A DNA stretch of 64,000 nt, from contig JBGPDI010000006.1 in assembly GCA_041482215.1 (NCBI GenBank), positions 1,591 through 65,590 of the forward strand, read 5' to 3'. The notes under the pieces are model-generated. The model searched no databases. It was not told the DNA's origin and saw only the letters and a program-made list of their open reading frames with translations. Origin of the DNA: Candidatus Acidiferrum sp. GTDB lineage: Bacteria; Acidobacteriota; Terriglobia; Acidiferrales; UBA7541. Both the position numbers and the translations under genes were made by a program. This document shows, piece after piece, positions 1 through 64,000 of the stretch; within the stretch, counting starts at the first letter, position 1; each line of letters starts with the position of its first letter.

Positions 1-1
1 T

Positions 2-346
2 TCCACGCATCGTAAGAAATCGTCTAGAAAGACTACGTCATCGAAGCGAGAGCGAGGGCAAAAAGCTCCCACTCCCGAGCGCATTTCTGAAATTCAGCAG
101 GCTCTTGCGAAAGACGGATCGTTCGGCGGGAAGCCAAATGGGAAATGGGACGAGTCCACGATTGAAGCGACGAGAAAATTCCAGGAAGCGCATGGGCTGA
201 ATCCCTCGGGGAAGCTCGATGCGAAAACGTTACAGAAATTGGGTCTTGGGTCGGAGACTGCAGGAGTCGCGGCGCCCACGCCACCCATGAGTTCTTCTTC
301 CCTGCGAAAAACGACAGCTGCAGAGACGGCACGCAGCCAACCGTAG
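2..346 (+). CDS. C-terminal fragment of a peptidoglycan-binding (PG_binding_1-like) domain protein; 5' end lies outside the window
   Basis: Frame is open from the window edge to TAG at 344-346. Translation ISEIQQALAKDGSFGGKPNGKWDESTIEATRKFQEAHGLNPSGKLDAKTLQKLGL fits the DG-x-(F/W)G...T...FQ...GL...G..D..T..L PG-binding pattern. Absent from the ORF track because it has no start codon in the window. Confidence 0.6.
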   Translation, partial: STHRKKSSRKTTSSKRERGQKAPTPERISEIQQALAKDGSFGGKPNGKWDESTIEATRKFQEAHGLNPSGKLDAKTLQKLGLGSETAGVAAPTPPMSSSSLRKTTAAETARSQP

Positions 347-437
347 TCCACAGCAGTTCTCGATTGCATTCTACTGACAACTGAAATAGAAGACAGACCC
401 TGGACCGTATACGTGCGTGCGGAGGAGTGGGTTTGCC

Positions 438-1748
438 ATGAAAACATTTAGAGTCCTGCTGGTGATGATTTTCATCTCGCTGTGTGCGAACGGGCTTTAC
501 GCACAGGAGAAGCCGAATGCCAAGACCGTCAAAGCCGTGCGCTTTGGAAAACTTTGGGATGCGAAAGGGAAGTTGTGGATGAACGCTATCGTGATCGTGG
601 AGGGCGACAGAATTCGTGCGGTGACGACGGATGCAGCTGCGATCCCTGCTGGCGCGGAGATTATTGACCTGTCGAAATACACGGGGCTGCCGGGGCTGAT
701 TGACGTGCACACGCACATGACGATGTACACGGATGAGACTCCGGGTGAGCCGATGTTGAAGCAACTGCCCAACAATCCGCCGGCGGTGGAGGTGTTCCTG
801 GCGCGAAAAGGCGCGATGCGAACGCTTGAGGCGGGTGTGACGACGGTGCGCGATCTCGGCGCGGACCAGTACATGGACATCGCCATGCGCGACTTAATCA
901 ACCGCGGGGAACTGATTGGGCCGCGCATGTTTGTTTGCGGGTACGGGCTGTACATCACGAATACACCTTATAAGCCGGGACTGAATCTTCCGGCGGGTGG
1001 GATCGCTGATGGCGTTCCAGAAGTTTTGAAGGTGGTGCGGCAGCAGATTGCGGCGGGCGCCGATGTAATCAAATTGTACGGATCGACGGGAACGGATGAC
1101 GATGTGACGGGATTTGAGACGTATACCTACGAGGAGATGAAAGCGGCGGTGGAGATGGCGCATCAGTTTGGGAAGAAGATTGCGATTCACTCGTATGGGC
1201 CGGACGGGGCGCGGGACGCGGTGCGCGCGGGAACGGATTCGCTGGAGCATGCGACAGATATGGATGACGCGACGATTCAGGAGATGGTGAAACGCGGGAC
1301 GTTCTATGTGCCCACCATTGATCACAACCGCTATTACCTGGACAACTGGCAAAAGATTGGCTATGCGAACGGTTTTCAGGAGAAGAGTAAGGCGTTCATT
1401 GAGCGCAATTTGGAGACGGCGCGGAAGGCGCACAAAGCGGGAGTGAAATTCGCCATGGGCTCGGATGCGATTTACACGATGTTCGGACAGAATACGCGCG
1501 AACTGGGCTGGTTTGTGAAAGCGGGAATGACGCCGGAGCAGGCGCTTCGAACGGCAACGACGAATGCAGCTGAGTTACTTGGAAAAGAAAAAGAACTCGG
1601 GGCGGTTGCGCCGGGTTATTTTGGCGACTTGGTGGCGGTAGAAGGCGATCCACTGGCCGACATTAATGTCGCGATTTATAACGTGAAGTGGGTCATGAAG
1701 GGCGGCGCGGTGGTGGCGGACAAGACCAAGGAACAAGTTCGCAAGTGA
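438..1748 (+). CDS. Secreted metal-dependent amidohydrolase family protein
   Basis: ORF 417..1748. ATG at 438 is preceded by GGAGGAG (421-427). Signal-like N-terminus MKTFRVLLVMIFISLCANGLYAQ. DVHTHM metal-binding motif, later HSYG and GSDA motifs, and length all fit the amidohydrolase superfamily. Confidence 0.85.
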   Translation: MKTFRVLLVMIFISLCANGLYAQEKPNAKTVKAVRFGKLWDAKGKLWMNAIVIVEGDRIRAVTTDAAAIPAGAEIIDLSKYTGLPGLIDVHTHMTMYTDETPGEPMLKQLPNNPPAVEVFLARKGAMRTLEAGVTTVRDLGADQYMDIAMRDLINRGELIGPRMFVCGYGLYITNTPYKPGLNLPAGGIADGVPEVLKVVRQQIAAGADVIKLYGSTGTDDDVTGFETYTYEEMKAAVEMAHQFGKKIAIHSYGPDGARDAVRAGTDSLEHATDMDDATIQEMVKRGTFYVPTIDHNRYYLDNWQKIGYANGFQEKSKAFIERNLETARKAHKAGVKFAMGSDAIYTMFGQNTRELGWFVKAGMTPEQALRTATTNAAELLGKEKELGAVAPGYFGDLVAVEGDPLADINVAIYNVKWVMKGGAVVADKTKEQVRK

Positions 1749-1814
1749 TAGACCGAAGCCGATTTCAGGCTTTGTCAATGCGGTGTATATGCCAAGCGCG
1801 TGCTAATTGGGCTT
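1683..1814 (+). repeat. Direct repeat copy A: last 21 codons plus stop of the amidohydrolase gene and 66 nt downstream
   Basis: Hand alignment with 3567-3698 gives equal length (132 nt) and 9 mismatches. Confidence 0.9.
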
Positions 1815-2708
1815 TAGCGGGCTGTAACCGTCGGGCAGACTGTAGGCGAAGCCACGCTCTCCGAAATTGACGTCGAGCAGGCGAGACTTGAGAAAGTTAT
1901 CGATCGGCACGCTCGAGTACAGGATGCCAACGGAGTCACGCCCCAGGGTGAGGTTGAAACCACCGGAGCTGCCGGGAAGTCCATTTTCCCATTCTCCATT
2001 TTTCCTGGTGTACAGCTTGGCGTTATCCAGGTCGATGCCATAGCCGAGCGTGTAGTGTGCGACGTTGTTATCCGTGCGGCGGATGGTGATGAGACTTCCG
2101 CTCATGGCGCCATGCTTATTCACCACGCCATTTTCGATGACCAGCTGGAGAACGCCGACGGAAAAGGTAGCGTCCGCTAGTTTTTGAATGCCAGGCTCGT
2201 CGACGGTGACCTCAAAATACCATTTGCCTTTGGTTTTGTGTTCGAGCGTGAAGAGATCGTAGACCGGTGCCGTGTCGGAACCAGCGGCGGGGGCAGACGC
2301 GGCCGGGGCGACGCTATTGGATTTTTGATAGCTATAAAGCGCCTGGACACGGTCATTGGTAAAGCGCACAACGCAGACAGTCTGCTGATAGTCACGCAGG
2401 AGATCGGCGAGCCAGGCTTCGCGCTCGCCCTTACTCCACGTGATGCCGCAGTCCTGGTCGCGCATCTTGATCCAGGAGCGCTGATCGTTGCGAAGGGTAA
2501 TGCGGTCATCCGGAGAGAGGGACTTCATGAGGTCGCCGTAAACTCGGTTGATGGTGCGGTCGGAGCCGCGCAGTTCGTCGCCGACGCATTGGGCGCGTTG
2601 CGTGCTGGTCTTGGGATTGTCGCACCGGGCATGGGCGCTGCTGGGCGTCAGCGCGAGAAGCAGAGGCACTGCTACCAGCGCAAAGACCATCGTGGACCGA
2701 TTTCGCAT
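1803..2708 (-). CDS. Secreted protein fusing an LprI/DUF1311-like domain to a SPRY-like domain
   Basis: ORF 1803..2867. Internal ATG at 2708 is preceded by AAGGAG and gives signal peptide MRNRSTMVFALVAVPLLLALTPSSAHA. The Cys-bracketed segment CDNPKTSTQRAQCVGDELRGSDRTINRVYGDLM...RNDQRSWIKMRDQDCG resembles DUF1311. The C-terminal part has SPRY hallmarks: KGKWYFEVTVD, GYGIDLDNAKLYTRKNGEW and VNFGERGFAYSLPDGYSPL. Confidence 0.7.
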   Translation of the reverse strand: MRNRSTMVFALVAVPLLLALTPSSAHARCDNPKTSTQRAQCVGDELRGSDRTINRVYGDLMKSLSPDDRITLRNDQRSWIKMRDQDCGITWSKGEREAWLADLLRDYQQTVCVVRFTNDRVQALYSYQKSNSVAPAASAPAAGSDTAPVYDLFTLEHKTKGKWYFEVTVDEPGIQKLADATFSVGVLQLVIENGVVNKHGAMSGSLITIRRTDNNVAHYTLGYGIDLDNAKLYTRKNGEWENGLPGSSGGFNLTLGRDSVGILYSSVPIDNFLKSRLLDVNFGERGFAYSLPDGYSPLKPN

Positions 2709-2922
2709 GGAAAGCTCCTTGAGCAGACTGGCGGTGATGAAAACCTGGATTTTCTCTCCAGCCAGAGTAACAAGGCGAAATCTTAGGCGTCTATCGGGGA
2801 AAGAGCGGCAGTTGACGGAAGCTGCAACAGCGGACACGGACTGAGCCGTCACAGATAAGCGCGACACGCAATTGGGCCGTGGTCACTGATAAGACTTAAA
2901 GATCGAAAGCACTAAGCATCCT

Positions 2923-3249
2923 TCACCGTTCCGGAATCTCAACCTCGCAGTAGGTGCCGGGCTTTGCAGCGTTTACTGCGGCCACGACGCGATCCACATG
3001 GTGACGCAGCACCGGCCACTGCGGATTTCCCAGGACGACGATCGCAATCTTGTATTTCATTAAATTCTGCTGGTTTCGGATGTTTTTGTCGGGAGTGACC
3101 AACACTTCGAACCCGGCTTCCTCAGCGGCTTTTAGCAAATCGCCGTTCTTGAGCTTGTCCCACCCTCGTTGCCAAGCAGTTTCAACTGTATGTCCCTTAA
3201 GGAAGGGACGGATAGGGATCGGAGTACTCTGGTCGAAAAGAACCAGCAT
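2923..3249 (-). CDS. DUF5615 / Mut7-C-like PIN-fold protein, putative toxin
   Basis: 108 aa. MLVLFDQSTPIPIRPFLKGHTVET...GDLLKAAEEAGFEVLVTPDKNIRNQQNL resembles DUF5615. Its start overlaps the stop of the upstream DUF433 gene at 3249. Confidence 0.65.
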   Translation of the reverse strand: MLVLFDQSTPIPIRPFLKGHTVETAWQRGWDKLKNGDLLKAAEEAGFEVLVTPDKNIRNQQNLMKYKIAIVVLGNPQWPVLRHHVDRVVAAVNAAKPGTYCEVEIPER

Positions 3250-3494
3250 CAGCGGGCAACAGACGATGAAGGAGTCACTTCAAGGCTGCGAGCGGCAAAT
3301 TCGATGACGGCTTCGACTTGTTGGCGGTCCAGACCTTCGAACCATTCCATAATCTCGTCAAGGTTGGCGCCGGCTTTCAGATTTTCAAAGATGATGGAGA
3401 CGGGCATACGCGTGCCCTTAAGCACCCAGGCGCCGCTTACCTTGCCCGGGATGCTTTCTACCGCAGGGCATTGTGACCAATCCAGCGCTGCCAC
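3249..3494 (-). CDS. DUF433 family protein, putative antitoxin
   Basis: 81 aa with a GTG start and AGGAG 9 nt upstream. SIPGKVSGAWVLKGTRMPVSIIFENLKAGANLDEIMEWFEGL is the typical DUF433 core. Paired with the DUF5615 gene. Confidence 0.7.
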   Translation of the reverse strand: MAALDWSQCPAVESIPGKVSGAWVLKGTRMPVSIIFENLKAGANLDEIMEWFEGLDRQQVEAVIEFAARSLEVTPSSSVAR

Positions 3495-3566
3495 GGAAGG
3501 ATTCTCCTTTCGATCATTCTATACCTTTTCGCGGGTCAGTGCAGATGCCAGTGTGCTCTGAACAAT

Positions 3567-3632
3567 GTGAAATGGGTGATGAAGGGCGGGGCGGTGGTGG
3601 CGGACAAGACCAACGAACAAGTTCGCAAGTGA
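3567..3632 (+). pseudogene. Orphan 3'-terminal fragment (21 codons plus stop) of an amidohydrolase allele or paralog
   Basis: Encodes VKWVMKGGAVVADKTNEQVRK*, versus VKWVMKGGAVVADKTKEQVRK* at 1683-1748. There are 4 nt differences, 3 of them synonymous third-position changes. No upstream coding continuation. Confidence 0.85.
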
Positions 3633-3698
3633 AAAAACGAAGCCGATTTCAGGCTTTGTCAGTGCAGTGTATATGCCAAGCGCGTGCTAATTGGGCTT
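3567..3698 (+). repeat. Direct repeat copy B
   Basis: Matches 1683-1814 with 123 of 132 identical by hand alignment. It ends 1 nt short of the far edge of the stop codon of the convergent AlbA_2 gene (3697-3699). Confidence 0.9.
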
Positions 3699-5010
3699 AC
3701 AATCTGCGATGGAGTAATTTCTGAATGTAGGCCCGAAGTTGTTCAACGTCGGGATTCTCTAGATGAAAGCCTTTGAGCATGGCTCGTGTCAAATTCTCCG
3801 CAATATCTTCCACACCGGCTCTCCAATCTGCGAGAGTATGAATGCTCTTAACGGAGATTTCTGGCCGATTTGCTTCATACTGTGACCTGGACCAGCGCAT
3901 CTGATTGTTCCAGACCAGCCCCCTCCCTCGTGTTCCAAAGAGTGTGACGTCAAGAGTGATGACGTCAGAGTCGGTGAGCAATGATTCATACAGTCTACCG
4001 ATACAATGAGTCACCTCTGCGAAATAATACGCAATTCCGGGAACTGAGACGATTTTAGGTTCGCTTGCTGCGTTGTACATCAACTGTTTCTTGTAAAACA
4101 ACCCAGACTCGTTTAGTCGCCAAAAATCCAACATGTCTTCGTTCGAAAAGTCCGCTCCCGGAATGAGGGACTCGAAACCGTCATCAGTTTTCGACAAGTA
4201 GTCTGGGCGGTTGTGATGAATGAACAGAAAGGGCCAACCCCTGAAATCGACGTGAGCATTGTGAGCCGCCCGTTCAAGCTTTTCAGGTGGAAATCGATAA
4301 CGGTCAAATTCTTCCAGTGAGAAGATGGCCTCTGCGAAAAATGTGTAGTTCTTTTCTTTCAGGGGATTGCGAGTCTCAAACTCTATTTGCGCGGCTTTGA
4401 CCTGCGCGGAGAACTGTTCTTCAACAGATGGCATTCTCTTTACAGTGTTAGTTTCAGCGCCTGTAAGGATGGCGCGAAATGATGCGAGCATAGAATCTTT
4501 CCGATTTCGAATTGCTGATTCAATGAGCAATCGGAAGTCTGCTGACGACTTGATTGGTGCGGTCTCATTGTTGTCGGTGCGCACGTACAGCTCACGGTCT
4601 CGAAGTACGTCAGGGTAATCCTTTTGGCAAATATGAGGAGTGTCGAGAAACCGGGGTATTTCCAGCACTACAAATATGCAGTCCCTATGAGAGACCTTTT
4701 GTACACGAACGTTTATGGGCGGGTCCACATAGTTCTGAACAAATTGGCAAATGGCGGAAGACTCGTAGGTTTTCGCCTGCTCAGCAGTTACTCCGACGAG
4801 GTTAAATCCATGGCTCAGTTCGGAAACTCCGATGACGATGTACCCGCCCTCTGTATTTGACATCCCGATGATGTCTTTGACCAGTTCGCAGCGCATCTTT
4901 TTGTCATGCGAATCCCACATCACGGGGCCTTTGTAGTCTAGGCTTTTTGACTCAAAATTCCTTTCGATGATTGAGATTAACTCGACGCTCGCTGGGATGA
5001 TGTTTTCCAT
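3697..5010 (-). CDS. AlbA_2 (Schlafen-like, putative DNA-binding) domain protein with an unassigned C-terminal region of about 300 aa
   Basis: 437 aa. The N-terminus FESKSLDYKG...VKDIIGMSNTEGGYIVIGVSE matches the AlbA_2 pattern (E..lEfK ... aNteGG.l.iGv). I recognise nothing in the rest. The gene is visibly AT-rich: 43 G+C in 4021-4120 versus 58 in 15001-15100 by hand count. Confidence 0.7.
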   Translation of the reverse strand: MENIIPASVELISIIERNFESKSLDYKGPVMWDSHDKKMRCELVKDIIGMSNTEGGYIVIGVSELSHGFNLVGVTAEQAKTYESSAICQFVQNYVDPPINVRVQKVSHRDCIFVVLEIPRFLDTPHICQKDYPDVLRDRELYVRTDNNETAPIKSSADFRLLIESAIRNRKDSMLASFRAILTGAETNTVKRMPSVEEQFSAQVKAAQIEFETRNPLKEKNYTFFAEAIFSLEEFDRYRFPPEKLERAAHNAHVDFRGWPFLFIHHNRPDYLSKTDDGFESLIPGADFSNEDMLDFWRLNESGLFYKKQLMYNAASEPKIVSVPGIAYYFAEVTHCIGRLYESLLTDSDVITLDVTLFGTRGRGLVWNNQMRWSRSQYEANRPEISVKSIHTLADWRAGVEDIAENLTRAMLKGFHLENPDVEQLRAYIQKLLHRRL

Positions 5011-5236
5011 ACCGTTTCTTGGTCACCGCCAGTACGAATATACGCTTCTAGGCTGCTTCCGCCCACAGCGCGCCGAGCGGCTGGACACACACCAACCGCT
5101 GCGGGGCCCCATATGCCGATCTTGCGTGTGGGGCTTTTGACTTTTCCTGTCGCCGTCTTTTCCTTACTTCTTACGTCCTTACCTCACTACCTCGTTTCCG
5201 CATTCCTCCGCGGGCAGCGCATAGCTGCCTGTGCCA

Positions 5237-5968
5237 CTAGGATCCCTCCTTACTTCCATTTCCGTTCTTTCTTTGGACGGGAGTGGGGGGAATGAGCTTG
5301 CCGGCGGCTAGGTCATCGAGGGCACGGAGGCGGCTGGTGAGTTCGTGGGCGCTCAAGCGGCGGTCGCGGTAGAGCGAGCGTACAAACTCGACGGCGTGGC
5401 GCTCGGCCTTCAGCGAATTGCAATCCAGACAGCAGGAGACGAGGTTGCGGTAGGAATTGCTGCCGAGGCTGGCCTGCGGAACGACGTGGTCGAGGCACCG
5501 CCTCTCGCGGATGAGGCGGCGCAGACAATAGAAGCAGCGGCCGCCCTCGCGGGCGTGGATGGCGTGTCGGCGCGGCTGAATTTGGAGGAAGTCGATCTCC
5601 CCGAAGCCGGTTGCGCCTGAAGGTTGGACAGAGCCCTGGGCTGCGGCCTGGGCAGCACGCACAGCCTGGACTTCGCACGGCAGCCGGACACAAACGACGT
5701 GATGGGCCTGGCAACTGCGTTCGACCAAGCGCAATACGCCCCAAGCAATCAGGCGACGAACGGACTCACGAGCGGTACTCGGGGAGAGTCGAATGCGGGG
5801 GCCGAGCCAGGACATCGAAAAACGGATGCGGAGCTTGCCTACGAGGCGGCTGTGCCGGAGAAGATGGGAGTAGACGGCGCGGTCGATCACGGAAAAGTTC
5901 AGCCGGGGCGCGAGGCGGTCTTCAAAATCTTTCCAGACCTGTGCGGCGTCGATGGTTTTAGTTTTCAT
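5237..5968 (-). CDS. Winged-helix plus HNH endonuclease domain protein
   Basis: 243 aa. The C-terminal half has CFYCLRRLIRERRCLDHVVPQASLGSNSYRNLVSCCLDCNSLK, which is CxxC...DH...N...CxxCN, a canonical HNH motif. The N-terminal STARESVRRLIAWGVLRLVER looks like a wHTH recognition helix plus wing. Confidence 0.75.
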   Translation of the reverse strand: MKTKTIDAAQVWKDFEDRLAPRLNFSVIDRAVYSHLLRHSRLVGKLRIRFSMSWLGPRIRLSPSTARESVRRLIAWGVLRLVERSCQAHHVVCVRLPCEVQAVRAAQAAAQGSVQPSGATGFGEIDFLQIQPRRHAIHAREGGRCFYCLRRLIRERRCLDHVVPQASLGSNSYRNLVSCCLDCNSLKAERHAVEFVRSLYRDRRLSAHELTSRLRALDDLAAGKLIPPTPVQRKNGNGSKEGS

Positions 5969-6038
5969 AATTTTGGTCCTGAGAGGGAGGTTGATAAGTC
6001 GAGAGCTGACAGCTGACAGCGGAAGAAAAGGCAGAGCC

Positions 6039-6079
6039 TTAACACAGAGATCACAGAGACAAGAGCACAGAGGTCACGG
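6039..6079 (+). repeat. TTAACACAGAG / CACAGAG-type intergenic repeat, copy 1
   Basis: ttaacacagagatcacagagacaagagcacagaggtcacgg. A related copy starts with the same 11-mer at 23756. Confidence 0.7.
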
Positions 6080-6091
6080 ACAAACAAAAAC

Positions 6092-6113
6092 GCCGGCAGG
6101 ATGCCGGCGCTAC
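6092..6113. repeat. GCCGGC-hairpin repeat GCCGGCARGATGCCGGCGCTAC, copy 1
   Basis: gccggcaggatgccggcgctac, compared with gccggcaagatgccggcgctac at 20706-20727 (1 mismatch). Confidence 0.8.
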
Positions 6114-6221
6114 GAAATGAGAAAAGCAGAGACGTCTGCAGGAAGCCGACGTAAGACACGGGGGGTAGCGTGGCAAGCCCCGCCACTACAAGGGAAAGCG
6201 GCAGCAAGGCTGCCGCACTCC

Positions 6222-6253
6222 AAAAAAGAAAAAGCCCCGACTGGCATCGGGGC
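6222..6253 (-). terminator. Rho-independent terminator-like hairpin on the minus strand
   Basis: Minus strand reads GCCCCGA-tgccag-TCGGGGC followed by ctttttctttttt. A second perfect hairpin (GCGGCAG-ccttg-CTGCCGC, 6198-6216) follows. Confidence 0.55.
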
Positions 6254-6484
6254 GCACTCTTCTACACTCACTAATCTACCAAACTAGTAATCTCCTTGTC
6301 AAGTAAAACTGTGGTACCTTTAAGCTATTGAAGAGAGGCGGTTTAGCCTAGGATGAAACGTGGCGTCGTTCGTGGTGGACAAGACGAAACCGGTGGTAAG
6401 TCATTAGATGCTGTCTCACGAATGGTTCTGAGGACGTAAAGACTTTCCTCGGGGGCTAAAGCCCAAGGAAAGTGCGCTCTCTAT

Positions 6485-6504
6485 GTCGGAGCTAAAGCTC
6501 CGAC
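6485..6504. repeat. REP-like perfect hairpin GTCGGAGC-TAAA-GCTCCGAC
   Basis: 8-bp stem with a 4-nt loop. A related GGGC-TAAA-GCCC hairpin lies at 6453-6464. Confidence 0.6.
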
Positions 6505-6709
6505 CCCCTAAACTGCTATTGAGAGGCAATTTCTAGCAAACGGAAATAGAAACGGGCTAGAAGGCAAATGCGCCCGCCCTCCAGCCCGAGTGCCCAAGGA
6601 GAATCTGACACTACCGCTATGACTGGCCGATGGGCAGATTTATGCCGGGGGATCTGGAAAATCTAGAGACCAATGCCCGCGCAACCTGAGTCGTAAGTAG
6701 TGGCCTTAT

Positions 6710-6738
6710 TTGACGATGGTGGGGCGCGACGGTAGAAT
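6710..6738 (+). promoter_or_regulatory. Sigma-70-like promoter for the aldehyde dehydrogenase gene
   Basis: TTGACG (6710-6715), 17-nt spacer, TAGAAT (6733-6738). Predicts a 5' UTR of about 85 nt before the ATG at 6829. Confidence 0.5.
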
Positions 6739-6828
6739 TTAGCTTCCACGACGTAGTGTCTCGCGTGCAGACCCGCAGTGGACCGGACGAAAAGCTAAGC
6801 GGCAGGCTTGAGGGATTGAGGAGGAAGT

Positions 6829-8331
6829 ATGGCTACAGCAGTTACGCCTCGGATGTTCAACAATTTTATCAATGGCGAATGGGTGGAATCGCGAAGCGGG
6901 AAGTCCTACGAGAACCGCAACCCGGCGAACACCGAAGAATTGATTGGAATGTTCGTCTCCGGAACGGAAGAAGATGCAATTCAGGCGGTGGATGCCGCCA
7001 AGGAAGCGTACAAGAAGTGGCGGCTGGTGCCTGCGCCAAAGCGCGCGGAGATCATGTACCGCGCGGCGGAATTGCTGGTGCAGCGTAAGGAAGAGTTTTC
7101 CAAGGATATGACGCGGGAGATGGGCAAAGTCCTGGCGGAGGCACGTGGGGACGTCCAGGAAGCCATCGACATGACGTACTACATGGCTGGCGAAGGGCGA
7201 CGGCTGTTTGGGCAGACAACTCCATCGGAACTGCCAAACAAGTTTGCGATGAGCGTGCGGCAGTCTATCGGCGTGTGCGCCATGATTACGCCATGGAATT
7301 TTCCGATGGCGATTCCGTCGTGGAAGATCATGCCGGCGCTGATCAGCGGAAATACGGTGGTGATCAAGCCGGCGCAGGATACGCCGCTGTCGGTCTACAA
7401 CCTGATACAGGTGCTCACCGAAGCGGGCCTCCCTCACGGAGTGGTAAATCTGGTTAGCGGAAGCGGGTCGAAAGTTGGCGCAACCCTTGCGGGGAGCAGC
7501 GATGTGCCGGTGGTCAGCTTTACTGGCTCGACGGGAGTAGGCCGCATCATTTCGCAGACCTGTGCCCCAGAGTTCAAGCACTGCAGCCTGGAAATGGGCG
7601 GGAAGAACATCATCATTGTAATGGATGATGCCAACCTGGATTTGGCGGTTGACGGCGCAGTTTGGGGCGGCTTTGGGACGTCGGGACAGCGCTGCACGGC
7701 GGCCAGTCGAGTGGCCGTACACAAGAGTGTGTACAAGGAATTCGTGGAGCGGTTTGTGGCAAGGGTGAAGTCGCTGAAAGTTGGAAACGGGTTGGATGCA
7801 TCGGCGGAAATGGGGCCGTGCATCAACGAGTCGCAACTGAAGACCGTGATGTCGTATGTGGGAATTGGAAAAGATGAGGGAGCAAAGCTGTTGACAGGCG
7901 GGAATCGGTTGGATGGCGGGGCTCATTCGAAAGGCTGGTTCCACGAGCCAACGGTGTTTGGAGATTGCTCGCCAAACATGCGGATCGCGCAGGAAGAAAT
8001 TTTTGGCCCGGTCGTCTCCGTGATTCCGATCGATAGTTTCGATCAAGCCATCGAAGTGGCAAATGGCGTGATCTATGGGCTTTCTGCTTCCATTTATACG
8101 CGAAATGTAAATCAGGCTTTCCAGGCGACGCGCGATCTCTACACCGGAATTGTTTACGTAAACGCGCCGACGATTGGAGCAGAAACGCACCTGCCCTTTG
8201 GCGGCACCAAGCAAACCGGCAACGGGCACCGTGAAGCGGCCATCGCAGCGATCGATTTCTTCACCGAGTGGAAAACGATCTACATCGATTATTCTGACAA
8301 GCTGCAGCGCGCCCAGATCGATAACGCTTAG
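6829..8331 (+). CDS. NAD(P)-dependent aldehyde dehydrogenase family protein
   Basis: 500 aa with SD GAGGAGG upstream. ALDH motifs are present: [22 protein letters not shown] and EEIFGPV. Confidence 0.9.
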
Positions 8332-8345
8332 TTGCTGCTGGCGCG

Positions 8346-8374
8346 TTGACCACACTTGACACGCTTTCTACAAT
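8346..8374 (+). promoter_or_regulatory. Sigma-70-like promoter of the hrcA operon
   Basis: TTGACC (8346-8351), 17-nt spacer, TACAAT (8369-8374). Confidence 0.6.
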
Positions 8375-8379
8375 AGTAG

Positions 8380-8412
8380 GTAGCGCTCTCTAGCATTGGA
8401 GTAGAGTGCTGC
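8380..8412 (+). promoter_or_regulatory. CIRCE-like inverted repeat (putative HrcA operator) with an atypical spacer
   Basis: gTAGCgCTC (8380-8388) and GAGTGCTgc (8404-8412) each match the CIRCE half-sites TTAGCACTC and GAGTGCTAA at 7 of 9 positions. The spacer is 15 nt rather than 9. The repeat sits at the predicted transcription start, directly before hrcA. Confidence 0.4.
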
Positions 8413-8413
8413 T

Positions 8414-9457
8414 ATGAGGAATTCTGCTCTTCAAGAACGGCGGAACCGCCAGATTCTGGCGGACATCGTTCGCGCATACATCGAGACGGGGGAACCGGTA
8501 TCCTCGCGCGCGATTTCGAAAGGGTTTGAGGAGACGCTCAGTACCGCGACGATTCGAAACGTCATGGCCGACCTGGAGGATGGCGGCTTTCTATATCAGC
8601 CGCATACGTCTGCTGGGCGCGTGCCGACGGCGGCGGCGTACCGCTTCTTCGCACAAGAGATTGCGTCGCAAGCCACTATCAGCGTGGTGGATCGGGAATG
8701 GATTCAGCGGGAGATGAGCGGCGCGACCAGCGCTACGGAAATCACGGAGCGCGCGGGGCATGTGCTTGCGGAAGTATCCAACGGGCTGGGCATTATTGTT
8801 TCGCCACCGCTGGGCAAAACTGTTCTAGAACACGCGCGGATGTGGCTGCTGCCGGACGGCCGAGTGGTGGTAGTGCTGATTTCTCCGGGTGGGAATACGC
8901 GGGACAAGATTCTGCGGCCGCACCGCTTGTTTACACAGATGGAGTTGGATGCGACTGCGGATTTCTTGAACCGGCACTATTCGGGATGGACGCTGGAAGC
9001 GATTCGCAGCGACCTGCTGCAAAAACTTGCCACGGAGCGTGAACGCTACGAAGGCATCGTGCAAAACGCGCTCTCACTGTGGGACCCTGCGGTGTTGGGA
9101 GAAGAATCAACGCTGCACGTCCACGTGGAAGGTACGGCGCAGATCGTTGGCGCAGCGGAATTTGCGAATCAGGCGCAAATGCGCGATTTGCTGGCGGCGA
9201 TCGAAGAGAAGCACCGGCTTGTGACCGTGTTGAATGCTTGCATTGAAACTCCCGAACCGGTGCACGTACAAATTGGCGTGAAAGAGATTTCCGAGGCGGG
9301 CGAAAACCTGGCGTTGATCAGCGCAGCCTATACACGCAATGACATGGTGCAGGGTTCGCTGGGAGTGCTGGGACCGACGCGCATGCACTATGAGCGCGCT
9401 ATGACGGCCGTGGCTTACGTCGCGCAGCTTTTCAGTGAAGCGCTGGGCAAGATTTGA
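8414..9457 (+). CDS. hrcA: Heat-inducible transcription repressor HrcA
   Basis: 347 aa. N-terminal wHTH RQILADIVRAYIETGEPVSSRAISK. Followed by grpE and dnaJ. Confidence 0.9.
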   Translation: MRNSALQERRNRQILADIVRAYIETGEPVSSRAISKGFEETLSTATIRNVMADLEDGGFLYQPHTSAGRVPTAAAYRFFAQEIASQATISVVDREWIQREMSGATSATEITERAGHVLAEVSNGLGIIVSPPLGKTVLEHARMWLLPDGRVVVVLISPGGNTRDKILRPHRLFTQMELDATADFLNRHYSGWTLEAIRSDLLQKLATERERYEGIVQNALSLWDPAVLGEESTLHVHVEGTAQIVGAAEFANQAQMRDLLAAIEEKHRLVTVLNACIETPEPVHVQIGVKEISEAGENLALISAAYTRNDMVQGSLGVLGPTRMHYERAMTAVAYVAQLFSEALGKI

Positions 9458-10077
9458 AAAAACATTGGTTCGGGAGAAGCGAGAAAGTGAGCGACAAGGA
9501 AGTGAAGATCAATCTCAATCGCAACAAAGATGCTGACGACGCGAATGACGAGCAATCCCCGGAAGTGCAGGCCGCGACCGCTGACACTGCGAAAGCGGAA
9601 GCGGAGATGGCCAAGGTGACGGCCGACTTGGAGGAATTGCGCCAGACACTACTGCGACGTCAAGCGGACTTCGACAATTATCGCAAGCGCATCGAGAAGG
9701 AGCGTTTTGAAGATTCCAAGCGCGCGACGGCGCGGGTGATCGAGGGCCTTATTCCCGTGATTGATGGATTTGAACAGGCTCTGGCCGCGCACCGCGAAGA
9801 GGAGTACGCGAACTATCGAAAGGGATTCGAACTGATCTTCAAGCAACTTTTGGACAACGTGACGAAACTTGGGGCAGAGAGAGTCGATCCGGTTGGAAAA
9901 GCGTTCGATCCCCACCTACACCAAGCGGTGGATCGTGCAGAAACTACGGACCATCCAGACGGCACTATCCTGCAAGTATTTCAGCCGGGATATGTTTTTC
10001 ATGGGCGCGTTCTGCGCCCCGCAATGGTGCGTGTAGCCGTGCATCCGAGCGGCGCATCGAACGAAGCTGCAAATTAA
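9454..10077 (+). CDS. grpE: Nucleotide exchange factor GrpE
   Basis: 207 aa. RRQADFDNYRKRIEKE plus the C-terminal GrpE beta-domain FDPHLHQAV...GYVFHGRVLRPAMV. TTG start overlaps the hrcA stop, so the exact start is uncertain. Confidence 0.9.
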   Translation: MKKHWFGRSEKVSDKEVKINLNRNKDADDANDEQSPEVQAATADTAKAEAEMAKVTADLEELRQTLLRRQADFDNYRKRIEKERFEDSKRATARVIEGLIPVIDGFEQALAAHREEEYANYRKGFELIFKQLLDNVTKLGAERVDPVGKAFDPHLHQAVDRAETTDHPDGTILQVFQPGYVFHGRVLRPAMVRVAVHPSGASNEAAN

Positions 10078-10095
10078 AGGAGAGCGAAAGTTTCC

Positions 10096-11238
10096 ATGGC
10101 TAAGGGAAATCAACGCGATTATTACGAAGTTTTGGGCGTCACGCGCACGGCCGCCGTCGATGAGATTAAGTCCGCTTACCGCAAGGCGGCGCTGAAATGG
10201 CACCCGGACCGGAATCCGGAAAACAAATCCGAGGCAGAAGTAAGATTTCGCGAAGCCACCGAGGCCTACAGTGTTTTGAGTGATGGCCAGAAGAAGCAGA
10301 TCTACGATACCTACGGCCATGCAGGACTTTCCAGCGCCGGCGCCGGCCAGGGATTTGATAACACGGTCTTCCAGGATTTCCACGACATTTTCGGGGATTT
10401 TTTTGGTTTTGAGGATCTTTTCGGCGGCGGAGGTGGCAGGCGGGGTCGAGGCCGCGCGCAACGCGGCGCCGATTTGCGCTATGACATGTCGCTGGCGTTC
10501 GAAGAAGCATCAGCGGGCGTCACCACTAAGATTAAATTACCTCGGCAGGAATACTGCGAGGCGTGCAACGGGACCGGAGCGAAGAAGGGCACTGGCGTTC
10601 AAGCGTGCCAGACGTGTGCCGGCCGAGGTCAGCTGGCTTATCAACAAGGGTTTTTCACGATCACGCGGACTTGTCCAGCATGCCAAGGCGCGGGGCAAAT
10701 TGTGAAGGAACGCTGCCTGGAGTGCCGCGGGCAGGGCCGCCTCGAACGCGAAAAGACGATTGAGCTTCGTATTCCACCAGGCGTGGATACGGGGACGCGG
10801 CTGCGCGTAGCAGGCGAAGGTGAGCCAGGGCCGAATGGCGGTCCCGCAGGCGATTTGTACGTGGTGCTCGAAGTCAAAGAGCATCCGTTCTTCGAGCGAC
10901 GCGGTGCGGATTTGTATTGCACGATTCCATTGAGCATCGCGCAGGCAACGCTTGGCACCGAATTGCAATTGCCGGGTTTGAACGGGGAAGAGAAGCTAAA
11001 AATTCCCGAAGGCACGCAAAGCGGCGCCGTGTTTCGCCTAAAAGGCAAAGGCCTGGCGGACCCACGAGGTGGCGGCAAGGGCGATTTGTATTACCACGTG
11101 CGTGTGCTTACGCCTACGAAACTCACGCGCGAACAGCGCAAATTGATGGAGCAGCTTGGGTACACGATAAGAGTCGAAAACAAGCCGGCTGACCGCAACT
11201 CCACGATCTTCGACAAAGTCAAAGACATCTTCGGCTAG
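10096..11238 (+). CDS. dnaJ: Molecular chaperone DnaJ
   Basis: 380 aa. J domain DYYEVLGV...HPDRNP, a G/F-rich linker and four CxxCxGxG zinc motifs. Confidence 0.95.
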   Translation: MAKGNQRDYYEVLGVTRTAAVDEIKSAYRKAALKWHPDRNPENKSEAEVRFREATEAYSVLSDGQKKQIYDTYGHAGLSSAGAGQGFDNTVFQDFHDIFGDFFGFEDLFGGGGGRRGRGRAQRGADLRYDMSLAFEEASAGVTTKIKLPRQEYCEACNGTGAKKGTGVQACQTCAGRGQLAYQQGFFTITRTCPACQGAGQIVKERCLECRGQGRLEREKTIELRIPPGVDTGTRLRVAGEGEPGPNGGPAGDLYVVLEVKEHPFFERRGADLYCTIPLSIAQATLGTELQLPGLNGEEKLKIPEGTQSGAVFRLKGKGLADPRGGGKGDLYYHVRVLTPTKLTREQRKLMEQLGYTIRVENKPADRNSTIFDKVKDIFG

Positions 11239-11267
11239 CAGCCACCCTCCTGAGATAGAATCTCCGC

Positions 11268-11987
11268 GTGCGGAGACGATTCTTCATTGATGAATTTGTG
11301 GGTCAGAGTGCCGTCATGGAAGGTGAAGCGGCGCATCACCTGGGACGGGTGCTGCGCGCGCAAACCGGGCAGCTCTATGAGCTAAGTGATGGCGAGCGCG
11401 TGTGGTTGGGCAGAATTGAAAGCGTGGGGCGCGATCGCGTGCAGTTCGCTCTCGTCGAGGAATTGCCTGTGGTCCACCCGACAGTGGACACTACGCTGCT
11501 TCTCGCAGTAGTGAAGTTTGATGCGTTCGAATGGGCGCTGGAAAAGGCTACGGAACTGGGAGTAAGCACGATTGTTCCGCTTGCGGCGGCGCGCAGTGAG
11601 AAGGCGCTTCTTGCGGCGGCAACCAAGCGGGCCGAACGCTGGAAGAAGATTCTGGTGGAGGCGTCGCAACAATCCCGCCGCCTGCGCGTCCCAGTGCTAG
11701 GCGAAATCGCCAGGCCTGAGAGCGCTTTCCGTCTTGGCAGAGAGGGTATGCAAGTGATGCTCTCGGAGCGTGCCAGCGCTTCGCCGCTGCGCTCTGTCCT
11801 AAACAGGCAGCGCGCTGCAAAGTCAACGCTGGCAATTGGGCCTGAAGGCGGCTGGACCGATGCGGAATTCGAATCAGCGAAGAGTTTTGGTTTTCAGGAA
11901 GCGTCGCTCGGCCGCCTTATCCTGCGAACAGAAACGGCGGTCATTGCCGCACTTGCGTCGCTGAACTATGCGCTTGGCGGCGATTGA
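11268..11987 (+). CDS. rsmE: 16S rRNA (uracil1498-N3)-methyltransferase RsmE
   Basis: 239 aa. MRRRFFIDE N-terminus and LAIGPEGGWTDAEF motif. Confidence 0.85.
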   Translation: MRRRFFIDEFVGQSAVMEGEAAHHLGRVLRAQTGQLYELSDGERVWLGRIESVGRDRVQFALVEELPVVHPTVDTTLLLAVVKFDAFEWALEKATELGVSTIVPLAAARSEKALLAAATKRAERWKKILVEASQQSRRLRVPVLGEIARPESAFRLGREGMQVMLSERASASPLRSVLNRQRAAKSTLAIGPEGGWTDAEFESAKSFGFQEASLGRLILRTETAVIAALASLNYALGGD

Positions 11988-12763
11988 GCTGCGCGCTTCT
12001 TAAGCACAGGAACGATAGCGAAGTACAGCAGTATGCTGACGCCGAAAATCATCGCTGCCAGTTTGAATCGCAACGTAATCGCGAAACAAAGCTCGCCAAC
12101 TCCGAAGAGCCATATGAACATTTCACCAGCAAGAGCTTGACCCCAGTGTGCTCGAACGTTGTCGGTTGGAACGCGGGGCGTCAGCGAAGGCCACAGGCGT
12201 GGGACGGCTTTCAAATAGGCGCGAAACGAATCGCCCTGAGTCTGAAGAAGCCCGGCCTCCTCGCGCAGAATCAGCCGGTACATGAACAGCACCATTCCAA
12301 ACACCATGAAGAAGAACCCGAGGCGGCTGGCCATGAACCCGATTCCGGCAGCCAGCGGGATATTTGCCAAATAAAGCGGATTGCGAACGTGACGATACGG
12401 CCCGTCGGCGAGAAGCGCTTCGGAATGCTGACTGGCGTCGTGGACGACTTCGGAGCGGAGGTAGGCCGTGGCCCAGGTGCGAAGCAGCGCGGATAGGAAT
12501 ACGAGAAAGGCGCCAACTCCAAAAATAATGCGCAGCCAGAAATTACCCCGATCGCTGTCTGGATCGATCCCCGGCGCGACAAGATGCAGTAATGCGACTG
12601 CGAAAGTGACGTGGTCGATGAGGTAAAGGCTGAATCCGCCCCAGATAATAAATCCAATTACCCAAAAGCGCCCTTTGAATTCGAACTCGGTAGCTTGCAT
12701 GGCGCACATGCTATCTCGCGAAAGCCAGCGTGCAAAGCCATTCTTGATCGCGTGGATGTGCAA
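11966..12763 (-). CDS. Isoprenylcysteine carboxyl / phospholipid methyltransferase family membrane protein
   Basis: Multi-pass membrane ORF with the GPYRHVRNPLYLANI signature of the ICMT/PEMT family. The start is uncertain, with internal Met candidates. Confidence 0.7.
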   Translation of the reverse strand: MHIHAIKNGFARWLSRDSMCAMQATEFEFKGRFWVIGFIIWGGFSLYLIDHVTFAVALLHLVAPGIDPDSDRGNFWLRIIFGVGAFLVFLSALLRTWATAYLRSEVVHDASQHSEALLADGPYRHVRNPLYLANIPLAAGIGFMASRLGFFFMVFGMVLFMYRLILREEAGLLQTQGDSFRAYLKAVPRLWPSLTPRVPTDNVRAHWGQALAGEMFIWLFGVGELCFAITLRFKLAAMIFGVSILLYFAIVPVLKKRAAQSPPSA

Positions 12764-12925
12764 AGCGTGCGTTTCTTAGGCCAGGAGGCAACGAAAACAG
12801 ACGAAAGCGGTATCTTACCTGTTGGCGCGCAACAATTTGCGCGCGACCTGTTCGGGGCAATCGTCGGCGAAATCGAGTCTGGCGCGGCCTGCGAAGGACA
12901 TGTTATAAATACAAGGCAGCCAAAA

Positions 12926-13594
12926 ATGGAACGCTCGGACGAGAAACATCTCGCTAATGCGCCGTCACCGGAAACACTAGCACCGGCTTCTTCTTCCGTT
13001 GTTACTGAAAGCCAAGCCCCCGTAAGTACGACCGCTGAACGTGGGTCGCCGCTGCACTCTCTGCGCACGGAAATTCGCGTTTGGACTCGTGACCTGCTGA
13101 TCGCCATCGGACTTGCGCTGGTCATCATTGTGTTCTTGTACCAGCCCGTAAAGGTCGAAGGCACGAGCATGGCTCCGTTGCTATCCGACCAGGAACGCAT
13201 TTTCATCAACAAGTTTGTGTACAGGTTTGAGCCGATTCAGCGCGGCGATGTCGTGGTGTTCTGGTATCCGCTGGACCGTACGAAATCATTTATCAAGAGA
13301 GTTGTCGGGTTGGGCGGAGAGACCGTCGAAATTCGTCAAGGACAAGTTTACGTAAACGGGATAGTTGTGCAGGAGCCGTATGTGCCGCCGCAATACGAGG
13401 ACCTGAGCGACTTTGGCCCCATGCGCGTTCCCAAGGACAGTTATTTTGTGATGGGTGATCATCGCATCAGCTCTAACGATTCGCGTGTTTTCGGGCCGGT
13501 AGCGAGCCGCTATATTTACGGGCGCGCGGTATTTGCATATTGGCCGGTCGATCATTTCGGTTCGCTATCAACCACGGAAGCGAACACCAAGTGA
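12926..13594 (+). CDS. lepB: Signal peptidase I
   Basis: ORF 12611..13594. ATG at 12926 gives a protein of normal size. Motifs: GTSMAPLL (catalytic Ser), GDVVVF, IKRVVGLGGETVEI (catalytic Lys) and VMGDHRISSNDSR. Confidence 0.9.
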   Translation: MERSDEKHLANAPSPETLAPASSSVVTESQAPVSTTAERGSPLHSLRTEIRVWTRDLLIAIGLALVIIVFLYQPVKVEGTSMAPLLSDQERIFINKFVYRFEPIQRGDVVVFWYPLDRTKSFIKRVVGLGGETVEIRQGQVYVNGIVVQEPYVPPQYEDLSDFGPMRVPKDSYFVMGDHRISSNDSRVFGPVASRYIYGRAVFAYWPVDHFGSLSTTEANTK

Positions 13595-13629
13595 ATGGCG
13601 ATATTGAATGAAAAATATGGGAGGCCACA

Positions 13630-14814
13630 CTGACCGAAGTTCAGCACCGACCTGCGATTCTCGCGCTGGAGGACGGGCGCGTCTTTAACGGCCGCGCTGC
13701 CGGCGCGATCACGCGCCGCGGCGGAGAAGTCGTTTTTAATACCAGTCTCACCGGATATCAGGAAGTTTTCACCGATCCCAGCTACGCCGGGCAGATCGTC
13801 TGCTTAACCTATCCGCACATTGGAAATGTTGGCGCGAATGTTGAAGACGAGGAATCCTCACGTCCGTACATCGAATCTCTGATCGTGCGGGAGTTCTCAC
13901 AGGTATCTTCCAACTGGCGGTCTGCGGAAACGGCCCAGTTGTATTTGAACCGGCACAAGATTCCGGTGATCTGGGACATTGATACGCGGGCGCTGGTTCG
14001 GCACATTCGAAACGCTGGCGCGATGCGTGGCGTTGTTTCGACGGATGGAACGCCGTCGGAGCAATTGATTTTCGAAGCGAAGCAATTGCCGGTCATGGCT
14101 GGACAGGAGCTCGCGAGCCGCGTTACCTGCGCGAAGTCCTACGGGTGGGACAAAGGATCCGTGGACGTCGCGATTTCGCCGTGGGCGGAACAGATGGGTG
14201 AATCGGACGCGCACGGCGAGACTCGGAAGCATCGCGTGGTGGCTTACGATTACGGGATCAAACTGAACATTTTGCGTTTGCTGGTTGACCACAATTGCGA
14301 AGTCTTTGTGGTGCCGGCGCAAACTTCTGCCGAAGATGTTTTGGAGATGAAGCCGGACGGCGTCTTCCTTTCGAACGGGCCGGGCGATCCGGAGCCCGTC
14401 GGCTATGCGGTGGAAAATATTCAGAAGCTCATCGGCCGCGTGCCGGTCTTTGGGATTTGTTTGGGGCACCAACTTTGCGGATTGGCGCTAGGTGGAAAGA
14501 CTTTCAAGCTGAAGTTCGGTCACCATGGTTCGAACCATCCGGTAAAGAATTTGCTCACGGAACAAGTGGAAATCACCGCGCAGAATCATGGATTTTGCGT
14601 TGATCCCGAATCGTTGCCGTCGAGCAAAGTTGAAATTACACACATCAATTTGAATGACAGCACCAACGAGGGCATGCGCCACAAGTCGTTGCCGCTCTTC
14701 AGCGTGCAGTATCACCCGGAGGCATCGCCAGGACCACACGATTCGCACTACCTATTCACACAGTTCACGGATTTGATGAAGGAATTCGCCCAGCCAGGGA
14801 GTTCCCGGCACTGA
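13630..14814 (+). CDS. carA: Carbamoyl-phosphate synthase small (glutaminase) subunit; probable CTG start
   Basis: The ORF track begins at an internal GTG (13885), but the conserved N-terminus [18 protein letters not shown]...[37 protein letters not shown] is encoded in frame from 13654. An in-frame TGA lies at 13609-13611 and there is no ATG, GTG or TTG before 13885. GGGAGG (13619-13624) sits 5 nt before CTG at 13630. Confidence 0.85.
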
Positions 14815-14833
14815 ATTAGGCTCACGGGAGAAT

Positions 14834-17800
14834 ATGCCGAAGCGAAAAGACATTAAGAAGATTCTGATTATCGGGTCGGGGCCGATCATTATTGGCCAGG
14901 CTTGCGAATTTGATTACTCGGGTGCGCAGGCGTGCAAGGCGCTACGCTCGGAGGGCTATGAGGTTGTGCTGGTGAATTCGAATCCGGCGACGATCATGAC
15001 AGACCCGGAACTCGCGCACCGCACCTACATCGAGCCGCTGACCAAAGAATATCTCGAAGAGATCATTGCGCGGGAAAAGCCGGATGCGTTGCTGCCGACA
15101 GTTGGCGGGCAGACGGCGTTGAATCTGGCAGTCGAGCTTTCGGAAAGCGGCATCCTCGAAAAGTACAAAGTCGAAATGATCGGCGCTTCGTTGCGCGCAA
15201 TTAAAGTGGCGGAAGACCGCCTGTGGTTTAAGGATGCCTGTCGAAAGATTGGGCTTGAGGTGCCTGCATCGGCGCTGGTGAACAACGCGAAAGATGCCTT
15301 GCGGCTTTGCGATCAACTGGGATTCCCGCTCGTGATTCGGCCGTCGTTCACGCTGGGCGGAACGGGCGGATCGATCGCATACAACAAGGAAGAATTTGGC
15401 GAAGCCATTGCGCATGCGCTGGACATGAGTCCGGTGCACGAGGCGTTGGTGGAAGAATCGGTGCTCGGCTGGAAAGAGTATGAACTCGAAGTCATGCGCG
15501 ATTTTCGCGACAACTTCGTGGTGATTTGCACTATCGAGAATTTCGACCCGATGGGAGTGCACACCGGCGACTCGATTACTGTGGCTCCTGCGCAGACGCT
15601 GACGGACAAGGAATATCAGCGCATGCGCGATGCTTCGGCCGCAATCATCCGTGAAGTTGGCGTGGAGACGGGCGGTTCGAACGTGCAGTTTGCCATAAAC
15701 CCGGAAAATGGGCGCATGGTGGTGATTGAGATGAACCCGCGGGTATCGCGAAGCTCGGCATTGGCCAGCAAAGCAACCGGTTTCCCAATCGCGAAAATCG
15801 CGGCGCGGCTGGCAGTCGGAATGTCGCTGGACGAAATCCCAAATGACATTACAAAGAAAACTCCAGCGTGTTTCGAACCGACCATTGATTACGTAGTGGT
15901 GAAAATTCCCAAGTGGCAGTTCGAAAAGTTTCCCGGTGCGGACAGCACTCTCGGAACGCAGATGAAATCGGTTGGCGAGGTCATGGCCATTGGCCGGACC
16001 TTTAAGGAAGCGCTGCAGAAGGGTGTTCGCTCTCTGGAGCCGAGCACGCCGTGGCGCGCGCCATCGGAAACCCCGGATTCTTTGCTGCGGGAAAAACTTG
16101 CGACGCCCCGGCCTGACCGGATTCACTGGCTGCTGACTGCCATGGAGCGCGGACTGCCGGCCCAAGAGATATGCGAACTGACGAAGATCGATCCGTGGTT
16201 CATCCAACAAATTGAAGAGTTAACAGCGATGAACCGGCGCGCCGCGGCGGTGACGGTCGAGACAGCTTCGAAGGAATTATTGCGCGAGGTGAAACGCAAC
16301 GGAACCAGCGACGAGCAACTGGCGCAAATCTGGAGGACAACGTCTGCCTCTGTGCGATTGCAACGTGCACGCTACGGTGTGACGCCAGTGTTCAAGCGCG
16401 TGGATACTTGCGCGGCGGAATTCGAATCGTTCACGCCATATCTTTATTCGACGTACGAGGATGAAGACGAATCGGATGCCCATGCGGGTCCAAAGGTCAT
16501 GATTCTAGGCAGCGGACCGAATCGCATCGGGCAGGGAATTGAATTCGATTATTGTTGCTGCCATGCGGCGTTCGCTCTGCGCGAAGACGGTTTCGAAACC
16601 ATCATGGTGAATTGCAATCCGGAGACCGTTTCGACGGACTACGACACTTCGGACCGGCTTTATTTCGAACCGCTTACGCTTGAAGATGTTTTGGCGATCG
16701 TGGAACGCGAAAAGCCGCAGGGTGTGATCGTGCAATTCGGCGGGCAAACTCCCCTTAATCTTGCTCTGGAACTGAAACGCAATGGCGTGCCAATTGTCGG
16801 CACGGCTCCAGAATCCATCGATCTGGCGGAAGACCGCAGACGTTTCGGGCGTTTGCTCGATGAGCTGAGAATTCCGCAACCACGCAATGGCACCGCCCTG
16901 GTGCCGGAAGAGGCGGCTCGCGTGGCGGGAGAAATTGGAATGCCTGTGCTGGTTCGTCCGAGCTACGTGCTAGGCGGACGCGCTATGGTGATTGCGTATG
17001 ACGTGAACACTGTGCAGGAATATGTTGCTCAGGCGGCGTTGATGGGCCCCGCGAGGCCCGTGTTGATCGATCAATTCCTGGAAGAAGCGACGGAAGTGGA
17101 TGTTGACGCGCTGGCCGATGGAACGGATGTGGTCATCGGCGGAATCATGGAGCACATCGAAGAAGCGGGAGTGCACTCGGGAGATTCCTCATGCGTGTTG
17201 CCTCCAGTGAGTTTGTCGCCCGCGATTCTCGATACCATTCGCGAGTACACGAAGCGGCTGGCACTGGCACTGAAGGTCGTTGGGTTGATGAACGTGCAGT
17301 ACGCTATCCAGCGGGATACCGTATTTGTTCTGGAAGTGAATCCGCGAGCGTCGCGGACCGTACCCTTTGTGAGCAAAGCGACAGGGGTGCCACTGGCGAA
17401 GGTTGCGGCTCGATTGATGACGGGAAAGAAACTGGCAAGCATGAATTTGCCGATTGCGATGCACAACGGTGTGGCCGAAGTCAGGGTGCACGAATTTTAT
17501 TCCGTGAAATCACCAGTGTTCCCGTTCAACAAATTCCGTGGTGTGGATACCATTCTCGGGCCGGAAATGCGTTCCACGGGCGAGGTCATGGGAATTTCGA
17601 CTTCGTATGGACTGGCGTTCGCAAAGGCGCAGCTCGCGGCGGGGCAGCGCTTGCCGCGCAAGGGAACGGTCTTCCTCAGCGTGAACGATCGGGACAAGAA
17701 ACAGCTCGGAGCGCTCGGGAAAGAACTTTCGTCACTCGGCTTTCGACTGCTGGCTACCCGCGGAACGGCTGCGGCATTGGAATCGGCCGGCATCGAAGCC

Positions 17801-18091
17801 GAATCAGTTTTTAAGGTGAATGAAGGACGCCCCAACATTGTGGACCTGGTGAAAACGGGCAAGATCGATCTGGTGATTAACACGCCGCTTGGGCGAGAAT
17901 CCTTTTACGATGAGAAGTCGATTCGGCGCGCGGCAATTCGTTACAATATTCCGTGCATAACCACTCTGGCTGCGGCGCATGCGGCCGCGCGGGGAATTCG
18001 CGCGCTCCATGAGCAGGGAACGGAAGTTGCTGCGCTGCAGGATTTGCATCGCGGACAGGCTGCAGCTTCGGGTGTTCCTGCGGGAGATTGA
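14834..18091 (+). CDS. carB: Carbamoyl-phosphate synthase large subunit
   Basis: 1085 aa. Duplicated ATP-grasp halves, each starting (I/M)LGSGPN/IIIGQ..EFDYSG, plus a C-terminal MGS-like domain. Confidence 0.97.
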
Positions 18092-18094
18092 ACC

Positions 18095-18991
18095 ATGAAT
18101 TTTCTCGGTGTTTATTCCGCGCTGACGACGCCGTTCGCAAATGACGGATCGGTTTCGCTTGCAGACTTAAAGCACAACGTTCTCCGATATAACTCTACCG
18201 ACATCGCCGGCTACACAGTTGTGGGTTCAACTGGCGAGTCGGTATTGCTGACTCGAGCGGAGATGGATTCGATTCTCGCTACCGTCAAGGAATTTACGTC
18301 TAAAGAAAAGCAGTTGATCGCTGGCGCAGGTGCAGAATCAACGGCGGAAACGATCGAACGTACCAAGCGTGCGGCAGAGCTCGGATACGACGCGGCGCTG
18401 GTGAAGACGCCGTACTACTACAAGACGATGTACAAACCGGAGGTGCTGATCGCGCACTACCGGCGAGTGGCAGACGAATCTCCGATTCCCGTTTTGCTGT
18501 ATTCGATTCCACAATTCACTGGAATTGCTTTGGGCGCTGCGGAAGTTGCCAAACTCGCGGAGCATCCGAACATTATTGGTATCAAAGATAGTTCGGGAAA
18601 TGTGATGGGCGTTGGTGATTTTATTGCGGCAGTGCCGTCCACGTTTCAGGTTTTGGTCGGATCCGCGGCAACGGTTTATCCGTCGCTGGCAATTGGTGCT
18701 CGGGGAGCGATCCTCGCTCTAGCATGCGCGCTTCCCGAAAAGTGTGTTGCGTTGTTCGATTTGTTCCGGCAAGGCCAGCACGAGAAGGCACGCGAACTAC
18801 AATCCATATTGGCGCGCGCGTCGAAACTGATCGTTTCCGAACTCGGAATTGCGGGCGTGAAATTCGTGATGGATCAGCGCGGTTACCGTGGCGGTGATCC
18901 ACGCTTGCCGTTGGTCCCCTTGCAGCATGAACAAAAGAAACGCCTTACTGAGTTTCTTGCGACTTTGGAGCCCGCCGCAGTGCGGGCGTAA
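18095..18991 (+). CDS. Dihydrodipicolinate synthase (DapA/NAL) family lyase
   Basis: 298 aa. VVGSTGE motif, catalytic-Lys context IGIKDSSG and YYY(K)T. Substrate cannot be assigned from the sequence alone. Confidence 0.8.
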   Translation: MNFLGVYSALTTPFANDGSVSLADLKHNVLRYNSTDIAGYTVVGSTGESVLLTRAEMDSILATVKEFTSKEKQLIAGAGAESTAETIERTKRAAELGYDAALVKTPYYYKTMYKPEVLIAHYRRVADESPIPVLLYSIPQFTGIALGAAEVAKLAEHPNIIGIKDSSGNVMGVGDFIAAVPSTFQVLVGSAATVYPSLAIGARGAILALACALPEKCVALFDLFRQGQHEKARELQSILARASKLIVSELGIAGVKFVMDQRGYRGGDPRLPLVPLQHEQKKRLTEFLATLEPAAVRA

Positions 18992-19076
18992 TTTCGAACA
19001 ATCGGACTCAATTGATGTTGGGAACCCTGGGCTGTGGCTCTGATAACCTTTCCGTCGTAGTACCATCTAACGGCTC

Positions 19077-20690
19077 ATGGATTGTCGCTCTCTCACCTTC
19101 CGACAACTGCCCCATCAACCAAAACTGTTTCTCGATTACCTGGATCATTTTGAAAAGGTGAAGTCGTTCTACGTCCATGCGCCGACGATGCCGGCGGTTA
19201 CGCGCGCGTCTCGGAAGATGAATTATCCGGGCGATCGAAGAGCAGAAGTAAGTGTGATTTTGCGGAAGCAGAACGTTGCGCTGGGAGCTGGTGCGGAAAC
19301 GCAGGCAAATCTAGACCGGCTGGAAAAAGGGGCAGTTGCGATTGTTTCCGGGCAGCAGGTGGGATTGTTCAGCGGTCCGGCGTATGCGGTTTACAAAGCG
19401 CTTTCCGCTATTCAGATCGCTGAGGAATTGACGCGAGGCGGGACTCCCGCAGTGCCGGTTTTTTGGATGGCGACGGAAGATCACGATCTCGACGAAGTAC
19501 GTCACGCAACGTGGTTCGACAAAGGGAAGCTCGTTCGGTTTGAACTACCGGCTTCCGCGGAGACAGGGCGTCCGGTAGGGCAGATTCCTCTGGGCTCGCA
19601 AATCGAACCGCTGGTTCACGAAGCAGCGGAGTTGCTGGCGAACGAGGGAAGCGATCTGCTGGCGCAGTATTTGATTGAAAGCTACCGGCCGGGAGAAACG
19701 TTTGGCAGCGCATTTGGCAAATTGTTTGCGCGATTGTTTTCTCAGCAAGGTTTGATTTTGATGGATCCGCTGGATGCGGGGTTGCACAAAGTGGCGGCGC
19801 CGCTCTTTCAGCATGCGCTGGCGGAGCGCGATGCATTGAATGAGAAGCTTCTGCAGCGCGGAAAAGAGTTGGATCGCGCGGGATACGATTCGCAGGTTAA
19901 GGTGACTTCGCGGAGCACGCTGCTATTTCGCATGGACGAAGGCGGCCGGCAAGTTGTCACCGCGAGTACGGAGAGGTTTCAAGCGGGCGAGAAGACCTGG
20001 GGGCGCGAGGAACTGGTGCATTTGACGCACACGGAGCCCGAGAAATTCAGTCCCAATGCGCTGTTCCGCCCAGTGGTACAGGATTTTCTTTTGCCGACGG
20101 CGGCGTATATTGCGGGGCCGGCCGAGATTTCTTATTTTGCGCAATCGGAGGTGGTGTACCGGCATTTGCTGGGAAGGATGCCAGTGATGCTGCCGCGGGC
20201 GGGGTTCACGCTGGTTGATGCGAGGGCGAACAAACTCTTGAGGCGCTATGGGCTGACCGCAGAGGATGTTTGGGCTGGACCGCAGGGATTGCGGCACAAG
20301 ATGGAGGGGAAATCGGTCCCTGCCTCGCTCGGGAAAAACATCGAACATGACCAGAAACAGATTGCGAAGATGCTTGCGAAACTTGGAAAACAGATTGAAA
20401 AGATCGATCCAACGTTGAAGGGCACGGTGGAGAGATCTCGGAAGAGCATCGAGTTTCACATCGAAAAGCTGCGGCGGAAAGCGGGGCGCGCGCAGGATCA
20501 GAAGGCCGGCCTGATTTCCGAGCATGAGACCTATCTGGAGTCGCTGCTCCATCCTCACAAGGCGCTGCAGTCGCGGGAATTGTGTTTGCTCCCGTTTCTG
20601 GCGCGGTGGGGGGCGGGCGGGCTTGGGGAATTGCAGAAAATGGCGACTGGAAAGAAGATCGGGCATCATTTCGTCGTTCAGCTTCCTTAG
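19077..20690 (+). CDS. bshC: Bacillithiol biosynthesis cysteine-adding enzyme BshC
   Basis: 537 aa, the typical BshC length. N-terminal LPHQPKLFLDYL and SGQQVGLFSGPAYAVYKALSAIQIAEEL match the BshC (YllA) family pattern. Confidence 0.8.
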   Translation: MDCRSLTFRQLPHQPKLFLDYLDHFEKVKSFYVHAPTMPAVTRASRKMNYPGDRRAEVSVILRKQNVALGAGAETQANLDRLEKGAVAIVSGQQVGLFSGPAYAVYKALSAIQIAEELTRGGTPAVPVFWMATEDHDLDEVRHATWFDKGKLVRFELPASAETGRPVGQIPLGSQIEPLVHEAAELLANEGSDLLAQYLIESYRPGETFGSAFGKLFARLFSQQGLILMDPLDAGLHKVAAPLFQHALAERDALNEKLLQRGKELDRAGYDSQVKVTSRSTLLFRMDEGGRQVVTASTERFQAGEKTWGREELVHLTHTEPEKFSPNALFRPVVQDFLLPTAAYIAGPAEISYFAQSEVVYRHLLGRMPVMLPRAGFTLVDARANKLLRRYGLTAEDVWAGPQGLRHKMEGKSVPASLGKNIEHDQKQIAKMLAKLGKQIEKIDPTLKGTVERSRKSIEFHIEKLRRKAGRAQDQKAGLISEHETYLESLLHPHKALQSRELCLLPFLARWGAGGLGELQKMATGKKIGHHFVVQLP

Positions 20691-20705
20691 GATTGGAAAG
20701 CAGGA

Positions 20706-20727
20706 GCCGGCAAGATGCCGGCGCTAC
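20706..20727. repeat. GCCGGC-hairpin repeat, copy 2
   Basis: gccggcaagatgccggcgctac, between bshC and the YjbQ-family gene. Matches 6092-6113. Confidence 0.8.
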
Positions 20728-20746
20728 AAAATACTCGTAACCCTCC

Positions 20747-21142
20747 ATGCAAATACTCACTGTGAAGACGGACCGGCGGACGCAGCTTGTGGATGTGACC
20801 GCGCTGGTCCAGAAAGTGGTTGCAGCGTCTGGGGTTGCGACTGGGACTTGTTATGTCTATGTGCCGCATACGACGGCGGCAGTGACGATCAATGAGTGCG
20901 CGGACCCGGATGTGGCGCGGGATGTTGAAGACGCGATGGACCGGCTCATTCCGGCGATGGGGCCGTATCGGCATAGCGAGGGGAATTCGGATTCGCATGT
21001 GAAGGCAGTGCTTGTCGGAACGAGTCAGAGCGTGTTTGTGGAAGGCGGTAAGCTGGTGCTTGGGCGCTGGCAAGGGATTTTGTTTTGTGAGTTTGATGGT
21101 CCGCGCGAGCGGCGACTGCAAGTGAAGGTCGTGGCTGACTAA
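20747..21142 (+). CDS. YjbQ/UPF0047 family protein (secondary thiamine-phosphate synthase-like)
   Basis: 131 aa. [18 protein letters not shown]...[16 protein letters not shown]...[17 protein letters not shown] is the family signature. Confidence 0.85.
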
Positions 21143-21232
21143 GTTGCCTCTCAGGTCAAATGAATTCTGGCTATCGCACAGCGCAGATCGCGAATGCCTG
21201 GATGCGGCAAGACAAAGGAAAGAGTCAGGATC

Positions 21233-22267
21233 TCACGGTTCAGAAGACAGATCCTCAACGACTCGACGAATACCCTCTACAACTCTGGCCATTTTCGCGA
21301 AGTCTAGCTTGTCCGCAGTGTCTCTGGGAGTGTGATAGTAGGGATTCCGAAAGATGGCTGTGTCCGTGATCATGATGGCTGGGTAGCCAGCTTGCCAGAA
21401 CGACCAATGATCGGACCATCCGACTCCGGGCCACTCCACTGGAGCAGCAACGCCTTCGGACGGGAAGCTCGTAGTCTCACGGAAGCTACGGATGGCGCGG
21501 CGCACCAACTCAGGCGAATCCGCTTTACCCACAAAACCGATGAAATTGCCCTGGCTGGGATAGAGCCATCCCAAGGCTGCCGGGTATTTTTGGCTGCCCG
21601 ATGCTTCAGAATAATAGCCGAGCATCTCAAGAGAGAGCATCGCAGACACTGCGGCGTTCTCTCGCTTGAGTTGCCGTGCGTAAACGAGGCTGCCCATCGT
21701 GTCGGTTTGGAAAAACGGTGGCTCTTCATTAACAAAAAGAACAAAGCGTATGGTCTTACGAAGCTTACTGTCATGGAGCATTCGCGCCAGTTCTAAGATG
21801 GCTGCCACCCCTGTAGCATTGTCATCGGCGCCGACAGTTCCTGGCACACAGTCGTAGTGAGCGCCAACGATTACCGCGCCACTCGCGGCATCATCCCCCA
21901 AAAGGATTGCTTCAAGATTGGTAACCTTCTGACCATTCGATGAATAGGAATGCTCTGATACCTCGTAGCCGACCCTGCGGAGTTCAGCGGCCAAGTACTC
22001 GGTGACCGCCTGGAGGGATTCAGGCTTATCGGCACTTCGCTCACCAATGGTTACAGAGAGAACGTTCACTTGCGCTGCCAGACGTGCAGCGAGTTCGGAC
22101 TGGGAGGTGGATAGAAGGGGCAGTGGACCTCGATGGGACCGAAGTGGCATTCGGGTAACACGTAGAATCCAAATCAGCGCGAACACGAGCGCAATGCCGA
22201 TCACGGCAAAAATTAGAAGCCACAACCACTTGGGAGCAGATGGACGATTTGCTGATTCAAACATCAA
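21233..22267 (-). CDS. M28 family metallopeptidase with an N-terminal membrane anchor
   Basis: 344 aa. GAHYD...GADDNATGVAAILELARML and FVLFVNEEPPFF zinc-ligand motifs. N-terminal TM helix WLWLLIFAVIGIALVFALIWIL. Confidence 0.85.
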   Translation of the reverse strand: MMFESANRPSAPKWLWLLIFAVIGIALVFALIWILRVTRMPLRSHRGPLPLLSTSQSELAARLAAQVNVLSVTIGERSADKPESLQAVTEYLAAELRRVGYEVSEHSYSSNGQKVTNLEAILLGDDAASGAVIVGAHYDCVPGTVGADDNATGVAAILELARMLHDSKLRKTIRFVLFVNEEPPFFQTDTMGSLVYARQLKRENAAVSAMLSLEMLGYYSEASGSQKYPAALGWLYPSQGNFIGFVGKADSPELVRRAIRSFRETTSFPSEGVAAPVEWPGVGWSDHWSFWQAGYPAIMITDTAIFRNPYYHTPRDTADKLDFAKMARVVEGIRRVVEDLSSEP

Positions 22268-22386
22268 GCACCATTTCGCGGCGCTAGGCTATCACCGTAG
22301 GACAGCTAGCGTTGGAGAATTTACCGAACTTGGCCCACCTGCTGCTTGGTAACAAGTTTCAAGCGGGGGTGTGCTAAAGTTTTTGG

Positions 22387-23649
22387 GTGATGAGGAAGAT
22401 AGGGATTTACGTGCAGGTGCCGTTCTGTCAGACGAAGTGTACGTATTGCAATTTTCATACGGGGGTGGTGGCTAGTAGCAGGTTTGCGCCTTATGTGGAG
22501 GCGGTTTGTGGGGAGATTCGGGGGCATAGGGAGTTGTTGAGATCGGCGGGGGTTGGAGACCTCGCGGGAAACGCGCAAAACCCCGTTCGACATGTTGAGG
22601 GCATGCAGGAAGGGTTGCGCCATGGAGTGGTCGCTGACACCGTTTATATTGGAGGCGGAACCCCGAGCCTTCTCGATCCCGATCATTTGGCAGATATTTT
22701 GGATGAAGTCCGGGCCACGTTTAGTGGGCGGCTCGCCTCAGAAGGCGAGCCCTACAATAGCGGGGCGACGGTATTGGAAGAGGTGACGCTGGAGGCGGAT
22801 CCGGAGACTGTGGAGGCGGGAAAGGCAGAGGCTTGGGTACGGGCGGGGATCAATCGGGTGAGCTTTGGGTTGCAGTCGTTTGTGGATAAAGAGTTGGTGG
22901 CGGCTGGGCGGATGCATCGGCGGGCGGATATTTATCGGGCGGTGCCGATTTTGCGGGCGGCGGGGATAGGGAATATAAGTTTTGATTTGATTGCGGGGTT
23001 GCCGTTTCAGACGAAGGAAAGTTGGCGGCAGTCTTTGGATGAGTTGACGGGGCTCTCGCCGGAGCACGTATCGGTTTATTTGCTGGAGATTGATGAGGGA
23101 AGCCGGCTAGGGACGGAGCTGTTGGGCGGAGGGAAGAAGTACAGCGCGGGGGCGGTGCCTAGCGAAGATGAGATGGCGGAGTTTTATGAGACGGCGCAGG
23201 AGGCGCTGGGGGCGGCGGGGTATCATCACTACGAGATTTCGAATTGGGCCAAGCCGGGATTTGAGTCCAGGCATAACTTGAAATATTGGCGGCGGGAGCC
23301 TTATCTGGGATTTGGGGCTGGGGCGCATTCTTTTTCGGGGACGGAGCGGTGGGCCAATGCGCATGACGCGGCGGCTTATGTGGCGGCAGTACAGGCTGGG
23401 CGATTGCCAGTGGAGCAGCATGAGACGCTGACGGCGGAAAGTGCGCTTGAAGAGGAATTGTTTTTGGGGTTGCGGCAGTTGGATGGGATTGATGTGGGAC
23501 GGATCGAGAAAGAGTATGGAGTGACGCTCGCAGGGAGATTTGATCCGTTGGCTTTTGCAGGTTTGGTGAAGAGAGATGGGAGCGTCGTGAGGTTGGCGCC
23601 GGAGAGGCTTAGTGTTTCGAATGAGGTGTTTGTGGAATTGATGAGGTAG
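22387..23649 (+). CDS. hemW: Radical SAM heme chaperone HemW / HemN-like coproporphyrinogen oxidase family
   Basis: 420 aa. YVQVPFCQTKCTYCNF CxxxCxxC cluster motif, GGGTPS, and a C-terminal HemN_C-like region. Confidence 0.85.
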   Translation: MMRKIGIYVQVPFCQTKCTYCNFHTGVVASSRFAPYVEAVCGEIRGHRELLRSAGVGDLAGNAQNPVRHVEGMQEGLRHGVVADTVYIGGGTPSLLDPDHLADILDEVRATFSGRLASEGEPYNSGATVLEEVTLEADPETVEAGKAEAWVRAGINRVSFGLQSFVDKELVAAGRMHRRADIYRAVPILRAAGIGNISFDLIAGLPFQTKESWRQSLDELTGLSPEHVSVYLLEIDEGSRLGTELLGGGKKYSAGAVPSEDEMAEFYETAQEALGAAGYHHYEISNWAKPGFESRHNLKYWRREPYLGFGAGAHSFSGTERWANAHDAAAYVAAVQAGRLPVEQHETLTAESALEEELFLGLRQLDGIDVGRIEKEYGVTLAGRFDPLAFAGLVKRDGSVVRLAPERLSVSNEVFVELMR

Positions 23650-23799
23650 AAAGACGAAGTAAGGAAGTAAAGAAATAACGACGTAAAGAAGAGAAAGAGA
23701 AGGGGAAACGATAACGGAGAGACGCAGAGGGCGCTGAGTTCGGAAAGAGAGAGATTTAACACAGAGTGCACTGAGGTCAGAGCACGGAGAGCACAGAGG
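23650..23799 (+). repeat. Composite intergenic repeat: purine-rich GAAGTAAGGA / ACGTAAAGAAG tract followed by a TTAACACAGAG...CACAGAGG tract
   Basis: The purine-rich part shares k-mers with the reverse complement of 5150-5260 (gaagtaagga, acgtaagaag, ggaaacga). The second part (23756-23799) parallels 6039-6079. Confidence 0.6.
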
Positions 23800-23814
23800 C
23801 GGAGAAGAGGGGAT

Positions 23815-24939
23815 ATGAGTTATACGGTGGCGAAGGGGAATCAACGGGTGGATCCGGACGCGGTGGCGGAGGCGGGCAAGACTGCGGACAGTGTGGTGGA
23901 TTTGCGGAGCGATACGGTCACGCGGCCGACGGCGGAGATGCGGCGGGCGATGGCGGAGGCGGAGGTCGGGGACGACGTTTATGGGGAGGACCCGACGGTC
24001 AACAGGCTTGAAAAGAGGGCGGCGGAGATATTTGGGAAAGAGGCGGCGCTGTTTGTTCCCACGGGATGCATGGGGAATCTGATCGGGATCAAGGTGTGGA
24101 CGCATCATGGCGATGAGGTGATTTGCGAAGAACGCGCGCACGTAAATTTGTATGAATTGGCTTCGATGTCGGCGATTGCGGGGTGTACCCCGCGGGTGGC
24201 TCGGGGGGAAGATGGGATTCTGACCTGGAAGCAGATCGAGACGGTGATACGGCCGAAGATTTATTACGATTCGCAGACGGCGCTGATTTGTTTAGAGAAC
24301 ACTAGCAACATGTGGGGAGGAACGGTTTATCCGACGGTGCAGTTGGAAGATATTTGCGATCACGCGCATGCGGCGGGACTGAAGGTACATCTGGATGGAG
24401 CGCGGATATTTAATGCGGCGACAGCGTTGGGAGATAACGTCGCGAACATGACGCGAAAAGTGGATTCGGTGATGTTTTGCTTGTCGAAGGGGCTGGGAGC
24501 GCCGGTGGGATCGATGGTGGTGGGAACGAAGGCGTTCATTGAGAAGGCGCGGGTGTGCCGAAAAATGTTTGGCGGGGGAATGCGGCAGGCGGGCGTGATT
24601 GCGGCGGCGGGATTGATTGCGCTGGAGAAGTCTCCGGCACGACTGCACGTTGATCAGGAGAATGCTAAGCGGCTGGCGGAAGGGATCGCGGAAACTCCGG
24701 GGTTGAGCATTGATCCGAAGAAGGTGCGGTCGAACATTGTGATTTTTGATTGTTCGAAGACGGGAAAGACAGCGGTGGAGTTGTGCGATGCGCTGCATCC
24801 TCATGGGGTGTGGGCGCAAGATACGGCGGTGCATGCGGTGCGGTTTGTTACGCATTGCGATGTGGACCGGGCGGGGATTGAGCGGGCGCTGGTGGTGCTC
24901 AAAGACGTTGTGGCGAAAACGCAGAGGGTGGGGGCGTAG
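23815..24939 (+). CDS. ltaE: Low-specificity L-threonine aldolase family (PLP-dependent)
   Basis: 374 aa. [38 protein letters not shown] is the hallmark N-terminus. The PLP-Lys context [12 protein letters not shown] is present. Confidence 0.85.
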
Positions 24940-25000
24940 GGGAATCCCGTGATGCCGGGGGGAAAGCAGATTCCTCGCTGCGCTCGGAATGACAATCCAG
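24940..25000. repeat. Intergenic repeat containing the gattcctcgctgcgctcggaatgac motif
   Basis: The reverse frame reads HSERSEES. From memory, this motif recurs in soil-bacterium intergenic repeats. Only one copy is present in this window. Confidence 0.35.
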
Positions 25001-25011
25001 AATAATGAAAT

Positions 25012-26772
25012 TTAGGCGAGGGGGCCGGGGTTCTTTAGGTAGCGATCGACGATGGCGTCGGCGGTGCGATAGACGAAAGAGAGAATGGTGGGAGTGGGAT
25101 TGGCGGAAGCGTTTTGGGGGAAGGTGGATCCGCCGAGAATGAAAAGATTGGGCAATTGCCAATGCTGCAAGTAGGGGTTAACGACGGAGTGGGCGGGAGA
25201 ATCGCCCATGATGGTGCCTCCCTGGACGTGAGTGCTTTGGTAGCGGGTGGTGTCGTAGGAGCGCAGGCCCGGGAAGGCGTCGATCTCTTCTGCGTGCATG
25301 GCCCGGGCGATTTCTACGGCTTTGGGAGTGGCAAAGTCCACCATGTTGCGTTCGTTTTCGCGCCAGTCGAGAGTTAGCCGCAAGAGCGGGTCACCTAGTT
25401 TGTCCTTATAGGTGGGATCCAAATCCATGAAATGCGTTTTGTAGGCGAGATGTTCGCCGGTAAAGATGATCACGCCTGTGCGGTCGTAGTAAGAAACCGC
25501 GGCTTTTTTCCATTCGGGGCCCCAGGTGACCGTCACCGAGCGAGGCAGAACTCCAAAGGCGCCGATGGGCTGGAAACCGAAACCCCGGGCCGTGAAAAAC
25601 CCTCCGCGCAAGAAGGGGAGAGTGCCGCGATCGAAGACGTCTCCGTCGAAGTCAGACACCATCGTTCCTGCGGAACCGGAGCCCATGAAGCGATTGAGGG
25701 GTTCGGCAAAGAAAGCGGTAGCAGATGGAACGCTGATCTGGTGGGTGAGGTTGCTGCCTACTGTACCGCGACCGGTGGCGGGATCGTAAGGCTCGCCGAT
25801 TTTGGAGAGTAGGAGAAGGCGGGTATTGCTGAAAGTCCAGGAAGAGAGAATCACGAGAGCGGCTGGTTGGAAAATTTCTTCACCGTTGGCGTCGATGTAG
25901 GTGACACCGCGAGCGGCGGGCTTGGTGGTGCCGTCGGTGAGGATGCGATGGACCCAGGCGCCGGTACGGAGAGCCACATTCTTTTGTTTTTGGATGATCG
26001 GGAGTAAGAGATTTGTAGGTTGGGCTTTGGCGCCGACCATGCAGCCGAACCTTCCGCAAAATCCGCAGTAGGTACAGCCGCCGCGCGAAATGCCATCGAG
26101 GTTGGTGTAGGACTGGCTAATGTTGGCAGAGGGCACAGGGAACGGATGATGGCCGAGGGATTTGGAGGCGTCGCGAAAGAGGGCGGAGAAATAAGGGACT
26201 TTGGTGGGAGGAGTAGGGTATTCCTCGCTGCGCCAGCCTTCGAAAATGTTGCCGCCATCGATTTTTTGGCCTCGGAGATTTCCGGCTTTGCCGGAAGTGC
26301 CGAGGAGTTTGTCGACTCTGGTGTAGTAGGGCTCGAGTTCGTTGTAGTTGACGCCCCAATCTTGGACGGAATGATCTGCGGGCAGTGCGTTGGCGCCGTA
26401 TTTTTCAGTGGTGCGGGTGAGCAACTCGAAACAGTCGGGTTGGAAGCGGGGGCACTGGGCGTTCCAGTGTTCACCGGCGCCGCCTACGCCGGCGCCGGGC
26501 AAGAAGGAGCCGTGCTGGCGAAGCGGGAGGGCACGCTTGTTGGCGTTGTGGCGGAAGGTGACAGTGTCATGGGAGAGGTCCTGCATCATGTGGAGGCGAA
26601 TGGCGTAGTCCAATTCGTCCATGGCGTTGGCGTAATCGGCGGATTCGCGGGCGGGGCCACGTTCGAGGACGACGATGTTGAGCGCGGTGCGAGAGCCGAG
26701 CTCTTTGGCCATGAGAAGGCCGGACCAACCGCCGCCGATGATGACGACGTCTACGGCGGGGAGAGATTTCAT
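25012..26772 (-). CDS. GMC family FAD-dependent oxidoreductase (gluconate 2-dehydrogenase flavoprotein-like large subunit)
   Basis: 586 aa. N-terminal Rossmann motif VDVVIIGGGWSGLLMAKEL and a C-terminal GMC_oxred_C-like region. Start overlaps the small-subunit gene. Confidence 0.85.
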   Translation of the reverse strand: MKSLPAVDVVIIGGGWSGLLMAKELGSRTALNIVVLERGPARESADYANAMDELDYAIRLHMMQDLSHDTVTFRHNANKRALPLRQHGSFLPGAGVGGAGEHWNAQCPRFQPDCFELLTRTTEKYGANALPADHSVQDWGVNYNELEPYYTRVDKLLGTSGKAGNLRGQKIDGGNIFEGWRSEEYPTPPTKVPYFSALFRDASKSLGHHPFPVPSANISQSYTNLDGISRGGCTYCGFCGRFGCMVGAKAQPTNLLLPIIQKQKNVALRTGAWVHRILTDGTTKPAARGVTYIDANGEEIFQPAALVILSSWTFSNTRLLLLSKIGEPYDPATGRGTVGSNLTHQISVPSATAFFAEPLNRFMGSGSAGTMVSDFDGDVFDRGTLPFLRGGFFTARGFGFQPIGAFGVLPRSVTVTWGPEWKKAAVSYYDRTGVIIFTGEHLAYKTHFMDLDPTYKDKLGDPLLRLTLDWRENERNMVDFATPKAVEIARAMHAEEIDAFPGLRSYDTTRYQSTHVQGGTIMGDSPAHSVVNPYLQHWQLPNLFILGGSTFPQNASANPTPTILSFVYRTADAIVDRYLKNPGPLA

Positions 26773-27428
26773 GGCTCGTCCTCGAGGGGACGGTATTTTG
26801 CATGAGTGGATTGAGCGAGAGTGAGTGGTTTGGGACGGAAGGCTTTGCCGTAGTATTTCTCGATTTCATCAAGATTGCTCATACGCGGGCCGGGAAAGCC
26901 GATGAGTTGCCAGCCGACCATGCCGGCATTACCGCCGTGAACAGGATCGCAGAACATTCCTTCGATGGTGTTTTGGCGGAGGAGTCGGAAAAACAAGGAG
27001 GATTCGATTTTTTGGAGGGTCTGGTCTTGTTCGGCGGGAGGGAGGAGGTCGAATCCGGTGAGTGATTTCAGGCCATCGCGGTAGATTTCGCGAGGAGTTT
27101 GCTTGCCTTGATAGCCGAGCTCAGCGGGGGCGTCTTCGAACGGCGGTTGCGTGTATCGGAAGCGATCGCGGCCGTAGGAGCCGGCGAGCTGGCGGTCGAT
27201 GTAAATGGAGACGCCGGCTTCGCGGGCGCCGGGGCCCGATTCGTCTGAAGGAAAGATGCGGGCAGCAGCGGCGGCGACGATTAGAGCTTCTTTTTCGGTG
27301 AAGAAACGGAGCGGGACTCGAACTGGTTTGTGTTGAGCGGAGAGAAGCGATGCTTTGCGATCTAGAGTGTAGACGAGGACGCCGCCAAGCGTGGACGCGG
27401 AAAGAGTTAGAAAATGGCGGCGGCGCAT
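26769..27428 (-). CDS. Gluconate 2-dehydrogenase subunit 3 family protein with a Tat signal
   Basis: 219 aa. Twin-arginine leader MRRRHFLTLSASTLGGV. 4-nt overlap with the GMC gene. Confidence 0.75.
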   Translation of the reverse strand: MRRRHFLTLSASTLGGVLVYTLDRKASLLSAQHKPVRVPLRFFTEKEALIVAAAAARIFPSDESGPGAREAGVSIYIDRQLAGSYGRDRFRYTQPPFEDAPAELGYQGKQTPREIYRDGLKSLTGFDLLPPAEQDQTLQKIESSLFFRLLRQNTIEGMFCDPVHGGNAGMVGWQLIGFPGPRMSNLDEIEKYYGKAFRPKPLTLAQSTHAKYRPLEDEP

Positions 27429-27607
27429 GCGTGGGAGTCTAGCAGAAGGGCGAATGGAGAAAGAAGGAATTACAGATTTCGGCGGGCGGAATTTGACGAA
27501 AGTTGCGATGATGGAATCGGTGGGAGCGGAATAAGGAAAGTGAGTCTACGGTATGTATAATATTCTGAGCAAGTACAGTGAGCGCAGTTAGTTGAACGGG
27601 AGCGATT

Positions 27608-28756
27608 GTGGAATTTGGCCTAACTGAGGAACAGCAGCAGCTACGCCGGAGTGTTCGGGCGTTCGCCGAGGGCGAGATCGGTCCGCACGTAATGGAGTGG
27701 GATGAGGCTTCCCATTTTCCCGCGGAGATCATGCCGAAGTTGGGAGAGATGGGGCTGCTCGGGGTGATTTTTCCAGAGCAGTATGGGGGAGCGGGGCTGG
27801 GGTACATCGAGTACGCGCTGGCGATTGAAGAGTTGTCGCGAGTGGATGGATCAGTTGGGCTAATTGTTGCGGCGCACAATTCGCTTTGCTCAAACCACAT
27901 TTTTAAGTTTGGGACGGAGGCACAAAAGAAAAAGTATCTGGTGCCGTTGGCTTCGGGGAAGGCGATTGGGGCGTGGTCGTTGACGGAGCCTGAGGCGGGC
28001 TCGGATGCCGGTGGTACGAAGACGACGGCGGTGCGCGATGGGAAGCATTGGGTGCTGAACGGTGCGAAGACTTTTACGACGAACGGCCACTACGCGAATT
28101 ATTGCATCGCGATGGCGGTGACGGATAAATCTATGGGTTCACACGGAATCAGCGCGTTTGTTTTGGAAAAAGGAATGCCGGGGTTTAAGCCGGGGAAAAA
28201 AGAAAACAAGCTGGGGATGCGAGCGAGTGACACTTCGGAAGTGATTTTTAGCGATTGCCGCGTGCCGGAGGAAAATTTATTGGGGCCGGAGGGCGAGGGT
28301 TTCACGGGCAGCTTGAAGATTTTGGATGGTGGACGGATTTCGATTGCGGCGTTGGCTTTGGGGATGGCGCAAGGTGCACTTGAGGCGGCTACGAAGTACG
28401 CGAAGCAACGAAAACAGTTTGGGCAGCCGATCAGCGAGTTTCAAGCGGTGCAATTTAAACTGGCGGATATGGCTACACAGGTCGAAGCGGCGCGATTGCT
28501 TGTGTATCAGGCTGCGTGGCTGGCGGATAAGAAGGATGTGCGGTTCACGCGGGAATCGAGCATGGCGAAGCTCTTTGCGAGCGAAATCGCGGTCAGCGTG
28601 GCGAATGAGTGCGTGCAGATTCACGGCGGGTACGGATTTATCAAGGATTATCCAGCGGAGAAATATTACCGCGATGTGAAGCTCTGCACGATTGGCGAAG
28701 GCACGAGTGAGATTCAGCGATTGGTGATTGCGCGGCAGCTGCTTGGCAAGAAATAA
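27608..28756 (+). CDS. Acyl-CoA dehydrogenase (short/medium-chain type)
   Basis: 382 aa. [49 protein letters not shown]. Confidence 0.92.
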
Positions 28757-28800
28757 TAGGGGATGCGGCTGCTCTCTCCAGAAAGCTCCACAGGAAAAGT

Positions 28801-29760
28801 ATGAGTCTGCCGGTCGAGAATTGGGCGGAACAAGTGCGCGCGGGGGATGTGCGCGCGGTATCGCGGGCGATCACGGCGATTGAAAACCATCAGGCCCAGG
28901 CGGAGGAGCTGCTACAGCTGCTTTTTCCCCACACGGGGCGGGCATATCTTACCGGTGTCACGGGTGCGCCGGGAACGGGAAAGAGCACCCTGGTGGATCG
29001 GCTGGCGACGTATCACCGAAAGAAAAAAGAAGAGGTGGGAGTGATCGCGGTGGATCCGACGAGTCCGTATTCGGGCGGGGCGATTCTGGGCGATCGGATT
29101 CGAATGCAGGGTCACGCAGGGGATGCGGGGACGTTCATACGGTCGATGGCTACGCGGGGATTTCTTGGCGGGCTGGCGCGAGCGACGGCGGAAGTGGCGC
29201 TGCTGCTGGACGCGGCGGGGAAGAAACATGTACTGATCGAGACGGTCGGTGTGGGGCAAGATGAGATTGACATCGTGCGGCTGGCGGATTGCGTGCTGGT
29301 GGTGATGGTGCCGGGGCTTGGTGACGACATTCAGAACATGAAGGCCGGGCTGATGGAGATTGGAGATATTTTTGTTTTGAACAAAGCGGATCGGGAAGGC
29401 GCGGACCGGCTCGAGCAACAGCTGCTGGGTATGATGTCACTGGTGATGCCGCGAGACGGTTGGCACCCTCCGGTGGTTCGAACGGTAGCTTCGGAAAACA
29501 AGGGAATTGAGGAATTAGCGGAGACGGTAGGGAAATTCCAGAAACATTTTGAATCGAGCGGGGAACGGCGGAAAAAACATGTGGAGCATTGGAAGAACCG
29601 TTTGATTGAGTTGCTGGAATCGCGTTTACTGGAACGGGCTTTGGGCGGTGCGGGCGGCGAAGCGCGTTTGACGGAACTGGCTGGAGAGGTGGCGGATCGG
29701 AAAAAGGATCCATTTTCGGCGGTGAACGAGATTCTGAAGAAGAGCGGGTTGCAAGGCTAG
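28801..29760 (+). CDS. meaB: Methylmalonyl-CoA mutase-associated GTPase MeaB/ArgK
   Basis: 319 aa. P-loop GVTGAPGTGKST, ETVGVGQ and NKAD motifs. Confidence 0.88.
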   Translation: MSLPVENWAEQVRAGDVRAVSRAITAIENHQAQAEELLQLLFPHTGRAYLTGVTGAPGTGKSTLVDRLATYHRKKKEEVGVIAVDPTSPYSGGAILGDRIRMQGHAGDAGTFIRSMATRGFLGGLARATAEVALLLDAAGKKHVLIETVGVGQDEIDIVRLADCVLVVMVPGLGDDIQNMKAGLMEIGDIFVLNKADREGADRLEQQLLGMMSLVMPRDGWHPPVVRTVASENKGIEELAETVGKFQKHFESSGERRKKHVEHWKNRLIELLESRLLERALGGAGGEARLTELAGEVADRKKDPFSAVNEILKKSGLQG

Positions 29761-29774
29761 AGGAGACGAAGAAG

Positions 29775-30680
29775 ATGACGGCGAAGAAAGCCAAGAAGTC
29801 GAAGAGCGACAAACCCGATGTTCGAGCGACGATTGGAATTATCGGAGGCAGCGGGCTTTATTCGATGAATGGCCTGACGAACATGCGTGAGGTTCGCGTG
29901 AAGACGCCATTCGGCGATCCTTCTGATGTATTCGTACTTGGGACTCTAGAGGGGAAGCGTGTGGCATTTCTGGCAAGGCACGCCCGGGGGCACCGCATCC
30001 TGCCGGGGGAGATCAATTATCGTGCGAATATTTATGCGATGAAGTTGCTGGGAGTGGAGCGCATTATTTCCGTGAGCGCGGTCGGTTCGCTGAAGGAAGA
30101 TTTGCGGCCAGGGGAGTTTTTGGTTCCGGACCAGTTTTTTGACCGCACTAAGAATCGTGCGTCTACTTTTTTTGGTGATGGCATCGTTGCTCACGTGGCG
30201 TTCGCTCACCCGACCTGCGGGCAAGTGTCCGGGATACTATCCGACGCGTGCGTGCACGAAGCGATCAAAGTGCATCGGCGGGGAACATATGTTTGCATCG
30301 AGGGGCCGCAATTTTCAACACTGGCGGAGGCGGAAGTACACCGGCAGCTTGGTTTTGAAGTGATCGGCATGACCAACGTGACGGAAGCGCGACTGGCGCG
30401 CGAGGCGGAGATTTGTTATGCGACGATTGCCATGATCACGGACTTTGACTGCTGGCACCCCGAGCACGAGTCGGTCACGGCTTCGCAGATCATCGCGACG
30501 CTAGTGCAGAACGCAGAGAATGCGCAAAAGGTGCTGCGAACAGCTGTCCGTGAGTTGCCTGCGAGTAGGTCGTGCAAATGCGGGGCGGCGTTGCAACATG
30601 CACTGGTTACGGATTTGAAGATTGTTCCCAAAGCGACAAAGAAGCGGCTTGCAGCCATCATCGGAAAGTACATTTCTTAG
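29775..30680 (+). CDS. mtnP: S-methyl-5'-thioadenosine phosphorylase
   Basis: 301 aa. IGIIGGSGLY N-terminus, PGEINYRANIYAMK, MTNVTEARLAREAEICYA. Confidence 0.88.
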   Translation: MTAKKAKKSKSDKPDVRATIGIIGGSGLYSMNGLTNMREVRVKTPFGDPSDVFVLGTLEGKRVAFLARHARGHRILPGEINYRANIYAMKLLGVERIISVSAVGSLKEDLRPGEFLVPDQFFDRTKNRASTFFGDGIVAHVAFAHPTCGQVSGILSDACVHEAIKVHRRGTYVCIEGPQFSTLAEAEVHRQLGFEVIGMTNVTEARLAREAEICYATIAMITDFDCWHPEHESVTASQIIATLVQNAENAQKVLRTAVRELPASRSCKCGAALQHALVTDLKIVPKATKKRLAAIIGKYIS

Positions 30681-30689
30681 GAGAACACA

Positions 30690-31598
30690 TTGTCCTTACT
30701 CGTCGTGGGTTCAGTTGCGTTTGATGCGCTGGAAAGTCCTTACGGAAAGGTGGAGCGGGCGCTGGGTGGCGCGGCTACTTATTTTGCAGTGGCGGCCAGC
30801 TTTTTTACACACGTCAATCTGGTGGGTATCGTGGGAGACGACTTCACGGAAATAGATGCCCGGATCTTTCACGGGCGTACCATCGATATCGAGGGCTTGG
30901 AGCGTGCAACGGGGAAGACGTTTTTTTGGGCTGGAAAGTACTCACAGAATCTGAATGAGCGGGTGACACTGACGACGGAACTGAACGTTTTTTCGGAATT
31001 CAAGCCGCGGTTGCCGGAGAAATACCGTAAATCACCGTACGTTTTTCTCGCGAACATCGCGCCGGAATTGCAGCGGGACGTCCTGCACCAGGTGAAGAAG
31101 CAGCCCAAAATCGCGGCCCTGGATACGATGAACTACTGGATCGAGCGTTCGAACGCAGAGCTGCGGGAGACGCTGAAGCACGTGGATATTTTGATGATCA
31201 ATGATTCGGAGACGCGGGAACTTTCCAGCGAGCACAATCTGTTACGGGCGGCTAAGCACATCTTCAAGATGGGACCGACGACACTGGTCGTAAAGCGCGG
31301 GGAATATGGCGCGATGATGGTAGACAAGCATGGCGTCTTCTGCGTGCCGGCATTTCCGCTAGAAGAACCGCACGACCCGACGGGAGCTGGGGATAGTTTC
31401 GCGGGCGGGTTCATGGGCTACCTGGCGGGACGCGGGGACAAGAGTGATGCCTCCCTGCGGCGTGCCATGGTTTATGGCTCGGTGCTAGGAAGCTTTGCGG
31501 TAGAGAAATTCGGACTTGACCGCCTGCGGCACTTGAAGCGTGCTGAGATACACGCTAGGGCACGGCACTTCGCGAAATTGACGCAATTCAAACTATAA
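30690..31598 (+). CDS. PfkB family carbohydrate/nucleoside kinase
   Basis: 302 aa with a TTG start. GGAATY near the N-terminus and the DPTGAGDSFAGGF PfkB signature. Confidence 0.85.
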   Translation: MSLLVVGSVAFDALESPYGKVERALGGAATYFAVAASFFTHVNLVGIVGDDFTEIDARIFHGRTIDIEGLERATGKTFFWAGKYSQNLNERVTLTTELNVFSEFKPRLPEKYRKSPYVFLANIAPELQRDVLHQVKKQPKIAALDTMNYWIERSNAELRETLKHVDILMINDSETRELSSEHNLLRAAKHIFKMGPTTLVVKRGEYGAMMVDKHGVFCVPAFPLEEPHDPTGAGDSFAGGFMGYLAGRGDKSDASLRRAMVYGSVLGSFAVEKFGLDRLRHLKRAEIHARARHFAKLTQFKL

Positions 31599-31625
31599 AT
31601 AGTTAAAATTTCGTTCGGGCGAGCG

Positions 31626-32303
31626 ATGGGCGCCGGGACGATGCTCTCACTTCAGGAAATACTAATACGATTATCGGTAGCGGCAGCGCTGGGCGCGATC
31701 ATTGGAATTGAACGCGTTGTGCGTAAGCGTCCTGCGGGAGTGCGCACCAGCCTATTTGTGTGTATGGCTACGGCGTTGTTCACCATTTTGTCGGGAGAAA
31801 TCGCTTACCGCCTTGGAGATTCGAGCGGCACTCGAATCGCATCCAACATAGTGCAGGGCATCGGGTTTCTTGGAGCGGGGGCAATTCTTCGCGGAACAAA
31901 TGGCGTTCTGGGAATGACCACCGCGGCGACAATATTTGTGGAGGCTGCTATCGGCATGGCCGCTGGAGGTGGACTTTACGCCGTTGCGGCCTTTTCAACG
32001 GGCATAGTGCTGTTCGGTCTGACTGTGATTGGCTGGGCGGAGCGGTATTTCAATTTGAAATGCAGGCTGATGGTGTTTCGCTTCACCACGAGTCATGCGG
32101 ATAGCGTTGCCACGGAAATACAGCGCCTTATGGTGGGTCTAAGGATCCCGATGGAGCATTTCCGCGTTTCGATGGCGGGGACGACGTCCATTGCGGAATT
32201 CCAGGCGGATGTGACCCACAAGCAACAAGAGGAGATTGTGGCGCAGTTGAATCGCCAGGGTGTAATTACCGAGGTGGCTCCCGTCGAGGGCCATCAAGAA
32301 TGA
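31626..32303 (+). CDS. mgtC: MgtC/SapB family membrane protein
   Basis: 225 aa. LGAIIGIER..RKRPAGVRTSLFVCMATALF is the MgtC core, followed by a soluble C-terminal domain. Confidence 0.8.
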   Translation: MGAGTMLSLQEILIRLSVAAALGAIIGIERVVRKRPAGVRTSLFVCMATALFTILSGEIAYRLGDSSGTRIASNIVQGIGFLGAGAILRGTNGVLGMTTAATIFVEAAIGMAAGGGLYAVAAFSTGIVLFGLTVIGWAERYFNLKCRLMVFRFTTSHADSVATEIQRLMVGLRIPMEHFRVSMAGTTSIAEFQADVTHKQQEEIVAQLNRQGVITEVAPVEGHQE

Positions 32304-33247
32304 ACGGAAGCAACGGAACTCCACGAAAACCGAAGGCGCTGGCAGCCGGTTCGCGACTCGGAGTGTTTGCGCCGGCATCTCCCGCGGATTCGGTGGCCAT
32401 GATTGCAGGACTCGCGGAGCTGAAGAGACACGGCTTTAAGGTGGTTGCGAACCAAGATAGTAAAGCAGATGGATATTTTGCGGGCACGGACTTGGAGCGG
32501 GTCACTGGATTCCTTGGGGCGGTGAACTCGGATCAAGTTGATGGACTGGTTGCTCTGCGCGGGGGCTACGGATCAAATTACCTTCTGAAATTCGATATTG
32601 AGAAGAGCCTCGAAAATATTAAAACGGTGATTGGCTTCAGCGACGTCACGACTTTGCAGATTTTTCTGTGGCAACGAGGCAAATGGATCACTTTTTATGG
32701 GCCGATGGTTGCGGCGGGGCTCAACGCGGGAGCGAATAAGCGGGCTGGGTACGACGAAAGTTCTTTTCTTCAGGCGGTGGGCAGAACGGAAAGCGGCTGG
32801 AAGCTGCGGCTGCAGGGACAACCGGTGCTGGCGGGACTATCGATAGGGACGGTCCTGGGCGGTTGTATGACTTTGCTGGAGGCCACCATCGGAACCCCTT
32901 GGGAGCTGGACACTAAAGATTCCATCCTTGTTCTGGAAGACCGCGCCATGAAGCCATATCAAGTGGACCGCGTCCTGATGCATTTGAAGCAAGCCGGAAA
33001 ATTCGAGGGTGTCCGCGGGATTGTTCTGGGAGACTTTCCGGAGTGTGAACCGACCGTGCCGGGAGCGCCGAGCGTGAAAGAAGTTTGTGCGCGAATTTTG
33101 CGACCACTGGGCGTGCCGATTGTGTTTGGCGCACCGATTGGGCATACCTCGAGGCCGATGCTCACGATACCGCTGGGGATAAAGGCGCGATTGGACGCTG
33201 ACGGGGAAGGCATGCTCGAGTTTTTGGAGCCGGCGGTGGTGGCTTGA
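32300..33247 (+). CDS. ldcA: LD-carboxypeptidase (S66, muramoyltetrapeptide carboxypeptidase)
   Basis: 315 aa. GFSDVTTLQ nucleophile motif and GHT near the C-terminus. ATGA overlap with mgtC. Confidence 0.85.
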   Translation: MNGSNGTPRKPKALAAGSRLGVFAPASPADSVAMIAGLAELKRHGFKVVANQDSKADGYFAGTDLERVTGFLGAVNSDQVDGLVALRGGYGSNYLLKFDIEKSLENIKTVIGFSDVTTLQIFLWQRGKWITFYGPMVAAGLNAGANKRAGYDESSFLQAVGRTESGWKLRLQGQPVLAGLSIGTVLGGCMTLLEATIGTPWELDTKDSILVLEDRAMKPYQVDRVLMHLKQAGKFEGVRGIVLGDFPECEPTVPGAPSVKEVCARILRPLGVPIVFGAPIGHTSRPMLTIPLGIKARLDADGEGMLEFLEPAVVA

Positions 33248-34692
33248 GCCAATCGAAACATGTGCATGTGATCGGCATTGCCGGGTCGGCAATGTCACCT
33301 CTGGCGGGTATGCTGCGTGAACATGGATTTCGCGTGACGGGGTCGGATTCGGGAGTGTACCCACCTGCTTCTACTTTCCTGGAAAAACTCGGGATTTCTT
33401 ATTTTAACGACTTTGATTCGAAGCATTTGCAGCCAACGCCGGACTTGGTTGTTATAGGCAACGTGATCGCGCGGGGGAATCCGGAACTGGAAGAGGTCCT
33501 GGATCGCAGGATTCCCTATCGCTCGATGCCGGAGATTCTGGAGGAAGTATTTCTGCCGGGACGACATTCGATCGTGGTGAGCGGAACGCATGGAAAAACG
33601 ACTACGACGGCGATGCTCGCGTGGATCTTCGAGACAGCGGGCAAGCGCCCGAACTTTTTGGTGGGAGGCGTGGCGGAGAATTTTGGAAAGAGTTACGGGC
33701 TTGGCGGAGGGGAAGAGTTTATTCTGGAAGGCGACGAGTATGAGACGGCGTTCTGGGACCGCGGGCCGAAATTCTTTCACTACCATCCCGATGATCTGAT
33801 TGTTACCTCGCTCGAATACGACCATGCGGACATTTATGCCGATTTTGAGACTTATCAGCTGGCTTTCCGGCGGCTGGTTAATCTCGTTCCTCGGCGGGGC
33901 CGGGTGGTGATTTGGGGGGATGAGGCGGATTCGGGCCCGGCGCTGAGGAAAGCTGCCGATAAGGCTTTCTGTCCGGTGGAAACGTACGGCTTTAGAGAGG
34001 GAAATGATTGGATCACTAGCGAGTTTGGCATTGATGGAGAAATGATGCGGTTCCGGGTGGCGCACAAGGGAAAGTTATTTGGACAGTTCTCCATGGCGGC
34101 GACTGGGCGGCACAACGCGTTGAATGCGATGGCGGCGATGATCGTGGCGCAAGGGCACGGTATCGCTGCGGAGAAAATCGCCGAGGCGCTTGCAACGTTT
34201 CGCAGCGTAAAGCGTCGAATGGATGTGAAAGGGGAAATCGGCGGGGTGCTGGTGGTGGACGACTTTGCGCATCATCCAACGGCCGTAAAAGCGACTATTG
34301 AAGCCGCGCGTGGCCGCTGGCCTGGACGGCGGCTGTGGGCTGTTCTCGAGCCGCGATCCAATTCGATGCGGCGAAAGGTATTTCAGGATGCGCTGCCTCA
34401 GGCGTTGGCATTGGGCGACCGGGTCATCCTCGGCGGCGTTTTTCGGGCGCAGCAATTGGGCGGAGAAAATCGGCTCGACCCGGAAACGGTCGCGGAGAGT
34501 GTCCGTACGCTTGGCAGGGACGCGCTGGTATTGCCTGGTTCGGACGCGATCGCGGAGCATCTTGGGGCTGAAGCAAGAGCCAACGACCTTGTTCTCATTA
34601 TGTCTAACGGCAGCTTTGATGGTCTGTGCGAAAAGCTTCTCAAGAGGCTTGGGGCGGCTGCTCAATTGACGGGTGGGGCGACTACTCGGTGA
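33244..34692 (+). CDS. mpl: UDP-N-acetylmuramate:L-alanyl-gamma-D-glutamyl-meso-diaminopimelate ligase
   Basis: 482 aa. HVIGIAGSAMSPLAGML..GSDSGVYPPAS, GTHGKTTTT P-loop, Mur ligase C-terminal domain. TTGA overlap with ldcA. Confidence 0.88.
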   Translation: MSQSKHVHVIGIAGSAMSPLAGMLREHGFRVTGSDSGVYPPASTFLEKLGISYFNDFDSKHLQPTPDLVVIGNVIARGNPELEEVLDRRIPYRSMPEILEEVFLPGRHSIVVSGTHGKTTTTAMLAWIFETAGKRPNFLVGGVAENFGKSYGLGGGEEFILEGDEYETAFWDRGPKFFHYHPDDLIVTSLEYDHADIYADFETYQLAFRRLVNLVPRRGRVVIWGDEADSGPALRKAADKAFCPVETYGFREGNDWITSEFGIDGEMMRFRVAHKGKLFGQFSMAATGRHNALNAMAAMIVAQGHGIAAEKIAEALATFRSVKRRMDVKGEIGGVLVVDDFAHHPTAVKATIEAARGRWPGRRLWAVLEPRSNSMRRKVFQDALPQALALGDRVILGGVFRAQQLGGENRLDPETVAESVRTLGRDALVLPGSDAIAEHLGAEARANDLVLIMSNGSFDGLCEKLLKRLGAAAQLTGGATTR

Positions 34693-36494
34693 CCCTCACT
34701 TCTGTGCGAGCTAAGTTCTTGGTTCCTGCCAGCATTTGCCTTTTGTGCCTCCTGGTTTTTAGCTCTGGCAGTAGAGCTACGATTCGATACGAACTATCGC
34801 TCGATCATCCTGAGCGACACCTCTTCCATGTAACGATGACGATCCCCGATGTGAAAGACGAAGTGACGGTGCAGATGGCGGCGTGGAATGCGCTCTATCA
34901 AATACGGGACTTCAGCAGCCATGTGCAACAGGTTGAGGCGACGGCAGGAATTCAGAAAGCAATCGTCGAAAACATGGATAAGCAAACCTGGCGGGTCAAG
35001 GGTTCCGGAGCCATCAAAATTACGTACGCAACATATTGGGATGAGGTTGGACCGTTTGCGACACAGCTTAATGCAGAACACGCGTTTATCAATCCCGCGA
35101 TGATACTTCTCTATGTTCCGGAACGGCGTGGTGAGGACGTGAAGGTCAGCATTTTAAATCCGCCTGACAGCTGGAAGACAGAAAGCGCATCTGCACATGA
35201 ACTCGGGGCTACGGGGGGAGCGCGGGCATTCGTTTTTGAGGCCCCGAATTACGATGCGTTTGCGGATGGACCCATCGAGGTGGGCAAATTTGAGGAATTT
35301 GAATTGCCGGGATTTAAACCTGAGATTCGAGTCGTGGTTCACGGAGAGAATTGGCGGAAGAAAAAAGTCGAGGATGAGCTAAAGCGCATCTGCCAGTATG
35401 AGCTGAAGCTTATGGATGGTGCGCCGTACGAACGCTACACGTTTATTCTGCACATTGGCAAGGGAGTGGGTGGCGGGGGAATGGAGCACGAGAACTCGAC
35501 GGCGATCGCCGTGTATTCCGATGAATATCTGTCGGGAGTGGCGGCGCATGAGTTTTTTCATTTGTGGAATGTGAAGCGCATCCGGCCGGCAACTCTCTAT
35601 CCCGTGGATTACACGAAGGAGCAGTTCACGCGTGCGCTGTGGTTTGCGGAGGGCGTAACAAACACCTACAGCTCCTTCACACTGGTCCGTAGTGGGATTT
35701 GGAGTAAGGAGCAGTTCTACGCGGACCTGGGCGAACAGATCACTGAATTGGAAGCGCGCCCGGCCAACCGGTGGCAGAGCGCGGAGCAATCGAGCCTGGA
35801 CGCGTGGCTGGAAAAATATGCGCTCTATAATCAGGCGGAATACAGTGTTTCGTATTACACCAAGGGGCAGGTGCTGGGGGATTTGCTGGACATCTTGATT
35901 CGGGACAGGACCGGGAACGAGAAGAGCCTGGATGATGTTTTGCGGTCGATGAATATTAACTTTGCGAAACAGGGGAAATCGTATCGGGATAGTCTGGATG
36001 TTCAACGGACGGCGGAGAGCGTGGCGGGCGGGTCGTTCGAAGAGTTTTTTCAGAAATATGTGGCCGCTGCGGAACCGTTTCCTTACCAGCAGATATTGGG
36101 TCTGGCTGGATTGGACCTGCGAACGATGGAGCACCGGCGAGCGACGCTGGGATTTTCTACGGATCGCGATTCGAGCGGTGGGTATGTTGTGAGAACTGTG
36201 GATTCCGAAGGGCCTGCGGTTCAAGCGGGATTGCGGGCTGAGGATGTCATTCTCAGCTGGAACGGCGGGGACGTGCCGCGGCGGCCGGAACGCTGGGTGC
36301 AGGAGCAGAAGCCGGGCGATGCGCTGAAATTGCGAGTTCGCCGAGAAGAGAAGGAGTTTTCGGTAGAATTCCGGCTGGGGGAGATTAAGGAGATTCTTTA
36401 CCAGGTTATGGAAGACTCGCACGCAAGCGCAAAGGCGCGACGGATTCGAGAGGGGATTCTACGCGGGGAGACGAGCGCCGGCCCCGTTCATTGA
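34689..36494 (+). CDS. M61 glycyl aminopeptidase family protein with a C-terminal PDZ domain
   Basis: ORF 34626..36494. GTG at 34689 overlaps the mpl stop (GTGA) and yields a signal-like N-terminus. HEFFHLWNVKRIRP zinc motif. PDZ-like GLRAEDVILSWNG. Confidence 0.85.
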   Translation: MTLTSVRAKFLVPASICLLCLLVFSSGSRATIRYELSLDHPERHLFHVTMTIPDVKDEVTVQMAAWNALYQIRDFSSHVQQVEATAGIQKAIVENMDKQTWRVKGSGAIKITYATYWDEVGPFATQLNAEHAFINPAMILLYVPERRGEDVKVSILNPPDSWKTESASAHELGATGGARAFVFEAPNYDAFADGPIEVGKFEEFELPGFKPEIRVVVHGENWRKKKVEDELKRICQYELKLMDGAPYERYTFILHIGKGVGGGGMEHENSTAIAVYSDEYLSGVAAHEFFHLWNVKRIRPATLYPVDYTKEQFTRALWFAEGVTNTYSSFTLVRSGIWSKEQFYADLGEQITELEARPANRWQSAEQSSLDAWLEKYALYNQAEYSVSYYTKGQVLGDLLDILIRDRTGNEKSLDDVLRSMNINFAKQGKSYRDSLDVQRTAESVAGGSFEEFFQKYVAAAEPFPYQQILGLAGLDLRTMEHRRATLGFSTDRDSSGGYVVRTVDSEGPAVQAGLRAEDVILSWNGGDVPRRPERWVQEQKPGDALKLRVRREEKEFSVEFRLGEIKEILYQVMEDSHASAKARRIREGILRGETSAGPVH

Positions 36495-36559
36495 AGAAGA
36501 GACTGCGCCCGCGTTGCGCTTGACCGACGGCGGGGGATTCGAGAGAGTTTGACCTGCCC

Positions 36560-37315
36560 ATGCTCCGGACTCTATTTATCTGCGTATTTTTCTCCATATA
36601 CATCCTGATCGTTGGACCACCGCTGCTTATCTATACTTGGATCACTCGAAGTCCTGATCCGATATATTGGGCGGGCATAAAAGGCTTGATGTTTTTCGTC
36701 GCGGCGGTGGGAGTGAAAGTTCGCGTGAAGGGAATTGAGCGAATTCCCGCGGGCGTGTGCCTTTTTGCGGCAAATCACACAAGTTCGGCGGATGCGCCCG
36801 CAGTTGTTGGTGCGATTCCACGCAGGATCGCTATTATTTTGAAGGAATCACTTTTCAAGTGGCCGATCGTGGGGCAAGCGTTTTTATCGGCACATTTCAT
36901 CCCTGTCGACCGCAGCGCTCACGACTCCGCGATGACTAGCGTGGAGAAGGCTACTGAAGCGCTTCGGGCAGGACAATCGTTTTTGATTTATCCGGAAGGC
37001 ACGCGGAGCCCCGATGGACGGCTGCAACGTTTTAAAAAGGGGGCAGTAATGATGGCCATTAATGCGGGCGTGCCAATTGTCCCGGTGATTTGCTCCGGCG
37101 CTCACCATGTGATGGAAAAACGGTCGCTGGTCATTCACCCGGGCGAAATCGTAGTGGAGTTTCTGGAGCCGATTGATAGTTCAAAATATTCGTTGGAAGA
37201 GCGGGATTTGCTAAACGAGAAGATACGCGAGGCGATGGCGGCGGGCTTGCCACCGGACCAGCGACCGGTTGGGTTTCCGGGATCGACGGCCGAAACCGAA
37301 ACTGGTGCAAACTGA
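36560..37315 (+). CDS. plsC: 1-acyl-sn-glycerol-3-phosphate acyltransferase
   Basis: 251 aa. NHTSSADA (HX4D) and YPEGTRS motifs. Confidence 0.88.
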   Translation: MLRTLFICVFFSIYILIVGPPLLIYTWITRSPDPIYWAGIKGLMFFVAAVGVKVRVKGIERIPAGVCLFAANHTSSADAPAVVGAIPRRIAIILKESLFKWPIVGQAFLSAHFIPVDRSAHDSAMTSVEKATEALRAGQSFLIYPEGTRSPDGRLQRFKKGAVMMAINAGVPIVPVICSGAHHVMEKRSLVIHPGEIVVEFLEPIDSSKYSLEERDLLNEKIREAMAAGLPPDQRPVGFPGSTAETETGAN

Positions 37316-37343
37316 CTTGCGTGCTGAAATTTTAAAAGTGCGG

Positions 37344-38381
37344 TCAGCTCGCCTTTAGGTTTTCGATGTCTGCTTCGAGTTCGCGAAGACGCCTTTGCAA
37401 TTCGGGCATGCGATTCAGAGCTGCGGCATTCTTGAGCCACTGCTTGTGCTCGACGCAGGGCGAACCTGAGTAGTGTTTGTCCCCGGCCAGGTCATGGGGT
37501 ATGCCACTCTGTGCCGTTAGCAACGTACGATCGCCTATGGTGATGTGCCCGCCTGAGCCAACCTGACCGGCAAGAATGCAATCGTTGCCAACTTTTGTTG
37601 AGCCCGCTAGCCCGACTTGGCCGCAGAGGAGAGTGTTGGCGCCAACGCGCGAGCCGTGGCCGATGAGCACGAGGTCGTCTATCTTAGCGCCTTGACCGAT
37701 GCGCGTTTCACCGATGGTGGCCCGGTCAACGCAGGAGTTGGCCTGGATTTCGACGTCGTCTTCGAGCACGGTGGGGCCGGCTTGGACCATTTTGTGCCAT
37801 GAGCCGTTCTTCTGTTTGGCAAAACCGAAGCCGTCGCCTCCAATCACGACGCCATTCTGCAGTATGACCCGGTTGCCAAGGCGGCAAAACTCACGCACGA
37901 CGGCGTGGGCATGAGCGAAGAAGTCATCGCCAATCTTTACGCCGCGATAGATGGTTACGAAACTGTGGAGCACGGCATTGCGGCCAATCTCGACTTCTTC
38001 ATCCACGTAGCAATAGGGACCGATGTGCGCTCCATCGCCGATTTTCGCGGATTTTGCAATGATGGCGGTTGGATGAATGCCGGGTGCGTAGCGAGGCGCC
38101 TGGTAGAAGAGTTCGATGGCGTGAGCAAAAGCTAGATAAGGGTTACCGGACCGAAGCGCTGAGAGCGCGGGTATGGAAGGATCTCGGTCGATAGGAATCC
38201 CGTCTTCGACGAGGACGGCAGAGGCGCGCGTCGTTTTTAGCAGGGGGAAGTAGCGGCGATTGGCGAGAAACGTAATTTGACCAGTTTCTGCGTGCTCGAT
38301 TCCGGCGACGCCGCGAATCTCGAGTTCCGGGGAGCCTTCCAATCGGCATCCTAGCTTCTGGGCGACTTCAGACAGTTTCAT
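37344..38381 (-). CDS. lpxD: UDP-3-O-(3-hydroxyacyl)glucosamine N-acyltransferase
   Basis: 345 aa. LpxD N-terminal domain MKLSEVAQKLGC, then left-handed beta-helix hexapeptide repeats. Confidence 0.92.
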   Translation of the reverse strand: MKLSEVAQKLGCRLEGSPELEIRGVAGIEHAETGQITFLANRRYFPLLKTTRASAVLVEDGIPIDRDPSIPALSALRSGNPYLAFAHAIELFYQAPRYAPGIHPTAIIAKSAKIGDGAHIGPYCYVDEEVEIGRNAVLHSFVTIYRGVKIGDDFFAHAHAVVREFCRLGNRVILQNGVVIGGDGFGFAKQKNGSWHKMVQAGPTVLEDDVEIQANSCVDRATIGETRIGQGAKIDDLVLIGHGSRVGANTLLCGQVGLAGSTKVGNDCILAGQVGSGGHITIGDRTLLTAQSGIPHDLAGDKHYSGSPCVEHKQWLKNAAALNRMPELQRRLRELEADIENLKAS

Positions 38382-38460
38382 GGAGAGACTCCTCGATTCT
38401 TGTTAGGGCTGACTGCGAGTCTCGCACAGGGCAAAGAGGGAAGTACAGCGAGCAGGAGAG

Positions 38461-39003
38461 TTAGTCGTTGAAGAGTCGGGGCTGGGAAACGCCGGCAGCA
38501 GCCGCGGCGGGTTTGCGGCGGGCGATGCCAACGACTCCGAGGACGGTTACTTCGGAGAGCGCGGCACGCGGAACGAAAACGCGGTCTGTGGAGGAGTTCA
38601 AATCGGGCGTGGTGATTTGCAGACCGTTGTCGAGGAGCGAGAGCAGATCGTTGGGAACGACTCCTTCGAGGGTCTCGCCATCAATGAAGCGCAACTTTAC
38701 CCACAGGCCGTCGAGCTTTGGGCGGCTCAGAAAGGCTTTGCGCTCGGGTTCAAAGTCGTCGGAGAACTCACGGACGAAATAGATGGAGCGCACTCGGGCT
38801 AGGGGAACTTCTAAGTGTTCGCCTTCGGGAGTGAGCAGATCGATGGGATCGGCCTGCCCCAGATGAGCCGGGTTCAAATAGCCGCGCACCGGCTTCTTGT
38901 CGCCGAGGACAACGATGACCTTCTTGTGCGTGGAGGCTGGGGCTCTCGTTTTCAAGATTGCGCGTTTTTCCGGTCTGGATAGCTCGAATTTGCCAATTGG
39001 CAA
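38461..39003 (-). CDS. Conserved-looking hypothetical protein of unknown family
   Basis: 180 aa. Clean ORF between lpxD and murJ with protein-like composition and no motif I can name. Confidence 0.5.
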   Translation of the reverse strand: MPIGKFELSRPEKRAILKTRAPASTHKKVIVVLGDKKPVRGYLNPAHLGQADPIDLLTPEGEHLEVPLARVRSIYFVREFSDDFEPERKAFLSRPKLDGLWVKLRFIDGETLEGVVPNDLLSLLDNGLQITTPDLNSSTDRVFVPRAALSEVTVLGVVGIARRKPAAAAAGVSQPRLFND

Positions 39004-39080
39004 AATGTATGTTATGTTAAGCGCGTTTTTCCTGTCAAGTCATTGTTTTCATTAGGGTTAGGGCCCCGGAGTACCGCCCT

Positions 39081-40679
39081 TTGACCGATAAAAAACATAT
39101 CCTCAAATCGGCGTCGATCATCTCCCTGGTCACTGTCGCTAGCCGCGTACTAGGCTACGTCAGGGACCAGCGCATTGCCCTCCTCCTCGGAACGACTCCC
39201 GCCGCTGATGCGTACGTTCTTGCCTATCGGATCCCAAACTTATTCCGGCGGCTGGTTGCCGAAGGGTCGATGACCGCGTCTTTTATCCCAGTTTTTACCA
39301 GTTACATGCGGGAGAAATCGAAGGAAGATGTTTGGGCCTTTGCGAACCGGCTCTTCTGGACGCTGGCTCTGGTAGCTGCGGTCATTACAGTGCTAGGGAT
39401 GGTTTTTTCTCCGGCGGTGGTACACCTGTTCGCTGGAAAGAACATAGCGGGTGCGCAAGCGGTGGACCTGAACCGGATTATCTTTCCGTATTTATTTTTT
39501 GTTTCGCTCGCCGCGCTGGCGATGGGAATATTGAATTGCTTTCACATCTTCGGACTGCCTGCGGCGACGCCTGTTTTCTTGAATCTGGCAACAATTCTCT
39601 TTACGTTTGCCGTCGTTCGGAATTATTTCAAGGATGCGGCGACTTCCATTGCCGTTGGAGTCCTGGTTGGCGGCGTACTGCAATTCTTGATTCAGGTTCC
39701 AGTGCTTGTTCAGAAAGGGATGAAGTTTAATTTTGGGATATCTTTTTCGCATCCGGCCATCCGCGATGTTGCTCGGCTGATGCTCCCGCGGCTATTTGGA
39801 ATTGGCATCGGGCAAATCAACCTGCTGGTGGATACGCGGTTTGCAACAGCCAGCATGATGCCGAAAGGCAGTCTTGCTGCGTTGTATTTGGCCGATCGAG
39901 TCATGGAGCTGGTGCTGGGAGGGTACGCCATCGCGGTGGCGACGGCGATCCTGCCGATGATGTCTCACCAGGCAGCCACCAAGGATTATGAATCACTTAA
40001 GAAGACGCTTTCATTTTCCGTGCGCATTGTCGCGTTTATCACGATACCTGCGGCCCTTGGTCTGATGATCCTGCGCGAACCGATCATTCGCGTGCTCTTC
40101 CAGCACGGCCAGTTCGACCCGGAATCGACACGCCTGACGGCTCGGGCGCTCCTCTATTACGCAGTGGGATTGCCGGCCCTGGCTTCCGTGAAGTTGATCG
40201 TCCCAGCGTTCTATTCAACGCGGGACACCAAGACGCCGGTCATTATTGCTTCGATCTCATTGGTACTGAATGTCGTTCTGAATATTGTTTTCCTGGAATT
40301 CTTCTTCAAGCGCGTCCAGAACGGGGGGCCGGCGCTTGCGACCGGCCTGGCTACTTTCTTTGATTTCTTTGCTCTGTTCATTATTTTTCGGCTGCGTTAC
40401 GGACCGCTCGGAACGATGGACATCCTTCGCTCGTTTTCAAAGGTGTCGTTGTGTGCGGGAATTATGGGTGTGGCCTGCTGGTTTGGGAATTACTACACGG
40501 CGTTTGCCATACACTCGCGGTTCCTCGTGCAGCTGGCCATTTTTGTCGGCCTGATTGGTGGGGCAACCGCTATTTTCCTTGGCCTCGCGTGGCTCTTCAG
40601 GTGCCATGAAATCGAGGAAGTCTACGGAATTGCGACCCGGCGGACAGCTGGTGGCGGGCCCGGGTACATGGGGAGCTGA
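39081..40679 (+). CDS. murJ: Lipid II flippase MurJ
   Basis: 532 aa with a TTG start. About 14 TM segments. N-terminal SRVLGYVRDQRIALLLGTTPAADAYVLAYRIPNLFRRLVAEGS is the MurJ/MviN signature. Confidence 0.92.
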   Translation: MTDKKHILKSASIISLVTVASRVLGYVRDQRIALLLGTTPAADAYVLAYRIPNLFRRLVAEGSMTASFIPVFTSYMREKSKEDVWAFANRLFWTLALVAAVITVLGMVFSPAVVHLFAGKNIAGAQAVDLNRIIFPYLFFVSLAALAMGILNCFHIFGLPAATPVFLNLATILFTFAVVRNYFKDAATSIAVGVLVGGVLQFLIQVPVLVQKGMKFNFGISFSHPAIRDVARLMLPRLFGIGIGQINLLVDTRFATASMMPKGSLAALYLADRVMELVLGGYAIAVATAILPMMSHQAATKDYESLKKTLSFSVRIVAFITIPAALGLMILREPIIRVLFQHGQFDPESTRLTARALLYYAVGLPALASVKLIVPAFYSTRDTKTPVIIASISLVLNVVLNIVFLEFFFKRVQNGGPALATGLATFFDFFALFIIFRLRYGPLGTMDILRSFSKVSLCAGIMGVACWFGNYYTAFAIHSRFLVQLAIFVGLIGGATAIFLGLAWLFRCHEIEEVYGIATRRTAGGGPGYMGS

Positions 40680-41572
40680 TGGAGATTAGCGCGACAATAT
40701 CGTCTTTCTTGACGCACGTACGTGTGGAGAAGGGATTGTCGTCCAATACCGTATCCGCATATCGCCGCGATCTAACGAAATTCGATGTCTTCGCGCGCAA
40801 ACGAAAGGCGAGCCTGGAGGCGGTCACGCGCGATGATTTGGTTGATTTCCTGGCTGGGCTCTATCGGTCGAACCTGGAAAGCAAGTCCGTCGCGAGACAT
40901 CTGGTCACATTACGGAATTTTTTCCGGTTTGCGCAGATACAGGAGCTGATTTCGGAGGATCCATCCATAAATCTGGAATCGCCGAAAATTCGTCGCTCGT
41001 TGCCCGGTTATTTGCGCCTCGAGGAAGTGGAGCGGTTGCTGAACCAGCCCGACGTGAAGACTCCGTATGGTTTGCGCGACCGTGCCATGTTGGAGGTTTT
41101 ATACTCCACCGGCCTGCGTGTATCGGAACTCACTGGACTGCGCGTCATAGATCTCGATATGAAGGTTGGTTGTGTGCGTTGCATCGGCAAAGGGGATAAG
41201 GAACGGATTGTTCCCGTTGGCAAAAAAGCGCTAAGCATCGTTGAAAAGTATCTCCGCGAGGCCAGACCCAAGCTACTCGGCAAAATGCAAGGCAGCCCCA
41301 CGCTATTCGTAAACCGTAGGGGCGTGCAATTGAGCCGCGTGGGTGTCTGGAAGATACTTTCGGCTTACGGAAGGCTCGCGGGAATGCGGGTGGCGCTCAC
41401 CCCGCACATGCTGCGGCATAGTTTTGCCACGCACCTGCTCGAGCGGGGAGCGGACCTGCGGTCCGTTCAACTGATGCTCGGACACGCAGATATTTCGACG
41501 ACTCAAATTTACACTCACGTTGTCGAAGAGCGGTTGAAACAGATTTACAAAGCGCATCACCCGCGTGCATAA
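40679..41572 (+). CDS. xerD: Site-specific tyrosine recombinase XerD
   Basis: 297 aa. LSSNTVSAYRRDL at the N-terminus. Catalytic region HMLRHSFATHLLERGADLRSVQLMLGHADISTTQIYTHV. Confidence 0.88.
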   Translation: MEISATISSFLTHVRVEKGLSSNTVSAYRRDLTKFDVFARKRKASLEAVTRDDLVDFLAGLYRSNLESKSVARHLVTLRNFFRFAQIQELISEDPSINLESPKIRRSLPGYLRLEEVERLLNQPDVKTPYGLRDRAMLEVLYSTGLRVSELTGLRVIDLDMKVGCVRCIGKGDKERIVPVGKKALSIVEKYLREARPKLLGKMQGSPTLFVNRRGVQLSRVGVWKILSAYGRLAGMRVALTPHMLRHSFATHLLERGADLRSVQLMLGHADISTTQIYTHVVEERLKQIYKAHHPRA

Positions 41573-41648
41573 CGCGGCAGGCCAGTGGGACCCATTGCGG
41601 GTGCCTTCGCGGCGGTCAGCGCGGACACCCTGAAGCAGAAGGAGCGCA

Positions 41649-43163
41649 ATGCCAGACTATATGTTTTTGTTAGAAAGCCGGCTCTCGCCGGAACAGCGCG
41701 CGGTGATGTTGCGCGTGCAGGAACTGTCGGCCGCCATGGGGTTCAACGTGTACCTGACGGGCGGAACCGTCCGTGACCTCGTCACCGGCGCATCGCTGCG
41801 CGATCTGGATTTCACGGTGGAGGGCAATCCCTCGAAGATTGCTCACGAGCTGGAGAAAGGGGGAGCAAAGATCCTTGCCGAGGATGAGAAGTATCGGCAG
41901 GTGGAAGTGCTCTTCGCTGGCGAGTGCGAGGGCAGCATTTCAGCGGCACGGGACGACCATTATGTCCGGCCGGGAACGCGGCCCGAAATTAGGTGGTCGA
42001 CGATCATGGAAGATCTGCGGCGGCGCGATTTCTCTCTCAACGCCATCGCGATTTCTCTGAACCCGGCTTCTCGTGGGCTGCTTCTCGATCCAACAAATGG
42101 TCTCTCTGATATTGAGCGGGCTGAAGTGCGGGCGCTCACAATTCACAGCTTCACAAACCAGCCGGTGCGTTTATTGCGTGTATTGCGTTTCGCAGCCCGC
42201 ATGGGCTTTAAGATCGAGCAGCGGACGCAGGAATGGTTTGACTTGGCCATTGAGCGTAAATTGCAGGAGACCATTGCGCCGGAAGACGCCGGAGGCGAAC
42301 TCCGCGCCGTGGCGCGCGAAGAACGACCATCTGTTGTCTTAAAAGCATGGGAGGAGCACGACCTGCTCGAAGCTGTAAATCCGGTGCTGGCTAAAAAACA
42401 TCCAGCGTATGACGCAATCGGCCGACTGATGAAGGTACGCGAAGACATGTTTACGGCCGGCTTTCGCCCCCGTCTGGCGGCACCTATGCTCCTTGCTGTT
42501 CTTGGGAAATTGAAAGATCGAGAGCAGTCCAGCGTGCTTTCCAAGGCCGGCTTCCGGTCCGCCGAAGTAGATGCGGCCCTGGGTTTTGAGGAGGAAGCGA
42601 TTGCGGCGCAGAAGGAGCTTGCAGGAAGGAAAATGCATGCTCCCATTGATGCCTACCGCTTCTTGGAGAAGCTTCCGCTCGAACAGATGGCTTACTTGAT
42701 GGCGGAGTCCAATAATTCAGCAGCGCTTTCGAAAATCCGGGCATATCTGAACAAGTGGCGTCCGATTCGAATCGGTATTCCGATTGTGGCCACAGAGCTC
42801 GAAGCATTGGGAATGGCGCGAGGCGCAAAGTTCGATCAGATCGTCGAACAAGTGTTCGGCATGCAGTTGACGGGCCGCGGCAAGACCAAGGAAGAGCGGG
42901 AAAAAATCCTAAGAAAACTCTCTGGCATCAAGGAACCGCCGAAAAAGAAAGAGAAGGAAAAGAAGCCGGCGAAGGGCGCGGACAAAGCGCATGCCGCAGC
43001 AGCGATGGGTGAAGCCGCTCACAAGAAACATGCGGCTGCAAAAATAGAGGCGACACATGCCGCCAAGGGAAAGGGCGCTCCGGCAAAAGCTGCCGCTAAG
43101 CACGCCGCACCTCATGGCAAGAGTGGGTCGTCAGGCAAGAAGAAGAGTCACGGGCACAAATAG
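41649..43163 (+). CDS. PolyA_pol / CCA-adding nucleotidyltransferase family protein with a Lys/Ala/His-rich tail
   Basis: 504 aa. YLTGGTVRDLVTG...RDLDFTVEG head-domain motif and RRDFSLNAIA. The last 76 aa are low-complexity (KKKEKEKKPAKG...KAAAKHAAPHGKSGSSGKKKSHGHK). Confidence 0.75.
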   Translation: MPDYMFLLESRLSPEQRAVMLRVQELSAAMGFNVYLTGGTVRDLVTGASLRDLDFTVEGNPSKIAHELEKGGAKILAEDEKYRQVEVLFAGECEGSISAARDDHYVRPGTRPEIRWSTIMEDLRRRDFSLNAIAISLNPASRGLLLDPTNGLSDIERAEVRALTIHSFTNQPVRLLRVLRFAARMGFKIEQRTQEWFDLAIERKLQETIAPEDAGGELRAVAREERPSVVLKAWEEHDLLEAVNPVLAKKHPAYDAIGRLMKVREDMFTAGFRPRLAAPMLLAVLGKLKDREQSSVLSKAGFRSAEVDAALGFEEEAIAAQKELAGRKMHAPIDAYRFLEKLPLEQMAYLMAESNNSAALSKIRAYLNKWRPIRIGIPIVATELEALGMARGAKFDQIVEQVFGMQLTGRGKTKEEREKILRKLSGIKEPPKKKEKEKKPAKGADKAHAAAAMGEAAHKKHAAAKIEATHAAKGKGAPAKAAAKHAAPHGKSGSSGKKKSHGHK

Positions 43164-43251
43164 TGCCCCGATTTTGGCGGGCGATAGCCGCCTGTGGGAA
43201 ACATCAGAATGCGTAATGCAAAACTTGTGAGAGAGCCTTAGAATCAGTTCC

Positions 43252-46200
43252 ATGGGCCAGCCGCAGTTTGTTCACCTTCACGTTCATACCGACTACAGCC
43301 TGCTCGATGGGGCCTGCGAGACGTCCGAGCTATTGGATGAAGCATCCCGGCAGAAGATGCCGGCAGTGGCGATTACGGACCACGGGAATCTCTTCGCGGC
43401 GGCAAATTTTTTCTATGAAGCTGGTAAGCGCGACGTCAAGCCCATAATCGGATGCGAGGTTTACGTAGCCAAAGGCAGCCGCCATGATCGGGGTGAAAAA
43501 ACAGATGCGGGCAACGGCCAGGACCGCGGGGATGCCGAGCCTGGAACACGAGGTTCGAATCACCTTGTGCTGCTTTGCGAGTCGCTTGAGGGCTACCACA
43601 ACCTCATCAAATTAGTGTCTGCTGGTTTTCTGGAAGGGTTTTATTACCGTCCGCGCATTGACTATGACTTGCTTTCGAAGCACAGCAAAGGTCTGATTGC
43701 GCTCTCGGCCTGTCTTCGCGGCCCGGTGACCGAAGCAGTTGTGGATCAGAAGTACGACCATGCGCGCGAGAATGCCTACCGTTTGCAGGATGTTTTCGGC
43801 AAAGGGAATTTCTTTCTTGAAATTCAGGATCAAGGTCTGCCGATCGAAAAGGACATAAATCCCCATCTCATGCGGCTTTCGAAAGAGTCGGGGATTCCCT
43901 TGGTTGCTACCAACGATTGTCACTACCTCCATCACGACGACGCTCACGCTCAGGAAGTGCTGCTGTGCATCCAGACCGGCAAGACCATGAGCGACACGAA
44001 TCGGATGAAGTTTCAGACCGACCAGTTTTACTTTAAGAGCGCGATGGAGATGGCGCAGGTATTTGGTGAAATCCCAGAATCGTTGAGCCGGACAGTAGAG
44101 ATCGCGGCGCGCTGCAACGTGAAGGTTGAGCGCATCCCGAATCCGTTTCCGGAATTCAAAGTTCCGGAGGGGCACAATCCGGCAAGTTATTTTGAGACGG
44201 TTGTTCGTCAGGGATTCGCGGCGCGAGTTCCACAACTCGAGCGCCAGGCTAAGCAGGGAGTTCTGCGCAATACTCTTGCCGAGTACGAGCGCCGGCTGAC
44301 TTCAGAGATCGAGATGATCAAGAAGATGCGCTACGAGGGCTACTTCTTGATCGTTTGGGATTTTATTCATTACGCGCGGGCGCAAGATGTTCCGGTAGGG
44401 CCGGGCCGCGGTTCGGCGGCAGGAAGTCTCGTGAGCTATGCGCTGCGCATTACCGACGTTGATCCGCTGCAATATAACTTGCTCTTCGAGCGGTTTTTGA
44501 ACCCCGAGCGCGTTTCCATGCCTGATATTGACATCGACTTCTGCATGCGGCGGCGCGGCGAGCTCATTGAATACGTGACGCAAAAGTACGGCCGCGAAAA
44601 TGTGGCGCAGATCATTACTTTCGGGACCATGGCCGCGAAAGCCGCGGTGAAGGACGTTGGCCGCGCTATGGACATTCCCTACGGGGAAGTCGACCGGCTT
44701 GCAAAGCTTATTCCCACGACGCTCGGAATTGAGTTAAAGGATGCGCTAGTCGAGGCTCCGCAACTCAAGGCGGCGATTAATAGCGACGAGAGGCTCAAAG
44801 ACTTGATGGCCGTCGCTTTGCGTCTCGAAGGACTGTCGCGACACGCTTCTACGCACGCAGCGGGTGTGGTGATTTCGCCGCGACCGCTAACTGACATCGT
44901 CCCGCTCTACAAATCCAACCGCGATGAAATCACGACGCAATATGACATGAATGCGCTGGAGCGCATCGGTCTGTTGAAGATGGACTTTCTTGGGCTGACG
45001 ACGCTCACCGTGCTGCACGATACGGTGCTAATGATCGAGCAAAACCGGGGCGTGAAGATTGACATTGATAACCTCGCGCTAGATGACGTTGAAACATACA
45101 AACTCTTCGCGCGCGGCGAAACGACGGCCATTTTCCAATTCGAGTCACACGGCATGCGGGATATTCTTCGGCGTTACCAGCCGGCTCGTATTGAGGATCT
45201 CACTGCACTGAACGCACTTTACCGCCCCGGACCTATTCAGGGCGGCATGATCGACGATTTCATCAACCGCAAGCAGGGAAAAACAAAAGTCAGCTACGAA
45301 CTTCCGCAATTGAAAGACATTCTAGAGGAAACGTATGGCGTCATCCTCTACCAAGAGCAGGTGATGCAAATCGCCAACTGCCTGGCGAGTTTTTCGCTCG
45401 GCGAGGCGGACATTCTTCGACGCGCGATGGGCAAGAAGAAAAAGGAAGAGATGGCCGCGCAGCGCACCAAATTCATGTCCGGATGCGCCACCAACAAGAT
45501 TCCGGAGAAAAAGAGCGAGCGGATCTTCAATTTGATGGAAGAGTTCGCGGGCTACGGCTTTAACAAATCGCACTCCTGTGCTTACGCTTTGCTTGCTTAT
45601 CAGACGGCCTACCTGAAGACGCACTATCCTGTGGAATTCATGGGGGCGCTGCTGACCTCGGAAGCCGGTAACACAGAGAAAGTAGTTAAGTACATTAACG
45701 AAGCGCGGGGGATGAGTATTTCAATTCTGCCGCCTGATGTGAATGAGAGCGATCTTTACTTCACGCCTGTGGGGGAGTCGATTCGGTTCGGCCTGGCGGC
45801 AATCAAGAATGTTGGCGAGAACACTGCCAAAGCGATCCGCGAATCACGGCAGAGCCAAGGCGAATTCTCATCGCTATATGATTTCTGCGAACGCATCGAG
45901 TCGCGTTTCCTGAATAAGAGGGTGTTTGAAAGCCTTATCAAATCAGGTGCTGTAGATTCGCTTGGCCCGCGCGAATCCATGCTGGCGTCCGTGGACGATG
46001 CCGTTGCGGCATTGCAACGGGCTTCGCGGACGCGCGAATCCGGTCAGCACGGACTATTTGGGACTGCGGCTGCACCCGCTCCGATGCCATTCGAATTGCG
46101 AGAGGCCGCACCCTGGAGCGAGGAGGAACGCCTCGCCAGCGAGTATGCCATGCTTGGTTTTTATGTGTCGGGGCACCCCCTGGCAAAATACGCTTCGCGG

Positions 46201-46755
46201 CTGATGGAGCTGAAGACGATTTCGCTCGATCAAATCGAGGAGCAAAGGAACGGGAAAGAAATCACGGTTGCGGCGCTGGTTGTCGGAACGCGCCCGATGC
46301 GTTCAAAAAAAGGCGCGCGGTGGGCCATTTTTACCATCCAGGATATGACCGGCGTTCAGGAGCTTCTCGCCTTTCCGGAAAGTTTTGCGCGGCTCGAGGC
46401 GGCCTTGAAGCCGGGGACTCCGTTGCTGCTGAAAGTCCGCGTGCAGGTGGAGGAAGCGGGGACGCGGCTTTCGCTGCAAGAGGCACGAAAGCTTGAAGAA
46501 TTAGCGGAGCGAGCTGCTCCCAGCGAGCTTCGCGTTCGAATTGAGATGAAAACGATGAGCGAAGATGCTCTCGACCGCCTGGAAGATTTATTTGTGGCGA
46601 CTCCGGGATCGTGTCAGATCGTGTTCGAATTGTGCTCACCGGATGGAACTGTGGCTGTGATGCCGGCGCAACAACGCGTGAAAAACACTCCCGAATTGGC
46701 GGAAGCGGTCAGGGAAATTTGTGGAAATGGCGCGGTCCGAATGGTGCCGGAATGA
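43252..46755 (+). CDS. dnaE: DNA polymerase III alpha subunit
   Basis: 1167 aa. PHP domain [16 protein letters not shown], palm/fingers region [19 protein letters not shown], and an OB-fold C-terminus. Confidence 0.97.
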
Positions 46756-47771
46756 GCGCACGGGACAAGAACAAATCTGCTGCTCCATCCCAAGAGCGTC
46801 CAAAAGAGGCGGATCGTCAGAAGGAAATCGAGCGCCAAAAAGAAATCGAGCGATTGGAGAAAGACGTGGAGGAATTGGGCCACCTAGCGGGGGATGAGGA
46901 TGCTGACACGGAGCTAGAGCGTCTTCGCCAGCAAGTGGCGGAATTGCGACGCGAGTTTTACACGCATCTAGGGCCGTGGCAGCGGGCGCAAATCGCGCGG
47001 CACCAGCAACGTCCGTACACGCTCGATTTTGTCAATTTGTTGTTTACGGATTTCATGGAGCTACACGGCGACCGGGGCTACGCCGACGACAAAGCGATTA
47101 TTACCGGGCTTGGAAAATTTCATGGGCGGCCGGTAGCGATCATCGGCCACCAAAAAGGCCGCGACACGAAACAGCGGCTGGTGCGAAATTTTGGTCAGCC
47201 CAAACCCGAGGGTTACCGGAAGGCTTTGCGCGTGATGCAATTGGCGGCGAAGTTTGGGCGGCCGATTCTTACGTTTATTGATACGCCGGGAGCGTATCCG
47301 GGGATTGATGCGGAAGAGCGCGGGCAGGGCGAAGCGATTGCGCGAAATCTTCGCGAGATGGCGCGGCTACCGGTGCCGGTGATCGTGACGGTGACAGGCG
47401 AGGGCGGTTCGGGCGGCGCGCTGGCTATTGCCGTCGGCGATCGCGTCAATATTTTGGAGAACAGTTTTTATTCGGTCATTTCGCCGGAAGGATGCGCTTC
47501 GATCATCTGGCGCGATTCGACGAAGGCCGAAACGGCGGCCACAGCGATGAAAATCACGGCGAAAGACTTGAAGGAGTTGGGGATCGTTGACGAGATCGTG
47601 GAGGAGCCGGAGGGTGGCGCGCACAACGACTTCGAAGCGGCAGCGAAGTTTTTGGATGAGGTGCTCGACCGGCAATTGGTGGCACTGACGAATCAGCCAC
47701 CCCGGGATTTGCTGAATGCGCGCTATGAAAAGTTCCGCAAGATGGGGCAATTCTTCGATCTGGGCAAGTAG
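46752..47771 (+). CDS. accA: Acetyl-CoA carboxylase carboxyltransferase alpha subunit
   Basis: ORF 46611..47771. ATG at 46752 overlaps the dnaE stop (ATGA). [17 protein letters not shown] and [10 protein letters not shown] motifs. Charged coiled N-terminal extension. Confidence 0.9.
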
Positions 47772-47874
47772 ACGGCTCGAGAGACGGTTGAACGGTTTCG
47801 GCGAGTCCGAAAGTGCTCGAAAAAAAAGGCAAAGGCTACACCCTTAAACCCGAAGGGGGAAAGCAGCAATCGTC

Positions 47875-48321
47875 ATGGAAGCACAACAAGGTATGGTTCG
47901 ACCTCACCAGCCTGGCCAAGAGGTGTTCAGATCGGTCTTGCCCGAAGACATCGATTGGAAGCCCTTCGCGGCGTTCCCACCTTCGGTCCGCCTGGCAGTC
48001 ATTGTCGGTCAGCCTTCGGAGGCCGGACCCTACACGATCAGGGTCAGAGTACCCCACGGCGTGAAACTCATGCCACACCGCCACCCGGAGGATCGAGTCT
48101 ACACAGTTATGTCCGGCGTTTTCTACATCGGCCTAGGCGATCAGTTCAACCCCGATAAGCTGCAGGCATATCCGCCCGGTAGCGTCATCGTTCTGCCCGG
48201 CAATACGTATCATTTCCACTGGGCAAAATCCGGTGAGTACGTCACGCAAGTGGCCGCGAATGGGCCGCTTGGTCTTGAATACATCAGCGCGAAAGACGAT
48301 CCGCGAAACAACAAGTCTTAG
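47875..48321 (+). CDS. Cupin domain protein
   Basis: 148 aa. HRHPEDRVYTVMSGVFYIG and GNTYHFHW resemble the two cupin His motifs. Confidence 0.6.
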   Translation: MEAQQGMVRPHQPGQEVFRSVLPEDIDWKPFAAFPPSVRLAVIVGQPSEAGPYTIRVRVPHGVKLMPHRHPEDRVYTVMSGVFYIGLGDQFNPDKLQAYPPGSVIVLPGNTYHFHWAKSGEYVTQVAANGPLGLEYISAKDDPRNNKS

Positions 48322-48481
48322 GTGGCATCAAAGCGACGGCGCAGAGGTGATATTCGGAAACCACGATGATCATTGCGTAGATCGCAATATTGCCGGCTGG
48401 ACTGATTGGAGAGATTACGCGGAACGGGGTTTGCTGCTCGGAAGGCGGGAGAACGCGTAGGGGTACTAAGCGGTAAGGGTA

Positions 48482-49438
48482 TTAGCGGGCGGCGGTGACA
48501 GCGACGCCGAGTTCTTTAAGTTTGGCGCGGGCGCGGCGGTCCTCTTCGGTACCGGGGTAGCGCTTGACGACTTCGCGGAGTTCGCGGACGCCGCCGGGCT
48601 TCTGGCCGAGCTCGATGAGGGCGAGGCCCTTCCGAAGACGGGCGGGGGCCAGTTTGAAGCTCTTGGGATAGTTGTTCAAAACTTTATCGAATTCGCCAAC
48701 AGCGACGTCGTAATTTTTCTGGGAGTAGGCAATCTCGCCGAGATAAAACTGGGCGTTGGAGGCGAGGTCGGTATCACCGTAATACTTGAGGTAGTCGAGG
48801 AATTCGGTGCGGGCAAGATCATATTTTCCACTAGTGATGTCGCGGAGGCCATTGGAATAGAGCGTATCGGCTGACGGGGCAGAAGCCGGGGGAACAGCGG
48901 TTGTGGTTGCAACAGGAGCGGGTTTGGCGATCGGAGGGTTCGAATTGTAATTCGCGGCGCTGCCGGCGCCGGTGGGGGTAGCGGAAGCGGGAGCAGGGGT
49001 GCTGCCGGAGAGTTTAGCGTCGATGTTTTGTACGGAGTTTTGAAGGTCAACGAGCTGCTGATTGAGCTTTCCGAGACGTGATTTGATTTCCTCGAGATTG
49101 TCCGAGAGACCCTGAACCTGCGTGGACATGGTGTCGAGGCGCGCGCCGGAATTGGCCTGTACATCCTGGACGGATTTCTGGAGCGAGCCCATGGTCGCGC
49201 CGAGTTTGTTGACGTTCTCATTGGATTGCTCAACGAGCGTCTTCATTATGGTGTGATCCTGGGTGACCTGAGTGGAAAGATCCTTCTGGCCTTGAAGCAG
49301 GGAAGTGACGTCGCGCTGCAGCTCGATCAATTCGCGCGCGACGGCCTCGGCGGGGCGTGGGCCAACGAGGCTCCCAGCAAGCGCGCCGGCCAGAACGGCG
49401 GCACTAAAAATAGCAATGTGACGAATACGCATGGACAT
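48482..49438 (-). CDS. cpoB: Tol-Pal system protein CpoB/YbgF (coiled coil plus TPR)
   Basis: ORF 48482..49519. ATG at 49438 or 49432 follows AGGAGG and gives a signal peptide. Coiled-coil region, then TPR/YbgF C-terminus NAQFYLGEIAYSQKNYDVAVGEFDKVLNNYPKS...YPGTEE. Confidence 0.85.
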   Translation of the reverse strand: MSMRIRHIAIFSAAVLAGALAGSLVGPRPAEAVARELIELQRDVTSLLQGQKDLSTQVTQDHTIMKTLVEQSNENVNKLGATMGSLQKSVQDVQANSGARLDTMSTQVQGLSDNLEEIKSRLGKLNQQLVDLQNSVQNIDAKLSGSTPAPASATPTGAGSAANYNSNPPIAKPAPVATTTAVPPASAPSADTLYSNGLRDITSGKYDLARTEFLDYLKYYGDTDLASNAQFYLGEIAYSQKNYDVAVGEFDKVLNNYPKSFKLAPARLRKGLALIELGQKPGGVRELREVVKRYPGTEEDRRARAKLKELGVAVTAAR

Positions 49439-49533
49439 CCTCCTAATGGTCTCCGTAGTGCTGCAATCGTATGGCGGCAGAAAAGCAGCCAACAAAAATG
49501 ATACAGGCCAGGGGAACAACTCTCACTTTAATT

Positions 49534-49579
49534 AGAGAGCCGCGAGGTGGCAAGGGTTTGCCGGGCCTCGCGGCTCTCT
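49534..49579. other. Strong intercistronic hairpin between pal and cpoB
   Basis: AGAGAGCCGCGAGG (49534-49547) pairs perfectly with CCTCGCGGCTCTCT (49566-49579). An inner GGCAA/TTGCC pairing is also possible. Confidence 0.7.
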
Positions 49580-49620
49580 TGGTCAACAATCGGTCATCGC
49601 GGCGAACGGGATAGAGCGGC

Positions 49621-50373
49621 TTAGTTCGCCTTTACGAGATGGCCGCGGCGATTCTGCGACCAGCAGGCTTCATTGCTCTCCATGCAGAAGGGCTTCTCTT
49701 TGCCGAAGCTTACGGTGTTCAGGCGGTCGGCGGAGACGCCAGAAGAAACAAGGAATTGCTTGACGGCGCTGGCGCGGCGATCGCCCAAGCCGAGGTTGTA
49801 TTCCGTGGAGCCGCGCTCATCGCAGTGGCCTTCGATGGTCACTTTGATCGTCGGATAGCTCTTGAGGAAGTCCGCACTCTTCGAGAGGGCGGCACGGGCA
49901 TCGGCACGGAGATCAGCCTTATCGTAGTCGAAATAGGCATCGCGAACTTCTTTCAGGAAGAGTTCGTCTAGCGAAGGTTGCGCTGGCGGCGGAGTCGGTG
50001 GCGGAGGCGCATTCACAGCGACGGTTGCCGTGGCGCTTGAAGAGCCGCCTGGGCCGGTAGCGGTTACTGTATAAGTTGTCGTGTCAGAGGGCGAGACTTT
50101 GGTCGAGCCTTGGGCAGTTACGGCACCAACACCGGGAGCGATAGAGAGTTGTGTCGCATCGGTGGAGTTCCAGCTCAACGTGGATGAGTCACCTTTATTG
50201 ATGGAACCTGGGCTGGCCTGCAGCGTTACCGTGGGCGTTGCGGCCGCTGGTGGCGGTGGCGGAGGCGGCGGCGGTGACGCAACTTTTTTCTTGCCACAAC
50301 CAAACGTGAAGACAGCGACGGCCAGGGTCAGTAGCAAGCCGGCGCGGTAGAGCTTGCGTGAAGCCAGGTTCAT
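49621..50373 (-). CDS. pal: Peptidoglycan-associated lipoprotein Pal (OmpA family) with an inserted Ig-like module
   Basis: ORF 49621..50421. ATG at 50373 follows GAGGAGG. Lipobox LAVAVFTFGC, a poly-Pro linker, then an Ig-like segment of about 75 aa (LSWNSTDATQLSIAPGVG...TTTYTVTATGPGG). C-terminal OmpA_C domain (EGHCDERGSTEYNLGLGDRRA). Confidence 0.88.
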   Translation of the reverse strand: MNLASRKLYRAGLLLTLAVAVFTFGCGKKKVASPPPPPPPPPAAATPTVTLQASPGSINKGDSSTLSWNSTDATQLSIAPGVGAVTAQGSTKVSPSDTTTYTVTATGPGGSSSATATVAVNAPPPPTPPPAQPSLDELFLKEVRDAYFDYDKADLRADARAALSKSADFLKSYPTIKVTIEGHCDERGSTEYNLGLGDRRASAVKQFLVSSGVSADRLNTVSFGKEKPFCMESNEACWSQNRRGHLVKAN

Positions 50374-50505
50374 GCGAATCCTCCTCAGTGAAGTTCCCGT
50401 GTACGTCCCACAAGTGGGCATATCGTATCACCAGTGGGCCAGGTCCGGGTAATATCTCGTATCACGATATATTATACATTGGACAAAAACAGCTACAGCC
50501 AAAAA

Positions 50506-51846
50506 TCAACGCGGTGACCAATTGGGCGACTCATTGTGGCCGCCGTTCGTCAACTGGTGCGGCTGCGAGCCGTCGGCCAGCATAGTCCAAATCTGACGAG
50601 TGCCACCACGGGTTGACTCGAAAACGAGATGGCGGCCGTCGGGAGCCCAACTGGGTCGCTCGTTGCGGCCCTGATCGCGTGTCAACTCTACAAGCTGCTG
50701 GGTGGCGGCGTCCATAACGTAGATGTCGTAGTTGTCATTGGGACGGCGCCAGCTAAAGGCCAGCAATTGGCCATTGGGCGCCCAGGCGGGATCGATGACG
50801 TAGCCTTTGTCGGGCAAATCCAGCTTGGACGTGCTGGTACCATCAGAATTCATCAAGTAGAGCTGCGGAGTCCCGCCGCGATCGCTGACAAAAGCCACCG
50901 TTTGCCCTGTTTTCGGATTCCAGCTGGGAGACATGCTCGCGCCGTTGGCATTGGTCAAGCGCTTGGGGCGGCCGCCGCTGACGTCAGCGACGTACAATTC
51001 TGGATTGCCCTGCATCGAGGATGAAAAAATAATCTGTGAGCCGTCGGGCGACCAAGCCGGAGTGATATTGGTGCCGCGGAAGCGGGCGAACGACACAAGT
51101 TTGCCGGTGTCCAAAGAAAACATGCAGATCTGCGCGCTGGTGAGGCCTGCGGGTGGCGCGAAGCAGGTGAAAGCGATACGCGACGCATCGGGTGCCCAGC
51201 GCGGCGTTAGCGAGATTGATTTCAGGAAAGTGAGCTGGTGCTGGTTGGAACCGTCGTAATCCATCACCCAGATTTCCTTGGATCCGCTGCGCGAACTGAC
51301 GAAAGTGATTTGTGTTCCGGCGACTCCGGGCAGGCCGCCGGAGAGCTTGCCGATGATTTCGTCGGCGAATTGATGAGCGAATTTGCGGACCTGCAAGTCT
51401 GTAGGAGCGCCGCGATAAACTTTTCCGACGACGGCTTGAGAAGCCGGGTTGCGGACGTCGTAGAGCCAGGCCTCGATGGCGACCTCAGAGGCGGTCTCGG
51501 TGAGATTTCCGAAACCGAGAAAATTGGCGTTTGTAGGAGGATCGATCCAGATCGCAGGCTTTAATTCTGCGGGAACACTGGGAGCTTGAGGAGGATAAAA
51601 GCTTGGGCTAGGAACTTCGAGAATGCCGGAGAACTGGAGATCGTCGCGCACTACTTGTGTGAAGAGGGAAGCGTGGGACTTGGCCGCGTCGGAACGCGGC
51701 ACGAAGTCGGCGATGGCAACGCGGGGCTTGTTCGCATCCATGCCAATCGCTGTTCGAAACCAATCCTGTGCAGCGGCAGGCTTTGCGCTGACGGCAACCA
51801 GCACCAAGACCAAGATTGAACTCAAGCACCTGAACTTTTTTTGCAC
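50506..51846 (-). CDS. tolB: Tol-Pal system beta-propeller protein TolB
   Basis: ORF 50506..51861. GTG at 51846 has GGAGG 5 nt upstream; the alternative ATG at 51861 has no SD. Signal peptide, TolB N-terminal domain and repeated PD40/WD-like blades (P.WSPDG). Confidence 0.9.
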   Translation of the reverse strand: MQKKFRCLSSILVLVLVAVSAKPAAAQDWFRTAIGMDANKPRVAIADFVPRSDAAKSHASLFTQVVRDDLQFSGILEVPSPSFYPPQAPSVPAELKPAIWIDPPTNANFLGFGNLTETASEVAIEAWLYDVRNPASQAVVGKVYRGAPTDLQVRKFAHQFADEIIGKLSGGLPGVAGTQITFVSSRSGSKEIWVMDYDGSNQHQLTFLKSISLTPRWAPDASRIAFTCFAPPAGLTSAQICMFSLDTGKLVSFARFRGTNITPAWSPDGSQIIFSSSMQGNPELYVADVSGGRPKRLTNANGASMSPSWNPKTGQTVAFVSDRGGTPQLYLMNSDGTSTSKLDLPDKGYVIDPAWAPNGQLLAFSWRRPNDNYDIYVMDAATQQLVELTRDQGRNERPSWAPDGRHLVFESTRGGTRQIWTMLADGSQPHQLTNGGHNESPNWSPR

Positions 51847-51894
51847 CCTTACCTCCGACATCGCGGAAAATTCAAAAAACTGGAATTCTCGTCT

Positions 51895-52725
51895 CTATCT
51901 TATGGACGGTGGATTGAAATCCAACGTTGCGACTACGTATGCGCCAGAATAGTCGCCGGGCAACTTGGTGACGGGTGTCGAGCTCAACACCGCGCGCAAC
52001 GCCGAAGTGTCGTAGGAAGCATTCCCGCTGGATTCATTTATGTGCGCGTCCTTGAGAGAGCCGTCACGATTGATGGTGAAAGTGACAGCGCAATGCATGG
52101 TGCGCGAGCCGCGCGCAGCGGCATCAATGGTCCATTGTTGCCAGTTGCCATAAATTCTGTTTTTCACCGCGTCGATGTACCAACCATAGCGGGAGGCGAA
52201 ATCGGCTCCGCCCTGACCCTGGACAGTGACACCGCTGGAGCCTTCACCGGGGGTCTGAGAATAGCCGGTGGGAAGGTCGGGGTTTCCGCCTTTTCCGTAA
52301 GGAACGGCATTATCTGGAGTAGGCGTCTTGTTTTCGAGGGTGCGCGACTCGCGCGATGGGGGCAGGCGCTTTTCTTTAGTGAATTGTGGAATTTTCGTGG
52401 CGTCCGTTTTTGGTTCGGGCGGTTTTGGAGGTTCCTCTTTGTGAAGGCCCTTGGTTGGATCGACCGCTTTGCTCTCGGTGACAACGGCTTCCTTGGGCAT
52501 GGGAATGCCAGCGGCGCTGACCAGACTCACTTTTGTGCCGCTGCCAAGATTGCCGCCGACGCCGCCCCAAGCGCTTCCACGGTATTGCATGTAGGCGGAG
52601 ACGATGATGAAAAGCGCCAAGCTGGCGTGCATGATGATCGAATAGATGAGGAACTGGCGAAGGCTCTGGTCCTCTGCGTGAGTGACGCCGAATGGGCCCA
52701 TCGAATTGGCGGCGGCATTGTTCAT
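51895..52725 (-). CDS. tolA: TolA/TonB-family energy transducer
   Basis: 276 aa. N-terminal TM anchor, Pro/Lys/Glu-rich linker KEEPPKPPEPK, TonB_C-like C-terminus. Positioned between tolR and tolB. Confidence 0.75.
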   Translation of the reverse strand: MNNAAANSMGPFGVTHAEDQSLRQFLIYSIIMHASLALFIIVSAYMQYRGSAWGGVGGNLGSGTKVSLVSAAGIPMPKEAVVTESKAVDPTKGLHKEEPPKPPEPKTDATKIPQFTKEKRLPPSRESRTLENKTPTPDNAVPYGKGGNPDLPTGYSQTPGEGSSGVTVQGQGGADFASRYGWYIDAVKNRIYGNWQQWTIDAAARGSRTMHCAVTFTINRDGSLKDAHINESSGNASYDTSALRAVLSSTPVTKLPGDYSGAYVVATLDFNPPSIR

Positions 52726-52727
52726 CG

Positions 52728-53144
52728 CTATTGGGTGCGTGCTCGAGTCGTGATGGGTTCGGTGACGATGCTGATGTTGTTGATTCCGGATTGGCGAAGA
52801 GCATCGACGACGGCGGCGAAGCTGCCAAAGGGGACGGTCTCGTCGCAGCGGAGAAACACACCTTCTTGCGTATTTTTCAATTGCGAGCGGATTCTCGATC
52901 CGAGTTGATGGATATTGATGGGTTCGTTTCCGAGATAGATCCGCTGGGCTTTGTCCACGGTAACGACGAGGCGCTCCTGGTTGATTTCTTTGACAGTACG
53001 GGTCTTGGGAACGTCGACTTCAATGCCGGACTGCAGAATCGGCGCGGTAATCATGAAGATGATGAGCAGCACGAGAACCACGTCCACGAACGGGACCATG
53101 TTGATCTCGGAGAGCGAAGTCTGCGTCGATTTGGAAAGTTGCAT
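52728..53144 (-). CDS. tolR: ExbD/TolR family protein
   Basis: 138 aa. EINMVPFVDVVLVLLIIFMITAP signature. Confidence 0.88.
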   Translation of the reverse strand: MQLSKSTQTSLSEINMVPFVDVVLVLLIIFMITAPILQSGIEVDVPKTRTVKEINQERLVVTVDKAQRIYLGNEPINIHQLGSRIRSQLKNTQEGVFLRCDETVPFGSFAAVVDALRQSGINNISIVTEPITTRARTQ

Positions 53145-53191
53145 TTGTCGTGAACCTGTTGACGCGGCCTGCTTGGGAGGGCCGCGGAATT

Positions 53192-53953
53192 CTAATTAAA
53201 AGTTTTCTCGACCTGCGCTGAAACCTCCATTGCGAAAGTGTCCAGCCGCTGCGCGAGATCACGAATCTTCTGCAAAAAGTGGTTGTAGAAAATGACTGCC
53301 GGAATGGCGGCGAAGAGACCCGCGGCAGTGGTTACGAGAGCTTCCGCAATGCCGGGCGCAACGGCACGCAGGCTGGCGGCTCCGGCACTGCCGAGCCCGG
53401 AGAATGCGTCAATGATGCCCCAGACGGTTCCGAAGAGGCCGATAAACGGTGTTACGGAGCCGGTCGTGGCCAGCCAGGACATGCCCTTTTCAACGCGACG
53501 CACTTCGTCAGCAGAAGCGAGCTGCATGCTGACGGTGACGGCCTGCAAGCTTTTCAGCTTAGGTATATTGGGGTTGCCTGCGGCGGTGCCGACCTGGCTC
53601 TGCAGTTCGCGATAGCCCGCCGCATACACTGTAGAAAACGGGGAGCCAGCAGTTGCGAGGGCTTGCGGGTTTGCTACACCGCGTGTGGCCCGGAAAATCC
53701 GTAGGAACTGGTCGCTTTCACGACGGATACGCCCGAAGAGACCCATCTTTTGGAGAATCATGGCCCAGGAAATGATGGAGAACATCAGGAGAAGCAGCAG
53801 GACGCCGCGAGCGACCCATCCGGTTTGCGTGAGAATATTTCCTATATCGGTGGCAAGAATCGTAGTGAACAGGAAAATGTTGTACCCCTCAGTAAAAACT
53901 CGCTTTTTTCCGGGCAAAAGAAACGTAGCACACGCACTTCGACCGCGCAACAA
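53192..53953 (-). CDS. tolQ: MotA/TolQ/ExbB proton channel protein
   Basis: 253 aa. ATTGSVTPFIGLFGTVWGIIDAF and APGIAEALVTTAAGLFAAIPAV motifs. TTG start is uncertain (53953 or 53920). Confidence 0.88.
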   Translation of the reverse strand: MLRGRSACATFLLPGKKRVFTEGYNIFLFTTILATDIGNILTQTGWVARGVLLLLLMFSIISWAMILQKMGLFGRIRRESDQFLRIFRATRGVANPQALATAGSPFSTVYAAGYRELQSQVGTAAGNPNIPKLKSLQAVTVSMQLASADEVRRVEKGMSWLATTGSVTPFIGLFGTVWGIIDAFSGLGSAGAASLRAVAPGIAEALVTTAAGLFAAIPAVIFYNHFLQKIRDLAQRLDTFAMEVSAQVEKTFN

Positions 53954-54057
53954 GTAGGATGCGCGAGTTTCTAATTTTGCTGCTTACGTGGCAACGGCCA
54001 AGGGGAGTGCACGCGTCCCAAAGAAGGTAAAGCAGATGTGGTAAACTGCGATTTGGC

Positions 54058-55452
54058 ATGAGCAAACCGTTCGACATTGAATTGGAACGACTGACGGGGC
54101 AGACGCCTTATTCCGAAGTGGTCCGTAGTGTCGTCGCTGGACAGCGTGGGACATTTTTCCTGGAGACGTTTGGCTGCCAGATGAACGACCACGATTCGGA
54201 AAAGGTCGCTGGCCTGTTGCTGTCGCGGGGCTACCTGCAGGTGGAGACTCCGGAAGCCGCCTCGATGATCCTTTACAACACATGCAGCATTCGCGAGAAA
54301 GCGGCGCAGAAGGTTTTCTCGCGCCTTGGAGAATACCGAGAAAAGCAGAGTGAAGGTAAGGTAATCGGAGTGCTGGGCTGCGTGGCACAACAGGAAGGCG
54401 AAGATATTTTCAAGCGCGCGCCGTGGGTGAGCCTGGTCTGCGGTTCAGCGAGTTACAGTAAGTTACCCCAGATGATTGACCAGCTTGAGGCAGGGAACCA
54501 TCGCGTCACGGGGCTTACTACAGACACCGATGAGACGTTCGAAACGGAAGTAACGCGACGCGACAATCCCTGGCGGGCTTATTTAACGATTATCGAAGGT
54601 TGTGACAAGGCGTGCTCGTACTGCGTGGTGCCCTACACGCGGGGGCCGGAGCGCAGCCGCTCCAGCGATTCCATATTGAGTGAAGTTCGCCAGCTTGCAG
54701 AACTTGGCTATTCCGAAGTTCAACTTCTTGGGCAAACCGTGAATTCCTACTCCGATCCCACGGCACGAAAGTTGCGCTTTTCGGAGTTATTGCTGGCGGT
54801 GGCCGGTGTGCAGGGCATTCGTCGCGTACGGTTTACGACCTCGCACCCGAACGAGTTTACACGGGACATTGTGGAAGCGATCGAGTTGGAGCCGAAGGTA
54901 TGCGATCACGTTCACTTGCCGGTGCAATCCGGTTCGACAAGAGTGCTTCGAACGATGCAGCGAACTTATTCGCGCGAAGAGTATTTGGAGAGAGTAGCTT
55001 TGATACGTGCGGCAAGCAGGCCGATTGCCATTACAACGGACATTATCGTAGGTTTTCCGGGCGAGACGGAATCGGATTTCGAGGAAACGCTGAGCCTGCT
55101 CGAGGAAGTCCGCTACGACAGCATGTTTTCGTTTAAGTATTCTGCGCGGCCGAATACACCGTCGCTTGCGATGGAAGACAATATCCCCGAGGAAGAAAAG
55201 AGCCGGCGGCTTGCCGTTCTGCAGGAAAAGCAGCGCGAGATTCAGATAGCCACGAATGCGGATCTGGTTGGCCAGACTTTTGAAGTGCTGGTCAGTGGGA
55301 AATCACGCCGCGAAAATCAATGGAACGGGTACACCACTTCGCATCGAATGATAAATTTCGCTTCACAAGAACGAGAGCTTCTGGGAACCTACGTGCAGGT
55401 GCGCGTCACGGACGCAGGTCCCAATAATCTGGTGGGCACGGTGGGAGTCTAG
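54058..55452 (+). CDS. miaB: tRNA-2-methylthio-N6-dimethylallyladenosine synthase
   Basis: 464 aa. UPF0004 domain FGCQMN, radical SAM motif GCDKACSYCVVP, and a TRAM C-terminus. Confidence 0.92.
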   Translation: MSKPFDIELERLTGQTPYSEVVRSVVAGQRGTFFLETFGCQMNDHDSEKVAGLLLSRGYLQVETPEAASMILYNTCSIREKAAQKVFSRLGEYREKQSEGKVIGVLGCVAQQEGEDIFKRAPWVSLVCGSASYSKLPQMIDQLEAGNHRVTGLTTDTDETFETEVTRRDNPWRAYLTIIEGCDKACSYCVVPYTRGPERSRSSDSILSEVRQLAELGYSEVQLLGQTVNSYSDPTARKLRFSELLLAVAGVQGIRRVRFTTSHPNEFTRDIVEAIELEPKVCDHVHLPVQSGSTRVLRTMQRTYSREEYLERVALIRAASRPIAITTDIIVGFPGETESDFEETLSLLEEVRYDSMFSFKYSARPNTPSLAMEDNIPEEEKSRRLAVLQEKQREIQIATNADLVGQTFEVLVSGKSRRENQWNGYTTSHRMINFASQERELLGTYVQVRVTDAGPNNLVGTVGV

Positions 55453-55467
55453 CTCAGGGAGGCCTCA

Positions 55468-55953
55468 ATGGAAGTGGAGATGAAGATCCGCGGCCTGATG
55501 ATGGATCCCGTTACAAACATGCCCATCGTGGTTCTGAAAGATGTACAGGGGCAGGCGATCCTTCCTATCTGGGTGGGCGTTTACGAAGCGAACGCGATTG
55601 CCCTGGAAATCGAGAAAGTGCAAACTCCCCGCCCGATGACGCACGACCTGTTGAAAAATGTTCTGCTGGGCCTGGAAGTGCGCGTTCAGAAAATCGTGGT
55701 GAATGATCTGAAGGACGATACATTTTTCGCGATGATCTGGGTGGAACGAGGAGGCGAGATGATGACAATTGACTCGCGTCCTAGCGATGCACTGGCGCTG
55801 GCGTTGCGCATGGACTGCCCGATCTTCGTGGATGAAGAAGTACTGAAGAACTCCAAGGTTTCGAGCGCTTTCTCCGAGCGCAATACCAACGAGCAACTCC
55901 GCAACTACCTCGAGGGACTTTCCGACGAGGACCTTGGCCGCTACAAGATGTAG
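55468..55953 (+). CDS. Bifunctional nuclease (BFN/DUF151) family protein with a C-terminal UVR motif
   Basis: 161 aa. PIVVLKD...ILPIWVGVYEANAIALEIE...PRPMTHDLL is the BFN core. Confidence 0.8.
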   Translation: MEVEMKIRGLMMDPVTNMPIVVLKDVQGQAILPIWVGVYEANAIALEIEKVQTPRPMTHDLLKNVLLGLEVRVQKIVVNDLKDDTFFAMIWVERGGEMMTIDSRPSDALALALRMDCPIFVDEEVLKNSKVSSAFSERNTNEQLRNYLEGLSDEDLGRYKM

Positions 55954-55996
55954 GTGTCCGGCGCCCTCCGATTAATCAAACGTCTTGAAATAAGAG

Positions 55997-57367
55997 TCAA
56001 TCGGTTTCAACTACTGAAGCCAGCATCAACATTCGGACGGTGCGCCGCCAGGCGAATAGTAGGACAATACCAATCAAAATGAGGGCAAGGCTCAAACCAG
56101 CCCACAGGCCAAATGCGCCCCAGCCTCGGTGGAAACACAACCAAGCACCGAGCGGAAGACCAATAATCCAATAGGCGGTGAAATGGCAGAACATCGGTGT
56201 GCGGGTGTCTCCCGCACCGCGTAGGGCGCCGGTCGCTACCGTCTGGATTCCGTCGAACAATTGGAAAGCCGCACCTGCCGCGAGCAAGAGAATCGTACTT
56301 CTGATAACAGTCTCGTCCGGCGTATACATCCGAGCGATCCATCGCGGAAATAGAAGCAGGCCCGCGCTGGCACAGGTCATAAAAGCAGCACCGAGAAAAA
56401 TGGCGGTGCCGCCCGCTTCGCCCGCAGCCTTGGGATCTTTGCGCCCAATGGCTTGACCAACGCGGACGGCGGCCGCAGATGCGATGCCGAGTGGAACCAT
56501 GTAGGTGAAGGCCACTGTATTGAGAGCAATTTGGTGGCTGGCGAGCGGTACGGCGCCAAGCCGGGCGATGAGTGCGGTGACAAGTGCAAAGACTCCGCTC
56601 TCTAAAGTGAACTGAATCGCGGCCGGCAAACCAAGAGTGATGAGACGGCGGATGCGGGGGAGATCGATATCCACGGGAGTTCGCAGAAGCTCGGTGCGGT
56701 GCTTCCGGTCATACCAGAGGAGATAGCCAACCAGCACAGATGCCATATATAACCGCGCAATTGCCGTGGACCACCCGGAACCAACCGCGCCCATCGAATG
56801 CACTCCCCAATGGCCATAGACCAAAACCCAATTGCCGAGCGCGTTGATGACGTTGGCACTGACGAGGGCGAAGGCCACAGGCCTCACCATGTTCATCGCC
56901 TGGAGGCAGCGGCGCACCGCGAAATAGAGGAGAAGAGGCAGCAGGCCAACGGTGAGTGCCTTCGTGTATGGAATCGCGAGGTCCAGAACACCCCGATCAA
57001 CATGCATTCCCGCAAGAAGTGAAGGGAGAAGCCAAACAGGTGCGGCAAGAAATGGCGCGAGGGCAATGCTGAGATAAATGCTATTGAGCAGAGAACGATG
57101 GCAGTCCTCGCGGCGGCCTGCACCAAAAGCCTGCGAGACGAGAGTGTCCAGGCCCATCAGTAGACCGCCCCCGAACAAAGCCAACACAATAAAAATGTTG
57201 GAGCCCAAACTGACAGCGCCCATGGCGGTGGCGCTGTTGGGGAGCCGCCCAACCATCATGGTGTCAACGATGGCCATGGTCATCCAGCCCAACTCGGCAA
57301 GAACAAGAGGAATTGCGAGGCGCAAAGTGGGACGGAATTCAGAGCGAAGTGTCTGGAGTCCAATCAT
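55997..57367 (-). CDS. MATE family efflux transporter
   Basis: 456 aa. 12 predicted TM helices with typical MatE repeat composition. Confidence 0.85.
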   Translation of the reverse strand: MIGLQTLRSEFRPTLRLAIPLVLAELGWMTMAIVDTMMVGRLPNSATAMGAVSLGSNIFIVLALFGGGLLMGLDTLVSQAFGAGRREDCHRSLLNSIYLSIALAPFLAAPVWLLPSLLAGMHVDRGVLDLAIPYTKALTVGLLPLLLYFAVRRCLQAMNMVRPVAFALVSANVINALGNWVLVYGHWGVHSMGAVGSGWSTAIARLYMASVLVGYLLWYDRKHRTELLRTPVDIDLPRIRRLITLGLPAAIQFTLESGVFALVTALIARLGAVPLASHQIALNTVAFTYMVPLGIASAAAVRVGQAIGRKDPKAAGEAGGTAIFLGAAFMTCASAGLLLFPRWIARMYTPDETVIRSTILLLAAGAAFQLFDGIQTVATGALRGAGDTRTPMFCHFTAYWIIGLPLGAWLCFHRGWGAFGLWAGLSLALILIGIVLLFAWRRTVRMLMLASVVETD

Positions 57368-57461
57368 GGGCGAAAACAGAGTGGAACGAGTGTAAGCGGG
57401 GAAGAGAAAAGTGGCAAACGGCTTGGGTGGATACGCACTAAGGAAGGAAAAACTCAGTAGG

Positions 57462-58148
57462 CTATTCGGTGGTAATCATAGGCAGAAGAAATTCCTGCAA
57501 TATTTCACTGTCCGAAAGAGAAAGGTGATCCAGTTGAATTCCCATCTGGTCTCCGTTCAGGATGCGTGCGACCGAACCTCCCGCTACGATTGGAAGCATG
57601 CGTTCGGAGAACCGCCAGCTGATCCCTAAAGATGAGCCAACGGGAGCAGTCCGAGGCGCTCGGACCAGAAGGCCACTCATGCTGACGTCAATCGTTTCAC
57701 CTTCCAGTTCCTGGACTCCAAACTTGAGGCGCACTTTGGACTGAAGAGGTACTCGCCGGGTACGGCGCCGTTCGTGTGCCATGGAGCCTTGTGTGGCTCT
57801 CAGAAGTTTGAGGAGACGATCCTTGTCGATTGGCTTGTAGAGGAAAAAACTGGCGCCGGCGGCAAAACCGACCGAGAGCGCGCTGGGGCGCAGATCGTCG
57901 CTGATTAAAATGATTGGGGTAGTGCGATTGAACCTTGAGCCGCGCATCTGCCGGGCGAGCTCGATGCCATCAGGGGAGGGCATGTGGAGATCGAGAAGAA
58001 CTACGTCGAACTGTCCTTCATTGAGAATATCCGGGGCTTCCGTGCTTCTGGTAAGCGTCAACGCTTCCATGCCCGCCGAATGCAAGACCTTGCCAATCAA
58101 TTCGCAAACCATTGGTTCGTCGTCTACGACCAGGCCCCGTCTCTGCAT
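57462..58148 (-). CDS. Response-regulator receiver domain fused to a PilZ domain
   Basis: ORF 57462..58187 begins with TTG. ATG at 58148 has GGAGA 5 nt upstream. REC motifs: VVDDEP, DVVLLDLHMP, ILISD, KP. PilZ motifs: RRRTRRV and DVSMSG. Confidence 0.85.
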   Translation of the reverse strand: MQRRGLVVDDEPMVCELIGKVLHSAGMEALTLTRSTEAPDILNEGQFDVVLLDLHMPSPDGIELARQMRGSRFNRTTPIILISDDLRPSALSVGFAAGASFFLYKPIDKDRLLKLLRATQGSMAHERRRTRRVPLQSKVRLKFGVQELEGETIDVSMSGLLVRAPRTAPVGSSLGISWRFSERMLPIVAGGSVARILNGDQMGIQLDHLSLSDSEILQEFLLPMITTE

Positions 58149-58188
58149 TTCACTCTCCGGATTACGCTCATTCGACCTCCCGTCCAAA

Positions 58189-58542
58189 TCAGACTGAGAT
58201 TGCTGCGGCTGTTTCTGCGCACATCACTTCATAGCAATCGAATTGAACACCTACACCCAGCTTGCCATTGGGAGAATCGACCGGTTCGAGATGCACGACG
58301 TGACCAGTGCAACGCCACTCCGTCGTGGGATTGCCGGTGATCTCCGATGGCATGCTCAAAAGGATTTCGATTGCCGACCCAAGAGCGAGAGGTACGTCGG
58401 TACTGAAGAAGGTTCCTTTTTCCGACAAATTCTCCGATTCGGCCCGCTCTTCGCTCGAATAAGATTTCCAGACACGCAAGCGCAAGGCAGTTTTCAACAT
58501 ATGGCGGCGAGAGTTACGGCGGTCGGATTCATACACTTGCAT
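58189..58542 (-). CDS. Stand-alone PilZ domain protein
   Basis: ORF 58189..58638. ATG at 58542 has AAGGAGG 5 nt upstream. RRNSRRH and ENLSEKG match the RxxxR and (D/N)xSxxG c-di-GMP-binding motifs. Confidence 0.75.
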   Translation of the reverse strand: MQVYESDRRNSRRHMLKTALRLRVWKSYSSEERAESENLSEKGTFFSTDVPLALGSAIEILLSMPSEITGNPTTEWRCTGHVVHLEPVDSPNGKLGVGVQFDCYEVMCAETAAAISV

Positions 58543-58941
58543 CGGTGCCTCCTTGCACCAGGGGGAGAAGATGGCGCAGGTTGAGAATTGTGTGGAGTAA
58601 ACACAGTGAAACGAACGGAAGTTGGTGGGAAGGCTCAATTGGGTACCACGCTCGATAAATGTCAGGATCGAGGTTAAGGTCAGGAAACTGAAGAGGAACA
58701 GTTCGGCAGGGTTAACTTCTTAGCTTTCCTCGCTCATCATCCCGTTTTCCACTGCCAACTTGTGAACTGGCGCACTTTTTGCTTGCCATTGAATAGGCTG
58801 CGAACGTAGAGTTGTCCTAGGTCTTGGGGGTTTTCTGGAGGTTACACCCATATATAGCAACCCAGTTGCCGGAGCGCTTCGGCTCGATTGTTCGCATACC
58901 TGTCTCGTTTGCTCAGGGCGAGCGGGTGGAGGCAGAAACAG

Positions 58942-59742
58942 ATGACTGCCATCATCACAATCGCGAATCAAAAGGGCGGCGTTGGAAAGACTACCACGGC
59001 GATTAACTTAGCCGCAGCCCTTGCGTATCGCGGCAAGCGCACGCTGCTAATCGACCTTGATCCGCAAGCGAATTCCACGATCGCGTTTTATGCTACCGGT
59101 GAAATTTCTACAACGATGTTTGACGTGCTGAGCGACAGCCGCGTCGCGATAGCCTCTGTGATCAAGCCGACAAAGGATCCACTTTTGTTTCTTGGCCCCG
59201 GCCGGCTTGCTCTCGCAAAGCTGGAGCAGGTGCTAGCGGGACAATTTGATGCGCCGTTCAAACTGAAAGACGCACTTACGCCTGTTCTTAAAGACTACGA
59301 TTACGTCGTTCTCGATACTCCGCCGTCACTCGGAATCCTTACGGTGAATGCGCTCGTGGCTTCGACGCACTTGCTCGTTCCCATCCAGGCGGCGTACTTC
59401 GCGATCGAGGGGACGGACGATTTGCTCGAAACCTATGAACGCATCCGCGCGCGTCCCAACCCAGGGCTGAAAGTCCTAGGTGTCGTGATTACGCTGTTTG
59501 ATAAGCGCACGAACATTTCCAAGGATACGCACGGACAAATCAGGTCGGTGTTCGGAGAAGTGCTGTTCAAGACGAAGATTTCCAAGAACGTACGGCTCGA
59601 AGAGAGCCCGGCGTACAAAGAAACAATTTTGACCTACGCGCCGAAATCACCCGGTGCCGTTGAGTACAAGAAATTGGCAGGGGAGGTTATCCAACGTGTC
59701 GAAGAGACTAGGGTTACCCGTCACGCTGAAGATGCGGCATGA
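58942..59742 (+). CDS. parA: ParA/Soj family partition ATPase
   Basis: ORF 58888..59742. ATG at 58942 gives MTAIITIANQKGGVGKTTTAINLAAAL, a deviant Walker A motif. Confidence 0.9.
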   Translation: MTAIITIANQKGGVGKTTTAINLAAALAYRGKRTLLIDLDPQANSTIAFYATGEISTTMFDVLSDSRVAIASVIKPTKDPLLFLGPGRLALAKLEQVLAGQFDAPFKLKDALTPVLKDYDYVVLDTPPSLGILTVNALVASTHLLVPIQAAYFAIEGTDDLLETYERIRARPNPGLKVLGVVITLFDKRTNISKDTHGQIRSVFGEVLFKTKISKNVRLEESPAYKETILTYAPKSPGAVEYKKLAGEVIQRVEETRVTRHAEDAA

Positions 59743-60553
59743 CGCGCACTACGTAGAATCACTCACAAGCTATAGCGGTGCGGCGGTGGGTCGGATGATT
59801 CGAGTGGACCAAATCCGCCCGAATCCAGACCAACCCCGCAAGGCGCTGGGCGATTTGCGAGAGCTCACGGAGTCCATTCGGGAGAAAGGCGTGCTGGAGC
59901 CTTTGCTGGTGCGCTACGTTCCGCGGGAGGACTGTTTCCACATCATCTCCGGTGAGCGGCGCTATCATGCCTCGCGAGCCGCGGGGTTGCGCGAAGTTCC
60001 GTGTATTGAAAAGACGGCTGACGATGCCGAAACTCTCGAAATCGGCCTTATCGAAAATATTCAACGGAAAGACCTGACGCCGTTTGAAGAAGCGGACGGT
60101 CTGCACCGGCTTGGCACTCAGTTTGAATATACCCACGAAGATATAGCCAAAAAGATTGGGCGCGCACGATCTTCCGTGACGGAGACTCTGTCGTTGCGTA
60201 ACATTCCTGACTCTTTACGGAAGAAATGCATGGAGCACGGAATTATTTCGAAGTCGCTGCTGCTTCAGATTGCGCGTCAACCCACTGAGAAGAAAATGAT
60301 CGAGATGTTCCACCGCATCATGCAGGGTGGGCTGACGCGGGATGAAGCGCGCCGCGAACGCCGCGAGGAACAGGCCGGCCCGCAGCGGCCGCAACCTTTC
60401 ATTTTTCAATTCGAGCCGTCGACGGAGACTTTCAAGTTCCGGATTCAATTCAAGAAAAGCCATGTTTCGCGCGACGAGTTGATTTCGACGCTGCGGGAAA
60501 TCCTGGTTCAGCTTGAAGGTTCCTCTTCGGAAGCGGATTCCACGGCTGCCTAA
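59696..60553 (+). CDS. parB: ParB/Spo0J family partition protein with an atypical C-terminus
   Basis: ORF 59654..60553. GTG at 59696 has GGGGAGG 9 nt upstream and overlaps the parA 3' end by 47 nt. ParB box GERRYHASRAAGL, ENIQRKDL, and an HTH (EDIAKKIGRARSSVTETLSL). Confidence 0.8.
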   Translation: MSKRLGLPVTLKMRHDAHYVESLTSYSGAAVGRMIRVDQIRPNPDQPRKALGDLRELTESIREKGVLEPLLVRYVPREDCFHIISGERRYHASRAAGLREVPCIEKTADDAETLEIGLIENIQRKDLTPFEEADGLHRLGTQFEYTHEDIAKKIGRARSSVTETLSLRNIPDSLRKKCMEHGIISKSLLLQIARQPTEKKMIEMFHRIMQGGLTRDEARRERREEQAGPQRPQPFIFQFEPSTETFKFRIQFKKSHVSRDELISTLREILVQLEGSSSEADSTAA

Positions 60554-60590
60554 TTTCTTCAAGTGCTAGAAGGGCGATGCTGCCCCACAA

Positions 60591-60935
60591 ATGTCATTCA
60601 TGGTTGAGCTTTCGCCCCAACAAATGCAAGTAATCGAACGACTGTTTGAAGCAGGATTTCGTCCCATTGCAATCCCGCCTTACGAAAGTGCGTTGTGCAT
60701 GAGGAAAGGTGAATGCGCGGCGGTTCTGGCGCCGGTTCCAAATGGTGGACTAAAGCTGTTGGCGCCGCCTTCGTATTTGGTCAATGGCAGTCTTAGCGTG
60801 AAACTCAAACGCGGAGTCGGAGAAGTGTTTGTGTGGAAGAAACAAGAACTCACTGCCACACCTGGACGTTTGAGCGAACTCGAATCGTTCCGACGGGAAC
60901 TCACTGAAATTCTGGATCTGCCGCTGAAACAATAG
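60591..60935 (+). CDS. Hypothetical protein
   Basis: 114-aa ORF directly after parB with protein-like composition. No recognisable motif and only a weak SD. Confidence 0.45.
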   Translation: MSFMVELSPQQMQVIERLFEAGFRPIAIPPYESALCMRKGECAAVLAPVPNGGLKLLAPPSYLVNGSLSVKLKRGVGEVFVWKKQELTATPGRLSELESFRRELTEILDLPLKQ

Positions 60936-60985
60936 ATTCGCACTGATTTGCAATTCCGAAGGACTCCCGGCAAACTCAATTTCCT

Positions 60986-61957
60986 ATGGAAACGTACGAC
61001 ATTGTCTGCATCGGGGCTGGGCCGACCGGCCTGGCCACCGCCATCGAGGCCAAACGCGCTGGCATGCGACCCCTGGTCATTGACAAGGCCTGCCTCTGCC
61101 ATTCGATATTTCGCTATCCAGTGAACATGGTGTTCTTTACGACGCCGGAACTGCTCGAAATTGGCGACCTTCCGCTTGTTTGCGCGGCTGACAAGCCCAC
61201 GCGCATCGAGGCCCTGAAGTACTATCGCAGGGCTGCAGAACACTATGGCCTGGAATTGCGTTTATACGAACGCGTGTTGCAAGTCGAGGGACAGAATGGG
61301 GACTTCACGATTGTAGCGGCAACGGAGAAGGGACCGGAGCAGCGATATCAAGGCAAGAAGATTGCTGTCGCAACGGGTTATTACGATCTGCCGAACCACT
61401 TGGGCGTGCTGGGGGAAGATCTGCCGCACGTTTCGCATTACTACACGGAACCACACGAATTCTGGAATCAAGACGTGGTAGTGATCGGGGGAAAGAATTC
61501 GGCCGCGGAAGCCGCGTTGGACCTGTATCGGAATGGTGCGCGAGTTACGCTGGTGCACCGCGGAAAGGAATTGGGAGCATCTATCAAATATTGGGTTCGG
61601 CCGGATATCGAAAACCGGATCAAGGCGGGACAGATACAAGCGCTCCTCAATGCTCGGGTGGAGGAGATCACTGACGGCGAAGTAGTTCTAGAGCAGCACT
61701 CGCAAACAAAGCGAGTCTCTGCGAAGCAGGTATTTGCACTCACCGGATATCATCCGGATTATTCGTTTATTGAGAGTCTTGGTGTGAAACTCGATGCGGA
61801 GAGCCGCAGGCCTACATTGGATCCCAATACGCTGGAGAGTAATGTGCCCGGTATTCATTTGGCAGGCGTGGTCACCGGCGGCCGATTCACCGGTGAAATA
61901 TTCATCGAAAACGGACGGTTCCATGGAAAACAGATTATTAATGGGCTGAAAACCTGA
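60986..61957 (+). CDS. ypdA: YpdA family FAD-dependent putative bacillithiol disulfide reductase
   Basis: 323 aa. DIVCIGAGPTGLATAIEAKRAG, then SIFRYPVNMVFFTTPELLEIGDLPL..KPTRIEALKYYRR. As recalled, this parallels Bacillus YpdA (SIYNYP..FFSS.EKLEIG...KP.R..AL.YYR). Confidence 0.8.
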   Translation: METYDIVCIGAGPTGLATAIEAKRAGMRPLVIDKACLCHSIFRYPVNMVFFTTPELLEIGDLPLVCAADKPTRIEALKYYRRAAEHYGLELRLYERVLQVEGQNGDFTIVAATEKGPEQRYQGKKIAVATGYYDLPNHLGVLGEDLPHVSHYYTEPHEFWNQDVVVIGGKNSAAEAALDLYRNGARVTLVHRGKELGASIKYWVRPDIENRIKAGQIQALLNARVEEITDGEVVLEQHSQTKRVSAKQVFALTGYHPDYSFIESLGVKLDAESRRPTLDPNTLESNVPGIHLAGVVTGGRFTGEIFIENGRFHGKQIINGLKT

Positions 61958-62023
61958 AGCTGCATGAGCGACGTCCGCGAACCGATTTGCTGGGGTTGAG
62001 ACCGTTTGCTAAACTGATTGCAT

Positions 62024-62500
62024 ATGGCATCCATCATTAGGGAAGTGGGCGAAACATTCGGTGCGCTGGTGAAGGGCTTCAGCGTGACCTTTCGAAATAT
62101 GTTTCGGAAGACCGTTACGGAGAACTATCCGTACGAGCCGGTCCATTTTCAGCCCCGCTACCGCGGAATCCACGTTTTGCATCGCGATGAAGGCGGGTTG
62201 GAGAAGTGTGTTGGCTGCTTTCTCTGCGCCGCGGCGTGCCCGGCAAACTGCATTTATATCGAAGCAGCCGAAAATGTCGACGCGAATCGCATCTCCGCCG
62301 GCGAACGTTATGCCAGCGTCTACAACATTGACTACTCACGCTGCATCTTCTGCGGATACTGCGTGGAAGCGTGCCCAACCGATGCCATCACTCACGGGCA
62401 TGGATTCGAGCTGGCTACTTACGACATCAACTCCCTCGTTTACCGCAAAGAACAACTTCTTGAAAAAGGTCCCGCGGTCACAACCACCGCAGCCCGGTAA
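62024..62500 (+). CDS. nuoI: NuoI-like 2x[4Fe-4S] ferredoxin subunit of NADH-quinone oxidoreductase, not flanked by other nuo genes
   Basis: ORF 62018..62500. TENYPYEP, CVGCFLCAAACPANCIYIE and CIFCGYCVEACPTDAI match NuoI. Confidence 0.8.
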   Translation: MASIIREVGETFGALVKGFSVTFRNMFRKTVTENYPYEPVHFQPRYRGIHVLHRDEGGLEKCVGCFLCAAACPANCIYIEAAENVDANRISAGERYASVYNIDYSRCIFCGYCVEACPTDAITHGHGFELATYDINSLVYRKEQLLEKGPAVTTTAAR

Positions 62501-62849
62501 CTCCTCCAAAGTTTGGTTTCAAGTTTCGCATCGACTTAGTCCGAAGTGTGTCCAGATGAATTGCCTCACTCCTCGCGCCGTCCGACAAGATTAGAGTCCT
62601 CTAACATATATAAAGCAGCCAAGACGTAAGTCTTTGGAGAGAGCGATGCGCGTTTCGGCTGCGATGTGGGTTGCAGGATGCCTCCAAACGAGGTTTTGGG
62701 GGCCGTTCGGGGGGAACGCCGGGGCGCGGAAGTGGAAGGCGCAGGTAGGTACGACGACGGGCACACCTCCGGGGATGAAGACGAGCAGCATCGGGAGTGG
62801 GACAGCTGCAGGTAACGTCCGTTTTCAGCCTCAACAGATTGCCAACACG

Positions 62850-63167
62850 TTAAGCCGAGCCGCCGTTCGGGGGCGGTGGAATTGCCTGATCAGAGAAAAA
62901 ATTATCGGACACAGCGGGAGTGTTTTTCCGCGGCAAATCGCCGGAAGTTACGACTTCTTGCGCGAGCGGAGGATGCTCCCGCTGCTCCATGAGCCAGCGC
63001 GCAAGCAAAGCGGAGGAGTTTTCCTCCATCCACTGGTCGAGCAGCGCGCCGATCGCTTTTCGGAGATTGGCAGCATGGCTGAGACGGGAGAGTTCGTAAC
63101 TCTGCAGGGAGTTGCGCGAAGCAGAGAGAAGAAACTCCCAGGGAGGCTGAGTCTTGTAGTAGGTCAC
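62850..63167 (-). CDS. Hypothetical protein
   Basis: 105 aa with a GTG start preceded by AGGAGA at 6-nt spacing. Helical, protein-like composition and no recognisable motif. Confidence 0.45.
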   Translation of the reverse strand: MTYYKTQPPWEFLLSASRNSLQSYELSRLSHAANLRKAIGALLDQWMEENSSALLARWLMEQREHPPLAQEVVTSGDLPRKNTPAVSDNFFSDQAIPPPPNGGSA

Positions 63168-63507
63168 ACAATTCTCCTGAAATACAGTCTGCGTAAGTTA
63201 ACACTTGGTTAAGTCTAGTCAAGGATTACTGATGAGTTGGAGGCTGTGGAAAAGTGTGGAAATCAACAGACTTGGGGGATGGGCTTCCGCTTATCCGACG
63301 GTACGTGGCGGAATTGCGCCGATGAATAAACGTTCAGAAGAATTTGTGTTGGGTGCATGCAGCGCGTGCGCCGGTGATTACGAAGATCCCGATCGGACGG
63401 CGCGGACGCCGACTGAAAGAGATGATGAGAAGCAATGCGACGTGTTAAACGCAGGAATTGTAGAGTTTCCAGCCGAGGAATAGACGACGGCGGAAGTGGA
63501 GGCGACA

Positions 63508-63867
63508 ATGAGGACAATTCGAAGAACGGTTCTGAGGCGAATACAGCGGCGAAGGCAGCGCGATGTGCTTTCCGACGTGATGCTGAGCGCGCGGCAATGT
63601 GAGACATGGTTGAGTCTGGACGAGCTGGCGAAATTAACGCATTACCCGCCGGCAAGCATTTCCGCGCAATTGCGGCATTTGCGGAAACCGACTAATGGCG
63701 GATTCGTTGTGGAGAAGCGTCCGCGCAAACTGGGCAAACTTTTGCGAGGCGAGGACTTCGGTACGGTTTGGGAGTATCAGCTCACGCGGGGGATTCGCAG
63801 AAAGATCGCGGCCGGCCGTGTACGTGGAATCGGAAGGCAGGTTTCTTCACAAACTGCTACTTGCTGA
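63508..63867 (+). CDS. Small Arg-rich winged-helix-like DNA-binding protein
   Basis: ORF 63496..63867. ATG at 63508 has GGAGG 5 nt upstream. LSLDELAKLTHYPPASISAQLRHLRK..GFVVEKR...WEYQL looks like HTH plus wing. Confidence 0.5.
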   Translation: MRTIRRTVLRRIQRRRQRDVLSDVMLSARQCETWLSLDELAKLTHYPPASISAQLRHLRKPTNGGFVVEKRPRKLGKLLRGEDFGTVWEYQLTRGIRRKIAAGRVRGIGRQVSSQTATC

Positions 63868-63919
63868 ATCGCGGCGATTGGTTGTGGAAGATCTTTGAGC
63901 ATTGTCCGGAGGTGTCGCC

Positions 63920-64000
63920 ATGCCGGTAAAACCAGAACTTGCGTTCGATGTCTGTTGGGAAGTTTACCGCGGGGCTCGCGAGGTGCTGGAGACCAAGCGC
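63920..64000 (+). CDS. 5' fragment of an unknown gene that runs off the window
   Basis: ATG at 63920 has GGAGG 7 nt upstream. The frame MPVKPELAFDVCWEVYRGAREVLETKR stays open to the window end. Confidence 0.4.
   Translation, partial: MPVKPELAFDVCWEVYRGAREVLETKR

Follow-up and report, generated by a model that had tools for sequence, protein, structure and literature searches.

Copies of an amidohydrolase gene end between small gene cassettes in Candidatus Acidiferrum sp.: probable scars of serial 3'-end displacement

In a window of 64,000 nucleotides from Candidatus Acidiferrum sp., which is the whole stretch of DNA analysed here, the 3' end of an amidohydrolase gene occurs four times in one orientation: at 1634-1748 (copy A), 2874-2918 (copy C), 3518-3631 (copy B) and 6352-6400 (copy D). 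These copies cut the interval between the amidohydrolase gene and an aldehyde dehydrogenase gene into three cassettes, which hold an LprI-domain gene, a DUF433 gene pair, and an AlbA_2 gene together with an HNH gene. The repeat is probably the scar of serial 3'-end displacement by homologous and illegitimate recombination, as proposed for rhs, and the cassettes were most likely stacked behind the amidohydrolase by ordinary recombination, not by an integrase.

Copies A and B were recovered by a direct-repeat search as a 135-nt pair (1680-1814 and 3564-3698) with 93% identity at a spacing of 1884 nt, and MAFFT alignment gave the identical register. An earlier note on this DNA had reported a 132-nt repeat with nine mismatches, and the computed alignment of 1683-1814 with 3567-3698 likewise gives differences at 9 of 132 bases. 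Four of these fall into the 21 codons of the coding part; as reported there, three are synonymous (AAG/AAA, GTC/GTG, GGC/GGG) and the fourth changes K to N (AAG/AAC). With 21.7% of the possible single changes being synonymous, the probability of finding at least three synonymous changes among four is 0.034, and this excess, which is suggestive only, points to coding constraint on copy B. The remaining direct repeats in the first 8 kb are all at most 36 nt long and at most 82% identical. Two full-length copies of the 132-base repeat, namely A and B, are present in the 5.1-Mb genome of the organism, and a third is absent from it. A chance origin of the repeat is excluded. The homology of copy B to the amidohydrolase reaches further left, in weaker form, to 3518; this leftward extension had been overlooked in the earlier note, as had copies C and D.

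The amidohydrolase gene (417-1748, plus strand; Pfam Amidohydro_1, E = 1e-48) is Xaa-Pro-dipeptidase-like and scores 319 bits on the NCBIfam model XaaProDiPepCaul, under that model's cut-off. It forms the conserved left flank of the array and serves as its anchor for recombination, and its 3' third is a mosaic, with tracts that are 100% identical to loci otherwise about 80% identical. Copy A consists of the functional gene end (to 1748) and 66 nt downstream (1634-1814, plus strand), of which 1680-1814 recurs in copy B. As the earlier note had stated, the LprI-domain gene reaches into it with its final three codons and stop (1803-1814, stop at 1803-1805). This gene forms cassette 1 (1803-2708, minus strand; Pfam LprI, E = 1e-13) and encodes a secreted protein whose C-terminal half has no Pfam assignment. 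It is 95.7% identical at the nucleotide level to its copy in the related locus L088, where the 5' part of the amidohydrolase reaches only 79.6%. There it sits between two displaced ends, and the junction preceding it is 97.5% identical to window positions 1780-1859.

Copy C, detected by local alignment, is a remnant of 45 nt from an amidohydrolase 3' end, complete with a stop of its own (2874-2918, plus strand). It aligns with the final 37-45 nt of the amidohydrolase genes of loci L077 and L088, which are intact and both end in KDRGH-stop directly before the same 108-aa gene, the partner of DUF433. As a surrogate end, copy C accompanies the DUF433 cassette. This cassette 2 (2923-3494, minus strand) is a two-gene operon for a putative toxin-antitoxin pair, in which the stop and start of the DUF433 gene (3249-3494; Pfam E = 8e-15) and of the 108-aa partner (2923-3249) overlap. 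The pair shows 91-95% nucleotide identity to copies in 14-23 other loci, where it mostly lies immediately behind the amidohydrolase stop. A toxin-antitoxin function would agree with the overlap of the two genes and with their conserved pairing in 14 loci. Cassettes 1 and 2 had been taken for a single three-gene element of 1.75 kb between attL/attR-like repeats; they are instead two cassettes parted by the remnant at 2874-2918, and in L088 the LprI-domain gene and the DUF433 pair lie apart and in reverse order. Among the gene names given earlier, LprI, DUF433, SLFN_AlbA_2 and HNH stand on Pfam matches. Two others had to be dropped: the SPRY domain of the LprI-domain protein has no Pfam match, and the 108-aa partner, named DUF5615, has no Pfam match of any kind even at E <= 10.

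Copy B (3518-3698, plus strand) is a displaced, chimeric gene end. Its left part, from 3518 to about 3610, is a "type-1" pseudogene fragment shared with other lineages, and the rest to 3698 matches copy A. At 45 aligned positions of the left part, 41 match type-1 and 10 match copy A, whereas the last 20 aligned positions match copy A in 20 cases and type-1 in 4. The copy contains a terminator-like hairpin on the minus strand (3640-3656) and preserves at its end (3687-3698) the first 12 nt of an LprI cassette that is older and truncated. The simple right-hand repeat of the earlier note is therefore replaced by a chimera, but its end does coincide with the stop of the AlbA_2 gene (3697-3699), as described. 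The view that copy B diverged elsewhere and did not decay in place is also upheld: it is an allele of foreign or older origin, its left 95 nt or so belonging to the type-1 family of displaced ends, which many other lineages share at about 90% identity.

Cassette 3 (3697-5968, minus strand) carries an AlbA_2/Schlafen-like gene (3697-5010) with a GC content of about 47-48% and a wHTH-HNH nuclease gene (5237-5968). Pfam assigns SLFN_AlbA_2 and HNH_5/HNH_4/HNH, and PADLOC reports PDC-S50 and weak PtuB-like matches. AlbA_2 homologs occur in none of 80 related loci and HNH in 13 of them. Copy D lies beyond the HNH upstream region, on its right; it is a short, diverged gene-end remnant with the core GTGGTGGACAAGAC (6352-6400, plus strand), which was identified as the third member of direct-repeat family D2 and by local alignments. 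It is the weakest of the four copies in the window. The same junction between HNH-upstream sequence and gene end is present in locus L102 (15718-15783), and in L105 (4500-4600) the homologous stretch upstream of HNH carries a gene-end core that is degraded. The aldehyde dehydrogenase gene (6829-8331, plus strand; NCBIfam AlphKGSA_gudD-like, 570 bits) is the conserved right flank. In agreement with the earlier note, there is no tRNA within the 64-kb window and no recombinase in or beside the repeats; the sole recombinase of the window, XerD (40679-41572), is 37 kb away.

For comparison we used 80 related soil-metagenome loci, all 80 with an amidohydrolase homolog and with genes called by our own codon-usage scoring; they are metagenome contigs with internal repeats, in which misassembly could affect the arrays. 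Across these loci the interval between amidohydrolase and aldehyde dehydrogenase is hypervariable. An empty site, for which the earlier note had proposed a search, is present in 5 of the 80, where the aldehyde dehydrogenase follows 324-377 nt after the amidohydrolase. At the strain level neither an empty site nor a circular form or deletion junction was seen; the conspecific contigs (99-100% identity) all carry the same arrangement. Extra gene-end copies occur in 19 of the 47 loci that have at least 1 kb of interval. Beyond the window we counted 29 gene-end copies in 20 loci, every one of them (29/29) in the orientation of the gene. Displaced copies begin at about -165, -125, -113, -55 or -45 nt from the stop, partial copies stop after 44 or 62 nt, and several displaced copies are chimeric with breakpoints that vary in place. 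One such chimera (L105, 2933-3054) is type-1 on its left, aligns from about 2956 with the live gene end of L049 and continues past its own end, to 3194, with high identity to the L049 cassette. The displaced copies thus have no fixed boundary or crossover point, and the attL/attR-like footprint described earlier is not supported. The separate history of cassettes and flanks is borne out: cassettes are 91-96% identical at the nucleotide level between lineages, the flanking core genes only 79-85%. About 50 cassette proteins, taken from the window and from 29 of the 80 loci, included no tyrosine or serine recombinase and no DDE transposase. Cassette genes lie on the minus strand in 136 cases and on the plus strand in 64, a bias that hints at a directional constraint.

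Each type of cassette goes with its own version of the last five codons and stop, whether that end is live or displaced. The DRGH-stop end pairs with the DUF433 pair, TQPR-stop with a DUF3368/UPF0175 pair, AQVR-stop with F28, a cassette gene family without assignment, and GQVR-stop with a hairpin-containing downstream sequence in loci without an adjoining cassette. Displaced fragments also keep their former downstream sequence: copy B retains 66 nt including the 12 nt of the LprI gene, a displaced copy in L067 retains the start of the F28 flank, and terminal copies retain the hairpin-containing sequence seen behind the gene where no cassette adjoins. The common type-1 copy adjoins four different cassettes (DUF433, DUF1761, a SnoaL-like gene and the LprI gene), and its left boundary, between ..TCTATACC and TTTTCGCGGG, is constant within about 5 nt across all four. 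Random illegitimate joins do not readily explain this shared boundary.

Serial displacement would proceed as follows. DNA from related lineages would bring in the terminal part of the amidohydrolase gene with whatever sat downstream of it and would recombine homologously within the resident gene. The other junction could be illegitimate, inside or shortly past the resident gene end; it could arise by single-crossover (Campbell-type) insertion of a circle; or it could be homologous, in an older displaced copy. The incoming end would become the functional one, and the resident end would be shifted downstream with its old neighbour. Displaced copies would then provide portable homology for later gains, losses and reshuffling. 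The gene-end copies support the earlier proposal of an insertion at the amidohydrolase 3' end with surrogate ends brought by the incoming DNA, and among the three options then offered, homologous-recombination cassette exchange at a hotspot fits best. However, recombination is inefficient between lineages that are 15-20% diverged, which counts against the displacement model; it depends on the gene end, which is better conserved, and on the repeat that travels. For the uptake of foreign DNA, PMC6382021 mentions homology-facilitated illegitimate recombination. With a homologous anchor and a non-homologous junction, this process would yield an incoming gene end plus cargo, joined to the resident gene from position -k. 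We know of no demonstration of it in Acidobacteria. As microhomology at the type-1 junction, only the 3-nt ACC can be suggested.

The copies, the chimeras, the variable boundaries, the horizontal transfer of cassettes and the lack of recombinase genes are observations; for the window, the order of events and the linear or circular form of the intermediate are inferred. An earlier array would have consisted of the amidohydrolase with a KDRGH-stop type of end, the DUF433 pair, and copy B with its LprI cassette. The AlbA_2 block may later have cut this old LprI cassette to 12 nt. A second amidohydrolase end with an LprI cassette would then have come from a lineage about 7% diverged, its right junction lying 45 nt ahead of the resident stop, so that copy C was left behind. 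If so, copies A and B would be two alleles of the gene end with the start of the LprI cassette.

An unlikely alternative is site-specific integration in trans, in which the gene end would be the att site of a tyrosine or serine recombinase encoded elsewhere and the cassettes would be integrase-less, cis-mobilisable elements accreted in tandem, with the repeats as attL, internal att and attR. Direct repeats derived from the 3' end of the target, surrogate ends, empty sites in relatives, the single orientation of all gene-end copies and the type-1 boundary common to four cassette types would all be expected of such elements, and the genome encodes about ten tyrosine recombinases. However, neither the interval in the window nor the roughly 50 cassette proteins from 29 of the 80 related loci include a recombinase, the displaced copies start anywhere from -165 to -45 nt with varying chimeric breakpoints, and the repeat has no conserved inverted repeat or hairpin. 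The same gene 3'-end scar is moreover found at four other loci of this genome (contigs C28, on both flanks, C23, C21 and C34), none of these contigs carrying an integrase. Integration in trans at these unrelated genes would require several specificities; their scars argue for a general process and not for a locus-specific enzyme. An integron-like array, with the repeats as attC-type folded sites for an integron integrase, is the least credible reading. Small cassettes (many of them toxin-antitoxin pairs), the strand bias and a repeated element behind each cassette do resemble one, but there is no IntI, and the nearest recombinase, XerD, scores 132 bits on the integron-integrase model, whose cut-off is 265. 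For 12 repeat copies, RNAalifold gave a covariation term of +0.82 with 1 of 27 pairs compensatory and no conserved hairpin, and attC sites do not share homology with the adjacent gene as these repeats do. The missing hairpin and the XerD score contradict this reading.

Capture stimulated by a nuclease we hold to be very unlikely. Here the wHTH-HNH protein, alone or with the Y1 (IS200/RAYT-like) proteins often found beside it, would nick or cut near gene ends, and repair from ectopic or foreign templates would leave insertions and duplications, much as in homing or in the C-terminal duplication by mobile ORFs. Of the 12 non-empty complete arrays, 8 have an HNH gene or remnant, against 0 of the 5 empty ones, although the empty sites form a separate clade and the association is thus confounded by phylogeny. 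The genome has four HNH paralogs (49-56% identity), three of which adjoin Y1_Tnp-like genes and REP-like repeats, and two of the four lie within the genome's few 3'-end-duplication arrays (C6 and C28). With 3987 clusters at E <= 1e-10 the family is very large, and cleavage could be concentrated at the shared type-1 boundary. Yet displaced-end arrays without HNH exist (L061, and C23 and C21 of this genome), and the HNH gene may be just another selfish resident of hotspots. Finally, the decay in place of an old local tandem duplication, without any foreign DNA, can hardly account for the repeat, even if the two copies share a strand at a distance of 1.9 kb and the arrangement is identical in all conspecific contigs. 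It is contradicted by the left part of copy B, which resembles the copies of other lineages (about 90% identity) and agrees with the resident gene at 10 of 45 positions, and by the cassettes, which are far more alike across lineages than the flanks; relatives also show empty sites and other cassette orders.

A wider reading, which we regard as quite unlikely, goes further. In these soil Acidobacteria, and perhaps in many other phyla, the conserved ends of housekeeping genes would be reusable landing pads of a recombinase-free, integron-like cassette system, the gene-end copy would be a portable recombination site, and the abundant wHTH-HNH proteins of the arrays, with or without Y1, might promote capture through cuts at one defined position, which would explain the shared type-1 boundary. 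If this were true, each small cassette would come packaged with a gene-end copy as its own recombination site.

The closest parallel to serial displacement is offered by rhs genes, for which C-terminal displacement through laterally acquired ends with circular intermediates was proposed (Jackson et al. 2009, PMC2935791). In rhs and orphan CdiA-CT/immunity arrays (PMC2935791; Koskiniemi et al. 2014, PMC3967940), as here, an intact gene is followed by 3' fragments in the same orientation, each fragment of variable length is tied to its own downstream genes, and lateral new ends push the old end downstream without a dedicated recombinase. The mechanism, homologous recombination via circular, RecA-dependent intermediates, is a proposal in the rhs paper too (PMC2935791). 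Unlike rhs, the anchor here is an ordinary metabolic amidohydrolase and not a polymorphic toxin, the exchanged tips amount to about five codons and a stop, with no evident functional diversity and no alternative C-terminal domains, and the cargo, made up of toxin-antitoxin pairs, defence-type genes and small enzymes, comes in independent cassettes that mostly lie on the opposite strand. Integrase islands at gene 3' ends (tRNA/tmRNA islands, cis-mobilisable elements, tycheposons) share with the present arrays the target-derived repeats, the surrogate end, stacked inserts with internal repeat copies and empty sites in relatives. They differ in that no integrase is found in or beside any array examined here, boundaries and chimeric breakpoints vary with no single crossover site, and the cassettes measure only 0.6-2 kb. 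The hotspots of E. coli (PMC10121019) and the core defence hotspots of P. aeruginosa (PMC10250203) likewise occupy a fixed position between core genes without an integrase and are filled with different defence-type and toxin-antitoxin genes by lineage. Displaced gene-end scars were not found described in the E. coli study (PMC10121019); unlike in those hotspots, the displaced gene ends here keep a record of individual insertion events.

The imperfect direct repeat reported in the earlier note is real. A repeat search of the window recovered it at 1680-1814 and 3564-3698 (135 nt, 93% identity), MAFFT gave the same register, and the nine mismatches counted by hand over 132 nt were reproduced. 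Four of them fall in the last 21 codons of the amidohydrolase, and, as claimed, three are synonymous and one changes K to N; the probability of three or more synonymous changes out of four is 0.034 under a uniform model, which is suggestive only. The gene boundaries at the repeats lie where they had been placed, and the search for a recombinase or tRNA beside the repeats was again negative: there is no tRNA anywhere in the window, and its sole recombinase is XerD (40679-41572). In the own assembly (5.13 Mb, 221 contigs; the window is C6:1591-65590), these are the only two full-length copies. An exact 23-mer of the repeat had zero matches in species-representative genomes, and Rfam returned nothing relevant for positions 1500-7000. 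For the proteins of the interval, Pfam confirmed the proposed LprI, DUF433 and SLFN_AlbA_2 assignments as well as Amidohydro_1 and HNH, but the SPRY domain postulated for the LprI protein had no match, nor did the 108-aa partner of the DUF433 protein.

What had been described as one 1.75-kb three-gene cassette is instead two cassettes, LprI and the DUF433 pair, with a further copy of the amidohydrolase 3' end between them. The interval contains four such copies, each on the gene's strand. Copy A (1634-1748) is the live end. Copy C (2874-2918) is a 45-nt remnant with its own stop, 4 nt ahead of the 108-aa gene. Copy B (3518-3631) is a displaced, chimeric end, and copy D (6352-6400) is short and diverged and adjoins the HNH upstream region. 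This yields the order gene, LprI cassette, C, DUF433 pair, B, AlbA_2 and HNH, D, ALDH. In one relative (locus L088) the LprI and DUF433 cassettes are found in the reverse order, each with its own copy. The junction of copy D with the HNH upstream region is the same in L102, and L105 carries a homologous HNH-upstream stretch with a degraded gene-end core. To the left of copy C, the sequence GCCGTCACAGATAAGCGCGACACGCAATTGG at 2846-2877 resembles the gene-end core GCCGTGGTCACTGATAAGAC and may, on this similarity, be a fifth, very degraded remnant.

Copy B was assembled from two sources. Its left part matches type-1, a displaced gene-end family common to many loci, at 41 of 45 positions and copy A at 10 of 45, while its right part matches copy A at 20 of 20 positions and type-1 at 4 of 20. 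Its final 12 nt derive from the terminus of an LprI gene now missing. In the history inferred below, A and B would be two alleles of "gene end plus LprI cassette start", which would account for the 93% identity as well as for the synonymous bias.

Relatives were represented by 80 soil-metagenome loci fetched with the amidohydrolase protein (85-91% aa identity) and a further 10 loci out of species-representative genomes. Genes were called by our own codon-usage scoring, because longest-ORF calling chose antisense ORFs, and were clustered by us into families (F-numbers). The peptidoglycan-binding gene and the amidohydrolase are neighbours in 80/80 metagenome loci and 2/10 genome loci, and the interval from amidohydrolase to ALDH is hypervariable. 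The search for an empty site, proposed in the earlier note, was successful: five loci (L083, L092, L096, L109 and L112) have only 324-377 nt, free of genes, between the core genes. They belong to a more distant clade with a different amidohydrolase C-terminus. The non-empty loci hold 1-10 kb of small genes, among them many toxin-antitoxin pairs (DUF433 with its partner, DUF3368/UPF0175 and, by sequence, VapBC-, MazF- and RelE-like pairs), defence-type genes (AAA_15/AAA_21 ATPase, TIR, reverse transcriptase, Imm49, AlbA_2, HNH), small enzymes and membrane proteins (SnoaL-like, RibD_C, DUF1761, DUF7010, DinB) and Y1_Tnp (IS200/RAYT-like) genes. Since arrays include an RVT_1 reverse transcriptase (L090:9252-10979), a TIR-domain protein (L059:8432-9391) and an AAA_15/AAA_21 ATPase (L084:3490-4815), the hotspot works as a defence islet throughout the genus. 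No tyrosine or serine recombinase and no DDE transposase was found among the ~50 cassette proteins scanned, which came from 29 of the 80 loci plus the window. Many contigs end a few hundred bases past the amidohydrolase stop, as expected where strains differ. LprI-domain paralogs (69-72% identical) lie upstream of the amidohydrolase in three loci (L058:1784-2677, L097:1116-2015, L106:3-905); the family is therefore native to the neighbourhood besides being a cassette. In L088 the LprI gene also lies between copies of a REP-like direct repeat of ~65 nt (4560-4650 and 5700-5770) that contains hairpins (GGGGGTCGGAGCTYTAGCTCCGAC...GTGGGCTTTAGCCC).

Of the 47 loci that have at least 1 kb of interval, 19 carry further copies of the amidohydrolase 3' end. 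Altogether 29 copies were counted in 20 loci, all 29 on the gene's strand and positioned between cassettes. L088, for example, reads gene, DUF433 pair, partial copy, SnoaL-like gene, copy, LprI gene, copy and, further on, HNH; L105 reads gene, DUF433 pair, copy, DUF3368/UPF0175/DUF433, copy, F144, ALDH; and L061 reads gene, F29 and F32, copy, ALDH. When 60 and later 120 relatives of the genus were searched at the DNA level, a single clear secondary copy emerged (G134); the arrays thus cluster in the sub-clade of the window. Each cassette type comes with a particular variant of the gene's terminal five codons and stop, and this pairing is kept for live and displaced ends alike: the DUF433 pair has DRGH*, the DUF3368/UPF0175 pair TQPR*, F28 AQVR* and a Y1-like gene AQPH*, while GQVR* accompanies a hairpin-containing downstream sequence in loci without a cassette beside the gene. 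Copy C is an end of the DRGH* type that travels with the DUF433 pair.

The boundaries of the displaced copies vary. Relative to the stop they start at about -165 (L070), -125 (L067), -113 (type-1, L087), -55 (beside HNH) or -45 (copy C), and partial type-1 copies stop after 44 or 62 nt, whereupon another cassette follows. Chimeric copies have breakpoints at different positions; the one at L105 2933-3054 is type-1 on its left, aligns from ~2956 with the L049 live gene end, and continues at high identity past the copy to 3194, into the L049 cassette. The type-1 copy itself is a frameshifted pseudogene fragment; it keeps ~90% identity between loci even where the corresponding region of the live genes differs by 15-25%, and its left boundary (the TCTATACC/TTTTCGCGGG join) is the same within ~5 nt against four different cassettes. 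Within the type-1 repeat (e.g. L077:10496-10609), some 60 nt upstream of where DUF433 starts, lies a perfect palindrome of 10 nt, CGGATATCCG. Live gene alleles lack it, and in the window (3546-3557) it is degenerate; it might serve as an operator or as a nuclease site. No secondary structure is conserved in the repeat family, which also lacks an Rfam match, and an attC-like structure was rejected. That the type-1 repeat supplies the cassettes with a leftward promoter was unsupported, a sigma-70 scan of positions 1600-3800 finding no site.

Nucleotide identities between the window and L088, L066 or L077 point to exchange between lineages. The cassettes reach 95.7% (LprI), 91-93% (108-aa gene), 91-95% (DUF433) and 90% (HNH); the flanks reach 79.6-81% (amidohydrolase 5' part), 79-82% (peptidoglycan-binding gene) and 79-85% (ALDH). 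Over its final ~450 nt the amidohydrolase is a mosaic, with 100%-identical stretches (~1515-1650) shared with loci that are 66-80% identical slightly upstream, and recombination tracts therefore end within the 3' part of the gene. AlbA_2 has a GC content of 47-48% versus 55-60% and no homolog in the 80 loci. In ENA ERZ28533575 (L134, 2907-4333), an HNH protein 98% identical to that of the window stands beside a 210-aa Y1_Tnp-like gene rather than AlbA_2, which makes AlbA_2 a recent replacement or addition in the lineage of the window. Exact-protein look-ups found the same arrangement at 99-100% identity in five independent assemblies (L137-L142), among which neither an empty site nor a different junction appeared at strain level. 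The samples behind these contigs are GCA_041494145.1, JGI 3300055271, SRR35962387, SRR29604877 and SRR35197312. L140 and L142, considered as LprI-less variants, proved 100% identical to the window. In GCA_041494145.1 (L137) the first 5250 nt are identical to the window, followed by ~12% divergence within the HNH gene (54 mismatches in 454 nt, window 5251-5704), a sharp recombination breakpoint at the HNH 3' edge.

To find the same scar elsewhere in this genome, the last 150 nt of 3068 confident genes were compared with the DNA downstream on the same contig. Besides this locus, contigs C21, C23, C28 and C34 were hit, all in direct orientation. C28:2300-9286 is a second array. A small gene has its terminal 115 nt (2533-2647) duplicated at 5670-5784 (84%), and the convergent gene 8792-9286 has its terminal ~50 nt duplicated at 4825-4874 (92%), the two together bracketing Y1, HNH (paralog) and SnoaL-like genes; both convergent flanking genes are copied, so ends were displaced from both sides. 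The other three are same-strand duplicates of a gene's last 60-75 nt, 1.2-10 kb downstream (C23 3041-3101/5598-5660, C21 12324-12385/13599-13660, C34 28369-28446/38653-38729). No tyrosine recombinase (Pfam PF00589) was detected on these four contigs. The genome has four wHTH-HNH paralogs with 49-56% aa identity (window 5237-5968, C72:17212-17907, C27:23077-23841, C28:3447-4160), three of which adjoin Y1_Tnp (IS200/RAYT-like) genes amid REP-like repeats. With 3987 clusters in the protein collection at E <= 1e-10, the family may represent a module, selfish or domesticated, that is characteristic of such hotspots. Local repeats on C28 (86 nt), C72 and C120 were discarded as multi-copy REP-like families. 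Likewise, the 175-nt copies on C11 (27640-27814 and 28439-28613; 94% identical, with an internal hairpin) around a RelE/ParE-like toxin-antitoxin pair are not a gene end, but a MITE-like element with inverted termini GGGTGGCGCAC / GTGCGCCACCC. Loci without a cassette beside the amidohydrolase carry a related motif, GGGTGGGGCAC...CTCCACCCGCC, downstream of that gene.

Multi-copy arrays on metagenome contigs could include assembly errors, but the arrangement of the window itself was reproduced in five assemblies, and we consider the locus a genuine case of gene-end displacement at an integrase-free cassette hotspot. The sequence patterns argue for homology-driven insertion that would displace the resident gene end, as opposed to a dedicated site-specific integrase, which is disfavoured because boundaries and chimeric breakpoints vary, because each cassette is tied to its own gene end, and because the scar recurs at unrelated genes without any recombinase. 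A recombinase acting in trans could nevertheless build the arrays, and so could nuclease-stimulated capture; these explanations are kept alive by the type-1 boundary common to four cassettes, the minus-strand bias of cassette genes (136 vs 64) and the HNH genes or remnants in most non-empty arrays. We regard the trans-acting recombinase as improbable and nuclease-stimulated capture as slightly more so.

Under homology-driven displacement, a circle could bring a gene-end fragment and new downstream DNA by a single crossover, or linear DNA anchored by homology in the gene and joined illegitimately at its other end could give the same products. Later moves between lineages would be ordinary double crossovers, with the gene on the left and any displaced copy on the right. 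The simplest history we infer for the window would start from the gene with a DRGH* end, the DUF433 pair, and copy B with an LprI cassette. The AlbA_2 block would then have cut the LprI gene of this array down to 12 nt, after which a second "gene end plus LprI cassette" would have come in from a donor lineage ~7% diverged, its right junction 45 nt ahead of the resident stop leaving copy C.

Small defence and toxin-antitoxin islets between core genes vary in many bacteria without a visible integrase, and a recent SAR11 preprint says explicitly that the entry route of such genes is largely unresolved. The displaced ends are a fossil record of single insertion events, which tells which DNA came with which gene end, where the junctions lie and that they were reused. 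Integrase-free gene gain thereby becomes concretely testable. Its genomic signature is a same-strand duplicate of the last 45-165 nt of a gene, 1-10 kb downstream, and this signature picked four additional loci in this one genome. The displacement model favoured here is the same as that proposed for rhs loci, for which Jackson et al. (PMC2935791) envisage a circle carrying a core fragment and new downstream DNA that enters by a single crossover.

Follow-up and report, generated by a model that had tools for sequence, protein, structure and literature searches.

The window, the whole 64-kb stretch of DNA that was analysed, contains two minus-strand genes separated by 226 nt, one encoding a 437-aa protein with a Schlafen/AlbA_2 N-terminus (gene 1) and the other a 243-aa HNH nuclease (gene 2). 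The locus raises the question of whether the two form an undescribed defence or abortive-infection system, with gene 1 as the sensor and the HNH protein as the effector, as the first-pass annotation had proposed, or whether each has a separate history. Both open reading frames and the spacer between them were confirmed. We argue below that gene 1 probably encodes a prokaryotic Schlafen (pSlfn) immune nuclease that is self-contained, was acquired horizontally, lies in a genomic hotspot and is independent of its HNH neighbour. The features of the locus are as follows, with the supporting evidence in parentheses.

3697-5010, minus strand: gene 1, a 437-aa pSlfn protein and stand-alone single-gene unit (ORF, Pfam, homologues, neighbour clustering)
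4501-5010, minus strand: N-terminal Schlafen nuclease domain of gene 1, residues 1-170, predicted effector (Pfam, AF2 model, Foldseek, PDB profile)
4930-4953, minus strand: catalytic motif E20-x4-D25-x-K27, ESKSLDYK (family alignment, CbCash alignment)
4438-4503, minus strand: flexible linker, residues 170-191 (pLDDT below 50 at residues 170-182 and 184-191 of the full-length model)
3700-4437, minus strand: C-terminal alpha/beta domain of about 250 aa, residues 192-437, predicted sensor/regulatory module (modelling, fusions, conservation)
3647-5102: window-specific low-GC insert carrying only gene 1 (homology break against 85 HNH loci, G+C)
5011-5236: 226-nt spacer, of which 5103-5236 is the native 3' flank of the HNH gene and the other 92 nt are part of the insert with gene 1 (comparison with locus L157)
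5237-5968, minus strand: gene 2, a conserved 243-aa wHTH-HNH nuclease, syntenic resident at the hotspot edge, outside the Schlafen unit (HNH Pfam families, 85 loci)
5969-6391, minus strand: conserved non-coding leader of the HNH gene, outside the Schlafen unit (promoter-like site, terminator-like hairpins, CTCTGTG repeats)
3564-3698: copy B of a 135-nt direct repeat, abutting the gene-1 stop codon (93% identical to copy A)
1680-1814: copy A of the repeat, the 3' end of an amidohydrolase gene

Nuclease domain of gene 1

The AlbA_2 N-terminus of gene 1 was borne out by a match to the Pfam family SLFN_AlbA_2 (PF04326) at residues 20-149 (E 5.8e-15; 56.3 bits, above the gathering score of 25.3 bits), and about 255 full-length homologues were found, each of about 435 aa. 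The N-terminal domain has pLDDT values mostly above 85 in the AF2 model of the full-length protein, which is confident as a whole. Foldseek matched this model to SLFN14 (9uie, 9nyy), SLFN13 (5yd0), 3lmm and 2kyy (E 1e-5 to 2.5e-4, probability 0.97-1.0). The best structural match was 3lmm, a regulator-like AlbA_2 protein, with a TM score of 0.23-0.26 that reflects the N-terminal domain only.

The residues E20, D25 and K27 are invariant in 32 aligned members of the gene-1 family. In the PDB profile match, they align residue for residue with E17/D22/K24 of CbCash, the CRISPR-associated Schlafen (PDB 9ylu, Nat Commun 2026), where these residues are catalytic and their mutation abolishes tRNA cleavage (PMC13462974). 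The arrangement E20-SKSL-D25-Y-K27 also fits the Ex4(E/D)xK motif shared by defensive pSlfns (PMC13056530). Because the invariant E-D-K motif aligns with the catalytic triad of CbCash, gene 1 is, as judged from its sequence, a pSlfn nuclease, and we infer that it cleaves tRNA. The domain had earlier been cast as a nucleic-acid-binding sensor; since it retains the intact catalytic motif of Schlafen tRNA nucleases, it is predicted to be the effector instead.

C-terminal domain and relation to known systems

The C-terminal part of gene 1 forms a separate folded domain that follows a disordered linker in the same polypeptide as the nuclease, and when modelled alone it reached a pLDDT of 93.7 and a pTM of 0.90. 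The Pfam, NCBIfam, PADLOC and PHROGs profiles matched nothing past approximately residue 195, and the domain had no match in a PDB profile search or in Foldseek searches of PDB and BFVD at E<=1e-3. Its nearest structural resemblance was TBP-like, with a compatible order of strands and helices and a score that is not significant (E 4.7e-3, TM about 0.2). The region thus remains unassigned by profile libraries and Foldseek, as had been noted at first pass, and the reported absence of a HATPase_c_4 or winged-helix tail likewise stood (no Pfam match at E<=0.1).

Among 1.84 billion representatives, we found 141 carriers of this domain, mostly Schlafen fusions. Elsewhere it is fused to TIR_2 (P0249, E 5.8e-34), a ParA/CbiA P-loop domain (P0308, E 1.2e-12), RelA_SpoT (P0373, hhalign probability 97%, E 5e-11), and an unassigned N-terminal domain (P0339, probability 99%). 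Two proteins of about 260 aa (P0242 and P0243) were rejected as a stand-alone architecture; they are probably truncated gene calls, because their starts lie inside the linker sequence. Within the gene-1 family, pairwise identity is 62% for the nuclease domain versus 41% for the C-terminal domain, and the nuclease domain is the better conserved of the two in all 496 pairs, the same pattern as that reported for the sensor of pSlfn5. This re-use with other outputs, combined with faster evolution, fits a swappable sensor module. The C-terminal domain is likely the sensor of gene 1, an assignment made from the logic of the architecture, since the domain has no recognisable ligand- or protein-binding precedent. 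We further propose, tentatively and at somewhat less than even odds, that it is a previously undescribed portable infection-sensing module joined to at least four outputs (Schlafen RNase, TIR, RelA/SpoT synthetase and ParA-like P-loop NTPase).

Several known systems resemble gene 1 in part. Defence of bacteria by pSlfns that cut tRNA was described in 2025-26 (PMC13056530, PMC13462974), including the set of prokaryotic Schlafen defence nucleases pSlfn1-55 with RorSlfn5 and EcoSlfn7 (Nat Microbiol 2026; PMC13056530), so the label 'undescribed' cannot be kept for this kind of defence. Gene 1 shares with pSlfns the N-terminal PF04326 domain with its Ex4(E/D)xK motif, the single-gene combination of a better conserved nuclease with a variable accessory domain, and the defence-island context. 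However, its C-terminal domain belongs to none of the Ig-like, DUF262, HisKinase and HTH types, and it falls in the class of 'unannotated fusions' that makes up 17% of the pSlfn survey (PMC13056530). In contrast to the characterised pSlfns, gene 1 belongs to an Acidobacteria soil lineage.

More specific assignments of gene 1 were rejected. CbCash is its best sequence match of solved structure (E 1.4e-5), in the Schlafen domain only (residues 12-144 of the 9ylu chain). In Cash proteins the Schlafen domain is accompanied by a cA4-binding Csx15 domain, and the neighbouring genes are those of type III CRISPR systems, whereas gene 1 lacks a Csx15 domain, its C-terminal domain being without a PDB match, and no cas gene was found among the neighbours examined (LprI-like, DUF433 pair, HNH, amidohydrolase, Aldedh). 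An AlbA_2 regulator of the DIP2311/3lmm type would carry HATPase_c_4 and winged-helix domains, which gene 1 does not have. The PADLOC check suggested by the first-pass annotation gave a partial rather than full-length match to PDC-S50 (E 2.1e-11), in which residues 10-160 cover only positions 8-157 of the 387 in the profile.

In terms of design, gene 1 is comparable with Shedu (SduA), also a single gene with a conserved nuclease and a variable sensor; Shedu, however, has a DNA-directed nuclease of the PD-(D/E)xK fold and no sequence similarity to gene 1. CapRel-type proteins are fused toxSAS with a C-terminal phage-sensing domain. The effector-then-sensor order of CapRel-type proteins recurs in P0373, where RelA/SpoT precedes the gene-1 C-terminal domain. 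This likeness is one of domain order, not of similarity between that domain and the CapRel sensor, and gene 1 itself has a different effector.

The HNH neighbour and the hotspot

Gene 2 has a G+C content of 63.1%, and its HNH motif was confirmed by matches to HNH_5, HNH_4 and HNH at residues 145-198, all three Pfam families (PF01844, PF13395, PF14279) scoring above cut-off. The residues C145/C148, D160-H161, N175, C180/C183 and N184 are conserved across 30 homologues and constitute a ββα-Me motif with the catalytic His and a Cys4 zinc site. While this part of the earlier description held, the winged-helix-like N-terminus has just a weak match of the eS25 type (residues 24-85, E about 0.005). 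With its ββα-Me HNH and CxxC...CxxC zinc site the protein resembles small HNH endonucleases, those of the McrA type among them, and 'McrA' is the JGI label of several homologues. It differs from these enzymes by its winged-helix-like N-terminal domain, which is unassigned, and by a fixed hrcA-grpE-dnaJ synteny rather than residence in mobile islands. Its HNH domain is closest to the Cas9d/IscB type over about 60 residues only. An IscB/Cas9 RNA-guided nuclease was rejected for this 243-aa protein, which scored 28 bits in the HNH core only, against NCBIfam cut-offs of 175-375. A Septu PtuB or retron-type effector was also rejected, as the PADLOC PtuB and PDC-M01B matches (E about 1e-5) do not extend beyond the 60 residues of the HNH core; the neighbours of gene 2 are Aldedh/MFS and variable cassettes, with neither a PtuA-type ATPase nor a retron RT partner. 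A phage search with gene 2 gave one weak HNH match.

Approximately 3989 homologues of gene 2 were found. In the 85 HNH loci analysed, one side is flanked by Aldedh (36 loci), HrcA (16) and GrpE (11), and the other is a variable slot. Across a lineage, gene 2 thus stays in fixed synteny with aldehyde dehydrogenase-hrcA-grpE-dnaJ; it is vertically inherited, forms one boundary of the hotspot and probably functions independently of gene 1. More speculatively, the HNH gene might do more than serve as a passive integration target, given its conservation and the duplicates of its 3' end that lie at cassette boundaries in 12 of 67 loci.

The ORF-free region noted upstream of gene 2 is real (5969-6828). 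Its leader part contains a promoter-like site (6302-6273) and tandem terminator-like hairpins with T-runs (6253-6234, 6216-6198 and 6111-6089), and as many as 45 of 58 other loci share conserved blocks of the leader. No tblastn trace of a decayed MFS transporter gene was detected in the region, where an MFS gene is present in three other loci (L083-L085), and there was no Rfam match to a known RNA family. The hairpins are not dispersed REP elements, each occurring once only in the window.

Homology of the window to the 85 orthologous HNH loci ends at about 5226 (about 5103 in L157) and restarts at about 3646. The flanks are conserved in other loci, and the insert of approximately 1.5 kb between them is unique to the window. 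Positions 5236-5103, which include a hairpin at 5103-5137, are 89% identical to L157, a locus without a Schlafen gene. At 47.6%, the G+C content of gene 1 is the minimum among all 1314-nt segments of the 64 kb (mean 55.9%, sd 1.7). The earlier claim that the gene is AT-rich was therefore right in direction and inaccurate in its hand-counted figures, and foreign origin is upheld by the low G+C and the window-specific insert. A search of phages with gene 1 gave no match, and among plasmids only distant AlbA_2 matches were found.

The context of gene 1 as a defence and toxin-antitoxin islet was likewise supported. The repeat-bounded cassette is genuine: the two copies of the 135-nt direct repeat enclose LprI and DUF433 genes, L083 shows the same duplication of the first 50 nt of the repeat, and many loci retain the repeat copy next to DUF433. 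In the window, the DUF433 toxin-antitoxin pair adjoins gene 1. The slot downstream of the HNH gene holds 211 ORF clusters in 55 loci, including Shedu SduA (E 7e-100), AbiU/AIPR, OLD-like AAA_15/21 ATPases (NsnB, HEC-03B), PIN, DUF433/DUF5615, MazE-like proteins, and IS110 and Y1 transposases; the occupant in one related genome (L101) is Shedu. The slot is a hypervariable defence/toxin-antitoxin hotspot in related Acidobacteria. Relatives of gene 1 lack synteny to one another and have a patchy, mobile distribution in mixed contexts. The closest (P0002, 79% identical) adjoins an integrase and a primase, another (P0009) has HigB/HTH, transposase fragments and EAD5 around it, and some (L086, L090) are found among ordinary metabolic genes.

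Co-occurrence was analysed from both sides, using 80 genome loci and six further look-ups for gene 1 (covering only the downstream side for P0005, 71% identical) and 85 loci totalling 473 kb for the HNH gene. No HNH gene of the gene-2 family was found near about 40 gene-1 relatives, including the closest at 79, 69 and 66% identity, and no Schlafen gene was present in the 473 kb of HNH loci. Clustering of gene-1 neighbours across 34 loci revealed no family in more than three of them. The two families, then, were never together elsewhere, the very outcome that the first-pass annotation had named as refuting its proposal. The two-way tests and the context of the closest relatives led us to reject the Schlafen-HNH pairing, which is largely refuted.

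It is accordingly very improbable that gene 1 and the wHTH-HNH gene act as sensor and effector of one two-gene system. The genes do lie on the same strand 226 nt apart with no minus-strand terminator detected between them, and read-through co-transcription from the HNH gene into gene 1 may occur in this genome. A gene-1 relative (P0018, 57% identical; L088/L089) is likewise preceded, at a distance of 200 nt on the same strand, by a McrA-like HNH gene. However, that gene is not a homologue of gene 2 (BLASTP E>1): it is of another family (ScoMcrA_N-HNH) with a different N-terminal domain, and the similarity is confined to the motif. Besides the failure to co-occur, the partnership is contradicted by the vertical inheritance of the HNH gene with Aldedh-hrcA-grpE, the insert junction inside the spacer, the 15-point difference in G+C between the two genes, and the catalytic nuclease motif of gene 1 itself.

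Proposed function and alternatives

By homology, the Schlafen domain (residues 1-170, with E20/D25/K27) would be a Mg2+-dependent tRNA endoribonuclease. The C-terminal domain, joined to it by the flexible linker, most likely would keep the nuclease silent until an infection cue is recognised; tRNA would then be cut, probably once the oligomeric state of the nuclease has changed, and translation and phage yield would collapse. Gene 1 would have entered the chromosomal hotspot alone, on an insert of about 1.5 kb. Sensing by the C-terminal domain, the nature of the trigger and protection against phage are steps that we infer.

The same observations can be read in other ways. Gene 1 could be a non-immune Schlafen/AlbA_2 protein that lies in a variable region by chance, for instance an RNA-processing factor or a regulator that binds nucleic acids. 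AlbA_2 proteins are often annotated as 'putative DNA-binding', the top structural match is regulator-like, some gene-1 relatives lie among metabolic genes, and 30% of pSlfn genes are located away from known defence genes, so that non-immune roles are allowed for (PMC13056530). We nevertheless consider this reading unlikely, given the lack of an HTH or HATPase_c_4 tail, the invariant catalytic triad, a C-terminal domain common to the immune-type effectors TIR and RelA/SpoT, the patchy distribution of non-syntenic relatives, and the presence of Shedu, AbiU and OLD-like ATPases in the slot elsewhere. Still less probable is a mainly selfish role for gene 1, as a toxin or addiction element (an autoinhibited toxin) that stabilises the island rather than defending against phage. 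Its form as a single-gene mobile insert next to toxin-antitoxin genes, in a slot rich in such modules, would suit that role, but there is no conserved antitoxin-like partner and the characterised single-gene pSlfns are phage-triggered defence systems (PMC13056530); addiction and defence, moreover, are not mutually exclusive.

An inactive, decaying remnant of horizontal transfer is the most remote of these readings. Its AT-rich, foreign character would be consistent with decay, as would an NCBI gene call for an identical protein of just 407 aa, starting at M31. However, the full 437-aa frame is intact and the same protein has been called at that length in JGI, its first 30 residues align with those of family members and contain the invariant motif, and the full-length model is confident. 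The reading of gene 1 as a plausible defence gene, already made in the first-pass annotation, was supported.

Removal of the Schlafen-HNH pair eliminates a false lead. As a pSlfn immune nuclease, gene 1 would extend this class of bacterial proteins to soil Acidobacteria. The hotspot is held between fixed flanks, the amidohydrolase/PG-binding genes and the wHTH-HNH gene, and could be mined for further systems in a poorly studied phylum. In addition, one of the 'unannotated' Schlafen accessory domains has been singled out as a discrete, well-folded unit re-used with TIR, RelA/SpoT and P-loop outputs, and this modular re-use recommends it as a concrete starting point in the search for a new infection trigger. 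If the proposal of a portable sensing module is true, the domain defines a new sensor family and could reveal a new phage cue.

A predicted Schlafen nuclease with a modular C-terminal domain

The first-pass annotation had proposed that two adjacent genes form a Schlafen-HNH defence pair. Both genes are real, lie on the minus strand and are separated by a spacer of 226 nt. The features considered here are as follows:

3697-5010, minus strand: gene 1, ORF of 437 aa, Schlafen/AlbA_2 protein
5237-5968, minus strand: gene 2 (the HNH gene), ORF of 243 aa
5969-6391, minus strand: non-coding leader upstream of the HNH gene

Gene 1 matches the Pfam family SLFN_AlbA_2 at residues 20-149 (E 5.8e-15) and aligns over its full length with about 255 homologues of ~435 aa each. 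E20, D25 and K27 of the ESKSLDYK segment are invariant in the 32 family members that were aligned. These residues constitute the Ex4(E/D)xK signature that is present in 5,930 prokaryotic Schlafen (pSlfn) nucleases (PMC13056530). The best match in the PDB profile search was the CRISPR-associated Schlafen CbCash (9ylu), and its E17/D22/K24 pair exactly with E20/D25/K27 in the profile alignment; in CbCash these residues form the Mg2+-binding catalytic centre, and the mutants lose tRNA cleavage (PMC13462974). The AlphaFold model of gene 1 (pLDDT 86.8) contains two domains and a disordered linker at residues 170-191, and the N-terminal domain (residues 1-170) matches SLFN14, SLFN13 and AlbA_2 structures in Foldseek. 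Based on the invariant motif, the CbCash alignment, the pSlfn signature and the structural matches, the Schlafen domain is predicted to be a catalytic effector, and not a passive nucleic-acid-binding "sensor" as initially suggested. In NCBI, the identical protein is called with 407 aa (P0001), beginning at M31 and lacking residues 1-30 (window 4921-5010), and thus the catalytic motif is cut off; the 437-aa start is backed by the family alignment and by the JGI call (P0380).

The C-terminal region was correctly described as unassigned: beyond approximately residue 195, gene 1 has no match in Pfam, NCBIfam, PADLOC or PHROGs, and the HATPase_c_4/wHTH tail is absent. Residues 192-437 (the C-domain), when modelled alone, form an alpha/beta fold (pLDDT 93.7, pTM 0.90) with no PDB or viral (BFVD) structural match at E<=1e-3; the top matches, archaeal and viral TBP-like proteins, are weak (E ~5e-3, TM ~0.2). 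A phmmer search of 1.84 billion cluster representatives identified only 141 carriers of this domain, the majority of which are Schlafen fusions of 430-445 aa. In other carriers it is preceded by TIR_2 (in P0249, E 5.8e-34), by a P-loop domain of the ParA/CbiA type (in P0308, E 1.2e-12), by a RelA/SpoT synthetase domain (in P0373, hhalign probability 97%, E 5e-11) or, in the 567-aa protein P0339 (probability 99%), by 300 residues without a Pfam match. The N-terminal regions of P0271, P0264, P0348 and P0375 likewise lack Pfam matches, and all five may be further unrecognised effector domains. Among Schlafen fusions, the nuclease domain is better conserved than the C-domain in 496 of 496 pairs (62% vs 41% identity), an asymmetry also reported for pSlfn5 and its phage-sensing domain (PMC13056530). 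Since the C-domain is swappable, faster-evolving and found behind different output domains, we infer that it is a sensor or regulator, for which such an architecture is expected.

The HNH gene and its relation to gene 1

Gene 2 had been interpreted as a winged helix joined to an HNH nuclease. Pfam matches to HNH_5, HNH_4 and HNH at residues 145-198 confirm the latter part, while the winged-helix N-terminus has a weak, eS25-like match (residues 24-85, E ~0.005). The family comprises ~3989 matches with tight full-length conservation and intact catalytic and zinc-binding residues. The gene resides in fixed synteny, with aldehyde dehydrogenase (36 loci), HrcA (16) and GrpE (11) on the upstream side, sometimes with an intervening MFS transporter; downstream is a variable stretch bounded by amidohydrolase/PG-binding/trypsin-PDZ genes. 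By sequence, the HNH gene is a lineage-conserved predicted wHTH-HNH nuclease with a conserved leader.

The leader contains a strong sigma70-like promoter at 6302-6273 (TTGACA, an 18-nt spacer with an extended TG, TAGATT), almost directly followed by a GC hairpin with a U-tract (6253-6224). Two further terminator-like hairpins lie at 6216-6198 and 6111-6089, the latter found in one to three copies in other loci, and CTCTGTG repeats come next, ahead of the ATG. Blocks of the leader are shared by as many as 45 of the 58 orthologous loci, and in some loci the first hairpin is swapped for a different hairpin with a T-run. No Rfam family matches the leader, which could be an attenuator silencing a toxic nuclease, or a tiny sRNA.

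The proposed functional pairing of the two genes does not hold from either side. Gene 2 had no tblastn match in 80 genome loci around gene-1 relatives (~30 of these relatives are complete and have flanks of up to 10 kb), where the gene-1 positive control worked, and clustering of the neighbours in 34 such loci revealed no recurrent family. Context look-ups detected no HNH gene of this family beside the closest relatives: P0002 (79% identical to gene 1), which has an integrase and a primase as neighbours; P0005 (71%), whose contig breaks off shortly before the gene, so that only the downstream side was covered; P0007 (69%), with metabolic genes around it; P0009 (66%), surrounded by HigB/HTH, transposase fragments and EAD5; and P0055 (45%), which has no HNH gene nearby. 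Conversely, no Schlafen match was found in 85 loci (473 kb) with gene-2 homologues of 57-91% identity. One relative, P0018 (57% identical; L088 and L089), has a 212-aa HNH gene (7163-7801) on its own strand, 200 nt upstream. Its likeness to gene 2 is superficial, as it belongs to the unrelated ScoMcrA_N-HNH (McrA-like) family, and a defence-island setting fits this arrangement better than specific pairing.

At 47.6% G+C, gene 1 has the lowest value among windows of its size across the 64 kb (mean 55.9%, sd 1.7); gene 2 has 63.1%. Gene 1 is therefore AT-richer, as first noted, but the hand-counted contrast of 43 versus 58 was too extreme. In comparisons with other loci, homology stops at ~5226 (~5103 in L157) and restarts at ~3646, and thus a segment of ~1.5 kb is specific to the window, with gene 1 as its sole gene and one junction within the 226-nt spacer. 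The apparent Schlafen-HNH "pair" came about by chance, through insertion.

A cassette hotspot downstream of the HNH gene

Across 55 loci, the 4 kb that follow the HNH gene contain 211 different ORF clusters, and nearly every locus is different. The slot in the window is occupied by gene 1, then a DUF433 toxin-antitoxin pair and an LprI-like gene. Ten larger slot ORFs were sampled for a PADLOC search; four strongly matched known defence families, namely Shedu SduA (E 7e-100), AbiU/AIPR and two OLD-like AAA_15/21 ATPases (NsnB, HEC-03B, AriA-like), one weakly matched mad8 (E 7e-4), and another is an IS110 transposase. The defence loci in related Acidobacteria are L101/L102 2915-4036, L124 7390-9174, L106 1235-2560 and L109 966-2261. 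Further slots contain PIN, DUF433/DUF5615, MazE-like and UPF0175/DUF3368 genes and Y1 transposases, and many slot ORFs in these bacteria have no family match. The LprI protein (1803-2867, minus strand, 354 aa) carries a lysozyme-inhibitor-like LprI domain at residues 82-177; its C-terminal half has no assignment, with a weak match to a PHROG of unknown function. Counterparts with 88% identity in L144, L145 and L097 differ in their order relative to the DUF433 pair, and therefore cassettes are shuffled within the slot.

We confirmed the previously reported 135-nt direct repeat (1680-1814 and 3564-3698, 93% identical). It comprises the final ~70 nt of the amidohydrolase gene and the flank downstream, with the second copy beside the DUF433 cassette, an arrangement also found in many related loci (e.g., L083 12031-12080 and 13263-13312). 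Ahead of the HNH gene, at 6367-6388, is a third, partial copy, a degenerate piece of 22-35 nt. The pattern, which is accompanied by no integrase, resembles the att-site duplication left by successive site-specific insertions. In 12 of 67 orthologous loci (including L081 2785-2897, L082 4088-4144, L093, L094, L097, L139 and L148), the HNH gene likewise has a second copy of its 3' end, in the same orientation and 0.35-2.2 kb further downstream; the window has no such copy. These duplicates are partial (26-168 nt, 72-96% identical) and bracket the first inserted cassette. Because the 3' ends of both genes are duplicated, the HNH and amidohydrolase genes are suggested to be integration targets for cassettes. 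The C-terminal tails of otherwise divergent HNH homologues are mosaic. In L081 and L093, a ~27-nt sequence beginning 2 nt past the HNH stop codon is repeated five to six times in both orientations within the first 1.2 kb; in L081 its neighbour is a gene for a Y1 (RAYT-like) transposase, pointing to REP-like elements.

Placement among prokaryotic Schlafens and proposed mechanism

Gene 1 shows all the features that define the pSlfn family and can be tested. Lacking a Csx15 domain, it is not a Cash protein, and lacking a HATPase_c_4 or wHTH tail, it is not a DIP2311-type regulator; nor is it the PADLOC candidate PDC-S50, the match to which is confined to the shared N-terminal domain. We thus regard it as a further pSlfn, falling in the "unannotated fusion" class of the pSlfn survey, which makes up 17% of the family (PMC13056530). 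Two pSlfns protect E. coli against phages via trigger-dependent tRNA cleavage (PMC13056530).

Residues, folds, modularity and mobility, along with the context, were observed here, and homology adds to them a putative mechanism in four steps. In the resting state, the C-domain would keep the nuclease inactive. A phage-derived cue would then engage the C-domain, and the Schlafen domain would cleave tRNA using E20/D25/K27 and Mg2+, probably after an oligomer re-arrangement as in Cash and RorSlfn5. Translation would halt, and the phage yield would fall.

The novelty of these results is modest: the C-domain emerges as a discrete module common to TIR, RelA/SpoT and P-loop proteins, and the hotspot is now defined. 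With its fixed flanks, this hotspot may hold further unknown systems.
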